Positions 1 to 64,000 of a DNA stretch of 64,000 nucleotides are shown here, piece after piece. Source of the DNA: Phoronis australis (Eukaryota; Animalia; Phoronida); assembly GCA_002633005.1 (NCBI GenBank), contig NMRA01000368.1, forward strand, positions 304,920 to 368,919. Direction: 5' to 3'. Each line of letters opens with the position of its first letter. The first letter of the stretch is position 1. The notes under the pieces were generated by a model that did no database searches, was not told the DNA's origin, and worked only from the letters and a program-made list of their open reading frames with translations. The translations under genes and the position numbers were made by a program.

Positions 1-243
1 AAAATGGCTGCCGAAAACCAATGCACAGTTGAACAACTCGGCTTAAGTAAAAGAAAACGTTTGAATCAACGAATACTATATATTTGTGAGAGTTAAATCA
101 AGTCCTATTCAGATCATAACTTTGAAGTGGAATAATTGGGTGAGTAAGACAACAAGCCGGTTTTATGCTTAGGCGGACGACTATAGGGTATCGGAGTGTA
201 CTTGACACCGGTGGTATGAAATGTGAAATGAATATAAACTTAC

Positions 244-377
244 CTCTCCTTATCTTTAGGCAAGCGAAAGAAAGAACGCTTTTCTTCGTCTGTGTTTCTA
301 AAACTGCAATTGGCAGCCGAACACATCGTGCCTCTTTTAAGTTTTTTGTCACCGGACGACCCACTGCATTCATCCAT
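244..377 (-). CDS. First coding exon of a THAP zinc-finger domain gene (host THAP protein or THAP-bearing transposase); the gene continues off the left edge
   Basis: Not in the ORF track. ATG at 377 gives MDECSGSSGDKKLKRGTMCSAANCSFRNTDEEKRSFFRLPKDKE(R), followed by the donor AG|GTAAGT at 243. C-S-A-x-x-C...S-F-F-R-L-P-K-D matches the N-terminal half of the THAP C2CH signature (CxxxxC...FxxFP). Confidence 0.75.
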
Positions 378-1038
378 TGTTATGTTGTATGAGCGCCCTC
401 CAGAAGGTGGCGCTACGTGTAACGCTGTGACGTATTTAGGTCATAAGTCGGAAATCTTAGTGTCTGTGTGTCAACGGTCTTGGGCGACATTGACGATAGC
501 GTCGTTCCTTCCTTCCAAGAGATGGCGCTGTAAACCATTACCTATTTCTTGGAGGCAACTCTTGACCAGCTGTGAACTGTTTTATCAATTTTTTTTTTTA
601 ATATAATGAGCAGCTTCTACGCTATGATTTTTAAGTCTTAATTTTCTAAAATAATTATGTTAAAAAATTGTTTTTTGTTTGTATTTCTAAAGATGCAATC
701 TAAAACCGTTTTACTTTAAACAGAAAAGAAAATATAATTATCATTCGAACTCGAATAGTTGTGTTAAAGCGTACTCTAGTTTGCCGTGGCATGGCTGCTC
801 ACATGCGATCATGACCGGTATGCTCACATGGATGCAGAAATGCGGGCTATTGTCGACTTCGCTTTAGGGCAAACGAGGATGCGCTTTATATTAACAAGGT
901 AATGATTAGCCAGTAAACCAGGATCTCAGTCTTTTGGCCGGGAATCGGTAACCAATTTTCTTTGGTGTCACGGTGTGATCCCTGGAAATGGTCGTCTGGT
1001 AGGTGTGGCCAGGGGAGCCAAGAGAATGACACTCAAAA

Positions 1039-1525
1039 TTGAGCTAGATCAGTTTTTCTGGTAACCACTTCGAACTGCCTTGGATACCTACATGTACTAC
1101 ATAGTAATCCACTGCATCAAATTGGTCATTGCCAGACAATTCCAGTGGTGGGGAGTATCGGCTAGACGGTTATAAGCAAGGTAAAAAATTGAGCTAGATC
1201 AATCCAAGAGGTAACCGCATGACCCGAACCAGTTCCAAAAAACTTCACCGTAAGCCCGGGTATCACGAATGAACAATGCCAGACAAATCTAGTGGTGGGT
1301 TAGCCCCGCCAGACACGCCCAAGTACCCGAGTTGAGCTAGATCAACCCACCAGGTAACCGTTTGAAACCAATTGCACGATGTTCATCACTCTACATGGCA
1401 CAACAGTCACAAGTTTGATGCCAGACAATTTCAGTGGTGGGGTGCCCCTGCCAGACGATTATCAAAAAGGGTTAAAAATTGAGCTAGATTAACCAAAGAG
1501 GTAACCGTTTAAAACCAGTTCCAAA
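1039..1525. repeat. Degenerate tandem array: 3 full units plus 1 partial, period 143-150 bp, conserved blocks separated by variable spacers
   Basis: GAGCTAGAT starts at 1041, 1191, 1334 and 1481, each followed by GGTAACC. A second block, TGCCAGACAA-N4-AGTGGTGGG...GC(C/T)AGAC, occurs in the first three units. Confidence 0.85.
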
Positions 1526-3099
1526 ATATTTTTTTCCTTTAAGAATTTATTATCATTTATAAAACAGTACAAAAACAAACAAACAAATAAGTACATCCAT
1601 TCATTCACGCATGCACACCTCAGGAAAGACCATTCTCGAGTCGTTTAAAGTAAATAACTTCTACATGTAGTTAAAGACAGCGTCCAGCTGCTAAAACACT
1701 TCCTTGACACCAGAAATTAATGTATTGTTCATAAAGTTGTTTTTGCTTCTTGCATACCACGGAAAGGTTCAGAGACCAATTTTATATAGCTGTCAATCGA
1801 TTAGGTAATTGGGCAAGCGAGGTCTTTTCAAATTAGACTTACCGTTGTTTTGCAAAAATGGTTTGCCGTGGATGTTTAGTCTGTTTATGATAACATTGCT
1901 CAGCCCTATAATCGATAGTCGCTGTCAGAAATTGTTCGTGACTAGCCAGAGCGCTTCGATTACACTGACACAGACCTGCCAGCCAGGCAGTTGTATCAAG
2001 AGCAACGTCAAAATACTCACTGGGGTTGAACCAGTTGCAATGACGTACGTCTGTCTTGTTGTTTTTAAACTCATTTTCTAGTCAAGCTTTTGATCTAATT
2101 AGTCGGATTGGCAAGGATTCACTGAATTGCTTTAAATTGTACATCTCAGAGAGGTGCCAGGTTGTATCCCTTGGTGGATGTCTGTATGTGTTCAGAGCTA
2201 TCACACACGGTGTTATCAACGACTTGTTTTTGTCTGCGATAGCGCAGTTGATGGGCCTACTGGTATGCAAACGATTCTGCTTAATCTGTAGTGCCAACTT
2301 CACTGCACACAGTGAAGAACATACTTCAGTCTGACTTGGATAAAACTGCTACTTGGTGTATTGTTAACATAATCATTATTAAAACTGAAAAAAACAAAAC
2401 GTATGAGTATGACCTCAGAGAAAAGTCAGATGTTTCAAGTAACCTTGACCTTAATCTGCCGGGGTATTTTGGGTGCTCAGCTCAAGCATGGCAGGTTGAC
2501 AGCGAAAAGTTATTGGTAGTCACTGTTGTTCTAAACATATTAGTGGGACTGTGTGCAAAATTAGACGTACACGGTCTTGGTCTTCTCCGACGTATATCGC
2601 TGTCGTAGATTAGTGTATAGTACACCATATAATTTCCGAAAGATTCTGCTCTTTGGTGCTCAATCTAACGATAAGAAGAGGCATAAATACTTCATCAACA
2701 AATAAATAAACACTACTTGATACGAAACCTCGATCAAAGTTTATTACAAAGAATAACAAAATTAATACCAAGCAATTAATAGTCTAATCAAAATTATATC
2801 GAGTTTCTGACAATGGTTGTAAGCAAATACTTGGGACTAGTCAGATCTAAGACCGTCAGATGCCCACTACATTACATCTGCAAACTTGCTAGTTGGTCGT
2901 ACCAAAGTCTTGAACTAACGTTATAGGTGTTTTGCTTATTTAGTATTCCAGGCTCCAATCACCCGTTGCTCTTATAGTGCAAGTGCTTGGAAAAGTCAAG
3001 TGGGCGCGGATGTTTTGCGGCGGACTTATAATCAAGGATGGGCTACGGCGCATAAATCACGCACACGCATGAGCTGGCATCATTATTATGACAAAGAAA

Positions 3100-4614
3100 C
3101 TATTTTTCAAAGATAGAGCGGGTGAATAACTTCTCCGTCCTCAGGGCCTTGATGACGTCATCCCAAGTAGCTCTGGCTGGCACTTGAGACATCAGTTGAC
3201 GAGCATCGTAGAATCTCTCGCTGGAGTCTGTCTCCCAGTTGATCAGGCCCATTAGATCGCGTACCTTAACGAAGTCGCCGTAATACGTGGCACAGGGATT
3301 GTATTTCAATAACGCTGCGTCTCGAAAATCTAAGAACTGTGCCTCGTACAAACCATTAGCCTTGATCACTACTATGTTGTCCGCACTCACGGCACTCAAA
3401 ATCACGCCTGCTCTGTTGAGAACGTTAACTTGTTCACAGATTTGGATAAGAACGTCAAGCCACTCTCGTTCGGTCAGTGGAGTAAACCCAGACATTTTCT
3501 TGTAGTCGCTGAGTAGTTGACGCAGTGTCTGTCCTTTGCAGATAGGGCTTCCACCAAAGTCAATTAAAATTCCCCACGAAATGTGAATCGAATTTTCCTC
3601 TAACGGGAAAACCCCTCGAAATTGAGGCTTGATTCCTTTCTCATTGGCAAACCGGAAAATTTCAACTTCTTTCCAGACGTCGTACAAAGATGATGACTCC
3701 TTGCGAAACACCTTGAGAGCGTAGAACGTCTGCACGTGATCAACTAGGTACACACAGCCATAATTTCCTCGATCAATGACAACGGGTTTTCCGGCGTCAT
3801 GATTAACGTAATGATAGCTCATTGGATCGTGAACAATAGTCGCACCAAATTTAGACTCAAAATCTTCTAGATCGAGAAGCGGCGACGTCTTGAAAGCCGG
3901 AAATGGAAAAGCTGATGCATGTTCACTAGACCAATTTTTGCTGTTTTTATTGCTCTTCTTCTTGGAAAATACTGATTTTACTTTACGCACTGTTCTCTGG
4001 AAAAACGATAACTTTCGCTGTTCGCAGTCTTTGTCGAAACCTGCTACGTCCTCGCTCGTACCAGCTACTGGGACGTTCTCAGTTTCTGTAACTCCTTCCG
4101 GAAACACGTGCAAACTATTTTTCGGAATCTTTGCGGAGTTGGTATTGCTACTATCTTCAAATCGAGCAGCCTCACAAGAATAACCGGGCAGTGATATGTT
4201 ATCAGTTTCGGTTTCTCCTTCGGAATTGGAGCATCCCAAACCGGCATCCTCCTCAGGGATGACTTCCATAGCCCTATGTGTCTCTCGACGAGTACTGAAG
4301 CAATGTGCACGTTTTTTATACATACCGCTGCAATGTGCTGTTCTATTTTTGAGTTCAGTGGAACAACCAGGGGGTAGCAAGTCGTCACTTTTTACCACCT
4401 CCTCGTGATCGCCGCCTCCAAAGTCATCATCCTCGTGATGAATTACTTGTCGTCTGTGCGGCTTTCGACTTGTAGCACAGCAATGGGCACCATTATTTTG
4501 CATAGCTCTATAGTCTTTGATTCGTCTTTTCGCTCTGTTTCTCGAAATGTACAGTTTGAGCCTCTCGTTCGTCTTTTTCAACACGTATTTTTTGTCCGAA
4601 ATCGTTCCAACCAT
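3100..4614 (-). CDS. Intronless protein-kinase-fold protein, probable pseudokinase (about 504 aa)
   Basis: Long uninterrupted ORF. Gly-loop-like DRGNYGCVY, ALK lysine and helix-C Glu (KEVEI) are present. The catalytic loop reads VILSAVSADNIVV (no HRD Asp) and DFG reads DFR. The first in-frame ATG at 4614 has a strong context (ACAATGG); the track start at 4650 is a GTG. A TATA-like stretch lies near 4760 and AATAAA on the minus strand at 2740-2745. Confidence 0.8.
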   Translation of the reverse strand: MVGTISDKKYVLKKTNERLKLYISRNRAKRRIKDYRAMQNNGAHCCATSRKPHRRQVIHHEDDDFGGGDHEEVVKSDDLLPPGCSTELKNRTAHCSGMYKKRAHCFSTRRETHRAMEVIPEEDAGLGCSNSEGETETDNISLPGYSCEAARFEDSSNTNSAKIPKNSLHVFPEGVTETENVPVAGTSEDVAGFDKDCEQRKLSFFQRTVRKVKSVFSKKKSNKNSKNWSSEHASAFPFPAFKTSPLLDLEDFESKFGATIVHDPMSYHYVNHDAGKPVVIDRGNYGCVYLVDHVQTFYALKVFRKESSSLYDVWKEVEIFRFANEKGIKPQFRGVFPLEENSIHISWGILIDFGGSPICKGQTLRQLLSDYKKMSGFTPLTEREWLDVLIQICEQVNVLNRAGVILSAVSADNIVVIKANGLYEAQFLDFRDAALLKYNPCATYYGDFVKVRDLMGLINWETDSSERFYDARQLMSQVPARATWDDVIKALRTEKLFTRSIFEK

Positions 4615-7589
4615 TGTATTGAATTCTTGTATCACCGCTTGGGAAAACACCGATCTTCAGCTATGGACAACCACGCGCATTACAAATTACGAATGAGTGT
4701 TTATTACGCCATTCTTTATTTTGCAACAAAAATCGATTATAGTTAATTTTCCTCAGTATATATAAATTAAAAAATAGTTTTTATACTTCGGGAAACTGTA
4801 GTATTTTTCATATTCTATTACGGTATATTTAGGAAATAAGAACACCATAAAATAACCATTTTAGAACTTCTACAATTACAGTCACCTAACAATGAAATAT
4901 TCTGTGGTACAATAGACTGTCGTATATAGCAACACCTAATAAAAATAAAATGCGGTCTGCGCAATGATTTCTAGTCTCTTGATACTAAAGTACCAAAAGT
5001 CAAGTTTCATATTACATTTATGTTTTGACAATAAATACTACTAAAGTTCCGGATTTCGTTACCAGTTGCTTCTTTATATCGTTAAAACGTTTTTGGAAAA
5101 CAATGACCGAATTTGTGTTTAGGGTAAGACCAACAAAACAATTATAAATTTCAAACAAAGACAAAGCTCAGAAACCACCAGACTTGGTATATGTTTTGAC
5201 TAATGGGTGTTTTCCACAAAAAGTACTGTCAATCTATACGAAATAACTACTAAAGAACGCTGCTAACCAAAAACCACGTCTCCTCTCAGTTGTAACTTAA
5301 ATTTGGATAACTGTCCATGCACGCACCCAGCCTAAAATATAGGGGGGCTCGAATTCTTACATATGCGGACCTTTTACTGAAAAAGATCAACGAGGACTAA
5401 AAAAACGGGGCCACTATGTTCAGGCCTGCCAATCGTGCATCCATGCCGAATTCCTGTGGACTTTGTGGACTTTTGTCTCGTTTACTGGGACTTTTTGTTT
5501 CACTTAGGCGGACCTTTGTGCCCAATTCGCCAAATAGTGGGGTTGCTCGTTCGCTCCCCCCAGCCACCCACGCCCCCCCCCTCCTCCTCCTCCTGGGGTG
5601 GATCATCAGACCAGTGCGAGGGTCCCGGGGGTTTTATATAGATGAGGGACTTGCCACTCAGAAGATTGATATTTCACGACCAGATTGCCTGCGTAAGGTT
5701 GTCTTTTCTGTTTCTTCGAAAGGGTGTCTTTTCTGAAAAAATACCCTAAAGGGTTTACTTTGGGATTTTATTCTCTTACTACCCGAAGCTACAGAATGTA
5801 TTTTAACTACACATTTAACATTTTTGTTGCAAAAGAGGTACTCATTTTTTGACACCATGACTTCTTTTCTTGTACCGTTTCGGGATAATGAATAAACATC
5901 TAGTTACCAATTCTCGCTACCAACAGATTTCATTTATTAATTAATCGTTACTTAAATTTGATATTTCTTGAGCATGATTCTTTCAAAAACGTGAAAATGT
6001 GATCTTTTCATGGATACTAGCTACTGATGGGTCCCACTTTTCTTACCCCCTCTCTAAATGAGCGACTATCTCATAATCTTTCAGCTGCAACCTTCGTCAA
6101 AAATTTAGTCTAGTACTTTCACGGGAGCTGTTGTGCATCTGTGCTTTGAGGACTTGAGGAGTCTGGAACAGAGAAAATACAGGTTCCACCGAGACTGAAT
6201 ACCCACTGTACCACCCAGAAAAAGTTTTCTCCGTTGCCATGACAATGCCAATACCTCAATGTATTCTGTGTAACTAACGGATCAGAGATGCCGAAGCCAT
6301 AAACAATGGAGGGTAACTTCAGTCGGAAGAAAGATTACCACACCACTGAGCTGATGGTTGCCATGTCGTATCCAAATTCTATTGACTACCCCAAGCAAAT
6401 GAGATACTCAGCAGATTCCTGCAATACAAATACGCTGTCGTAATTTTCAATATGCGTCTCTTCATCTCGTTGAATATTTTCGTAGTCTCCAGTTATTATA
6501 CACCCTTTTCACGCAGTCGCTTTTTTAAAAGTAAGCCTCTTTTTATGTTTTAAAAACAGTTCAGTTGCGCTTAAATATAGCGCAAAGCGTGATTTTTTCG
6601 CGTGTCTCGTTATTTTCACGTCTCAAATCCATTGTTTTTTAAACCTAAAAAGAGGCTCACTACTAAAATACGTGAATAAGGTCTATAGCTCTATTTGTGT
6701 TTTCATTTCTCAGTTCCAGCGCTACTTACCTCTAAGCTTGTATTCGAAGACAGAGCAGCCGATTTTAAAAGAAAAATGTTCATACAAGCCAATTTCGTTC
6801 TTTGTATAAAAGAATAAAAGTTTGAGGAGTGTTTCACTTTCCTACGTTTGCACATTTTCTTAGAGCAAAGGTTGACAAATATTTTTTTTTTTGTGTTTGG
6901 TGCATAAATGTGTTCACAATAGCTTACATGTATTACTCGTTTCAAACAACCAGCAAATCAAGACTAGATTCTCTTCCTCCCTTCTCATAGAACTTCGTCC
7001 TTATTTGTTCAAGCCACGAAACGATTTACCAAGTAGCCTGAAGGGGGCGGATGGTTACGATGACTTCAGGCACCAAGTCATCACTTACTTATCCATGCCG
7101 TCCCTCCCTTCGTTTCAGTCAGTTTTCCCCTACTAGAATTCTTTGTATACATCGTGTAGAAGTTTTAATTTATTTTTATTCAATTTCTAAATTTGATATG
7201 TATGAATATCCATTTAATTCAATATAATTTTATTGCTGTACGAGGATCATGCTGTATATTAACCTTTGGCTAAAACATGTTTTAAATTGTATCGGATTTT
7301 ATCCTCTATAAATAAAGTTAAGTATTATTATTACCATTTCATTTTTATTTTTTATTTACTTATTTTTTATTTGTACGTAACCGAAACATGGAATGCAGCC
7401 CACCCACTCGGCATACACCTATGATACACAAGTGAGATGAACTTTTAGCCAATAGGAATGCAATGTTTTCATATTTGCAAAATGGCGGAAACTGTTCATG
7501 TTCTCTCTTGTCAGATTATGTTTTTCTGTAGTGGAACCGTGATCAAGATGTCGTGTACGTGAATTTGCCATCAAGTTGAACTTGACACT

Positions 7590-7635
7590 ATGTCTGTCAC
7601 TCAAGGTTTGAAATCGGCAGATACTGGAGAATTAG
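7590..7635 (+). CDS. Duplicate copy of VWA5A-like coding exon 1 (MSVTQGLKSADTGEL)
   Basis: Same sequence as 9744-9789, with donor G|GTGAGT in phase 1, which fits exon 2 at 15835. Confidence 0.6.
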
Positions 7636-9043
7636 GTGAGTTCAGAAGTTTTAAATCTGCCATTAGCGGTCCCTTGTTTAGAGCTAGGAACCAGTTTGGA
7701 GAGATATGTATTGAGTAACATGCCCGTTATCCATTGCCAGTGGCAGTGGGTGAAACTGGTTCGCTAAATCAGTGACTTCATATCTGATCAGTGCCACTCA
7801 GAGTCTTCACTGCCACTGGATGGCCGTAAGCTACTAGACAGTTCAGTACCACCGTTCTCAGTTCTGTCCGCTGTTCATGAGACGGTGTCAGTGCCATCCC
7901 ATGTTGCCGTGGTCTTCCATGACCACGATGATGAACGCTTCAAGCTTTTCAGCGAATTATGTATCACACTGATTAAATCATCAAAATCGTATGAACGCTT
8001 TAGGCTTTTCGGCGAATTATGCCTCACACTGATTAAATCATCAAAATCGTGTTGCTATAAGTAGCTTTTGTAAATCTTAAGATGGTGGTTTCCTAAGGTG
8101 TCCCTTTATGCGCAAAAAGTGTCTTTAGGTTTTAAGTGTGAGGCATAATTCACCAAAAGGCTTCAAGCATATGGAGAGCCTATGAAATGACCACCATCTC
8201 TACTGCGACCAGTTGAGACAGTGGTACTGTCTAGTTAGTGACTACTAGTAGTAGCAGTTGTAATAGTAGTAGTGGGGCTTTGTATGATCGACAGGGCCGA
8301 TCCAAAATGCTAAACTAGCAGCGGCGACTGTGTGAAGCCTCGGGTTGTGTATAATCGAACACGTTAATCATTGATAATTGTCAGTGTTGCCACTCTCACT
8401 GCTGCCTGAACGCTCACAGTCACGTGCTTCACTTGAGGTGAGGCGCAGGTTCTTCCATGAAAATTGTTACAACTTACAAGTGTGCCTTCATGAGGTCAGG
8501 AAGGAGAACCTTGAACGAGTGGCTAACAGAGACTCAGGTGAGTAACTGCAATGTCACTACCTTTGAACTAGGACGGTACAATTTCCCTGACGTTCTTCAA
8601 TCAGGCTGGCCCCCTTCGAAACCACCACCCCTTCAAACTCGGGAGGCTGTCACGGTGTTGTCCCTCTCCGTTGTCATGGATACGTACCGTTGATGAGCGT
8701 CAGTATCATGTGGAAAGTCATGTAGTATTGAACCTAGTACCTCTCACTTTAAAGCCAAACTACTTGACCAAAGACAGTTGCCCTTTGGTGAATAGTGAGG
8801 CCTTTACTTACACAATTACTACTAACTCAAATGACCCATTGCAATAAATTTCCCCACCAAAATCACTGAAACCATATTTTAATTAACACAGCACATGTGC
8901 ACTTAGTCGGTCCACCAACTCTGACCTCTGGGCAGTGATCCTCAGGGTTTACTCATGGCCAACCAATAGTTATCACTGCCAACAGGCGTAACTTTCAAGT
9001 AAAAATATACTGGAAATCAAAAACCCTAATCGATTCACACTTA

Positions 9044-9665
9044 CAGCACACATCACGAATTTTTGGCCGCCCGGTCGGAAATTGGTCGACGACTAGCCGT
9101 CGACCGGTCGTCTAATTTGCCGACCGGTCGGCTAAAAATTAGCCGACCGCCAGCCGCCCGCAGTGCCGACTCATAAGGCGACTCCCCAGCCGACCCTTCA
9201 GCCGACCCTTCAGCCGACCGGCCATCAGCCGACCAGCTGGTCGGCTGCTATTTTTAGGCTAGAGTAGCAGTTGCGTAATAGGTTGTCAGGCTGATACCAC
9301 TTTGCGTGTCGATGCATATTCGTCTGAGCACAGGGTCAAATAAATTAACCTAGTTTTACTGTCTCGGTTACATGAGTTCACGTCGGTTGTGTAATACCAC
9401 TAATTCGAAGGTTGAAGGCAAGCGGTAATAGTAAACATTGGATTATGGACAATGCAACAAGTTTTGGATGAAAAACGTGAAAGTTTTCTTTACATTTGAT
9501 CTTTAATTTTACTCGTGACGTTAACAAGATGTATTAGATCGGTTGCTTCCCGGTCAATACAACGCTGTAGTCATTTTGTAAACGCAGCTATTTTAGCAGT
9601 CTTCGCCCGCAGTTGATTTCAAGTTGTTTGTGTAACGCCAAACTGCATCTTTTTGCGTTTTTTTA
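9044..9665. mobile_element. GCCGAC/GTCGGC-rich insertion, probably a non-autonomous DNA transposon, truncated at the N
   Basis: It follows a TA at the point where copy 1 diverges from copy 2 and contains many CCGACCGGTCGG palindromes and CAGCCGACC repeats (9060-9250). The far terminus is not seen. Confidence 0.5.
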
Positions 9666-9743
9666 NAGATTATGTTTTTCTGTAGTGGAACCGTGATCAA
9701 GATGTCGTGTACGTGAATTTACCATCACGTTGAACTTGACACT

Positions 9744-12700
9744 ATGTCTGTCACTCAAGGTTTGAAATCGGCAGATACTGGAGAATTAGGTGAGTTCAGA
9801 AGTTTTAAATCTGCCATTAGCGGTCCCTTATTTGGAGAGATATGTATTGAATAACATGCCCGTTATCCAGTGCCAGTGGCAGTGGGTGAAACTGGTTCGC
9901 TAAATCAGTGACTTCATATCTGATCAGTGCCACTCAGTATTCACTGCCACTGGATGGCCGTAAGCTACTAGACAGTTCAGTACCACCGTTCTCAACTGTC
10001 CGCTGTTCATGAGACGGTGTCAGTGGCCATCCCATGTTGCCGTGGTCTTCCATGACCATGATGATGAACGCTTCATCAAAATCGTATGAACGCTTGAGGC
10101 TTTTCGGCGAATTATGCCTCACACTGATTAAATCATCAAAATCGTGTTGCTATAAGTAGCTTTTGTAAATCTTAGGAGGGTGGTTTCCTAAGGTGTCCCT
10201 TTGGCTTTATGCGCAAAAGGTGTCTTGAGGTTTTAAGTTAAGTGTGAGGCATAATTCACCAAATGACCAAAAGGCTTCAAGAGAGCCTATGAGATGGCCA
10301 CCATCTCTACTGCGACCAGTTGAGACAGTGGTACTGTCTAGTTAGTGAATACTAGTAGTAACAGTTGTAATAGTAGTAGCGGGGCTTTGTATGATCGACA
10401 GGTCCGTTCCACAATGCTATACTTAAGCAGCGGCGACTGTGTGTAGCCTTGGGTTGTGTATAATCTAACACGTTAATCATTGATAATTGTCAGTGTTGCC
10501 ACTCTCACTGCTGCCTGAACGCTCACAGTCACGTGCTTCACTTGAGGTGAGGCGCAGGTTCTTCCATGAAAATGGTTACAACTTACAAGTGTGCCTTCAT
10601 GAGGTCAGGAAGGAGAACCTTGAACGAGTGGCTAACAGAGACTCAGGTTTGTGACTGCAATGTCACTGCCTTTGTACAATTACCCCTGACGTTCTTCAAT
10701 CAGGTCGGCCCCCTTCGAAAACACCACCCCTTCAAACTCGGGAGGCTGTCACGTTGTTGTCCCTCTCCGTTGTCATGGATACGTATCATTGATGAGTGTC
10801 AGTATCATGTGGAAAGTCATGTAGTATTGAACCTAGTACTTCTCACTTTAAAGCCAAACTACTCGACCAAAGACAGTTGCCCTTTGGTGAATAGTGAGGC
10901 CTGTATTTACACAATTACTAGTAACTCAAATGACCCATTGCAATAAATTTCCATACCAAAATCACTGAAAACCATATTTTAATTAACACAGCACATGTGC
11001 ATTTAGTTGGTCCACCAACTCTGACCTCTGGGCAGTGATCCTCAGGGTTTACTCATGGCCAACCAATAGTTATCACTGCCAACAGGCGTAACTTTCGAGT
11101 AAAAATATACTGGAAATCAAAAAACCCTAATCGATTCACACTTAGTTGTCAATAAACTTTCACCTTTTTGGCATTGTTTGATCCTTCACTAGTTTTTTGC
11201 AGGCAGCTTGAAAATTCATTACAGTTAATGCAATTTACTTGGACACATGTTAAAAGTGGTCTGTTGACAGACATGTTTTTGTATGCGATGACTAAGGCCT
11301 CAACTGTTTTGTTCAGGTGACCTATCATTTGCATATTTAGGTCAAAAAATGACAGTGAAAGGAAAGTAATTGCAGTTTTGACTATGAGTCACATGTAAAT
11401 GTTTCGATAGTACATATTGTGCACTTTACTTTTTCATTCATAGTCATTGACTAGTTCTACAGAGTTATCACCTGTATTCTTACAGCATATCCACAGGTGA
11501 TGTATTGCCTTATGTACACTCAACGCTACTGTGGGAGAAGCCCTCAGACATACGTTTGTACAGTAGTCAGGAATTGTTGGAGATACAGAGACTAGAGTGA
11601 CTAGTGACTTCAGAGGACACTGTCTCTTTGAAGGCCTGTGCTATTTACCAGACATGTCAACCAAATTGGTCATTTTGCTAGCAGTGTTCTGCACGACTAC
11701 TTAAATTAGCATGTTGCAGCGACCAGTTTGGCAGCACTCCCGTCTCCCGACCTGTTTGAATGTCACGCGACCGGTTTAAAAAAACTAGAGACCAGTTTGT
11801 AAAAGAGACGTTGCCATCATTAACAGAGTGGTCATTGGTTCAAACTATGTTTGAAAAAAAACTGGTCATAGCCTTTTGAAACTGGTCAGCTGTCTAAAGC
11901 CTAATCTGCGATTTCGCTCAAGCAGCACACCTAGGCAATAGTCTATTTATGGTGTAGGCCCTAATGCACCTTGCAAATAATCTCTTCAATCATCTTTTCA
12001 ATTCCGTTAGAACAACTAGTCCACAATGCATTCATCGTGAAATTATCAGAAAAAAAATCACAACTGCTGGCGTATTTGTATAAGTTGGATACATTGACGA
12101 TATCCAACGATATCCCTCCCATCCCGGTGCAAATGGCACTCAAAGGGACATGAAGGTGTCACAAAGGCGTAATTTTCAGAAAAACTTTCTGAGTGTCAGG
12201 CCCCTATTATATGTATCTCTGCATAGTGACAGCTCGATATGATAGATCTGTCAAATATAGAAGATTTCCAGGTAAATGTTATTTTATCACTTTCATTGTA
12301 AGTGACTAGTCACTATCATCAAAGGAGTGACAGTCACCTTTGACCCTAAAGTTCAAATCCAGCTAACTGCCTTAATTGATCCAGATTACGCAATCTATGC
12401 CCCTTGCTCATAGTGAACTACCTCTGCTATCTCAGTCTACAGTATAGTAGATCGCCATGCCATGATGTGCCTTGCTCATAGTTCTATCTCTGCTATCTCA
12501 GTCTACAGTATAGTAGATCGCCATACCATGATGTGCCTTGGTTGCCTAGGAAGACCTGGAGAATCTTGGGAGGGGATGTTCTAAGTCGAAGGAACATCAC
12601 ATACAGGGAGGGCTGGTACAATGTTCACACTTTGAAGGTCACAAGCCATGAATTTTTGAAATTTGTTCACTAGCCCTGTAGTTAAAATAATCACATTCTG

Positions 12701-15700
12701 TTATTTTGTGTGTCTCTGATATAGGATATTAATGTCAAAGTTATTACTATCTAAATTTGTCATCATTATATTTACGAGTTGCCTCATTTGACCTGGCTGT
12801 TTAAGGGTTACAAGGAAATTGTTTAAAAGTTAATCTCGTTATGGGGCTTATTATTAAACAATCAATCATTTTATCATTGGTTCACTGTTATAATCTTTCC
12901 TTATCAAAATTCCTTCTCCATGGTCTCCTACTATCTGCTTACTCTGTTTTTTAGGGCGGAGTTTGAATGTGTTGTGTGGGCTTGCTGATAAAGTATCGGG
13001 TTCTCTCATTATATGTAAACACGTTATACACGTAGATTGAATGGTTGAATGAACTTCAATACCTTATGACAAAACAAAATTATGTTAAAACATAATTTTG
13101 TTTTATGTTTTTTGTCTTGTCTGTTTCATTCAGTGGACTCTGAATTTTTACTTAATTGTTGTTACCTTCTGGTTGTTTACATGACTGTGGTATAGAAGCA
13201 TCAATATTCAGCTTTGTCCCAGCTGGCAGTTGTGTAGTATTTTTATGTCATGCAATAAACAATGAAGATAACCTCAATCAATTTCTAGCCTGTCTGCCAG
13301 TTGTTTATTGAGCTTGGGTTTATGATTGTGTATTAGACTGGGGGAACATGTGTTCATAGTTAAAAAAGGTATTCTGCTGAATCTTACTGTGCTTGGTTTT
13401 GTGGTGCCAGTAGTGAAGATGTGATTGCCAGGTTGTGTTGTGTTCAGTGACTGGTTGTACCTGGTTGATCAATCATTCATCTTTGCCACTGTCACCCAGG
13501 CTTGACATTGCTATGCATCCATTGTTAGTCAGTGGTAATTATGTAAGAATTTATCCATTTATCTGAATGTATTTATTATGGACCATCTGCTACATGCAAT
13601 CAGCTACTGACCAGTGCTATATGTATCCTTCATTGCTTTTCTTTCAATTGGAAGTTTATTTTTCACTAGAATAATGTAAATGTGAGTGGAATATAACATA
13701 AAATATAATCTTGTCATTAACAATGGCTAACTTTCGAAGTAGCTGTGCCATATTGAAATTCACCAACGTGCCAGACGGTGATCAGGTCTTTGGTGGACAG
13801 GCGTTAACGCCACCAGCAGATCCCATGTGGGAAGTATAAACAGTGTTTTGACACCATTCCCGCCATCATAATTCTGGCAAATTTTCACTACTGTGTGTTG
13901 GGGTGTACCAATGTCTCACAGAAAAGGCAAACCTTTTGAAATATCCATTGATGAAGGACATCATGTTCATTCCATATACATTTCCCACCACGAAGAGTAG
14001 GCAGCTGCACCCAAGTAAGCGGTATATCGTTGTAAAAAAGCTAAATTGAAATAACTCAACCTAATCAAGTAACCACTATGTCACTATGTGGTAATTGAAT
14101 TTCTGTCCACCAAATCTCAGTCAGACCGAGCGGAAGTTGCTTTTGCGCTCTCAAGTCTGGAGAACACTAATATGAAAATTCCTCCACTGAATGGTTCCTA
14201 CATTTTATAAATTCTTGGGAAATCTGAAAGGCAAAAAATTATACCCTACACCGGTCTTTGATGATGCGAGAAGACATACATGATGCCCTAAGGCAAGGTC
14301 TGAGTTGCCTCAGTTGCCTGAGTTGTCTGAGTTGTTGGTGAACTATCCAGACCCTTTCTTTGAAACTTGATAATTGACACTGGCTTTGGCCGACATTGCT
14401 GTTGTGCATAATATAGGTGGTGTTCCTAATGTCTGAAACAGTTGCAATGCAGTCCTCTGCTGTATGATCTTGTGGAATGTGTTTTTCTACCTGTGTACTG
14501 GAGGACTTTTCGCACTTGGTTTTACATGTATTTCCATTTAAACTTTTATTTTATCTTTTTTGCCTACTAATCTGGTTTTAGAAATAGAAAATATGTTCAC
14601 TCTTTGTCTGGTTTAAGATTTCAGATAATTAATTACCGATAATACTCTTTATCTGACACCTACCAAGAAGTTATATTGATAGGATACCTTCGTTACCAAG
14701 GATTGACTAATAAAACACATAATTTGCAAATTCTGTGCAAAAAATAGGCTTTGTGGAAAATGTGACGGCCTCCATGAAAAATCATTTGTTTTTTGAAAAA
14801 CGCAATCATGTTATTACAAAAATGTGGGCATTGCTTTTGTGTATATACTATGATTCTGTAGTCACCAAGGGTTTAAAAATGTGTAGTTTTACGGGATTAC
14901 TAAAAAAGTCATTTAAGAAATTCAGTCCTTGGTAATGAAAATGAAGCACAGAGTGAGCACAGTATTATACTCAAAGTTTTCCTGTGAGCGTAGGATTTGG
15001 TTTAATTTCCCTCGTTATTGTGTGTACTGCCCGTAGAAGCTACTGCGATACTTTAAATTAGTAAATCCTTCACAAACCATCAGACTTATTTGAGCAACTT
15101 GTTAACTCTGATGCCTTTAGCTTGAGCAGACAAGAATCTTTCAACTTCCCTTGGACAGAACAGTCCATTGCCTGTCCCTTTAATCTCTCCCAGACATAGC
15201 TGATACACATTTATGTAGGTAGTGTCAACTGAAGTATTGCAGGTATTTAGTTCCTTGCCCAAAGGCACAAGTATATATCTGCAGCTCTAAGCCATTGATT
15301 GAACCTACACATCGCCTAATGGTTGAGAATCTCCCAATTTCTGTTGAGCCACATACTATAGGCACTGCACTGCACTGCACTGCACTGCACTGCACTGCAC
15401 TGCACTGCACTGCACTGCACTGCACTGCACTGCACTGCACTGCACTGCACTGCACTGCACTGCACTGCACTGCACTGCACTGCACTGCACTGCACTGCAC
15501 TGCACTGCACTGCAGGTCATTATTATGACCCTCTATAAATAGTTACAGGGATTCTACACTTATTTGGCACACAATATGTCAGACCAGTGAAATTCTAGTT
15601 TGTCTAATTTCTCCATAAAAATAAATTTAGTCTGTTGCTAGCAGTAAATGTACTGTGTAGGTGTCATCTAGAAACATGCGGTGAAGTTTCCATTACTGGC

Positions 15701-18700
15701 AGTACAGTAATTACCCTTGAAAAAGTAAAAAAATTTCAACTTTGGCAATTGTTTTTTTTGTGAAATAAGTGGAGAGTTACGATATATCGTGTAATTGTAA
15801 GTGCTTTATTTAAATTCTCTACTTAATCTTTCAGTCTCCCTTCAAAAGATCGATGTGGACATCTCCATGGAGGGGCTGTGTGCCAATGTTGATGCCATCA
15901 TTCACTACCGTAACATGGACTTTGTACCGGTCGGTGCTCAGTTCTACTGCATACTGGGACACCACTGTGTGCTGTACAAGTTTGAGGCAGAAATACAAGA
16001 CCGCATCATCATTGGCGAATGCGTGGAAAAGAAGAAGGTATTTGTATATCAATTGCTAACGTAGTAAAGGCACAGCAAATTTTCCCAATCATTCAGGGTT
16101 CATGCTCACCTGAAGAGAATGGTGTCTTCATACCTTCTAAGAGGTATTTTTATGGGCCTAATGAGGGGTCGTCTGTGATTTTCAGTCCCAAAATCGTGGC
16201 ATTGATAGTCCTGTCTCAGTGTCTTTTCCACACATCCCACCCTCTCGGTGTGCATGTGTGCACATTTTCTTCAACTGCTGTAAAATTTGTTTAAAAAATG
16301 CTATAATGGCTTTTTGCTGAGTTTATTAAGGTCTTATTCATGGCAGCAAAGTCAAGAAAATGTCATGTACTCGTTACACTATTGAAGTGCTTTGACTGAA
16401 AAATTCATATTTACCACAAAACATCCGGACTCACTCAGCATTAGATCCACCTTCAGTGCTGACAGGTAATATACCTGTTTCCGTTCCTCGTAATTGGTGT
16501 GGAAATCTTCAGATCTTACCTAGATTCTGGCTAGCTTTAATTTCAAGCCTACTGTACCAATGTAGTAGAACCTTAGAAATCCTCTCTAATCTTGGTGTAG
16601 CAAGTGGCGGTATGCACATGTTCCTCAAGTAACTAAGATTTGTAGAAATTGCCAACCATTTGTCTTGCTCATCATGGTCATTTTGGTGATAACAGAGCAG
16701 TAGTACTGTAGCATAGCTAGACATTTGATCTTCAATAATTGTAATTTGCAGATCTTGAAGTAATGCAATACAGGGTGTAGAACTTTCTTCTTTTTCGGTT
16801 TCAATTTTCACGTTTGATTTCCAGTTTCCTCTTTTTTCATTTGCTTTTACTCAACTCATTCATTTTGACTTTTTATGCAAATACGTTTATTTCAGTTAAA
16901 TTTTACAATGCTAAACATATTTCCATCCCACAAGCCTGTTTATTGGTGGAAAAATACATCATCTGGAAAATTTTCCTCCTTTTTGTCATTGGTCATTCCA
17001 AGCTCTGGCACTGAGAGTACTAACAATAGCAGTATGTGGTGGGTCCTGTCAGTTGTCCGTTAAGCTTTTACTCCAGTAGCTCAGTTGTATTAAATTTGTT
17101 CATTCTTGCATCTTATTTCGTGCATCCTGAGATCATAAGGTACTCTAAAAGTGTGACATATTCTTTAAATCACAAAGATGTTTTTCTGATTGTGCATTTA
17201 GTAATTGTTTTGTCACACTTTTAGATTGTACAAAGGTGCACTTTATTGATGAATGTGTTCTATTTACTTCATTCTTTTCTCCTCCCTCTATCCTTGGACT
17301 GTCAAAGCTGCACAAACATAATCCAGCATGCATACAGTTTTCACTCCAGCATGCATACAGTTTTCACAACTAAGCAAAACCCTGTTGTCTCCAATGGTCC
17401 AACTCTTATTTGTCCTCTGCTGTAATCCTGTTGATTTTGGTATTGTTAAATCAACACATCACCAGTTACTTGATTCCTCTGCACCTCATATGAATAGAAA
17501 TCCCATGTGTTCTCACAATGTCACCCTGTCCAAGGTGGGGCTTTGATAGAACATAATCTCAATGGTCAATTTGTTCAGCGTTTTTTTTTTCACCCACAGA
17601 TTATACATTGAATGCTCATACTTGTGGTTTTAAACAGTAGGTGGCACATTCTTTTCATAGTAAAAATAACATTTTGGTCCTTTCCTGGTTGTTTTGAATT
17701 TTAAATAAGTCTACATTAGTTGACTTGAGAATTACCCGAAATTCCTGGTGAGGGCAATTTTTCTTACACAAGAACTTAACCATTAATAATGTTAGTGGAT
17801 TGCTGGCAATTAAATATTCCTTGCCCTTGTTAACATGTAAACATAGCATGTGAGGTTTCTAAGCAATACAGATATTTGTTATATCTTGTTTTTTATCAGC
17901 ACACAAGCTGAAAGAGAATTCTGAACATTATAGGTATCTTAATGTATGGCATGGTAAAAAAGTAAAATCTCATGAATTTAGGGTACGTGGTAGGTATGTG
18001 AAGTTAAATTTTCATTCTCCATAAAGATAAGTGACACTAAACAAATGCTTTATATTAGCTTTTTAAATAGTACGCCATACCTACTATCAGACTATCAATA
18101 TGAGAGAAATTTTGGAAACTCTGAATAAGTCAGAAGCCCAAGTTTGAAAACTGAAAAAGCAAATTATTTGATTATTTTTGCCTGAAATTTGTGAGATTTT
18201 ACCTGAATCGTAACAGTTTTATTTTCAATAGAATAGCGGTATTCAGTAGATCCCCTGAATGGTTTTTGCTACGTAATTCTAGATTGAAGAAGATCTACAA
18301 GATGCCATCGCCAACATGCGCCGTCGGTACAAGTACTGCCCTGCCCCCGAGGACAGTTTCAGGTGTTACCTAGGAAACCTGCCTCCCGACACAAAAGCTA
18401 TCGTCCGTCTTAGCATTGCTTGTGAGCTCCATGTAGAACCAGATGGTAGTGTCTACTTTCAACTGCCTGTAGTACTGAATCCGCCCTACTCTCAATTTTT
18501 TGAAGGTTTGTACATTGCAATATATTGGGAATTAATAATCTCTCATTGAAGCTGTAACATCTTATCAACATTATGGTGCGTATAATGATGGAAATAAGAC
18601 GAGAAATTGTAAGCGCATTGTTCTCAAGCTTTTGCTGTCAATTATGCTGATTCTCAAATGGTAACAAGATATTAAGTGGAACAAGCTTTTATGCTATATA

Positions 18701-21700
18701 GTGATGGAACTTGTGTTGATAGTACTTGCGTGCCAACTCGCCAATGTCTGTTTAACTGTTGGCTATCACACATTGAAGGGTTAAAGTGGCTTGCATGGTT
18801 TAGGCACCGGATCACTGCAAGTGTAAGTTGGTGTTTAACTTTGCTTTCATAAAGATTTTTCCTCAAAAACCTTTGATAACATTATGCAGTTTTATTTTCA
18901 GATGTGCGTGACTCCAGCACCGCTAGTCGTGGACATCGCATTTCCAATGGCACTCATCGCAGCAGCACTCTAAGCATTGGCAGTGCCTTTGCGCGTTCTC
19001 CCAATCGTCTCAGCTTTCGCTCGTCAACGTGGCGCAATTCGTGGGCCAGCTGGGCCAGCGGGGGATACACACCTAGTCCCAGTGCTAACACTAGCTTCAC
19101 TTTTCCCGACCCCTCCGAAATACCCTATTCACTTAATCTGAACTTGACCATCAAGTCTTTCCAGGAGATCGCCGACGTTGTCTCACGGCAAGCCAAGGTG
19201 GATGTCAAGTATCTTAACATGGAGCGCACCTCTGCATCAGTAAGTGTACTTTTAAAATGGTACTTTTATTATATCCAAAATATGCTTGGATCAGGGCTTG
19301 GAATTTTCCGCGGAAACGCGGATTTCCGCTTTTTTGAAATGTGCTTTCCGCTTTTTTTATAATATTTCCTCGTAAAAAAAATCGGATTTGATATGAAATT
19401 TCCGCGGCAAATTCCTTTCTTACCGCGGCGTTGCAGACGACGTTCACCTCGGAAAGCGGAAGTCTTTATGTTTCGGAGGAACGTAAATTGTCAACATTGC
19501 CGGGGCATCTGGATCTGGGTAAAGCGTGGTCTGATTTTCAATGGCGGCTCGTGTTACTGTTAAGCGCGGCGACAAATACTACCGCTCTGCAGCCAAATTT
19601 GTGTGGGTTGGGAGTGGACGGGCGAGCGAAAAGGACGCAGATGCATGCTACTGATGGTGGTAATGTTGTTTTTTTTTTGTCGCGGAAAGGTTCACATTGA
19701 CCATTTCAAAGGCTGGTTATCGGGCATGATTTGGGCCGTGAAAGTTTCCGCGTTTTTTGTCATTGGTCATTCCAAGCCCTGTTGGATGTGCTTAACAAAA
19801 AAGGGTAACAGTGGGAAATTAGATGAAAACTGAATGATTCTTACTTCTGAATCACTAAACGTGGCAGACTTCAGTTCAGTTGGGAATCGGTCTTGGCATT
19901 ACAACACAGCAATGTATTTCACTCATTTCCAGGTGTCTCTGCCAGATCCCTATCACTTCAGCAAAGTGCTGTCATTTAGAGTTCACTATGTCGGCGGCTA
20001 TAACCCCAATGTATTATGGGAGAGAGGAAATAAAGAAGGGGGTGAGTGCTAGATTGTAGTCTTGCAGCCATTGGATTTCGAGAAATGTTGACATTTTTGA
20101 ACGAACATTGTTAAATGTGGTTTCTGTTGAAACGTGTAATTTCTTATAGTTGCTGTGAGCCCACAACTGTCAAAAAGGTAGGTTTTGATTCAGAGCGTAT
20201 GCCATTATAAATTGGTTTTATTTCTTACTTAGATTTGAAGTGATTTCTGGGCTTGGGAAGTACTGACTGTTATTAATCAAGACCAGGCTAGTTATGTTGT
20301 CTTAATGCAGAGAGGGATTTTATATGGCAAGCAGTACTTCAAGAAATATAGACCTGTAAGTTCACACTTAGGCCAGAAATCACTTCTTATTTATTTGGGG
20401 AACATCAAGCTTAGACCTATTTAAGTAAGTCATCTGGGTTAAACGCCTGTTTGGCAGAAGACTATGTCATGTTGGCTTCAGATATTTGGGAATTGGGTTT
20501 TTCACCAAATTTTGTTTTGAGGGCTCTGAATTGAATTAGTGCCAAAATCTAATTAATCACTCGAATGCTAACTTACTATCAGATAATGAGTAATAATACG
20601 AGGTCCCGCATTTTGAGAGCCAGTTTTCTCCACTGAACAAAGAGCATTAAACTGGTTCTCAAAATCTAGGACCCTTCTAAATGGCTATTGGCAGACTATA
20701 TTCATAGTTGCTGCTGACAACTTGAACTCCAACTGTTCAAATTCATCCATAGGTGGCATGTTGGCTCACGACGTACTTATGATTGACTTCTGCCCTGATC
20801 TCTCGGAGACAATCACCAAGCCAAAGAAAAGTAATCGTGGAGAGTTCATCTTTTTTGTTGACCGATCAGGTTAGTGAACATCTGCAGCCGCATACTGATT
20901 GCTCAAGGAGACATGCTATTGCTATCTTTAGCTGGCCTTTATTTAAAATTGTCCCTTAGTATTCTCGGATTATGATGCCAACATCCATCAGATGAGGGCC
21001 TTTGATCCCGGTCAGTTTGTAACTTTTTTTCGATAGATCTATCATTGTTAAGGTTGCTAAGTGGAATACCATTAAGTGACACTTATACCAAGCTAACAAT
21101 ACAAATTTTAAAATGGCTGTGTTGGTCATAGGCATAATCATAGCCAGTTTAGTTGCAACACTGTTATCATTTAATATTCAAAAATGAATAAATTAGTGCC
21201 CATTTTGCATGAGTATAATCCCCTATTTAACTGATCAACGTGATTGATGGTGCAACTTATTTCTTCTATATTCAGGAAGTATGCGAGGAGACAAGATGCG
21301 CAGTGCACGAATCGCCCTGCTGACATTCCTGAAGAGTCTTCCAGTTGGCTGTTATTTCAACCTCGTCGGATTCGGCAACAACTACGTCATGTGTTTCCCC
21401 GGGTATGTCCTTGTCACTTCAAGCACGTGGATTACTTCTAGAAGTAGTGATTCAATCACATAGATTTAGTGTTTTATCAATTATGCATGTAGCATCCTGT
21501 GAGTTCCTATGTTTTAGTATATCCAGATTTTAAGAGTAATTCCCATTAGAAAACTCAAGACTTTGATTCTCTTTCTTAGAAAACTGAGACTTCTATCAGC
21601 AACATTCATGAGGATACTTCTATGACTAATTCATGTTCTTAGAAATGACAGGCTTTTTCAAGTAGATTATATTTAGAAAACTTCTATGGGTAACCTCCGA

Positions 21701-24700
21701 CTTTCAGTGGTTACCATCTGTTACTGAACTAAGACGTAACATAATTAGGTAACTTGTTTAGAAAACTTAGCACATTGTAAAGATTTTTTGTGGAAATTTG
21801 AGATCTAACTTAAAGAAGCAACTTAGCATATAAAGTGTGTTCATGTTTCAGTGGCAGCAAATTGTATAATAAACAGAATCTCGAGAAGGCCATGCTGTTC
21901 CAGAGCTTCTTTCACAGTAACATGGGCGGCAGCGAGTTGTTGAAGCCACTCAAGTGTGTCTACAAGAGGCGACCCATGAGGAACCACCCTAGAAAGGTAG
22001 GGGATGAGGGGGGGAGTGTTGCTCTTTTGTAGTACTGGAAAATTTCTCTTAAAAGTTACTGAACTTCCTTGAGATGAAAGGGCAATGTTTCGTCAGCGTC
22101 TGCTGGATTTTTCATGCCTGGCAACTTCCTATGGATTTGGTCGGAGTTGAGAAAATCGTCGGGAAATTTTAGTCAGAATCCTGTCCAAGGTGTGTGATAT
22201 GTAACGAATGAGTCTTACATACATCTATTTATCAGTGTGACCTACAATCCCTGTCCTAACGGTTAAGTGCACCCGAAATTACCACATTATAATTATGGAA
22301 TGCGAATGGAATTCACCATCAGAGTACCTATAATTACGGATCATGACAGGCAATATGCGTCATGTTGAGGAAACAGTATATTGTCTGGTTACAATTAGTG
22401 CAAATTGCACAACTGACAAATAATGCTTGAAAATGTGATGTGGGAAGAGTTGATTCCACTGATCTTAATTTTTGGATGTGCGTGTTTTTCACATTTCTGA
22501 ATTTCCTGATGAGAAAAATTATGCGGCACTAGTGATATAAATATTTGTTTTAATGCTGCAAGAGATGTTTCATTTGGATTAAATCAACTGTTAGACTGGA
22601 AGCAAGTGCATGATGGGAAATATTTTATGTGTCAGTTCTCCTGGAGTGTGTTCAGTAAGGCTGATATATTGCAAGTCAGATGAGTTCTTGCAGGATATCA
22701 CCTGAACTTTTGTGGATAACCAAAACTATTGCGTGCACATCCCAGAATTCAGCTTGGAAGTTACAAGGCATTTTATGATTGATCTCTGATTAACGGTTCG
22801 CAATTGATGAGTATCCAACTCGCTAAAAATTTCCTGTTATTCATTGCACAAACAACTTTCATTTGCTTTCTGTAAGTAAGTCAGTCGTGTTTACCAAGCA
22901 AAGTATTGACAATTATCTCGTAAGAAACTAGTGTGGCTCAAGGCAGCACTGGTTTGCTAGATAGGTTGCTAGGTTACAAACAAAGGTTGCTAGGTTACAA
23001 ACAAAGGTTGCTAGGTTACAAACAAGTTGACTTGACATGGTGGATCACGTGATGGAACAGTGACCTGCATCAGTTGTTTTTTGTTATGAAAATGTGAACA
23101 CCAGCAATTATTGATTTTTTTTAATCATTTTATGTTTCAGATATTTATTTTGACTGACGGTGATGTTTTAGAAAAGCGTGCTGTGATAGAAATAGTAAGA
23201 AAGAATGCAAAGAATACAAGGTAGACATTCCTACGTTGTTTAGTTTTTATCGAGTAAAGTTGATATTAAATTAAGGTTGAAATGTTGTTTATTGACGTAT
23301 CCATCATTTTTAGGACAATTTTCCCTAGTTTATTGAATCTTCTGAGGTCAATAGATGTTTCAAAATGAGCATGCACAATGGACAAAGGACAAATTGAAAG
23401 TGGACGTTGGGAGAAAAGCTCGTCTATTGCAGCATGACTGTGAATAACGGACTGTAGTTTTTTAGAATGATCGTTGGATTTTATATCGTATTCAATGTTT
23501 GTGTTATGCGTTTGACTGTCGATATTCCTATGTTTGTTTCACTGTAATCAACTGGAGAGTTTCTTTATCAAAAAAATATTTTCATTGGGGTTGTTCATTT
23601 GTTTCAGAGTGTTTACTTATGGTATAGGAGACAATGTGTCTACGACTCTAGTCAAAGGTCTTGCCAGAGCTGGCAAGGGGAAATATGAGTTTATACAAGA
23701 CATCACAAAAATACAGTCAAAAGTAAGTCATTACTGTTCAGCATACATGTAGACTGAAGAACACATGTTGAGTACTTGATGGCAGTGAAGATAATTATAC
23801 CCTCAGTCAAATGGCTTTTTCGTAGTCATGATAATGTATATGTGGTTCTGTTTTAGATTACCTCATTACTCAAGTGTGCTATGAAGCCGTGTGTCACTGA
23901 TGTCAACATAGAGTTTGATCTTCCTGAGCCTATACAGGTTCAGCAGATACCTACAAAGATCTCAGCCCTGTACTCTGGACAGCGCCAGCTGGTTTTTGCC
24001 ACCATGGAATCTAGTGAGGTGGGTTTCATTGCTTCTTGATTGTGCAACAATAATGCGACCACTTGTCGGTGGTTATCTTTGTTTGTCCATCGTATCGCGT
24101 GAAAACTTGATAGATTGTGATGAAATATGAAACGGACTTATGTTGTGAAGATGTGCCAGCACCAATTGATTTTTTCATGGATTTCATTGCCATGGCATCC
24201 CCTGTTGGCTGTTGCAGTTTTCTTCCGAGACATTTCTTGTCCGTCGTTTTTGGTAAAAGGACTTGGACCAGTTTTGCCTTAACTGTATGCAAAAATACAT
24301 GATGAGATTGCACCTGCACTAGTCAATTTTTAGACAATTCCACTACTGTGGCTCCCCCTGGTGGCCATTTAATTTCGCTGAAATTTAATGCAGATGTATG
24401 TGATGGGAATGTATTGGCACTATTTAATTTTCGAATACATTTGATCTCTGTGGCATCTCCTGTATATTTTGGATAAAGAAATTCCTTGTCTATCAATTTT
24501 TGGCGACACAACTTGTTCAAGATTGCCGAACTTGACAAAATGGTATATGGTGGGAATTTGCTGGCACTAATCTACTACCCTTGGACCCAGTTGGCAATTT
24601 TCGTTTTTGACTAGATTTTACTTGTGCCTCGATTAGCACCGTAACAGCTTGACACATTTTGATGAAATTTGACACATGGGTTGATGTTTGGAATATGCTG

Positions 24701-27700
24701 CTACCGGTTGATTTTCTTACAATTTGATAACTGTGTTACCTTTTGTTGCCTGTTTTGATTATTAATTTTGACCAAATATTGCTTATACGACAATTACTGT
24801 TAAAACGGCTGAACAGATTTTGATGAATCTTGACACAGAGATATGTGGTGGGATGCACCAGCACCAGTTGACTTTTGCAAATATTTGACTGCAGTGTTAC
24901 TTCCTGTTAACCATTTTAGTTTTTGACTAGATACTGCCACGGTTGCTAATTGCAAAACCAGATTGACGGATTTTGTTGAAACTTAACACAAGGTTTCTTG
25001 GCTGAGATGCACTTATCTGGCAGCTGTTGATTATGGAACAGATCCAATCGCGGTAGAACTCCTCATTGGCCATTTTACTTTTTGACCCGATATTGCTTGT
25101 CTGTTGGTTATTATAAAATGACTTGACAGATTTTTGATGGACCTTGACAGTTGTTTGTGGTTGGGATGCACTAACCTCACTTTATTTTCAGTTTTGATAT
25201 AGTGGCCAAATTACTCGTAATTATGGTATGTCGTGCTTATGAACAGCTGTTCAATCGTGGGCACATTTTAATGCTTTGCGTTGCTCTTGTTAAAGAAGTT
25301 TAATTAACTTGCACAAAATGTATTCTGACATGTTCAATATTTTCAGCTTTTTACTTATCACATTTTCATAATATTCAGACATGTCGGTGGCACTTTTTGA
25401 ATAAAAGTCAGAAAATTGTTAATTCTCAACTATGTACATGTTTTGGTCTGAATGGAAAGATGTCAATGTTTAGAAGTTCTGTATGTCTGCATGGCAGGGT
25501 GCAAGTGACAATTCAAGTGTTGTAGTTAATGAACCAAACATACCTTGGAATATGGTAATCCTTTCTGCTTTCTGTTTCTAAACCCTATACTGAAATCTGA
25601 CTGCCTGATTACATTCACCCTGTCTTGCAGCCGTTCCCCCAGGATCTGTTAGGTGCTGTCACATTGACAGGCATGGTGGATGGGACGGAGTATGAACAGA
25701 AACTGGAGTTTTTCATCAACGGTAGTTACACTAGTCAGGCGCCGATACATCGACTGGCAGCCAGGGCACATATAGAGGAACTTGAGATGGACGATGATGG
25801 TATGTAGTGATTACGGGATCTTTTCGTAAAGATGTTGTTTCTTTTGTGCTTTGTTTCCCTTCAGAGCACAGTCAGATTTTCTTCAGTGAAAAGATGTTAG
25901 TGAAATTGAAACATTTTGCAAATTACAATTTTATATGTGGGTGGCTGATTTCGGTTTTTTGAAAATTTAAAGTAAAAGTGTAGTGTCATTCCAAGTAAAG
26001 TGTAGTGTCATTCAAAGTAAAGTGTAGTGTCATTTAAAGTAAAGTGTAGTGTCAATTAAAGTAAAGTTTAGTGTCATTCAAAGAAAAGTATAGCGTCATT
26101 CAAAGTAAAGTGTTATGTCATTCACTTTGGTGGCCATTTTGTTGATGCATCACTAGAAAATGAAAAAGCATTAGGAATTCTACATTATGTTCTTTTTGTT
26201 TTAAAATTTGATGGGCATCAATGACAATTTTAACTAAAATGCATTGGAAAGAGTATCTTTAAATTTTTGTAAGTAAAAAAATCAATGTGGCTATACGCCG
26301 ACCTTCAATCAAAAAATAAGTAAACATGATTTGTCTTCTGGTCTGAAATTGCAAAAGGTGATTTCTGGGCTAGGAAAAAGTGATAATTGGTTACTGCCTT
26401 CGACCAGGCTCAGCAACTGGGACATTTTATGTGCTAAGCATGTTTTTGAGCACTTACTAACTGTCACTATTTTCCAAGTCCAGAATTTGTTTCTTAAATG
26501 AAATAAAGAACTACTTGTGACTGACTTGATAACAGTAAGTGGTCTAAATCTTAGTTATGTTTTGTTTGGTGGAAGGCAAGTTAATGTCACTTTTAAATTG
26601 TTGTTTTGCTATCACTTCGGTTGATTTTACACTAACGAATGAAAACAAGAGCTGGAGCAGCTATAAAGTAAATATTTTTTGCTTTATTTGGAAATCTTCC
26701 AACAGAGCTGCGCTGCACACTGGTGCGGGACGTCTATTTGTACAGTCCCCAATCACACGCCTTGGAGACACAAGCTGTGATGATGAGTGTTCTTGCCAAC
26801 GTCAAGTCACGCTTCACTGGCTTCATCGCCTATAACCAAAAGACGGGCGAGCGAGTGGCCGACCCTCTACGCAGCTATTTCCTGAGGAGTATGCGGAGGG
26901 CGGGAAGAGCTGTAAGTCTACCATCTTAATTTAATTTAATATTATCGTACCTTTGTATTCCCAAGGGGTTGTCTTGGAAAACTGGCTACTGCCTTTTGAT
27001 TACAGCGGAAAGATGGGACATGTATCCTAGTACTGACAGCTCTGACTTTTGCTATTTGATCATTTTAGAAGCAGTTTGCTGTTGCTTTTGGCTCTGTTTC
27101 AAAATAATTTATAAATTCCAGTCTCTGGTCATTATGCACTCTTTCAGAGCATCATGTCTGGAACAGTGGCACAGACAGCACAAGGACGATGCTTTGACCC
27201 TCAGAATTCTGTGTGTGAGGGTCAGTGCGCGTACACTAGTTTAGACATTTGAACTTGTTTGGAATGCATTAAGTGATACTGTTGTTGTCAGCATATCTGC
27301 AAGTCACAAGGGCATATCTGAATTTCTAGTGTATTGCAATGCTTGAATGTTAGTTTACGATCAATTAGAACATCTGAATGGTTCTTCATTCATTTGAAAG
27401 AGAAGTGTAATTCATCATTTTCCCTAGTGCTACTGCTCGTAGCTGAAACTGTTCAGCAGGATGCCTCTTCATATACTTCTCAATGTCCATGTGTTTGCAA
27501 TAAGCATACCCCCCACTAAAGCATGCACACTGATGTCCGCACATGGAATATTGCGTGTCAAAGCATCATCGTTTCACAGTGTCACTCTCCTAAAGATGGC
27601 GCTCTTAAAGTGTTAGGCCATCACTATGTGAACCAGTTTTCCTGTCTCGACCTTGAACCTAATGTACACGACACTGAACCTATCAGTTGATAGCATCCAT

Positions 27701-30700
27701 GGCTGATAATTGTTTTGAAAAACAACCCCTTCTTCCCCTTTGTCGTCGTTTTCATTATATTTTCGTTATTGTCACCATTATGGTAATCCGTAATTATTAA
27801 TTTTTTCAAGTATTGTTCTCTCCAGCCACGTTTATTTCATTTCTTGCCAACAGGTGTCCACTTCTGCACTTGACAGGCCGTCATCGCGCTCAAGAATACA
27901 AGAAGATCGTCACAGTGGACTGCATAAGGTGCTGAGAAAATTCTTTTCTTTAAAAAACGAAAATGCAATAGGTAAGTACACTAATGACTGATAGGTGATG
28001 GCATAGTAGTTGTCGTTTTTTGTCTTGTCTCTCACTAAATTACAAATATTTCACATATGCCCGTTAGCCAGTTCGAGCAAAGTCTTATTTTTGTGTGTGA
28101 TGCATTTGGTTAGTGATTACAAAGATGACAATGTACCTCATCAATACAAATTTAAGAAATAATCACTAGATCAGTACCTGTGGGTGATATTGTATCCTCT
28201 CTTTTATGGCTTCAACACTCAGCACATTAGCATGTTGAGGTTATGTAGAACGTTATTGACAGTGGCGGATTTAGAAGGGGGCCATGCCCCCCCCCCACTA
28301 AATTCTTCCAGATTCCATTCGGCAGTTNACTGTATTTAGCCAAATATCTACTCTGACAGTAAGAGTTTATATTAACTCAGCAAATGTATATATTTTGTGA
28401 ATAAAAGCCTGTAGAATTTGCTTTTTGAGTGTTTACAAAGGTGTTATTAATTGGGTTGCGTGACCTTGTCTTTTTCTGTAAATTTAGCAAAAAAGAAACA
28501 ATATATTATAATTGAATACTAAGACAATGGTAACATAATGAAATTTTATTTGATATAGATGTTTTTAGATGATATCTCACAAGTACTGCAGTTAAAGTTT
28601 TGGTTTCATGAAGACCATAAAAGTCCGATTTTTGATAGCACTTTCAAAAGTGGATCATTTTAAAAACGCCGCTTCGATTTGATTTTTTGTAAATCGACAG
28701 GTGGTTCAGACAACTTAGTGGACTAGAGAACCTGCACAGGTAGAAAATTCTGGGTTCGAAACTCGATAGGGACAGAGATCTTTTCAGGTTTAGCAGTAGG
28801 TCACGTGATGTGACCAACATAGATGGCACTTATGAAGACAAATAATTCTTACATCAACGATGTCCACCTTCAGATTTATACAAACACCCATTATATAAAT
28901 TCTTCACAGCGTTATGGAGAACTGTGCATAAAGTATAGCGTCTGAAAGTTTCCGTCAATTGGATCAGCCATTTCTGAGATGTGTTGTTCCAATGTAAGTC
29001 AAACTTGGACATTTTTCATGTCCTAACTATTAACCTGAACAGATTCCAATAAAGCATTTATGTCTCCGGGATTAATAAAAATTGCATCACTTTTTTGTCT
29101 TGATTGACTGTCATGGCAACAAGTACTAATTGTCCATTACCATTAATGTTCATGTTTTTATAGGTCAAGGGAGGCGTTCAAGTTCGATGCCCACACTATT
29201 CCAGAAGAGTCCTCGTAGGGCGCCACTAGCCGACATCACCAGTGAGCTGAAAGTGTCGCAGTGGGACTTGGGATTCAACTCGGACACACAGTGGAAACAG
29301 TTTCTAAGTAAGCATGACGTCATCAAAGTGATTCATCAGCATCACTGTCCACATTTACTGACAATGAGGGTGGAATTTGTCAGGTTTTTAATAAAATTAT
29401 TTCCTGACAAATTAATTATGTTTACTGATTGTTACATTATGATTTTGTTGGCACTGCTACATTCTAACAGAAAACCGTAAGTAGATAGCCTCAATTTTCA
29501 CATCAATCTTCATTCAAATGACATGGTTATGATTTTATTATGATGTTTAAGCCAGTTTGCTTAACTACACTGACAGACAGTTTGGGACAAGTTTAATTTT
29601 AATGATATTCATATTGTAAAGTTCATTTAAGCTGCATTTTGCCCTGTTAAGCTGCCTAAAAGTGAAATTCAAATTAGGCCTTTTACACTGATCAAATTGG
29701 TCCATAATTTTCCTTACCATGATTGTGGCTCAAGAAAATGCTTAAGAGTTTATTGGGGGCCCAACCCAAAAACTACAATTTGAAAATGGTGACCCAAAGA
29801 TTGTGAATTCAAAAATGGCACGTATAGACATTGCCTGCGATTTGAGTAAGGTAATCGAAATGGAATCCTGCCATGATTAGGGATGTTATGATACAATTTT
29901 CGTGACAGTAAAAAGCCTAGTTTAGTTTTCACATCCAGCTAAGCAGGGTAAAATGCAGCTTTAACTGTATATTCCAGTTTAAACATACAGTGTAAAATTA
30001 TTTCAAGAGCTTATAATGTTCAGTTTCTGTAAAACAAATAAAATTGTGTGGTTATATCAGTTGCTCCTCTCTCTCTCAACTATAGGAAACATTTCTGCTC
30101 CAAGTGGTCTGATCCAGCTTCAAAATTTTGATGGGTCTTGGGATGTGTGTAAACGACTGTCCTACATCCTTGGGATACCCATTGAGGACGTTGAAAAGCT
30201 GTGCCCGTACAAGGTATGATTGGCTAGAACATTTGCCGTAAGCTAAGGGATCATACGTGAGAACGGAGGATGTTCACGGCGAATGTACGCTTTAAAGAGT
30301 TTCCAAAACATTTCAGTGAAAAATTGAGAGGGACAGTAAAATCATGAATGTCATGGGTAGTTCTTTTGGGAAGGGAAGTTGTCTGTTAAAAGACAAGTGT
30401 ACATTTTGTTAATAATTTTACTCTTATCTTGTATGTCACCAACCTTGGAAATTTAGTTCTAGTGTTGATTGTAGTTGAGAATGTGAGGCTGAGACCACAT
30501 CAGTGTTTGTATTTCTTCTCGTCGTTGCAGTAAGCATAATACTTCCAAGTATTTTTTGAATTTCTTTCCAAGATCTTATAGTCTGTGTCAGTTGTATAAA
30601 AGAATTTCAAGTATTTGTATAAGCCAGCTAACTGTTTGTAGTTTTTAACTGATTGAGTATTTAGAACAAACAATCAGTCACTATGTGTGGAGACATGGCT

Positions 30701-33042
30701 GAGCTTGCTATATTCAATGTAACAGTTATAAATTGGAATCTGTTACAAGAACCGTGTATTGACTTAGTCAGAATGCTGTCTTTTTGGCACATACTGTAGA
30801 GGAAATGTCACTGTCTGAAACAGTCAGTCATTGACGAACATTCTCAGTTTTGCGTATATTCAGTGAAGAGTTCGTTCAATGCCTCTTTCCCTTTATTTAC
30901 CCTTCATTGTACGTAAGATGGTCAGTTTGCTGGGGTCAAAGGTCAACTACTAAAGATACTACTATGTGTTCAGTACTCTCCAAAAATAATCATACAAAAT
31001 TCCGTTTCCTCATCATTCCAGTGACTTAAAGCGGATTCTGCTTTGACTCAGCCGTCATGATGGGTAATTCTCCTTGCGGTCAGTCATCATGACAGGGAAT
31101 TCTGGGTAATTTTGTCGTGCACGTACAGTTGTTTTCTTAGTTTCTTCTAATAGATGTAATTTTTATAAAACTGATCATGTGACTCAAAATATGAGATCGC
31201 ATTTCAACAGGCATTCAGCAGCTAAGTTCCCCTCTTCTTCTGCAGGACACCAGGGTATGGGCCACTCTACTGGCTGTGTGGTACTTAAGAGATCGATATT
31301 ATAGTCGACAAGATGAGTGGGAGATGATCCAGTTCAAGGCGTTACAGTGGCTGAAAAGGCGTGGTGAGATGGCTGAGCGAAGCATTGAAGAATGTATTGA
31401 TAAGGCGGGTAACATTCTGTTGCAGGTGAGTCCAGTTATTGATGTTGCTGCTGTCCAGCTGTGTGATTGATGTATGCGTTGTTGCGTGTAGCTTTGAACG
31501 TTAGGGCCTGGCGTCTAATCTTTGGAGTAAAAATTAGTTTTTACTTCTTCCGTTCCACTTTCGTGCAAACTCAAGATAATTGTCTCTTATTCTGAACTCG
31601 TATATGATTAGTGTTTATCCTTGTTTTCACTCCTGCATTAAAAGCCATAGGTTCGTGTATGAACTCGAAATCTCAAGTTTTTCCTCTCAAGTTTGTGGCT
31701 CAAATCTAAGGCTTATCAAGTGTTAACTTGGGCTATAAACTCCTCTGTGTAAACCATCATGCCCTCGAGCTCAGACACTTATCTTGAGTTTGCACAAAAT
31801 TAAAGTAGATCGGGAAATGCCAAAAAAATACTCAGGAGATTGGACCCCAGGCTCTGGAGTATGTTGTATTTAAGGTTGTTCTTTTTGTGATTTTAAAGGG
31901 TAAAAGACTTCTGGTAACTGTTACTTGAAATGATTATTAGTGACTGAAAAATGTTTTGTCCCATTGATTTTTTGAAAGTGTTGTTGGTCTAGCAAAATTT
32001 ACAAAATGTATTATTGGTACTTTCTGTAATACATTTCAAGACAAAAGTAATCAAACAATACAGCTACAGTGCAAGACAATAGCAATCAGACAATACAGCT
32101 ACAGTGCAAGACAATAGTAATCAGAAAATACAGCTGCAGTACCAGACAAAAGTAATCAGACAATACAGCTACAGTGCAAGACAAAAGTAATCAGACAAAA
32201 TGTCATTTCCCTGTCATGAAGGTTAATATTAAAAATAACTGTAATGGCTGTTATGGCAGTAAAAGTCTTATTGCAGAATGGCTGAGCCACCTGTTACTAA
32301 CTTTCCTGACAATTTCCCATAATTCTCGGTCATGAGGGAATACTAGTCTGACGATGAATTTGGTTTCTGCCCAGCTAAACATGATGAGGAATTATGGGTC
32401 ATTTTGTCCTAATACGTGTGCGTTACATTTTATTGTTCATTTACTGTCACAACTTGGTAACCCCTTCTTCTTCAGATACAAAAGGACAATGGCGCTAGTA
32501 TACGAGGTAGTGGAAGTAAAAACCACGTGAGAAATGACTCTGCCAATCTGTCGTGGGATTACATGACCACAGGTCATCTGTCACCAGAAAAGATCAAAAT
32601 GGCGCAGGAAGCGTTACTGAACAGCTCCGCCACGTCTGCACAAAACAGTGTCATATCCGCTGCAGGGACACTTGTTGCTGATGATGGGATCGCGACAATG
32701 TCCGTCTCAGATGTGACGTTCGATTCTAACTTCACTGCAGACAAAAGGTACAACTTTGGTAGCAAAGGACTCCTGTTGGATGACTCGTCCAGGTGTGAGA
32801 CGCCGGTCGTACAAGTGAACGGAGACTGTCCAGCAGGGTATTTGGATGAGTTGGACGATGTACTGGCAGCCAGTCAGAGACTTGGCAAGGTGTTGAGATT
32901 TGCTAATGGCGATGATTGGGCGAGCTTGGACAGTTTCAACCCTATGATGGCTAGTTCTGCTCAGAGCACTCCAATAATTCGAAAGAAACGGAGTAACTCT
33001 GATAGCAGTTCTTATTCAGTCCAGTACGAATCTGCTGTGTGA
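9744..33042 (+). CDS. VWA5A: von Willebrand factor A domain-containing protein 5A-like (VIT + vWA), 18 coding exons, about 1058 aa
   Basis: Phase-consistent GT-AG exons: 9744-9789, 15835-16037, 18283-18505, 18902-19239, 19933-20041, 20753-20869, 21276-21402, 21852-21996, 23141-23220, 23608-23722, 23857-24018, 25631-25799, 26706-26911, 27854-27971, 29164-29307, 30086-30213, 31246-31425, 32476-33042 (3177 nt in total). Motifs: VIT (LGNLPP...LPVVLNPPY), MIDAS GEFIFFVDRSGSM, FLKSLPVGCYFN, NMGGSE, IFILTDG, VFTYGIG, IHRLAAR, LIQLQNFDGSW, VWATLLAVWYL, EWEMIQFKALQWL. A candidate AATAAA lies at 36069. Confidence 0.9.
15085..15345 (-). mobile_element. tRNA-derived SINE remnant (CORE-like)
   Basis: The minus strand has a B-box-like GGTTCAATC (15297-15305) followed by TGTGCCTTTGGGCAAGGAACT, which resembles the CORE/MIR motif GTGACCTTGGGCAAGTCACTT. 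Boundaries are approximate. Confidence 0.45.
15362..15514. repeat. (TGCAC)n pentanucleotide microsatellite, about 30 copies
   Basis: Perfect run visible directly; it explains the QCSAV and ALHCT ORFs. Confidence 0.98.
19292..19781. mobile_element. MITE with CAGGGCTTGGAAT terminal inverted repeats (hAT-like termini) in VWA5A intron 4
   Basis: Starts CAGGGCTTGGAAT and ends ATTCCAAGCCCTG, flanked by the direct repeat TTGGAT. A fragment of the same end occurs at about 16980-17007. Confidence 0.8.
22963..23025. repeat. 21-bp tandem repeat x3 (AGGTTGCTAGGTTACAAACAA)
   Basis: Seen directly. Confidence 0.85.
24480..25272. mobile_element. Element with degenerate internal ~160-bp repeats, possibly a Helentron-associated non-autonomous element
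   Basis: A TTGACAGATTTTGATGAAACTTGACACA-like motif recurs at about 24648, 24810, 24963 and 25123, and the region ends GCTCTTGTT. The family assignment is inference. Confidence 0.4.
25968..26123. repeat. ~21-bp minisatellite (AAAGTAAAGTGTAGTGTCATT), about 7 copies
   Basis: Seen directly. Confidence 0.9.
31504..31852. mobile_element. Imperfectly palindromic MITE; a related copy lies at about 55260-55595
   Basis: CCTGGCGTCTAATCT...AGATTGGACCCCAGG inverted ends. It shares CACTTATCTTGAGTT(T/C)GCACAAAA and AACTCGA(A/G)AT(C/T)TCA with the 55.3-55.6 kb copy. Confidence 0.6.
32038..32200. repeat. ~35-bp minisatellite (AGACAAAAGTAATCAGACAATACAGCTACAGTGCA), about 4.5 copies
   Basis: Seen directly. 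Confidence 0.85.
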
Positions 33043-36000
33043 GAGTGGTTTGTACCACTCACCTTTAGTGTAAAAATATAATTCAGGCACATGTATAAGG
33101 AATTTTGATTGAGATATTTAAGATATAACTCAGAAAAACAGAACTAGGGGGCGCTGTGGGTGTTTACTCACTAATTAATTTACTCCTATACTCTGTGAAG
33201 CCATTCCGTCATGTTTTAAGTAATGGTCATTTGTTTGTGTTTGACTGTATCCTAAGGTTGTACTGTTGGTGCACACCAGACACGAGCCACATCTTGCATA
33301 ATCTCATCCAACTCTCAAGATAGTGGTATGAGGGTGGTTTTCCAGATTTTTTTCCAGTTGTTTTTGTTGCATCGTGGTTGATCACATCTCTATGTGCCCT
33401 CATGTATGTATGTGGGTACATATTGCGGTAATTTCTATCTGGGTGTCTGTCCTCCAGAACCGTCATGTAATTTGGTGGACATATTACTATCAAGGAGAGA
33501 CTGTGCCCCACCAGTGTCTGAAGGGTTCTGACTGCTGCTAATGCCTTTAGTGCCAACTTAAAATTTTTGCATTTTATTTTGTTTTTATTGCCCCAGGCCG
33601 CATGTTATCTCACGAAAGAAGCTTTGGATTTTGTTCATATTTTGTACCAGGACATATTTTGTTGCATACGGCATTGCATATCTGCTTAACAGCTTTAATA
33701 GAGGTTATTAATAAGAATTTATTCATAATGTGTACTGAGGTGCAGGTGGGGCAACTCCAGGCATCAGTCGATTTTGGTTACCTTGATTTCATTTTGTAGG
33801 TTGCTGCAAGAAAAGCCAGTTCTAACTTGGCACACAACCTTGTTGACATTTTATGTCAAGGAAGCTTTGCATTTGATTGATATTGTACTCCAAGGTATAG
33901 GCGGGGCATGCTCAGGTGTCAGTCGATCTTGGCGTCCTTAACCTCATTTTCAAGGCCTTAACAAAAACTTTAAATGTTGTTGAGACAATATCTTTTGAAG
34001 AGAGTTTAGGTTTTTCATATTTTTACCAAGGTGCAGGTAGGGCATCGTTGTGCGCCTATCATCTTCATTGTATGGTACTATTTGGTCACCCTCTGGCAAC
34101 TGCTCGTGTCTAAGAAAGCGCTTATGTTGGCTTTTGGACCAATCTGACAACTGAGGCAGGAACCTTGTGCAAATTTTACTTTGTGTCTGCCTCTGTATCT
34201 ACCAATTATGGCTCTTGGTGGAACTTCATAAAATTTGACTTAAAGAGGGCAGCACTGTTTACAGGGTTCCTGCATGTTTTTCATCCACATTAGCTATTTA
34301 ATAAAAGTTTTGGTTACGTTTTAGGCATGCACCATTCTATCTTTCAAACAAATTGAGATTCAGCTCAAAATTTCAAGGATTGTGTTTAAGGTGATGGAAA
34401 CTTGGCTAATGTTGATTTTTGAACAATTCGACTACTGCTGCCCCCTACTGAAAGTTTTTGTGGCTCAGGGGTTTGAGCTCTGAGTGTGGGAGACCCGGGC
34501 TCAAATTCTGGTTTTACAGGCAGACAATCGAGCATAGCACAAATGTGTCTCCTACTCCTCTGAGTTTGGTCTTACTAGTGAGGGTATTCATTTTATGGAA
34601 GTGAATAACAACCTTGATATAATGCGGAGGCAGTTTCTGGGGCAGTACTCATATTAAAAAAGTTTTGTTTTTTGAGTTTGTCTCAAATTATGCCAAATTT
34701 GATGAAGGAATTATATAATTTGATAGATGAGGTTACACAATTTTCAGATGGCTAGCACTGCAGAAGTAGACTCAGTTTAAATTCACACTAGTTAACTCTA
34801 GTGCTTAGTCATGGATGGATACATTATACCCCTTGTTTCTTTGCCATTTGTGATGCACATTGTGGGCGCATATCAACAAACTGTGCTGTTCATGTTTTAT
34901 TTGACTATGCATGAAATGGTTAACCATCATGTCACTGTAGCAGTTCAGTCAGACAACTAGTGTGCATTTCATGTGAAATATAATACTGAAATCCTCCTGT
35001 GAAGCCATTGACTGGTTTTCATGTATAACCTTTTTCAACACTTCTGTAAGGTTATCTTTAAAGGAAGTATAATTTGTTGTCATTCTACTAAAGAGTGATC
35101 AATCCTATTTTGATCCAGCTTGCGAAATGAATGGGTTAGAGTGCTATTTTTCACTTTCTTGATTTTATAGTTATTTTTGTTGCCCTTATTGTTAACATTC
35201 CATAGCTTTTATTCTTGGTTTAAGTGCACAAACACTTTGATAGTTATTTATTCCAGACATATGTTCAGACTGGGGAATTAGCAGATAGGTGTCTATGGTA
35301 ATCATAGGTATCTATGATGTTAAGATTGTTAAAATGGGAAGAGCAGGGTGTGAGGGATTGTTGTTTATAACACTGTTGTTTGGTGCAAGTTACGACAAGA
35401 GTTATTGTACAATGCAAACTATGTTTATATTTATATATGCCAGTTGAAATTCTGAATTTGTTTTTGTGGCAATGGCATTAACTTAACAGTAAATGTAACG
35501 TCACTGTGTGAAAAAAATTGTGGAAGCTCAATTCATCCTTCAAAGTTTAAAATTATTATTGATAATATTAAAATTCACAATGAAATATTTATATCTTTGA
35601 GCATTTTTTCATTTTTGCTTATGTCTGTCCCCACATTTTGCTTGAAAGTTGTAAATTTTCCAGTTCTTTGGGAACGTTGGATGCAGGATTTTTTCTCCAC
35701 AAGAGAACAGAATTTATACTCTGTCATGACTGTCTTTTATTAACTTATTTCCTTTATGAGATTTAACATTGTGTTGCTTTTGGTAAATACTTATATAATA
35801 TTTATTTTGTTAAAAGTAATACTGTCATTTTGTACGATTTTTTCTTTAAACTGAGCTTTAAAGAATATGTGATCCCAGAAGTTATTTTAAGAAGGTGTAA
35901 TTTTTGAAGGTTTCGTTTTGCTCTGTTAGTACTTATTCCCATACCATTCAACCAAAGTATTCGTTTTCTGATACTTGTACAGTGTATTCAAAACAGGTGC

Positions 36001-37676
36001 CAGTTGATGTTGATTTCACACACGGTATTTTTGTGTTAATTATAAAAGTTATTAATCAAATAATTGTCAAATAAAAATATTTTGTCTTCAGCTGTTTTTG
36101 CTTTGTGTTTGACTATGACCCAGAAAAGTTCATTCTGATCTTGGTTTTCTTAAACTGTAAAACTGCCTTGAGTGGCAGCTTTAATGGATGGCCTCCAGTC
36201 TTCATTGCAGAGTACAAAAAAGCATTAACCACCGAGTTATTATTACTTGCAAAATTAAGTGTTCGTTTCCCCTCGCGCAACTGATCGTTGTGGGAACCTT
36301 AAAACATTTTCGTTTTCATGTGAAAAAGAAAATTTGCAAGGTATATGATCCCTTCACCATGAGAAAAGATTTTAGCTGCCAATTGAGCTACCTATCTGTC
36401 TCCCCGGCCTTTACGTTAGGCCAGTGTAAACACAAAATATGTAAAGAATGGACTTGCCGCATTAATTTAATTATTTGTCGAAGCCTATAGGCGTCATCTC
36501 TTGCATGGCTTTTACTCTTAAACCCTATCGGATCTTTTCGATGAGTATAAATCTTGTGTATGAAAGTGTCTAGACACGGATGTGCCCCCTATTCAATTTA
36601 AGTTTGTTTATATTCTGTTCTCATTTGACCCACAGGGTGTCAAACTTCATGGGACAATTTTAAGATCTACGATTCACATGGAATCGCTTCGAATGCGGTC
36701 TGCCTTCTTTCGATTCGATTTTGCAGTGGGCGTGCATCAGAGCATCAGCGCGTGATTCGCGGTGAACCATTACCTCAGAGGCAAATCCCAATCAAGGTCC
36801 ATATTCGGTGGCCACTTTTGGTGAAAAATGAAGGTTGTCATATAAATGTAAAAGCTGGGTTATTTTAAAGTGCCATCATTCCAGGTTTGGAATCTAAAAT
36901 ATTTTTGCACAAGAACCACCGAATAAAATTTTATGGCCTAATGCATCGAAGTTGCATAAAAGGATACGTACACTACAACTTGTGGTCAAAGCCCACTTCT
37001 ATCATGCAAAAATTCATAAGGTAACTGTTAATTTAGTAAGTTCTTGATCAAATTGAAGAAGTATCACATACTCAAGAAAAATTATTACCGTGCTGATCAA
37101 GTTATTCTAGATGATGATACATTGCATGTCTTAACACAGTACATGTATAATGAGAACTTCTTCTCTTGCAATATGATTCTTACAAAAAGAAAATGACAGG
37201 TATCAACTTTTTTCAAAAACTTTATTGGTGCTATTTGCCTAGGTCAACACATTCATCAGTTTGTCAAAATAGTTAAAGCAATGTTAGTCCCAGTGTTCAG
37301 CTTGTAAACAGTAAAAATGGTATTGGTTGGGGTGTACATGTACGTACACAACGCACAGCCGATCAACGTCAAATTTTGACTAAGTTACAAATGTATGGGA
37401 TGATCTTGAGTTTTGTGCTGCCTCTACTTGTTGTTTTGTTTCAAGTTGTCTTGATAGACAGCGAACCTGCCTCTGCAACATCAGTTGTCACATGACATGT
37501 CTTTTAGGATGTTACTAGCCAAGACCTGTGTGGCATTTTATTTCCCACAAGTTTAATAATGGCCATTGTTTTTTTTGTTTTGTTTTGTCAGACTGGATGC
37601 ATTTTGGAAATATCAGTATTGTTCATGAGAACAGCAGTATATAAAAATACTTGTGGGCAATACTCAGCACAGAGGT

Positions 37677-38400
37677 TGGAGGTACGTACACTACACAGGG
37701 GTACTTCCCCTGAATTTCAATGACTTATCAGGTTTATAAAAAATACTTAGAATCTACTGAGAGTTAGTTCACTTACCAAATCTATTCAAAGAGAACAAAC
37801 AAAAAGTACAGCATAAATGTGTATATCTGTCTGTCATTCTTTGAAAACAGGCACATGTTAAACTCTAGGAGTACGCACACTACACAAATGCTAATACTTC
37901 ACTCAAAACAAATGCATTTATAATTAAGACCCTTTTAACCTAGCATTTTAATGGAGGAAACTGTGTGATAAACGTTGCATACTTACAGTGTAATATTTCA
38001 TTTGTTTCATTGTATTTGTTCACATCGGGATCTGTACACTACACAGGGGTACGTGCCACTACATGAATGACATGTCAGGTTTGTAATTACTAAATACCAA
38101 GAATCTACTGAGAGTTAGTTGATTTACTAAATCAATACAAAGAGAAAAAACTAAGAGGCACAGCATTCGTGCGCATATTTATCATACTTTGAAATTAGGC
38201 ACAAATTAAAATATGGGGGTACTTACACTACACAAATGCTAATATTTCACTCAAAACAAATGTATTTGCAATAAACACCATTTTAACCTAACTTTTTAAG
38301 GAAGGAAACTGTCTATGACCAATGTTGCTCACTTACCAAGTGAAATTTTAATTTCATGGCATTTGTAAACATGAGGGTACGTACACAACATCATGGTTTC
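37677..38400. repeat. Diverged ~350-bp direct duplication carrying recurring GTAC(G)TACACTACACA motifs
   Basis: AGAATCTACTGAGAGTTAGTT occurs at about 37749 and 38100, and CACTACACAAATGCTAATA at about 37878 and 38226. Confidence 0.7.
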
Positions 38401-38614
38401 AGTATCACACATGGTAACATAATGTTGTATGGCCATTTATTTTTCTTTGGTGATAATAAGCACCATGTTGTTATTTTAAGGCAATAATTTCATTTGCAAT
38501 GACCATTTGTGTTATTGAATTTCACATTGGGATACGTACATTACATTTTGTTAACCTTTTGGGCCATTTTCACCATAGCAGAACCCAGTCAATATCCAAA
38601 CTTTTGGTTTGTTT

Positions 38615-39282
38615 AGATATTGAATAATTTGCTGCGTTGCCTAGACTAACTTATTCTACAGTTCTTTTTATTACAGAGTATGAACTTAAGTTTTTAACCC
38701 TTTTTACAGTAGTTGAGGGTTAGAAACGCAGAATTCAACAAATTTCGTAACGAGTGCCTGTTTTATAATGAACCGTACCATTTCTCAATGATTAAGCACA
38801 ACTTCGTCTAAGTAATTCTGAAAGTGACTCAAGTTATTCCCAGTCATATCAAAGCAATTGCTTACTTAATAAAATAAATTTCTTTTCTACTGTTGACAGT
38901 TGAAAATAGTAATTTTTAAAATGGCCACTCGTAACGCTAAACTTAGTGAGATATTGAATAATTTGCTGCGTTGCCTAGACTAACTTATTCTACAGTTCTT
39001 TTTATTACAGAGTGTGAACTTAAGTTTTTAACCCTTTTTACAGTAGTTGAGGGTTAGAAACGCAGAATTCAACAAATTTCGTAACGAGTGCTTGTTTTAT
39101 AATGAACCCTACCATTTCTCAATGATTAAGCACAACTTCGTCCAAGTACTAATTCTGAAAGTGACTCAAGTTATTCCCAGTCATATCAAATTAATTGCTT
39201 ATTTAATAAAATAAATTTCTTTTCTACTGTTGACGAGTTGAAAATGGTAATTTTTAAAATGGCCACTCGTAACGCTAAACTT
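38615..39282. repeat. Near-perfect ~334-bp tandem duplication
   Basis: 38615-38945 matches 38949-39282 with a few SNPs and indels. Confidence 0.9.
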
Positions 39283-40267
39283 GAGGCATGAAATTCATAT
39301 AGACAACATGCATAAATTTCTCAAACATTGTCTGTTTTTGATGATTCATCTTTTTTTAATTTGCACAACTAAAAACTCTTTGCATATGAGATTCACTGGC
39401 ATTTGTTAAGTGACCAAAAATTTATTTTAGACCGTCAACTCTTGATCATTGTGATTTAGCCGACAGCCAAAAGCAACCCCCCTCCCCCGGCCCGGCTGCC
39501 GCCGAGGTGCGCGTACGACCATCCGTCCGCGGCGTACGCGGGCAGTGTGGCTCAGTTTGGATGATCACTTATAAGCTCAGCTGATTTTCCGTTGGAGTCA
39601 TTTGTATAAGATTCTGAATGCAGTCCGTACTATTCAAGACAAAACAGGCGAAATTGTGACATGTGCCCGTTGCCGGGCCTGTGTTATGGGTAAGTTAGGC
39701 CGCACCATGATCCCCGGCGGGCGGGGGGGCGGCCGGGTGGGAAGATTCAAGTTAGGGCGGCGCGCTTTCAGGCTACTCTTCTCCGTAGCAAACTTCTCGA
39801 ACAAGTTTAAAACAGTAGCCGACGATTAAAAATCCGCAATTTCTACAGTCACAAATGCACTATAGAACGTATCATTGACCACCGACAGAAAGGTTGTGGT
39901 GTGAGATTGTCACAACCTGACAGCGCTAACCAGAACTGAGCCGCGGATTCAGTCATGACGACGGTGGTTGATCCACTCTGTATTACAGCAACATCAGTTC
40001 ATGTGCAAAGTACATTTGCTTTTTAAGCTTAGCCTAAACCATGGAATCATCGGTTGATGCACGTATGTTTTCTTCTTCGCAAACCCCATTTCTTTTCGTG
40101 GCCTTTGATCAATCTTTCGCGCACCTGCTCATAGCGCCACCTGTTGATGACAGTTATTGTCAGGTGTGGTAAATATGATTTTCTGTTTCGCTGTGTAGGC
40201 ATTGTGTTCTGGATAATATTTGCTCATTAGAGGCCGATACTTATAAACAAGACGCTGTAGTTCAGCC

Positions 40268-43200
40268 ATGGGTAAGTTTATATCATATGTACATAGTTTA
40301 TTTGTACAGAGCTTATATCCTTGCTAAGTTAATGCCTGTGCCAGGTGTGTCAAATGTTGGCTAAGACGTAATAGACTTTGTCGTTATCAAAAGTGATTCA
40401 TCTGTCCGACTTATTTTTGATAGAATTAAAACATGTACGTGTTAGGTGTGATTTGAGACTGTCCGCCCTATGGCAAATGTTAGTATTTGTGTATCCGTTT
40501 TGATTAGTAATTCGAATTTAATGGATAGCATAGACACTTATAACCAAATTTCCTTTCTGGCTGGCCCAATTTCAAATGTAGGTCATCCAGTGTAATGCTT
40601 GTAAAGTGCGACCTAAACTTGACCCGGCGTCCTGGGGACATATAAGTTGACCTTCAAATTCAGATTTGTTTCATGTTTCTATGTATAGAACTTATTTTTA
40701 CAATGTTACTAAGATTCAGGTGGTTACAAAATTTGATTGGAACTGTGCCTGTGAGCATTTGTTCATATGTTTATTCACTTCCAGATTCAGGAATAAGAAC
40801 CATCAAATTTTACTATGACCCACTACTGATGAGCTGACGTAACTTAATAAATTAGGATAATTTGTTCATTTGTTCAGTTTGTTGTTTAATTAATTAATGT
40901 AAACATACACATTAAGGATTCAACATGGCAACACGAGACATCTGTCTTTCGTAAATTTTCTAATCTTATCATAAGATTTTTATGCCAATTTATGAAGTAC
41001 AATAAATTAATGCAATGTACCCCTTTAGGTTAACGTCCATGGCATTATGCCAATATCAAAATTTACACTTTCAAACACCCATGCTGGCTTAGTGCTCACC
41101 CCCAATGTAATTGATAGCCTTACAAGTGCAATTAAGTGGCTCTAACACGTACAATTTAACTCCCACTAAAACATATTCACATTACGTAATAGCTCAATAT
41201 TATTTTTTGGTGTAAATGATCAGTCTGGGGGAGGCATTTGGCTGAGCATGTTCAGGTAAACACTTCTATTCCCGATTTTTCAAAAATTATGCTTTTATAA
41301 ACATTAATGCTCAGCGTAATGCAATGATATTTTACTTCCCATCTAGTATATTAGCATGTCGCCCTTTTTATTTGAACTTGGTTCCAAGTGTGATTGAACC
41401 GTCAGTTCTTCCAATTTGCCCGAAAGTCATTAAATTTTCTAAGTAAGGAACAATTTTAGACCAATTAAAATTATTACAGAAAATGGTCTTAATCAAAATT
41501 TTTTTAATGGAAAGGCAGGTTTATTAACACTTTGATAATAATTAAGTATACATTAATTTGTGTTGTATAGACCTCTACAGATCTCATATCTTTCTCTCCA
41601 ATTACATATTAAGTGTTATCGCTTTGATGGGTGGATATTATTTGTAACTGATGTTAGTAATATTGCAAAAAATAACAACGCAGTTGATCTGTGCTTGACG
41701 TTTCTGAGATGAAAATTCAAACGCATAGGTGGATCAAGGGGTCCGGACCCCTCTTTTTCCCTTGGTTTAGTGATATCAAATCTAGAATCTTCAAATTGTT
41801 GACTTGGATGCCGTCTTTTGAAAAATCCTTGATCCAACCCCCCCCCCTCCTTTAATAAATCCGTTTAACGAGGAGAGCAGCAATCACGCTGAACCCTGGA
41901 TTGGTTTGGGCTCAATGTGTGCACACGAGAATACGCACATGAGCAGGAGATACCTGTTGATTTAGAAGTAGATTGCAAAACCATGAGCCTCAAAGTTTTA
42001 ATTTTGTTACAGGGTGCGTAGAGTGTCTGGGACGAGTACCATTTGCATCGCTGATCGCGATGGTGTTGACTTGTGTTGGTGTTGGAGTATTCTGTGGTTC
42101 TTTGTACGAGGCCCTGAGGATTGTTCTCATCAACATATTCGAAGAGTTGTTTTGGTTTAGGATAGACTGGTATGTGATAAACTGAGATCCTGGTCTTGGA
42201 TACATTGTCCATTTGGACCCGTCAGTTTGCATGCCTGCAGTTTTCAGATTTTGGACACCATGAATTCAAACCGTATGGTAGTTCTTTACTTTTTAACATA
42301 AAATACACCCAACAATTGAACTTTTATTTTTTTAAATTTCTCCACAAGTGATTAGGAACATTTTTGTCTATTACAATCATGATATATATGTAGTGTGTAG
42401 ATATCATTTTTGTCTATTACAATCATGATATATATGTAGTGTGTAAATATCATAAAATGACCTTTGCTAAAATTACCATTGTTTGCAAAAATGTATATCA
42501 GTCTTTGAAAAATGGAAAAATTACCACTATGGCAATTATGTGCAAATTAATGGAGAATTACGGTAGGTAAATATGTGACAACACGTTATTAATAATTTTT
42601 GAGATTCATTTACTTTTAATTATAGCGTGTTTGTAATACAAGTTCAATTAATTTTTTTTTCTGTTCTTATAAGTGCCCCAGTTAGACATCCGTTGATAAA
42701 ATAAGAAGTAACAATTATTAACTGATTCATAGTTGCATTTAGCAGCAGAGCCTAGTAAAATATTAGCATAATCAAGTCCATAGGTGGACACAGGTTGAAA
42801 AAATCGTCGACGTCATAAACAGTGGTAAAAGACAAGAAAATTTTCTTGAACAATTAAGTTTTGACTTACATAAATTGCCATGCCTTGTGAAATGCGAAGA
42901 TTTTGCAATCTCTGTGTGAGGAAGACTTGGTTTATATTTTTTATTTCTTGATTGGAAATTAAGTAGGATTTTAAAATCTTAGTTGCTACCATATCCAGGC
43001 ATTAGTATCTGTAATTTGAATCGTCGGGAGAAAATGTTCACAATCATGGTAAAAAACCACACCAATTTCAGACAGATAGTAAATAATTGCCCGAATTGTC
43101 CTATTGATCCAACGTTTTGCTTTATTCGCTAAACCATATTCTCAAGGCAAAATTTTCTCTTGTCAGGTTAACAGCTATCCAGATCACATTCATCGTGGTT

Positions 43201-46200
43201 GCAGTAGTCATGGGTTTGTTCTCAATCATTCTTCTTGTGTTTGGTTTTCTGGCAACGGGCGCCACTCGTGACAATGTCTACGCACGAACCAAGTGCATGA
43301 TGGGAGGGAAGTGTTCTGCCATTGTGGTGAGAAGTGACTTAGTCTACGCTATTATTCTCTTATTGCATCGATAATGAACAGATGTGTAACTTGCTATAAA
43401 GTCAACTGCACACAGCCTTCGACAGTATGAAAATCACATTTGCGACCAGGCCAAAATCTCAGGTGGCAATTTCAAAATTTAGCTGGCACACACCGATACC
43501 AGGCTGGTCAACCTCGACAACCAAAAGAAACACTGTTGGGTCAAGCTATATTTGGTGTTTGGGCACCCATATTTTCCCATTTCACCAGAAAAATGCTGTT
43601 TGGGTGATTTTGGGTTATGCGATTCAGCTCGCAAGTGTTAAAGGTTGTTATGCCCAAGTCGCACACCTGCAACTAATGCGAGTTGTCCAAAATCTCAGCT
43701 CCCATTTCTAAATTTCAGGTCGCAAATGTGGCCTGTAGTCCATAATGTTGAGCCCTGACACAGTTATTGTCTCTGTTATACAGTTATAGCACTGGTGAAT
43801 TTCATTAGTTTTAAGGTTAAAAGACTCTATCGACAGTTCTTTGTATTTGGCCAAATATCTACAAAAGTATAGATGTTAACTCAGTAAAGTATACGTTCTC
43901 TGAAAGTAGAAAACCTGTAGAGTTTGAATTTGGATTTTCCATCGATCTGCCATCAATTGAGTTACACGATGATGTGTTTTGATAAAATGAAGTGTAACGA
44001 ATGACATGAGCTTCCCCTCTTTACTTTGCAGTTCATGGGAATCTCTTATATTATGAATATTGGCTGGATGGGTGTATCTTGTGCTATGACCATTCCGGTG
44101 TTCCTGTACGTGTTTATGAAGGCCATCTGTGACATGGACCTCCGACAGAGGGTAGCCAACTACCAGGAAGACTATTGCTTCAATTTGACCAGAATTGGTG
44201 AGTTTTCAAGTGTTTGCTTATAGTGTACATAGTGATAGTCTGTTGGCCAATAGATGGTGTTGCTTAATATCTGGTTGTTTGTTTTCTCTGGTGGAAAATG
44301 ACTAAGTGCTGACGTGGCAATGAATAGATATATCAGAAACATTTAGTATTTTAAAAAGCACTGCAATTGATACTCTGTGTCTGCATCAGAAATTTTATTT
44401 GGATGAATTTCGGTGACTAATTTGTATTAATTCAATGATTATAAGTCACGATGTCAAAAGTCAAAATACAGTATGTTATGTTATGTAACACGATTTTTGG
44501 TTTTGTACATGTTATATAGTACCATGGGATGTTTTCAAGATCAACACTCATGTCTGTTATGTTGTTTCCTCTTTAAGGTATATTTCGGGACTACACAGAG
44601 AGCAAGGGCAGTCAAAATGCCCTGTGTACGTCAGGGGAGATAAGACAGTTATGTGACAATGTGAGTTTTTTAAGTCAGAGCAAGGAGCAAGAATATATAA
44701 TGTAAAATTAAGGGATGCCGTGACTTATCTATATTTTATTGCATTTTGTGGAATAATTATCAAAAAGTTTATGGTTCAGCAATTACATATTTTGAGTTAA
44801 TATTTATGCATTGTTACCCAAAATTGCGATTTAAAGTGTAGTTCTATTGGTTGCATTTCAGTTGCATGGTGGCCATTATTTTCTTGGGCAGTCAAGCCTC
44901 TTAGAAAACCCCGGTTCACCGAGAGTTTCCAAGTACTCATTCAGATGAGTCACTCAAAAACACTCACAATTATAGTAGGTTGTTTACTATAAAACGTGGT
45001 GGAGATTATCTGATGGGTCCTCTATGATGTTCTCGACATCATGGTTTCTTGTATCAATTCTCTTCCTGTTCTTCACACTCGTGAATGTGTTCACTCTCCT
45101 GGTTTTCTGCTGCAGGTTGACTTGACAGGGCCATACTTTGGTGCTGCGTTTGGTGGTGCCCTGTTAATAGTGCTAGGCCTGGTAAGTGACTCATCAGGTA
45201 TCTGTTGCTGTTTTGGCTTAGTTTTAGAAATAGTCTTATCTTGTGTGATACTTACGGTTTTGCTTTTGTTTATCACTGATGCTGAATTGTGTATTGCACT
45301 TCTTAAAAGGATACTAAATCCTGTTTTGGTGATTGCAACCAAGTCTCGCTTTGTCCCCTGCTGATGCACAACTTATGTGAAAAAAGCAGGATTATGCTAC
45401 GAAAACACAATACTCACTGTCTCACAGAATACACATTATGGTTCTCCATGGGTTGTCCTTCCCAATAGTTGTCATGTAACTCACCAAAGACTCGGTAAAG
45501 AGTTTTCAAAATTTGCTTCAAAGTGGGTTAGCGACGGTTAGAGGGGATTATTTTGATGTAGAGTACAGGAAAGGAAAATGGTTAATATATGTTAATAGGC
45601 CAAATACGGGACTGCCATAGTATCCTTTTAAAATTTTGATTGTCAAAATGCTGCTGTTATTTCTAAGCATGTAGAACATTTCTTAGTGTGCCATGAGTTG
45701 TTTATGTGTCTCAATTTATAGAAAGCCTTTTGTGAAAGTCTAGGATTCTTAAACTATATTTGCTTATTAACTTAAAATATAATTTGCTTATTATCCTACT
45801 TGGTGCATTACCTCCCCTTACCCTGATTAAATGCATGCGCAACATTCCTGGCATTATGTAAATGGTAAGCTTCATATAGTCCAGTTCACCTGTAAATCAG
45901 TTCAGTCTTGAACTTGTCAGCGTGTTTATAATGCAGTGAAATGGCTTGCAAAAGCAAGATAAAGGAAATTGAAGTAGTGCGCTCTTTCGGTAGATTTTGC
46001 ATGGGCCATAATTAATTAGTGTCAGGGGAGCATAGATTATGGTTAGGATAACCATCATTTCTGATTGTTTTGTTAAAAATAGTTCCAAGAAATTGTCTTT
46101 CTCCGTTGGTTCAATGTTTTACTGCGTTAGCTTTTTGAAGCTTTGTTTTTCACTCCGACCATTTCTCTACATCTTTTCCTACCTGATGCAATGTTGACTT

Positions 46201-48173
46201 GTGGAATGCTTTTGAGACTGCGCAGCGCAAAGCAATCTACTGGCATCCCTTTCTTAAATTTTGTAGTCCCATTTCATTGTCATCCTGGCCACTAACTATA
46301 CCAGAATCAAGACCACCAAAGAGCTAACAGAGTATAAACAAGCAGTCGATGAAGAACTTGAGATGGAGGCTTTTCGCATTGACAGAAATTTTTCTGATGC
46401 CTAGTAACCTGTGTCTGCTTTTGGTAGGCGGATTGTTTTGTAACTGAAAGAGATTTCACTAGGTCTTGATGGTGGGCAGTGCTTAAATTTGCGATTTCTT
46501 AAATTAAGTTTTGCAATAGAAAGAAGCCACAAATAATGCAAAATATATTAGATTATATGAAAATTGAGTGAAAGGGGTTGAATATAGAGAAGAAACTGGG
46601 ATGATCTTTTTTAGAAATTCTCATGTTTGCTATTCAGTAGTTTTTGCTTTGGTGTGTTTCCTTTCTTTGTGAAACGATTGTGGCATACACTTCCATGCAT
46701 GTCTTTGCTGCATGTGCTCCGTTAGGTTCTGTACTTGGTCTTCTGCATGCTTGGCACTGCATGTGGACTGCTGGCAGCTGTTGAAATATATGTTCTATGT
46801 GCTTGACCTGTAAGGTGCTTTTGATAAAGTGGACTGCTTTTCCAATCCAACTGCTGCTGACACTTTCCAGGTCTATACTCTCATTTTAGAGATGTTCTGT
46901 TCGCTATTGATGATTTGTCAATCCGTCTGTTCTAGTCCATGTTTGTTGTTATTCTGGTGGCTAATTACACACGCATAAAGATCTCCAAAGAGCTCACGGA
47001 GTATCGTGATGCCGTAAACCCCAGCCTGACGGAGCTGGATGAAGTGTTTACCCAACGTTCCTGAACTTGCCTTAATGGTATGATACTAATGGACGGAACT
47101 GGATGTTGTGCAGAGTTTGTACGGTGAATAGATTCTATCCGGTACATTAACCAAGGCCATTCTGTCATGCTACATATATTTGATATCTGTTGTTGTGACT
47201 GACCATGCTTATATCGAGCCCTGTCTCATGGAGAGTTTGCTGATTTATGAAAGTTGATACCCGTTCACTGAGATGCCATTTCGTTCATAATCTGACCAAG
47301 CCATTGTGCAGTTTTCTGTCTACATGCATTCAAACATGGGGCTGCTCCATATTGGAAATGTTCTGAGTTATGTTCGGAAATCTTGAGCTTTTTTGCTTTA
47401 CAAGACAAATAACGTCATTACTTGTACTTTTGATGCAAAACTGTTAGTGACGTACTCAGCAAGTGGTTATAATGTATAACCGTAGTAATCGTTTCTGTGG
47501 TTCAAAAAAGCAAGAATTAAGATGCAAAAGACACGACGCACAATTTGAATCATGTTTGGGTTTTTGCACAGTGTCACCAAGTCAGGCTACAATTGCTTCA
47601 CTCAAATGCATGTTATTTGTGGTTTCTTTGCAAAAATAATGTCTAAAAGTCATTCTAAATGCATTCAATGTTGCATCAAAGCTTTTAGTTGAAGATTTTC
47701 ACTTTTCCCGTGTCTGGTGAATTCTTTGTTATCGTAGGAAGTGTTATTGAATCATTATGATACGCTATTATGTAGACAAAAGGCTTGTTCTTCACAGATT
47801 TAATGCAGTGTTTTAGTTTGTAATGAGTGGTAGTACACCCCGTGTTGACCATTGTTAAATTTAACAGTTGCTTTTTCATGTGCAGTTTGTATTTCTAGTC
47901 AAAGAGTACCTCTAACTAATGAGAATTGATATCTTTATGGTATCTCTCCCGGGACTCATTGCACAACCATTGTGCTTGAATGTTTACATTCATTTGAAAC
48001 TGATGTTTATTTACTTTTGTCTCATTTTGTTTTAGACGCTGTTTGTCGTGATCTTAACAGCAAATTACACACGGATAAAAATATCAAAAGAGCTGACAGA
48101 ATATCGAGATGCCGTCAACTATGAAAGCACACAACTTGACCAGATTATCACCAACTCAAAGGCAGAGTTTTGA
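40268..48173 (+). CDS. M6: Neuronal membrane glycoprotein M6 / myelin proteolipid (PLP/DM20) family tetraspan protein; shared exons 1-6 plus one of three alternative last exons
   Basis: Shared exons: 40268-40271 (ATG G), 42013-42169, 43167-43326, 44032-44197, 44578-44660, 45116-45181. Hallmarks: MGCVECLGRVPFASLIA, GVGVFCG, GFLATGATR, GGKC, four Cys in the second extracellular loop (ICD...YCFNL..LC..LCD), and a final ANY motif. An exon 1 coding only Met plus one base matches vertebrate PLP1. Confidence 0.93.
46267..46404 (+). CDS. M6: M6 alternative last exon 7a (SHFIVILATNYTRIKTTKELTEYKQAVDEELEMEAFRIDRNFSDA*)
   Basis: Acceptor TTTTGTAG, phase 0 matching exon 6, intact ORF, homologous to 7b and 7c. 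Confidence 0.85.
   Translation, partial: SHFIVILATNYTRIKTTKELTEYKQAVDEELEMEAFRIDRNFSDA
46936..47064 (+). CDS. M6: M6 alternative last exon 7b (SMFVVILVANYTRIKISKELTEYRDAVNPSLTELDEVFTQRS*)
   Basis: Acceptor CTGTTCTAG, phase 0, intact ORF. Confidence 0.85.
   Translation, partial: SMFVVILVANYTRIKISKELTEYRDAVNPSLTELDEVFTQRS
48036..48173 (+). CDS. M6: M6 alternative last exon 7c (TLFVVILTANYTRIKISKELTEYRDAVNYESTQLDQIITNSKAEF*)
   Basis: Acceptor TTTTGTTTTAG, phase 0, intact ORF. AATAAA lies downstream at 49786. Confidence 0.85.
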   Translation, partial: TLFVVILTANYTRIKISKELTEYRDAVNYESTQLDQIITNSKAEF

Positions 48174-51100
48174 AATCATTTGAATTCCACCAACGTCATG
48201 TTGTAAAACAATGAATCATCAGTGTGTGTACTAGCAATGTAATAAGTCTACTTTTAACAGATATTTTGTATCGAGACATTCCATTTTGTACGTTTTATTT
48301 TTGAAATTATCGAGTATTAAAAAACGTCCTGTTAAGCCTCGTGTTATTTGTGGAGGCAATGTTTGTGTCATCTTTATATTCTTTCTTGCTTCTTTCTTGC
48401 TGGAAAACTTTGATGAAGTGCTCGTCAGGAGGGTTTGCCCTTTATATGCTGAAGTTCAATGTTACTAATCAAATTCTTCGTTTTACATGAAGCCCATCCA
48501 TTTAGGTGTTAAAACTGTGATTTAGTTCCTAGTGAATGTTAGGGTTAATGTTTGACAAGAAACTGTGGGTGTTTTGTTGCAGTGCATATCCTTTCGGGAT
48601 GGTTTTTCTGACTTCTGGCAAGGCAGTGCGCCTTTGCATTTCATCAGAAACTCTACAGAAGGAATTAACAAAGAATGACATAATGCCTCACTAAGCTGAT
48701 AGCTGCATTCTGTTTTAGGGATTTTAACAGTGAGATTGACATTTTGCTTTGTTGGAAAAACAACATTTTAAACATTTTGACTAGGCATTCAGGACAGGTG
48801 TATATTAATAATTTTTAATAGTCTTTGTATATAATGGGTAAATCTAATTTATGTTTTCATTTATCGACACAGTTTATGATTATATTTGCTTTTGTAGGTT
48901 TTGATCTTATACAGTCGATTGTTTCAATTTCTATTACTATACTGTCAGAATGACAAGATTATGGTTATACAGGTTCTGGAAAGTGTGTTTTGCACGTGGC
49001 AGTATTTTATAATGATTTGCACAAAAAGTTTTAAGCGGATTATTACAAGGTATTAAATGTCAGTTAACTAGACCTGTATTGTTGTGATAAAGAAAAGAGG
49101 TTTTAGGCACATAATTACATGGTATTTAATGAAAATTCACTGGAAGTATTAAAATGTATTAGTACCTTGATTATATGTTTTAATGGATTCATTACCCATG
49201 GTCACCCGTTGAGGATGTGAAATGTATAATATGACTTGACCTACTGTTGTTCCACTTATCTCAGAAAACACTTCTAGTCCTATCACATCTTGTTTTCTTG
49301 TGAAATGCATCTTTGTGTGAAACGCTTAGTCATCTTATTGCCAGTGTGACACAGTTGGTAACCAATTTTATTTTCCATTCAAATGAATTCTGAAAATTGT
49401 ATTTTATGTGCTGGATCCAGGATTTTGAGTAAGTTCACTGTATATTCATTTATTGGCACTTTCTTGTATAGCCTGCTCCTAGGAACAATCTCCAGCAAGC
49501 TGAGTGCGGGTTTACTGTTTTCTTGTGTTCCTACGTAAGCTAAATCTTGGTTGTAATTGAAGCTTACCCCCGTTACCACAATTTTCAATGCAGCTTGCTA
49601 GGAGTCCGACTCTGCAATGTAGGTCTGCTGCCTCAATGTATAGTTTAGCACTGGCTCCTAAGCATCTCTTGCTTGGAGTAATGTGTGGGGATACCCACTG
49701 TTATGACGTGAGAACTATCCTTGAAGACTTATTCAAATATTGTGTGATTATTTCTGTGTTGCTTTTAAAAGCTAATGTATGTTAGAATAAATAGTTATTG
49801 ATTTGCATACATTTTTATGCGCCCATAGGCATATGTGGCTGCATATTGCCGTAATCTCTGCATGTCTGTCTGGTGCGCCCCCTGCTGTATCTCCTAAAGG
49901 GCTTGCCGGATCTTTATGAAATTTTACAGGTGTGTTTCTGTGAAGCTGACGACTGCTGATGGTGGTTTTAGGACAAATCCAACCACTGGTGTCTGCCTCT
50001 CTTTCTAACCACAGTTCCTTGACGAATTTAGCAATGCTCCTACTCAAATGTTAGGAGGATTTAGGGGGTGGATGCAGGCCCCCTCCATCCTTGGGCGGCT
50101 GCAATAAAATAAAACGCCGAAAGTGTGAAGAAATATTGAGTTTATTAATTAACCCCATCGGAAACTAGATTTGGCATTTGTGGAGTTGTATATTGTGTGT
50201 GCGTGTAGGGGACTCGGAACCGATATCAACTCTCCAATTCAGACAACCGGCGCTATGGCTAAGTAATGCCGCTCTCGGTCTATATGTGTGTGATATCCCA
50301 GGCGACCGGCAGTGGTAGTCTCTGAACAGGAAAACGCCGTCATGGAAATGCGATTGTGCGCACAGTCAGTTGCTTGAAGTCACTTGAGGTCAAAGGTCAC
50401 ATTTTCCATGTAAGGGAAATCTGCTCAGTACGTCTATGTTTTGCCATACCAAATAAGGAGACGTGCTTTCGTGCTTTGCCTTGTGGGAGAAATATTGGCG
50501 AAGTGTAGAGCAGTTGACAGATCGTTTTTTTCGAAATTTGAAACTACAAGAAAATGTTTTGATATCAACAGCAATTAGAAATCTTTACCAACAAACCCTA
50601 GAAATACTTGAATTCTGTTTCACTTCCCATTTCGCGATTTAGTCTGTTTATCGCGTTCCAGGCCTCCTTTTAAGTCGGACATTTTTAAAATGTACAACTT
50701 AAAATTGTACTTTTCGGTGTCTTTACGTTAAAATGAAACAAACTTACAACAGCGGTCACCCAGAAAAAAACATAGGTGACAGTTTGAAGGGACTTGGAAA
50801 ATCCCCAAACTAAATAGTTTAATTTCACTATAGCTCCGGAAAACGAAACACAAGTCTCAGCGTTGTTCTGAATAGCCATAACATGAAGATTTTGTTACTG
50901 ACTCACCAGTGAGTGCTCCATATTATTTTAGCCTAATTCTAAAATCAAGTCAAAAACTGCTGAAAATTTTTCAAACACGGCAAATACTGAAACATTCACG
51001 AACGATTTGGGGCACTGGGTTCTTTTATCAGAAGACGAAACGTCCTACTGGATCCACAAAGGTCCTTGAAATTGCTAGGGTTTCTGGCGTCCGTCTCTCT

Positions 51101-52782
51101 GTCTGCCAAACCGCTCAAAAGGTCGTTATGACAATTGGCCCGGCGACTGCATCTCTTTAACCCACATTTTGCCTTTGTACCTCGAAAGTGTGACAATGAA
51201 TGACTCGAAGGAAACACCATTTCACTAGTTCCTATGTTCATGGTAATGAGGTGACATGAAAATGAAGAGTAATTTATTTGACTTGAACGTGCACTGTTGC
51301 ATATGCGTTGTAAACAACGTTCATTGCCCTTACAAATCGTGACATTTTTGTCACGCTTTTTATTTTTATGGCATGGCCAGTATACAGAAATAAATTTAGT
51401 TCAATCGCATATACGTGCAGATTTGCACGTGTTTAGTATGTAAGGTTCGTCAGTTCCACTGTTATGGCGCATGTATAACTATGATGCAGAAATATCCCTG
51501 CAAAAGAAAACTACAAGGCGAGTTTGTTATTTCATACCTGGACTAGTGAGATTTGAGAAATTATTACACACATTGAGCAATAAACCTTACCTTTCAGTGC
51601 ACTAGACGTCATTGTCCATGGGCCGTGAAAATAAGCGATTTAGACCACTTGCTGTTACAAAAATTGCTTCAATTTCCTGCTTCTTAAATAGATGTGATTT
51701 CTGGGCTTAGAAATAGCTGACTGTTCATCATTTCTTAAAGTCTAACTTCAACGGAATTTTGTCATTTTAGAAGTATTGGGCTAACCAGATAGGCCAAGCA
51801 AAGCCTTAGCAAAATAAGAAAACACGAATTTAACCACTCGATGTAAGGCCGTCAAATGATAGGTGAAGTTGACTTTTCGTACCATGTTTCGTCACCGCGA
51901 GTTTCCAGCACAAACAACAAAAAAGACAATAACAGTAGTATCGAAAATGGGTCTGACTAGTACAGCATTGCGTGCGGGTGTTATTCAAAGCTGTTTGAAT
52001 CAAAAAGGTGGGTTTCGCGGTGACGTAAGTAACCTTAACGGTTTATTACATTTGTTAATTTATGGCACTGGTGGGCTCAGAGCGATGCTCTTAACATATT
52101 GTAGGAAACAAATTTACGTATGTTACCGTTTAAAGTAGGCTTTAAGACCATGCAGGTTCTACAAATTGACTTGTTATATTGCGTTTCAACTTAGTCCCGT
52201 TTAGTTCGTATCCCACACGGATCATATCAACCAAATTTTATGGTTCGAAGATTATTGACTGCAACCGAGATCTTTTGATTGGCAATTCAGATCAAAATCA
52301 ATTCCCAAAAGCTAGGGCCATTAAGTACAATTTTGGCCATTGTATGTAGGTGCAGTGTTGTGTAAGTCTTTGACTTTGTATATGCGCACAACCAAGCAAA
52401 CGGCTCAAATTTTGTGGCACTATGCCTTACACAGGTTGGCAAGAAAGTTCATTAACAATCTCTGGTTGAAATGATTCTTTCTGTAATGCCTTACTCTAGA
52501 TTATCAATACAGATATTCTGTATAATGTTCGCCAACCTTTATTTCATATTCTGAATTTTTTCTTTGATACTCTTTCACTTTAATTTCTAAGTTGTTTAAG
52601 AATTGTAACTGCATGAGTTTTGAACAACCCCTTTAAGACGTGCGTCATTTGTTTTGTCCCAAGTTTGTGTCCTCTTAAAATGATTTAAAGTTATATCACG
52701 ATATCGTACAATTACTTGCACAGGCTATACTCGAATAGAGACAGTTATTTAAGAATTGGCGCTGTGACTTCAACAACTCACC

Positions 52783-55700
52783 ATGATGAAACATATGGTA
52801 AGATCCAAGTGAAATAGAGTTCACTTTTTTCATTCTAGGTAGGGTAAACAATGCAAATTTTTCATTGCACTCTATAGGAACCCGACAATACAATAGATTT
52901 CTCTGAAAATAGCTAATCAATTTATGCCATTAATGTGTACATATTGTGGGGTTGTTTGGACACGGAAACTTTCCGATTACCACATGAGGTTAGCATTGTC
53001 CCTTTGATTTCAGCTTTGCTGGTTAGCCGATGCCGGGGTGATCAATGATATTACCCAACTTGGGATTGTCCTAGGAGAGATTGAATGCCAATTCGTCCTT
53101 TTTATGTCGACCTTCGACGAAAATTTGGCTTTCTAGTTGCTATAATTAATGTATCGTTTGTTTTTTGGTCACTTGATGAGATCTCAAAATATTAACGTCA
53201 TAACCATTGTAGCCACTTTCCTAGTTCATGCAGAGAAACGGAGAAGTACTGCATTAGATGTTGTAGTTTTGTTTCGCCTTAGCAGTTTGTTCAAACCAAC
53301 AGGTGTCTTTGTGTATAGTGTGTTTATTTCTGGCGGTACACTGAATAAATCACCATTATAAGGCTTTAAATGCAACAATTTAAAATTTGTTTTTTCTTTG
53401 TATCGAAAACTAGCCAACAGCATAAATTTTGACTATGGCGTGGACTTCAAAACTACCGGATATCTACCGACAACGCAATTTTAAATGTGCCCTAGAATTG
53501 AGTGCACGTGGTTGTCAGAAAAAAACCTAGTTTGTGATAATCCTGAATATACTGGGAATGGCATAACTGCAAACTTATGATGCCAGTCTAGTCGACATCT
53601 TTCAAAACATGTTCAAGGTTTAACATGATTTGCTCTCCCGTTCACTTACACAGGAAACGCACGTGAATTGGTTTCTTTGTTTCCACTTTGCAATTTTTGT
53701 GGTTCTTTTAATTTGCAAAACGTTCAACCTGTTACGGTTTGAAATTTCTCTCCTTTTCATTATTAAACTATTCACTTAATTAAACCTATTTATAAGTTCA
53801 ATAACCACGATTTTCGATTGATATGTCGGCTCATTAGAGGGTAACGTATTTGTGCCATGTACGTAGCTCTGTTCAAATACAGTCGTATAACAACCCCCCG
53901 CCATCAATTTCAGCTCCTTATACCCAATTTCTCCACTCCCCTCCATCGCTACCACCCATTCCCTTGGGGATGTCGTCACCACGTAGATTGATTTCAATTT
54001 GAACATATTTGATACCTTTCATTCTTGTCCTGCTTTTTTCTGTCTCACTCACATGCGCAGATAGTTGAAAGATTGATTTCTAACACAGAATAAGTCAACT
54101 TGCTGGTTGTCTCTTGCTTTTTGGTCAGTAAGCCCATTATGGGTGACAACTTTTCAAGCCTTCTTGGAACCAAACCTGAATTTACAAATCCTTGCGAATA
54201 AGTAGAATAGCCTAAAATATTCTGTAAACACATTATACGTATGTCACACTCTATTTCCGGTTTTGGCACCGGGATTTTCCGAAGATAAGCCCATCCGATG
54301 AAAAACCAATTGGCTTTTATTCGAAAAATTATGCCGAATGAACGCCCATGGGTGTTTATTTGGTGTTACAACTTCTAGTGTCACGTTTCCAGAAGTAGTT
54401 GGGCGTTTGTTCAGAAAATTTCTTCTTAAAAGCCCACACAGCGTCAACTTTGTGTCTCAAATTCAATTTTGTGGAACATTTATCATTTACAAACACGAAC
54501 AAGGTATTGGCGACCTATGCATTTATTTACATAAAAGTTGAAGTAAACAATGTCGAAGTCAGCAAAACTATGACTTTCCGTTTACAAGCTCCTCTTTTCC
54601 GGTAACTATGGTTCAGAACTATACGCAATATAATGGTCGATCTTTGACTCTACTTCCAGAGGCTGTTGGTAGCTGTAAGTCTGCTGTTAGTCGTTTACGT
54701 GCGCGCAGACGACATAGAAAAGCAAGAAGCAGGCGAAAACAGCGAAGCCCAGGAGCTTAAGAGAGGGGCAGACGTACTAACTTTCGCTGATGAAGAAACA
54801 CCGGAAGTTGTTAGGGAAGTGGAAAGGGCTAACGATGGAGGCCAAGACAAAAGCATAGAACAAGGAGTTGAAGCGACTAGGCGACAAAGTTCCCGATATA
54901 AATATGATTATTGCAATAACTGCAAAAAAGTTGAACACGTTCATCCTAAGGGTCCTTACTATGGTGGAAGTGGCTACAGCAGGTGTTACCTTCCTTGGTC
55001 AAACACACTCAGGTCGTCCATGTGCTGGGAGACCGGGTAAGTAAATAAAAATATTGCCCACAGAGCAAAGTCATTTAATGATTCGTTACAAAACAATCCC
55101 AAGTCTTCATAGAAAGTCACCGAAGTAGTGTTTCTAAGTTAAGTGTCATCTTTTTACAATATTCTAGCATTAATTTGTCAAATCTATCCAGAAACTAATA
55201 CGTTTAAAAGTAACAATGAGCAGGTGTGAGATCAGTGCTTTTGTTCTAAATTAGGTTTCGGGGTCTAGTCTTTGTACTCGAACTCGAAAATATTTCTGGT
55301 ATTTTGTATTTTGCTTTTTGCGAACTCAGCATAAGTGCCTATTAGCATATGGGTTTCTAATACAAGTTTGATGACTCTTATATTCGCGTTACAAACTCGA
55401 GATTTCAGGTAAATACTGATAATTTCGAGTTCAAAATCGAACTTTTGGTCTTCATGCTGGGGTCATCAATATCAAACTAGGATTGAAAAGATACAAAGCA
55501 TACAATAATTCACACTTATCTTGAGTTCGCACAAAAGAAGAGTACAAAATTCCAAAAATAATGTCGAGTTTGAGTTCAAGTAAAAAGATTAGACCACGCG
55601 TCCAAATCTGTGATTTTGTATTCTAGACATCTTTGCCTCGCCTACTGTACCAAAAGATACTACGGAAGATGCTACACGACGTTTAAGTGGGTTAACGTTG

Positions 55701-55801
55701 TCGTAAACTGCTATTATCGCTTCAATAAAAAGCTTCCTAAAACAGTCAGGAGAAGGATATGGTTGAAAGTTCGTTGCTGCAGTTGTCGTTATCCACCCTA
55801 A
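52783..55801 (+). CDS. Secreted prepro-protein (188 aa): signal peptide, acidic pro-region, RR site, and a cationic Cys/Tyr-rich mature domain resembling a cystine knot
   Basis: Exons 52783-52797 (MMKHM|GTAAGA, least certain), 54660-55036 and 55627-55801 join in phase. Signal MMKHMRLLVAVSLLLVVYVRA. AATAAA at 55872. Confidence 0.75.
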
Positions 55802-56784
55802 CATTGCTACAACGTTCAGAGAACACAGTTAAAATGTAACTGCTTCTCATTTGAAATGTATTTTTGACGCAAATAAATACTTGCTTGTGTCTTAAAGGGT
55901 CTTTTGCATTACGGAGTTAGTACAGTCTATTAATTACATTCTTTCTCGATCACGAGTTTCAGTGCCAGTGCGAAGGGTGGTTTGGAACTGGCTAAATTTG
56001 ACACGGTACTAAAGTTGGTACTCTCGAAAAGACCGGACCAGCGAGCAAACAAAGTTGGTTCGATTGCGTAAGCACCATGCGAAAAGTTTTTAAACCAACT
56101 AAAATTGGCCCAGACTATTTTGTTCGACCGTCTTAACTTATCTTCCCACTTCACGCGAGTGCAGAGTTCTTCCCGCCAGGATACTGATAATGCCCGTCGA
56201 AAAGCCAGAGATTTGTCACGATTTCTGAGGCATGTAGGTTGGTGAGTGATGCTTTTCGATACATGACCTAAAACTTAATTGTCAATGGTTTTTGCGTCTC
56301 ATATTTACTAACTGACTTTTAATAGGCAATTGCCATGGTTTGTATTGGCACACCTTTTCAGTCTTACGCAAAATTTCAAATTGTTGCATTGGTGAGTGTT
56401 GCCTTTGCTGGAGTGTTTTGTTTCTTAACACTGACGGACTTACTTTTTCCAGCGTTGCCCGACAATGTCCGCTGAGCCGCAGACAATAATTCTGGGGAGC
56501 GTGCAGTAACCTTAGTGTCTTGCTAAAGAGCAAGACAACCGACGCGCGTTTTCGACGAGACCACGAGACTTTGTCATTAATAACACGCACTCCCCAACTG
56601 AACAGCAACTGCTTAATTAACGAAAAATTACGTCCAAATGGAGTAAAATAACTTTCAATTCAACTTGCCGGTCGGGCAAGAAACTTGAACTTTCACTTGT
56701 CACGGTGCCAAAAGTTACCTGCTCAGTGTCTGGCAGTCGGGCAACCGTCAAGCCCTGTATAAGAGCGACTGGTTTTAAACCGAC

Positions 56785-56940
56785 CAGTGCTGTAGTGGGG
56801 CGTAGGCACACGTAGGCGCAGCCAACCACCTTTTGGCATTTGAACGTAGCGCCTACGCACCGTAAGTTAAGTTCAGTGCTCGAGGTGATATGGTGGGCTC
56901 TGGGCGCCTACAAACCTCTAATTTTACCACTACAGCACTG
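56785..56940. mobile_element. 156-bp MITE with 14-bp terminal inverted repeats (hAT-like)
   Basis: CAGTGCTGTAGTGG ... CCACTACAGCACTG perfect inverted ends; the flanking 8-mers match only partly. Confidence 0.75.
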
Positions 56941-57463
56941 ACGCCGGCGGATCCGATGGGAACAAAGTATTTGTGAAGACTGCTATCCCTCGAACCACTT
57001 GCGCACTGCACTGCATTGGACAAACGTAAGAAAAGTAGTTAAGGCGCGAAATTAGGGTGTTACGCTCAACAAAACATGCTAACAAGTAAAATTAGAAAAT
57101 TTATGCTGCAGAAGTAAAGGATAATGCATGCTAACATTCAAGGACAAAAATCAAAAGTTCATCTCCCAGTTGAAACTAGAGTTTATGAAAATACCCGCTG
57201 TGTTCCGAATGGAGATGCTTTTCCCGAGGTCGAACAGGGTCTCCCGTTCCATTTGAAATACCTTGAGCAATTTTGTGGCTCCAAATTATCCTAGCTGTTT
57301 TGCATCTCTGCATGCGCGAACGTCATATTAGCGAGTCAAAATGGAGAATCCTGTCGAGCTGGGATATTATGTCTGTGATGCATAATTTGCGACACTAGTT
57401 TCCATGAACAATTCGGTGACTGTCTGTGACTTGCAATATTTAATAGTAAGAGCGTAGGGAAAT

Positions 57464-57652
57464 GTTGAGTTTATTAATTAACCCCGTTAATTAAAATTAT
57501 ACGGATGAAAAAAGATTTAAATGTGTGCAGCTTTAGTGTTGGGGGGGCACAAATCCAATTTCAAGTGTCAAATTCGGAACACGGCGCATTCGTAATGGAA
57601 CTATGGCTAAGTATAGGCTTTCCCGCAATATCCCAGGCGACCGGCAGTGGCG
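57464..57652 (+). repeat. Dispersed repeat shared with about 50136-50316
   Basis: Both copies contain TTGAGTTTATTAATTAACCCC, CTATGGCTAAGTA and ATATCCCAGGCGACCGGCAGTGG in the same order. Confidence 0.7.
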
Positions 57653-59964
57653 CTGCGCACTACGACCCCGTTTCCGTCGTCTGCTCCACTGTGCAATGAA
57701 GAAAATTTACTTCATTTTTTAAAGAAAATGGAACCTGAGTGACGATGAAAAAACAGAAGCTGCTGGTAAGATGTGAATTTCAATCGAAGCCTTAGTGAAT
57801 CACTCAGAAACTCGCAATACTCTCTTTGCCAAACCTTATCTTAAGACGATTTCCAAAGCAATCCNCTTTTTTTTCTTGGATAATACTTCAGGAATCAAGG
57901 AAAATGCTTGATTTTTAGAGGTAAAAACAGAAAAATTTCCTCCCCCCATTCGATGCTATGCACATCTACAATCAATTGTGGTTCACTTTACGCAAATGCT
58001 TGCAGCCGGACAAAATGTTGGGCCCCCCCCTTGTGATATCCTAGATCCGCCACTGTGTTATTACATGCATGGTCTTAAAGTTAAAACAACGATAATGAAA
58101 ATGCACTTTGTGTTAAGAAAATTATGAAAGACACATATTTACAGTTAATTAAGATAAAGCAAGCTCCAACCATAGACTACAAGTGGAAGTGGGTAGACAC
58201 GAGATAGTGGAATGTTATAACAGATTATATTTGATTTGCAATGATGGTCTTGTAGAAGATGAATACCACTTCCTGTTGATTTGCAAGGGATATTGTGAAC
58301 TCAGGTCACGTTTTATAAAAGCGATATCAGGTCATTTATTATGACTAGTACAATTACAATATAATGAACACAGGTAAATAACGTATAATTGTAATCTCTG
58401 GTAAGATGGGCAATAAAAAAGCGCCGGCCACGTGGACGTACGAAAGAATGACGAAAACTGGGAGGTAGAGTGTGGGAAAATTGAATAAGTTTTTGAACGT
58501 ACGACAATGTGGCTGGAACAAAGATGAACTGAAAGCGAGGTTACCATAACAAAGAAAACACCCCTAAGGACACGTGACAATCATCAGCCTATAAGAGCCA
58601 AGAGCTGACCAAACTCGAGGCACGTGATAACAACAGACCAATACGAAGGCTGCGAAAACGACGTGTAGTCCTACACAGAGGAATAATGGAATAGACCGAA
58701 ATGATGGGGGAAAGGAGTAAGACTGGTCCATATGCTCACATAAATATATTTAACGAGTGAAATACCATTTATGATCGGCATATGTGCCGAATAATAGATA
58801 AATGATACGTGCGTCAAATGAGGGGGGAAGGAGTAAGACGGGTCCATATGCTCACACAAATATATTTAACGAGTGAAATACCGTTTATGATCGACATATG
58901 ACCCGATCAATGATAGATAAATGATACGTCCGTCGCAAGCTCGTTACCAGAGATATAAGGTAATTTATTATGTGCCTTTAATACAAATAAAGGATGATTG
59001 TCAAAAAAATAAGCACACAGATAGGACTCGGGAACAAGTGTTCAGCCAAGTGGGTAAAAAGATAGCTGACTACTGAGCATCCAATGCATAAGACCTCTGA
59101 TTCCATAAATCTGCAGAAGCAAATAAATAAAGCTTTGATAAAGGAAACGTTGAAAGATCAGTTGGTTACTTCCAGGCAACTCTGGTGTTCTTCATATCAA
59201 TCAACACAGAAGCAAAAAAGTCACCGCAGAGAGGATATTCATAATGAGTTTCTGTTGGGTTGGAAAGCAGTTTAGGAGCCTGTTTCATCAGGCTGTTCAC
59301 GCTGTGGTTATAATGTGCTGTCTAACTAAGATGATGTCAATGTACTAGTCGACGCCAATTGGCCAAGAAGATGAGGGGTTTCCATTGGGGTTGTATAATA
59401 CCAGGGAGACATAAAATGAATTTTGGTTAATTAGTGGTTGTGTGGAATAAAACGGAACAGAATGATGTTGCAGAAAAGTACGTGTTACGTGTCTAAAAGA
59501 CAGTTCGCTCATTCTATCCCGACTTGAAGTGCCATCATTTTCGGGGTTTATTTTTTTGATGACTTAGAGGCCTCTAATATGATGCCAAAATCACTACTTT
59601 CACACCTAAAATACGTTTATTGATGAAAAACATCAAAATACGGAGTCGTAACATACCCCAGTTGTTAAATAAGTAGGCCTCTGAAAGTACAGTAGCCCCA
59701 TCGCAAACCCCATTTAGCGCCAAAAAAAAACTTGAGATGGCGCTTGCACTAATCGAAGTCTATGACATCATCGTTACTTGGCTTTCATCGGGTCTCCATC
59801 GTATTGGAATGAACGACGACTGGTAGTTTAATTTAGAGCAAAATACGTGGAAATCAAGGGAACACGTTAATTTTTCTTCGAACTGATAACAGCTACAGGG
59901 AAGTCAAATTAGTACATCGCAAATATCATTGGACACTGCTCTCAGTTAGGCGAGCCCTTTTTCT

Positions 59965-60046
59965 TATAAATGCGGAAACTACTCGCTTGACAGCTTCATT
60001 GTGGTTGTTCAGGATAGCGAAAAACGAAGGTGATCGGTTAATGTGG
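59965..60046 (+). promoter_or_regulatory. TATA box and probable non-coding exon 1 of the FAMeT-domain gene
   Basis: TATAAA at 59965-59970 and donor G|GTAAGT after 60046. The next acceptor (TTCCAG) at 61967 precedes the ATG. Confidence 0.5.
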
Positions 60047-61979
60047 GTAAGTTATTTCGAAAACTATGAACATGTTTAAAAGTAAGAACGTGAGAAAAAT
60101 ACAATATACCACTGGTTGTGACGAAATGAAATCTTGGTGCTTCAAGGTCTTGTGTACGACTCAAAAGGAATAGAGTTTTGGAAAGGAATGGTCAAATCAT
60201 TTCTTAATTCGTTTCGTCCAATGTGTCGAAATAGTTCCAGGCTGAGTGTATAACATGGTTGCAGACTGCGTGTATAACATGGAGCTCTAAAATACCTGAG
60301 AATTTTTTTGGCTCTCATTAATGACACATTTTACACGAACTCACGATTTTGTCATTTTTTGTGACATTCATTGATAATTTATACGAACTTTAAACTCGGG
60401 AAATTTCTACTTAATCAATTATAAGGTAGAAAACGTCAAAGTAAAATTACAAGCTGAAAGTATTCACGAAACCCTCGCACTCCAAGGTCTACGGACTATA
60501 TTGACCGTTGATCTCTCGATTACATTTCGTCCGACGCAACTTTAGAAGTAAACTGATTTTTTCTAAGCAATGAAATAAGGTTGTGTGGGTTCTTGTGACT
60601 GCAAAGCGGGGCCATGGTCCTGTTTTTAAGGGTGCGTCCCAATTGTAACAGCTTCCAATGGTGAATCAGGCAATAAATGTGTAAATTTGTATCATTTAAC
60701 TTTTACATCAAATCGGATCAAACATGGATCATCTTGGGACCCCTCAGTTGTGGGCCCCCTGGCAAGTGCTTAATGGGCGCTGTGACTAAGATCACACTGA
60801 TCCGCATAACGTTATGTAATAACACTCGTCAGTTCGTACTAATTCATTTTCTACGCACCGTAGTTCTTGAATGCATCATGAAACTACTTTTTGTGATGGT
60901 CTAATTCTTTTGTCTTTTGATTATTTGTACCCTTGAATAGTTAAGAAATTCTTTTAATTCCACTGTAGAAAATGGACCATATACAATCCCTACCCTTGAT
61001 ACTTCTTAAATCGTTACATTCTATGTTAACATTCATTATACATTATCATTGAAAACGATCAACCCCACTGTCAATTTTTCTTTACACACGTGACAATTGA
61101 TTTCTGGTTTTGCAAATAACGGAGACGCCGAGCAATCCAAGTTGTAGAGAATCTGGTCTCAAGCAATAACGAACTGCCAAAGGAACAACTCGGTCGGTCT
61201 GTGTGCTGTTTCAACATTCAGTTTGAAATTGGAGCTGCGAAACATGGATTACCTACTCAAAATTCAATATTCTATTTCCAATTTGAAATTGCAGAGTCTA
61301 AATCAAAAGTTTGTTTTTGTGATGGAAGGCGGGTTTGTTACTGTTTTAATTAATGCCGGTCGTAAGAATCGCAGCAGGCCTATTTTGTTTTAACAAAGGT
61401 TTGTTAAATTTCCGGTCTTGCAATTTGAGTAGAAAATGCGCATTGGTTCATCCACAGCGGGTGAAGTTCTTGACGGGTAAAACTATAAATCAAAAACAGA
61501 GATGTTCATTGAATTCAATTACTCTGCCCGAAACGGCTTAGCGTATCTGGACCTCGCCTGTACATTAGCAGGTGTAGAAGTCATTGTATATGACACCGAG
61601 ATCCATGTAATGACGCCATAAGTGATCTTATGCATAACTGTTCCACTATGCTACATGTAATCTTAGGTACCTTGATTTCAACTCATGTCCCAGAGCTAGT
61701 TGGTGGGCTAGCGGCCAGATTTCATATACTGGGAGAGAGTTGGTCGGGCAGTTTGATTCATGTCGGTAAGGAAACTTCATTTTATACTTAACGCTGGCTA
61801 ACGTAGTGAATCGGGCAGGGTTCACCACTCCTCACGACCAGGATGTGGATAAGACGTAGTCTCTTGCACTTTGTGAAGACACCTTCCCGGTGTTATTAGT
61901 TCCGTTTAGGTGAAACTATTGGTCTTTAAATGGAGTTACAAGTGAATCTTTACCCGTCTCATTCCAGAATTGCTTTACC

Positions 61980-62899
61980 ATGTGGGTTGCATATCTAGTG
62001 ACGATGACATTGGCGATTGGTCAGTGTGTCTTCGGTAAGTAGTAAAATAGATCTAGAACCTTTGGTTTAATGGTTGTAACAAGAAAAGAAAGATCCGGTT
62101 CCCGCTAGCTTCTCGCGAGTGGGAGTAAATGAGATCACATGCTAGTTTCGCTTGCAATGCATGCCAATATCTCGTCGAATGCGGCAGGATCTCGCCAAGC
62201 TCGCAAAAAGCTAAAACTAATGTCAGTTAAATCCTGACAGAATATGTACCGAGATGTAGGTCTGATTGTGCTGGTGGTGCATATTCAATGTTGACTGTAG
62301 GGATTTTTATCACCTGGCAAGTACATAAGTAAGTAAGTAAGTAAGTGGGTAGGTAAGTAGGTAAGTAAGTAAGTAAGTAAGTAAAACCTTTATTTTAAAT
62401 CGTTGTGGGTAGATACAATAAAGAAACATTATTTAGCACAAGTGCTAGTTACCGATAGAAAATACATGTGTGGACAATAAATTATTTACAGAGAGGTATG
62501 GAAGAATATATACAGAAAGAACATACAAAACTATGACTTCTAAGTTGCTGATAAAAAAACTCTTTCAAATCGTATCTTTTTATTTTAGGACAAGAATACC
62601 AAGTATTAAACACTGCCAACCGATATCATTACGTACCGGTCACGTATAACTTCAACAACAGTCACTATGCGGAATTTGATGTTAAGGCTTGTAATGACGC
62701 CCACATCAATTTAATGGCTGATGTCGACAGAGACCTACAAAGAACATACGAGATTGTGATTGGAGGATGGCAAAATTCGAAGTCTGTTATTCGAAAGGAA
62801 AAACAAGAGCGCCCTCCACGAGCTCAAAAGATTGGACGCTACTTGGACTGCCATCGTTTCAAACGATTTTGGATTTCGTGGAGTCGTCACACCATAAAG
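61980..62899 (+). CDS. Secreted protein with a farnesoic acid O-methyltransferase-like (Methyltransf_FA) domain; 5' part only
   Basis: Exon 61980-62034 encodes the signal peptide MWVAYLVTMTLAIGQCVF(G). Exon 62589-62899 contains FDVKACNDAHINL, YEIVIGGWQNSKSVIR and LDCHRFKRFWISW, all hallmark motifs of this domain. It ends at the donor AAG|GTAATG. Confidence 0.88.
62327..62384. repeat. (AAGT)n tetranucleotide microsatellite, imperfect
   Basis: Seen directly. Confidence 0.9.
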
Positions 62900-64000
62900 G
62901 TAATGCATATTTTCCTTTAAGCAAAAAGATAAAATACAAGTCATTATTCAGCCAGTAGCAGATTTAACAGATTAAACAGCGATAAAATACCGCTTTTAAT
63001 CAAAGGCAATTGCATTTAGTTACTACGTAAGAGGAACAATTCAATCCTGCACTCGTCAATTTCTGTTGGCGTTTTCGGGGTGTAAATTAAGCTGTCGTCA
63101 ACATCCTCTCCCTGACGGTGCTTTTCTACTTTCCCACGTCGTCTTCAAATGTGCGCTCGCTGTCTCATTTACCCATTCAAAACTGAATCTTCAAATTTCT
63201 CTCGAGTTGGCCTCGGCCTCTGTGGCTGTGTCACCATCGATACTCGTAAAAGAATCGAGACTCCGTCTTATCTCGCGGCCTCTCCCGGACAACATGAAGA
63301 GGATTCATAACTTCCGGTATTTGGTTTCATGTACATGTAGCAACGAAGATAAATTAACTTTCGTTTTTATTTCGCGCATTTCAAGTAAATTTTTGAGTTT
63401 GAAATTAACTTGCTGTGTTTTATGCAAATTAGATCGCGTATGCCACCAACACAAGTCGGATTTTTGCTACGAAACACGCCGGAACAAACTTGAAAATTGT
63501 TGTTGATCGGCCCGAATATGGCCACAGCCTTTCAACACAAAAATCGAGACTTTTGGCCCAAAGAAACGGTTGAATCAATTGGATTAATCTTTTCATCTGG
63601 TTGAATTCGCAGTCGTTTCCGGGGAAATTTAGTTTGAATTTTGTGATTTTGCAGGAATTTTTGCTCGACGTAAACGTAGTAGTTTCTCAACTGTAACTAC
63701 AGGTTTACAATACATAGTAAACCAATATGGCCAAGATTCAGCAAGAGCGAAATTTTGCCATTTTTCTTGATTGTCACAAGCTCATATGTGTTAGCGTGCA
63801 AAGTGGCGGTAAATGAAAAATATGCCAACGAAATATTTAAACTTTCTTCTTTCTATTGATGTTCATTACAATAAATCGGGGCATAAATGAATATTTTTAA
63901 AAATCGAAGTAGTGCGAGCACTTCAAACATTTTTCACTCAGTGGCAAATTCGTGACAGTTTTGGGATAAACTTTCAGCAGCTAAATGCTTGTAACTGAAC

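What the first reader, a model, noticed from the sequence alone, without database searches (positions are those of the whole stretch)
45116..48173. M6/PLP proteolipid gene with three tandem, mutually exclusive last exons that swap the end of TM4 and the cytoplasmic tail
Seen: after the phase-0 donor at 45181 there are three homologous exons (46267-46404, 46936-47064, 48036-48173), none in the ORF track. Each has its own pyrimidine-AG acceptor, phase 0 and stop codon. They share F(I/V)VILx(T/A)NYTRIK(T/I)(T/S)KELTEY(K/R)xAV while differing at many synonymous positions (e.g. AAG ATC TCC AAA GAG CTC ACG GAG vs AAA ATA TCA AAA GAG CTG ACA GAA), and their flanks show no similarity. The tails then diverge: ...IDRNFSDA*, ...EVFTQRS*, ...ITNSKAEF*. 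Known: vertebrates diversified this family by gene duplication (PLP1, GPM6A, GPM6B) and by the PLP/DM20 loop splice, and the GPM6A C-tail has been implicated in trafficking and filopodium formation. Inference: this is an old exon triplication under purifying selection that lets one invertebrate gene make three 254-257 aa proteolipids with different intracellular tails. -S-D-A and -A-E-F resemble class I and class II PDZ-ligand ends; 7b has neither. I do not know of this arrangement being described.
Basis: partly seen in the sequence, partly recalled or inferred. Interest (0 to 1): 0.82.

Follow-up and report, generated by a model that had tools for sequence, protein, structure and literature searches.

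The report
Three swappable tails on M6 proteolipid
A marine invertebrate's M6 (myelin proteolipid family) membrane-protein gene carries three tandem copies of its last coding exon, all spliced in RNA, giving three predicted proteins with different inner tails; human GPM6B is known to swap tails at the same point, and this switch has likely re-arisen several times in animals.

Summary
This is a PLP/M6-family gene with three homologous coding exons after the donor at 45181, giving 257, 254 and 257 aa proteins. RNA reads show all three junctions (12, 21, 28 reads). Synonymous sites are near or at saturation and pN/pS is 0.08-0.30.

Two corrections. (1) 7a and 7b are not last exons in the spliced reads seen. 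Donors 19 and 13 nt after their stops splice onto 7c (7 and 31 reads), which then serves as 3' UTR. That spacing would avoid canonical nonsense-mediated decay. (2) The arrangement is already catalogued for human GPM6B at the same breakpoint, dated there to vertebrates.

What appears new: public proteins show the same swap in a brachiopod (three tails), two nemerteans, an annelid and amphioxus. Tail trees pair 7b with 7c and reject one pan-bilaterian 'extra tail' class (p-AU 0.012), so repeated duplication is favoured. Only 7c keeps the E-x-x-x-L register of the GPM6A sorting motif and a K-x-x-F/Y end. Function of the tails is inferred, not tested. New variant of a known kind; moderate interest.

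The parts
40268..40271 (+). Coding end of exon 1 (ATG + 1 nt); transcribed exon extends upstream to at least 40169
   Evidence: Junction 40271->42013 in 20/7/63 reads of X2/X3/X4 and in the X1 contig; frame
42013..42169 (+). Exon 2 (TM1)
   Evidence: Junctions; Pfam Myelin_PLP E 6e-13
43167..43326 (+). Exon 3 (TM2, intracellular loop)
   Evidence: Junctions; Myelin_PLP E 5e-9
44032..44197 (+). Exon 4 (TM3, start of large extracellular loop)
   Evidence: Junctions; Myelin_PLP E 3e-7
44578..44660 (+). Exon 5 (large extracellular loop)
   Evidence: Junctions; frame
45116..45181 (+). Exon 6, last shared coding exon (first half of TM4), phase-0 donor
46267..46423 (+). Exon 7a: coding 46267-46404 (45 aa, ends FSDA), then 19 nt of UTR and a donor (TTG|GTAGGC) spliced to 48036
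   Evidence: In: 8/1/3 reads; out to 7c: 0/5/2 reads, flagged 'between: not known'
46936..47077 (+). Exon 7b: coding 46936-47064 (42 aa, ends TQRS), then 13 nt of UTR and a donor (ATG|GTATGA) spliced to 48036
   Evidence: In: 2/4/15 reads; out to 7c: 8/2/21 reads
48036..48173 (+). Exon 7c coding part (45 aa, ends KAEF); coding when joined to exon 6, 3' UTR when 7a or 7b precedes it
   Evidence: Exon 6->7c: 3/7/18 reads and the X1 contig
48174..49791 (+). Shared 3' UTR up to the only AATAAA between the 7a stop and 49800 (49786-49791); exact cleavage site not mapped
   Evidence: Stranded depth falls at about 49726; hexamer scan

Best explanation
One M6/PLP-family gene splices its shared exon 6 to any of three homologous exons, which is predicted to give three tetraspan proteins that differ in the inner half of TM4 and the cytoplasmic tail and likely differ in trafficking or partner binding. 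Shown in reads: skipping 7a and 7b makes 7c the coding end; including 7a or 7b supplies an earlier stop, and the transcript then splices onto 7c, which becomes 3' UTR with one shared end near 49.8 kb. Inferred: stops 19 and 13 nt before the last junction avoid canonical nonsense-mediated decay, while a 7a+7b+7c transcript (stop 161 nt before the last junction) would be a target, which could explain why no 7a->7b junction is listed. Inferred: 7c is the ancestral-type tail, keeping the E-x-x-x-L register of GPM6A residues 258-262 and a K-x-x-F/Y end; 7a and 7b alter these, so exon choice would tune surface residence or sorting. Inferred history: the last exon has duplicated more than once (7b/7c in this lineage; separately in chordates), possibly on top of an older lophotrochozoan duplication that gave 7a.
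For: Junction reads exon 6->7a/7b/7c: 12/21/28; 7a->7c 7; 7b->7c 31; no 7a->7b row, with all rows of the joints table shown. Over 27 homologous codons pN/pS is 0.30 (CI 0.11-0.63), 0.17 (0.07-0.31) and 0.08 (0.00-0.20), with pS 0.71-1.05. Isoform shares differ among the three raw-read runs (permutation p 0.0008 on reads, 0.010 on distinct starts). Same-breakpoint tail pairs occur in Lingula (3 tails), Tubulanus, Lineus, Owenia, two unnamed JGI/IMG pairs, three Branchiostoma species and salmonid M6b, and in human GPM6B. 7b+7c clade 98/90; 7a with annelid-cluster short tails 95/87. One bilaterian 'short tail' clade rejected, p-AU 0.012 and 0.007. D/E at Tyr+7 with L/I at Tyr+11 in 3 of 9 longest tails (7c included), 0 of 11 other tails and 11 of 27 single rows. 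K-x-x-F/Y end in 5 of 9 longest tails and 0 of 11 others (read; noticed after the fact). The mouse Gpm6a tail is needed for filopodia, surface level and clathrin association (PMC6131581 abstract and section 20; PMC5611492 abstract). In an AlphaFold model of the Tubulanus X1 relative (pLDDT 84.5) the swap point, residue 219/220, lies inside the final helix 188-262.
Against: No protein-level or functional data. Counts are small and come from three raw-read runs of one study with tissue unknown, so isoform differences could be individual or allelic. Run X2 has 8 reads into 7a but 0 from 7a to 7c, and 2 into 7b but 8 out, which the model does not explain. The 7a->7c joint is flagged 'between: not known'. 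Whether this animal uses junction-dependent decay is unknown, and GT sites of similar consensus score are expected about 0.55 times per 55 nt by chance, so the short stop-to-donor spacing is not proof of selection. The E-x-x-x-L register is missing in 6 of 9 longest tails. The GPM6A YEDI endocytic motif has Ala at +3 in all three window tails, so it is not what is swapped. Trees use 45 columns; a 7a+7b+7c clade is not rejected (p-AU 0.34). Relatives' genomic DNA was not seen.
Confidence: 0.72

Rival explanations
1. Classical alternative last exons: 7a and 7b usually end at their own poly(A) sites and the splices onto 7c are a side route.
For: Stranded reads cover the introns of the cluster. 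X2 shows 8 reads into 7a and none from 7a to 7c. In X4, 5 molecules begin at 46834, between 7a and 7b. The human catalogue attributes C-terminal substitutions to alternative poly(A) use or frameshifting skips (PMC8373072 passages).
Against: Reads leaving 7a and 7b for 7c (7 and 31) balance reads entering them (12 and 21; binomial p 0.36 and 0.21). Depth downstream of 7a is no higher than in the intron upstream of it. No AATAAA or ATTAAA lies between the 7a stop and 7c.
Confidence: 0.12
2. Single ancient origin: the duplicated last exon dates from the bilaterian ancestor and has been kept, with copies homogenised or replaced within lineages.
For: The breakpoint is identical from brachiopod to human. 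The long-type tail is the distal exon here and, if GPM6B lies on the minus strand (recalled), in human. 7c shares a short I-x-T-N-S-K stretch with the amphioxus long tail.
Against: Amphioxus and fish tails group together, apart from all lophotrochozoan tails (93/99). A cross-phylum short class is rejected (p-AU 0.012 and 0.007). Mollusc clusters and a flatworm-like unnamed cluster show one tail type at this breakpoint. A shared breakpoint is expected anyway if the intron position is conserved.
Confidence: 0.2
3. The extra exons are translated but functionally near-equivalent: selection keeps TM4 and the juxtamembrane helix intact, and the tails drift.
For: Purifying selection was measured only on the first 27 codons. 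The distal parts of the extra tails share little across species.
Against: Two or three copies persist in four lophotrochozoan lineages and in chordates; a K-Q/E-type short tail recurs across annelid-cluster rows and 7a; isoform shares differ between runs.
Confidence: 0.15
4. Assembly artefact, uncollapsed haplotypes or pseudo-exons.
For: The species is highly polymorphic (many alleles and indels in the UTR).
Against: The copies are only 60-74% identical with unrelated flanks; single reads join 7a or 7b to 7c in cis; no read fits two places.
Confidence: 0.01

Closest known systems
[quoted passage not shown] 2021, PMC8373072 supplement)
   Same: Same family and same mid-TM4 breakpoint; two homologous coding exons about 1.5 kb apart (chrX 13774547-13774624, 26 aa; 13772884-13773030, 49 aa) give a short and a long tail. 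Salmonid M6b shows the same pair.
   Different: Two copies, dated to Vertebrata in that table. Here there are three copies in a lophotrochozoan, and the extra tails are not orthologous to the chordate short tails by AU test. Onward splicing of the stop-bearing copies to the distal copy is shown here; for GPM6B I could not check it. The psi/omega C-termini of M6B (Werner et al. 2001) are recalled, paper not held.
Tandem exon duplication-derived C-terminal substitutions in general (PMC8373072, PMC9741552)
   Same: Homologous 3' coding exons used alternatively; 77 of 236 human events are C-terminal; convergent cases at the same region are described for tropomyosin (passages).
   Different: Those papers attribute C-terminal swaps mainly to alternative poly(A) use; here one poly(A) region appears shared and the choice is by cassette inclusion.
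Drosophila M6 isoforms (Zappia et al. 2012, PMC3438117)
   Same: Single invertebrate PLP-family gene diversified by alternative transcripts.
   Different: Fly isoforms A-C differ only at the N-terminus and D is a frameshifted form lacking TM4; no duplicated last exon is described in the passages read.
Lingula anatina M6-a isoforms X1-X3 (RefSeq XP_013391813-15) and amphioxus X1/X2
   Same: Automatic annotations with identical protein up to the same residue and 2-3 homologous tails.
   Different: Database models only; I found no paper describing them, and their genomic layout was not seen.

Membership tests
PLP/M6 proteolipid family (PF01275) | Pfam Myelin_PLP match above the curated cut-off | tested here: met
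   Exons 2, 3, 4 score 49.5, 36.6, 31.0 bits against a cut-off of 23.8; the other 5 of 8 pieces give no Myelin_PLP hit alone
PLP/M6 proteolipid family (PF01275) | Four transmembrane segments with a large second extracellular loop bearing cysteines | tested here: met
   Four hydropathy peaks, the third weak; four long helices in the model of relative P0078; loop cysteines nearly invariant in alignment A2. The window's own spliced protein was not folded.
Tandem exon duplication-derived C-terminal substitution | Adjacent homologous exons in the same frame and phase | tested here: met
   18-24 of 27 residues identical, same phase-0 acceptor
Tandem exon duplication-derived C-terminal substitution | Each copy is used as the coding end in transcripts | tested here: met
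   12, 21, 28 junction reads in 3 of 3 raw-read runs
Alternative last exons (alternative polyadenylation) | Each exon is terminal with its own poly(A) site | tested here: not met
   7a and 7b splice on to 7c (7 and 31 reads); no AATAAA/ATTAAA between the 7a stop and 7c. A minor own end for 7a is not excluded.
Mutually exclusive exons (strict) | Never two copies in one transcript | tested here: not met
   7c is present with 7a or 7b as UTR. For 7a versus 7b alone no joining row is listed (under 3 reads), too few to prove exclusion.
Docking-site/selector RNA-structure clusters (Dscam type) | Competing intronic base-pairings stronger than chance and conserved | tested here: inconclusive
   Best intron-intron duplexes (-24.2 to -25.5 kcal/mol) were reached by 6 of 24, 5 of 9 and 5 of 22 shuffles; conservation could not be tested.
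Orthologue of the GPM6B long/short exon pair | Extra copy groups with the chordate short tail across species | tested here: not met
   p-AU 0.012 and 0.007 against such clades; 45 columns, groups partly chosen after seeing the tree
PDZ ligands (class I / II) | Conserved terminal S/T-x-hydrophobic or hydrophobic-x-hydrophobic that binds a PDZ domain | tested here: inconclusive
Binding not tested.

The most novel reading that the evidence does not exclude
The tail-swap exon of the PLP/M6 family is a pan-bilaterian switch: a two-tail gene existed in the protostome-deuterostome ancestor and has been kept through birth, death and conversion of exon copies, using a shared terminal exon as UTR. The vertebrate split into PLP1-type and GPM6A-type tails would then be a partition of a far older splice choice, and GPM6B would join the small set of splice events traced to Bilateria.
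Probability: 0.2. Interest if true: 0.72.

Novelty: new variant of a known kind. Interest (0 to 1): 0.5.

Why it matters
The human catalogue dates the GPM6B tail swap to vertebrates. Finding the same swap at the same residue in amphioxus and in four lophotrochozoan lineages means either a much older event or a site where the same exon duplicates repeatedly; both bear on how myelin proteolipid tails arose. The window also gives a clean, RNA-supported example of stop-bearing duplicate exons that reuse the distal copy as 3' UTR, so C-terminal swapping needs no extra poly(A) sites. The three natural tails, one keeping and two altering the GPM6A E-x-x-x-L register, are a ready test of which tail features control surface delivery and filopodia. 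It is not a new kind of system.

Tried and rejected
No whole genome is held for this window and no collection of eukaryotic genomes was available, so relatives' exon layouts were not examined.

Competing RNA structures: inverted repeats bracket 7a (45665-45684/46785-46804) and 7b (46520-46536/47613-47629), but duplex energies did not beat shuffles, of which there were few. Rejected as unsupported.

Assembly artefact: rejected.

Dating by tree: AU tests of within-species clades were all inconclusive (window p 0.34, Lingula 0.54, Owenia 0.41, two JGI pairs 0.38 and 0.26), as was a lophotrochozoan short class (0.35). The Lineus X2 tail was left out of the tail tree because it aligns with an insertion.

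No solved relative by sequence or by Foldseek at E <= 0.001 (best CD81, E 0.13).

My first exon boundaries were off by one and were corrected from the RNA junctions. An initial guess of mollusc was dropped: the body tree places the protein outside the mollusc (99) and annelid (98) clusters, unresolved near brachiopod and nemertean rows.

The Sinanodonta/Potamilus pair (P0001/P0011) also differs after the breakpoint, but these are two species and one tail is a repetitive run; not counted.

Literature: 10 full-text searches listed no paper on duplicated last exons of invertebrate M6; most subscription papers are not held, and two recalled papers (Werner 2001, Moebius 2008) could not be opened, so absence from print is not shown. 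Earlier findings of this scan: nothing.
Full report
Observation. The three exons are present at the stated coordinates, in phase 0, each with an AG acceptor and a stop. They are the only three motif hits in the window. Over the 27 ungapped homologous codons they share 18-24 residues but only 60-74% of bases; pS is 0.71-1.05 and pN 0.07-0.22, giving pN/pS 0.30, 0.17 and 0.08 with bootstrap intervals below 1. Flanks are unrelated in 6 of 6 comparisons. So the copies are old and the TM4-proximal block is under purifying selection.

The gene. RNA junctions define six shared coding exons (40268-40271, 42013-42169, 43167-43326, 44032-44197, 44578-44660, 45116-45181). They give 212 shared residues and proteins of 257, 254 and 257 aa. 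Three of eight exon pieces pass the Pfam Myelin_PLP cut-off. The protein is about 50% identical to mollusc, annelid and brachiopod M6 proteins. A tree of the shared part puts it among lophotrochozoans, outside the mollusc and annelid clusters; the organism was not identified. The swap point lies in the fourth hydrophobic segment and, in a model of the Tubulanus relative, inside the last helix.

RNA. One search listed four runs: X1 (contigs, RNA a guess) and X2-X4 (stranded raw reads of one study, about 18-19% of each read). Exon 6 joins 7a in 8/1/3 reads, 7b in 2/4/15 and 7c in 3/7/18. Two further joints were not anticipated: 46423->48036 (0/5/2 reads, flagged 'between: not known') and 47077->48036 (8/2/21). 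These donors lie 19 and 13 nt after the stops of 7a and 7b. Reads in and out balance overall (p 0.36 and 0.21), depth ends near 49726, and the only AATAAA in the stretch is at 49786. No 7a->7b joint reaches the listing threshold of 3 reads. Thus 7a and 7b behave as stop-bearing cassette exons and 7c is the shared terminal exon. By the canonical 50-55 nt rule (PMC13542418, passages) these transcripts would escape decay while a 7a+7b+7c transcript (161 nt) would not; this is inference, since decay rules in this animal are unknown and a donor-like site so near a stop is not rare by chance. Isoform shares differ among the three runs (p 0.0008 on reads, 0.010 on starts), but tissue and individual are confounded. 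Against the model: X2 has 8 reads into 7a and none from 7a to 7c.

Relatives. Three protein searches and three cluster look-ups (30 clusters) gave 191 proteins. Nine of the 30 clusters show tail pairs that diverge at the same breakpoint, making eight gene-level cases: Lingula (three tails), Tubulanus, Lineus, Owenia, two unnamed JGI/IMG pairs, Branchiostoma (three species) and salmonid M6b. Mollusc clusters showed no clear case (10 clusters, two of them unnamed fragments; Patella; oyster, 15 of 48 members listed); two cephalopod-type clusters vary only further downstream; an unnamed flatworm-like cluster (11 of 11 listed) has one tail. That the tails come from tandem exons of one locus is inferred from identical upstream protein and isoform labels; I could not see the DNA.

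What is known. The supplement of PMC8373072 (rows read; main-text passages) lists human GPM6B as a C-terminal tandem-exon substitution at this breakpoint, last common ancestor Vertebrata. Drosophila M6 isoforms differ otherwise (PMC3438117, passages). Ten searches listed no paper on the invertebrate case; two recalled papers on M6B isoforms and proteolipid phylogeny were not held and may discuss it. That the GPM6B short tail resembles PLP1, and that GPM6B lies on the minus strand, are recalled.

History. On 45 columns of 46 tails (Lineus X2 left out), 7b and 7c are sisters (98/90), 7a groups with annelid-cluster short tails (95/87), and chordate tails stand apart from lophotrochozoan ones (93/99). 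Holding chordate and lophotrochozoan extra tails together is rejected (p-AU 0.012, 0.007); within-species clades, including 7a+7b+7c (p 0.34), are not. The best reading is repeated duplication of one exon, perhaps with an older lophotrochozoan event; a single ancient origin with later homogenisation is not excluded.

Function. The mouse Gpm6a tail is required for filopodia; K250, K255 and E258 matter, and YEDI (251-254) and EEQEL (258-262) are proposed sorting motifs (PMC6131581 abstract and section 20; PMC5611492 abstract; PMC10940456 passages). Anchored on the tail tyrosine, D/E at +7 with L/I at +11 is present in 7c, absent in 7a and 7b, and found in 3 of 9 longest tails, 0 of 11 other tails and 11 of 27 single rows. 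Five of nine longest tails end K-x-x-F/Y, none of the 11 others (post hoc). The YxxI motif is absent from all three window tails. The most likely role is therefore tuning of sorting or surface residence by tail choice; this is untested. PDZ binding is inconclusive, and intronic RNA pairing was no better than chance.

Verdict. Real, expressed and old; a new variant of a known kind (tandem-exon C-terminal substitution, known in GPM6B). The added value is its phylogenetic breadth and the cassette-plus-shared-UTR layout. Interest 0.5.

Noticed in passing
window 45384-48035: Stranded reads cover the introns of the alternative cluster (depth mostly 1-8, up to 12) while bins wholly inside introns 1 and 2 have none: slow splicing of the cluster or 3' bias of unspliced RNA.
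   Followed up: no
window 46834: Five molecules begin here in run X4, between 7a and 7b, 6 nt after a GATAAA; could mark a minor own end for 7a.
   Followed up: no
window 46267-47077, run X2: 8 reads enter 7a but none go from 7a to 7c, while 7b has 2 in and 8 out; no 7a->7b joint is listed. Unexplained.
   Followed up: partly
proteins P0053/P0098 and P0055/P0100: Cephalopod-type M6 clusters vary only the far end of the tail, a different way to change the C-terminus.
   Followed up: no
proteins P0111 and P0114: Unnamed ENA proteins with sister bodies (100) but long-type versus short-type tails; probably the same swap in another annelid group.
   Followed up: partly
window 38617-39285: An apparent near-identical tandem duplication of about 340 nt upstream of the gene, seen by eye.
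   Followed up: no
window 62555-62920 (+): Exon with a Methyltransf_FA (PF12248) match, E 6e-21.
   Followed up: partly
window 54648-55040 (+): Frame with a hydrophobic start, an acidic spacer with basic pairs and a cysteine-bearing end, like a secreted peptide precursor; no Pfam hit.
   Followed up: partly
window 3100-4656 (-): 518-codon open frame whose second half looks kinase-like by eye; no Pfam hit at E 0.01.
   Followed up: partly
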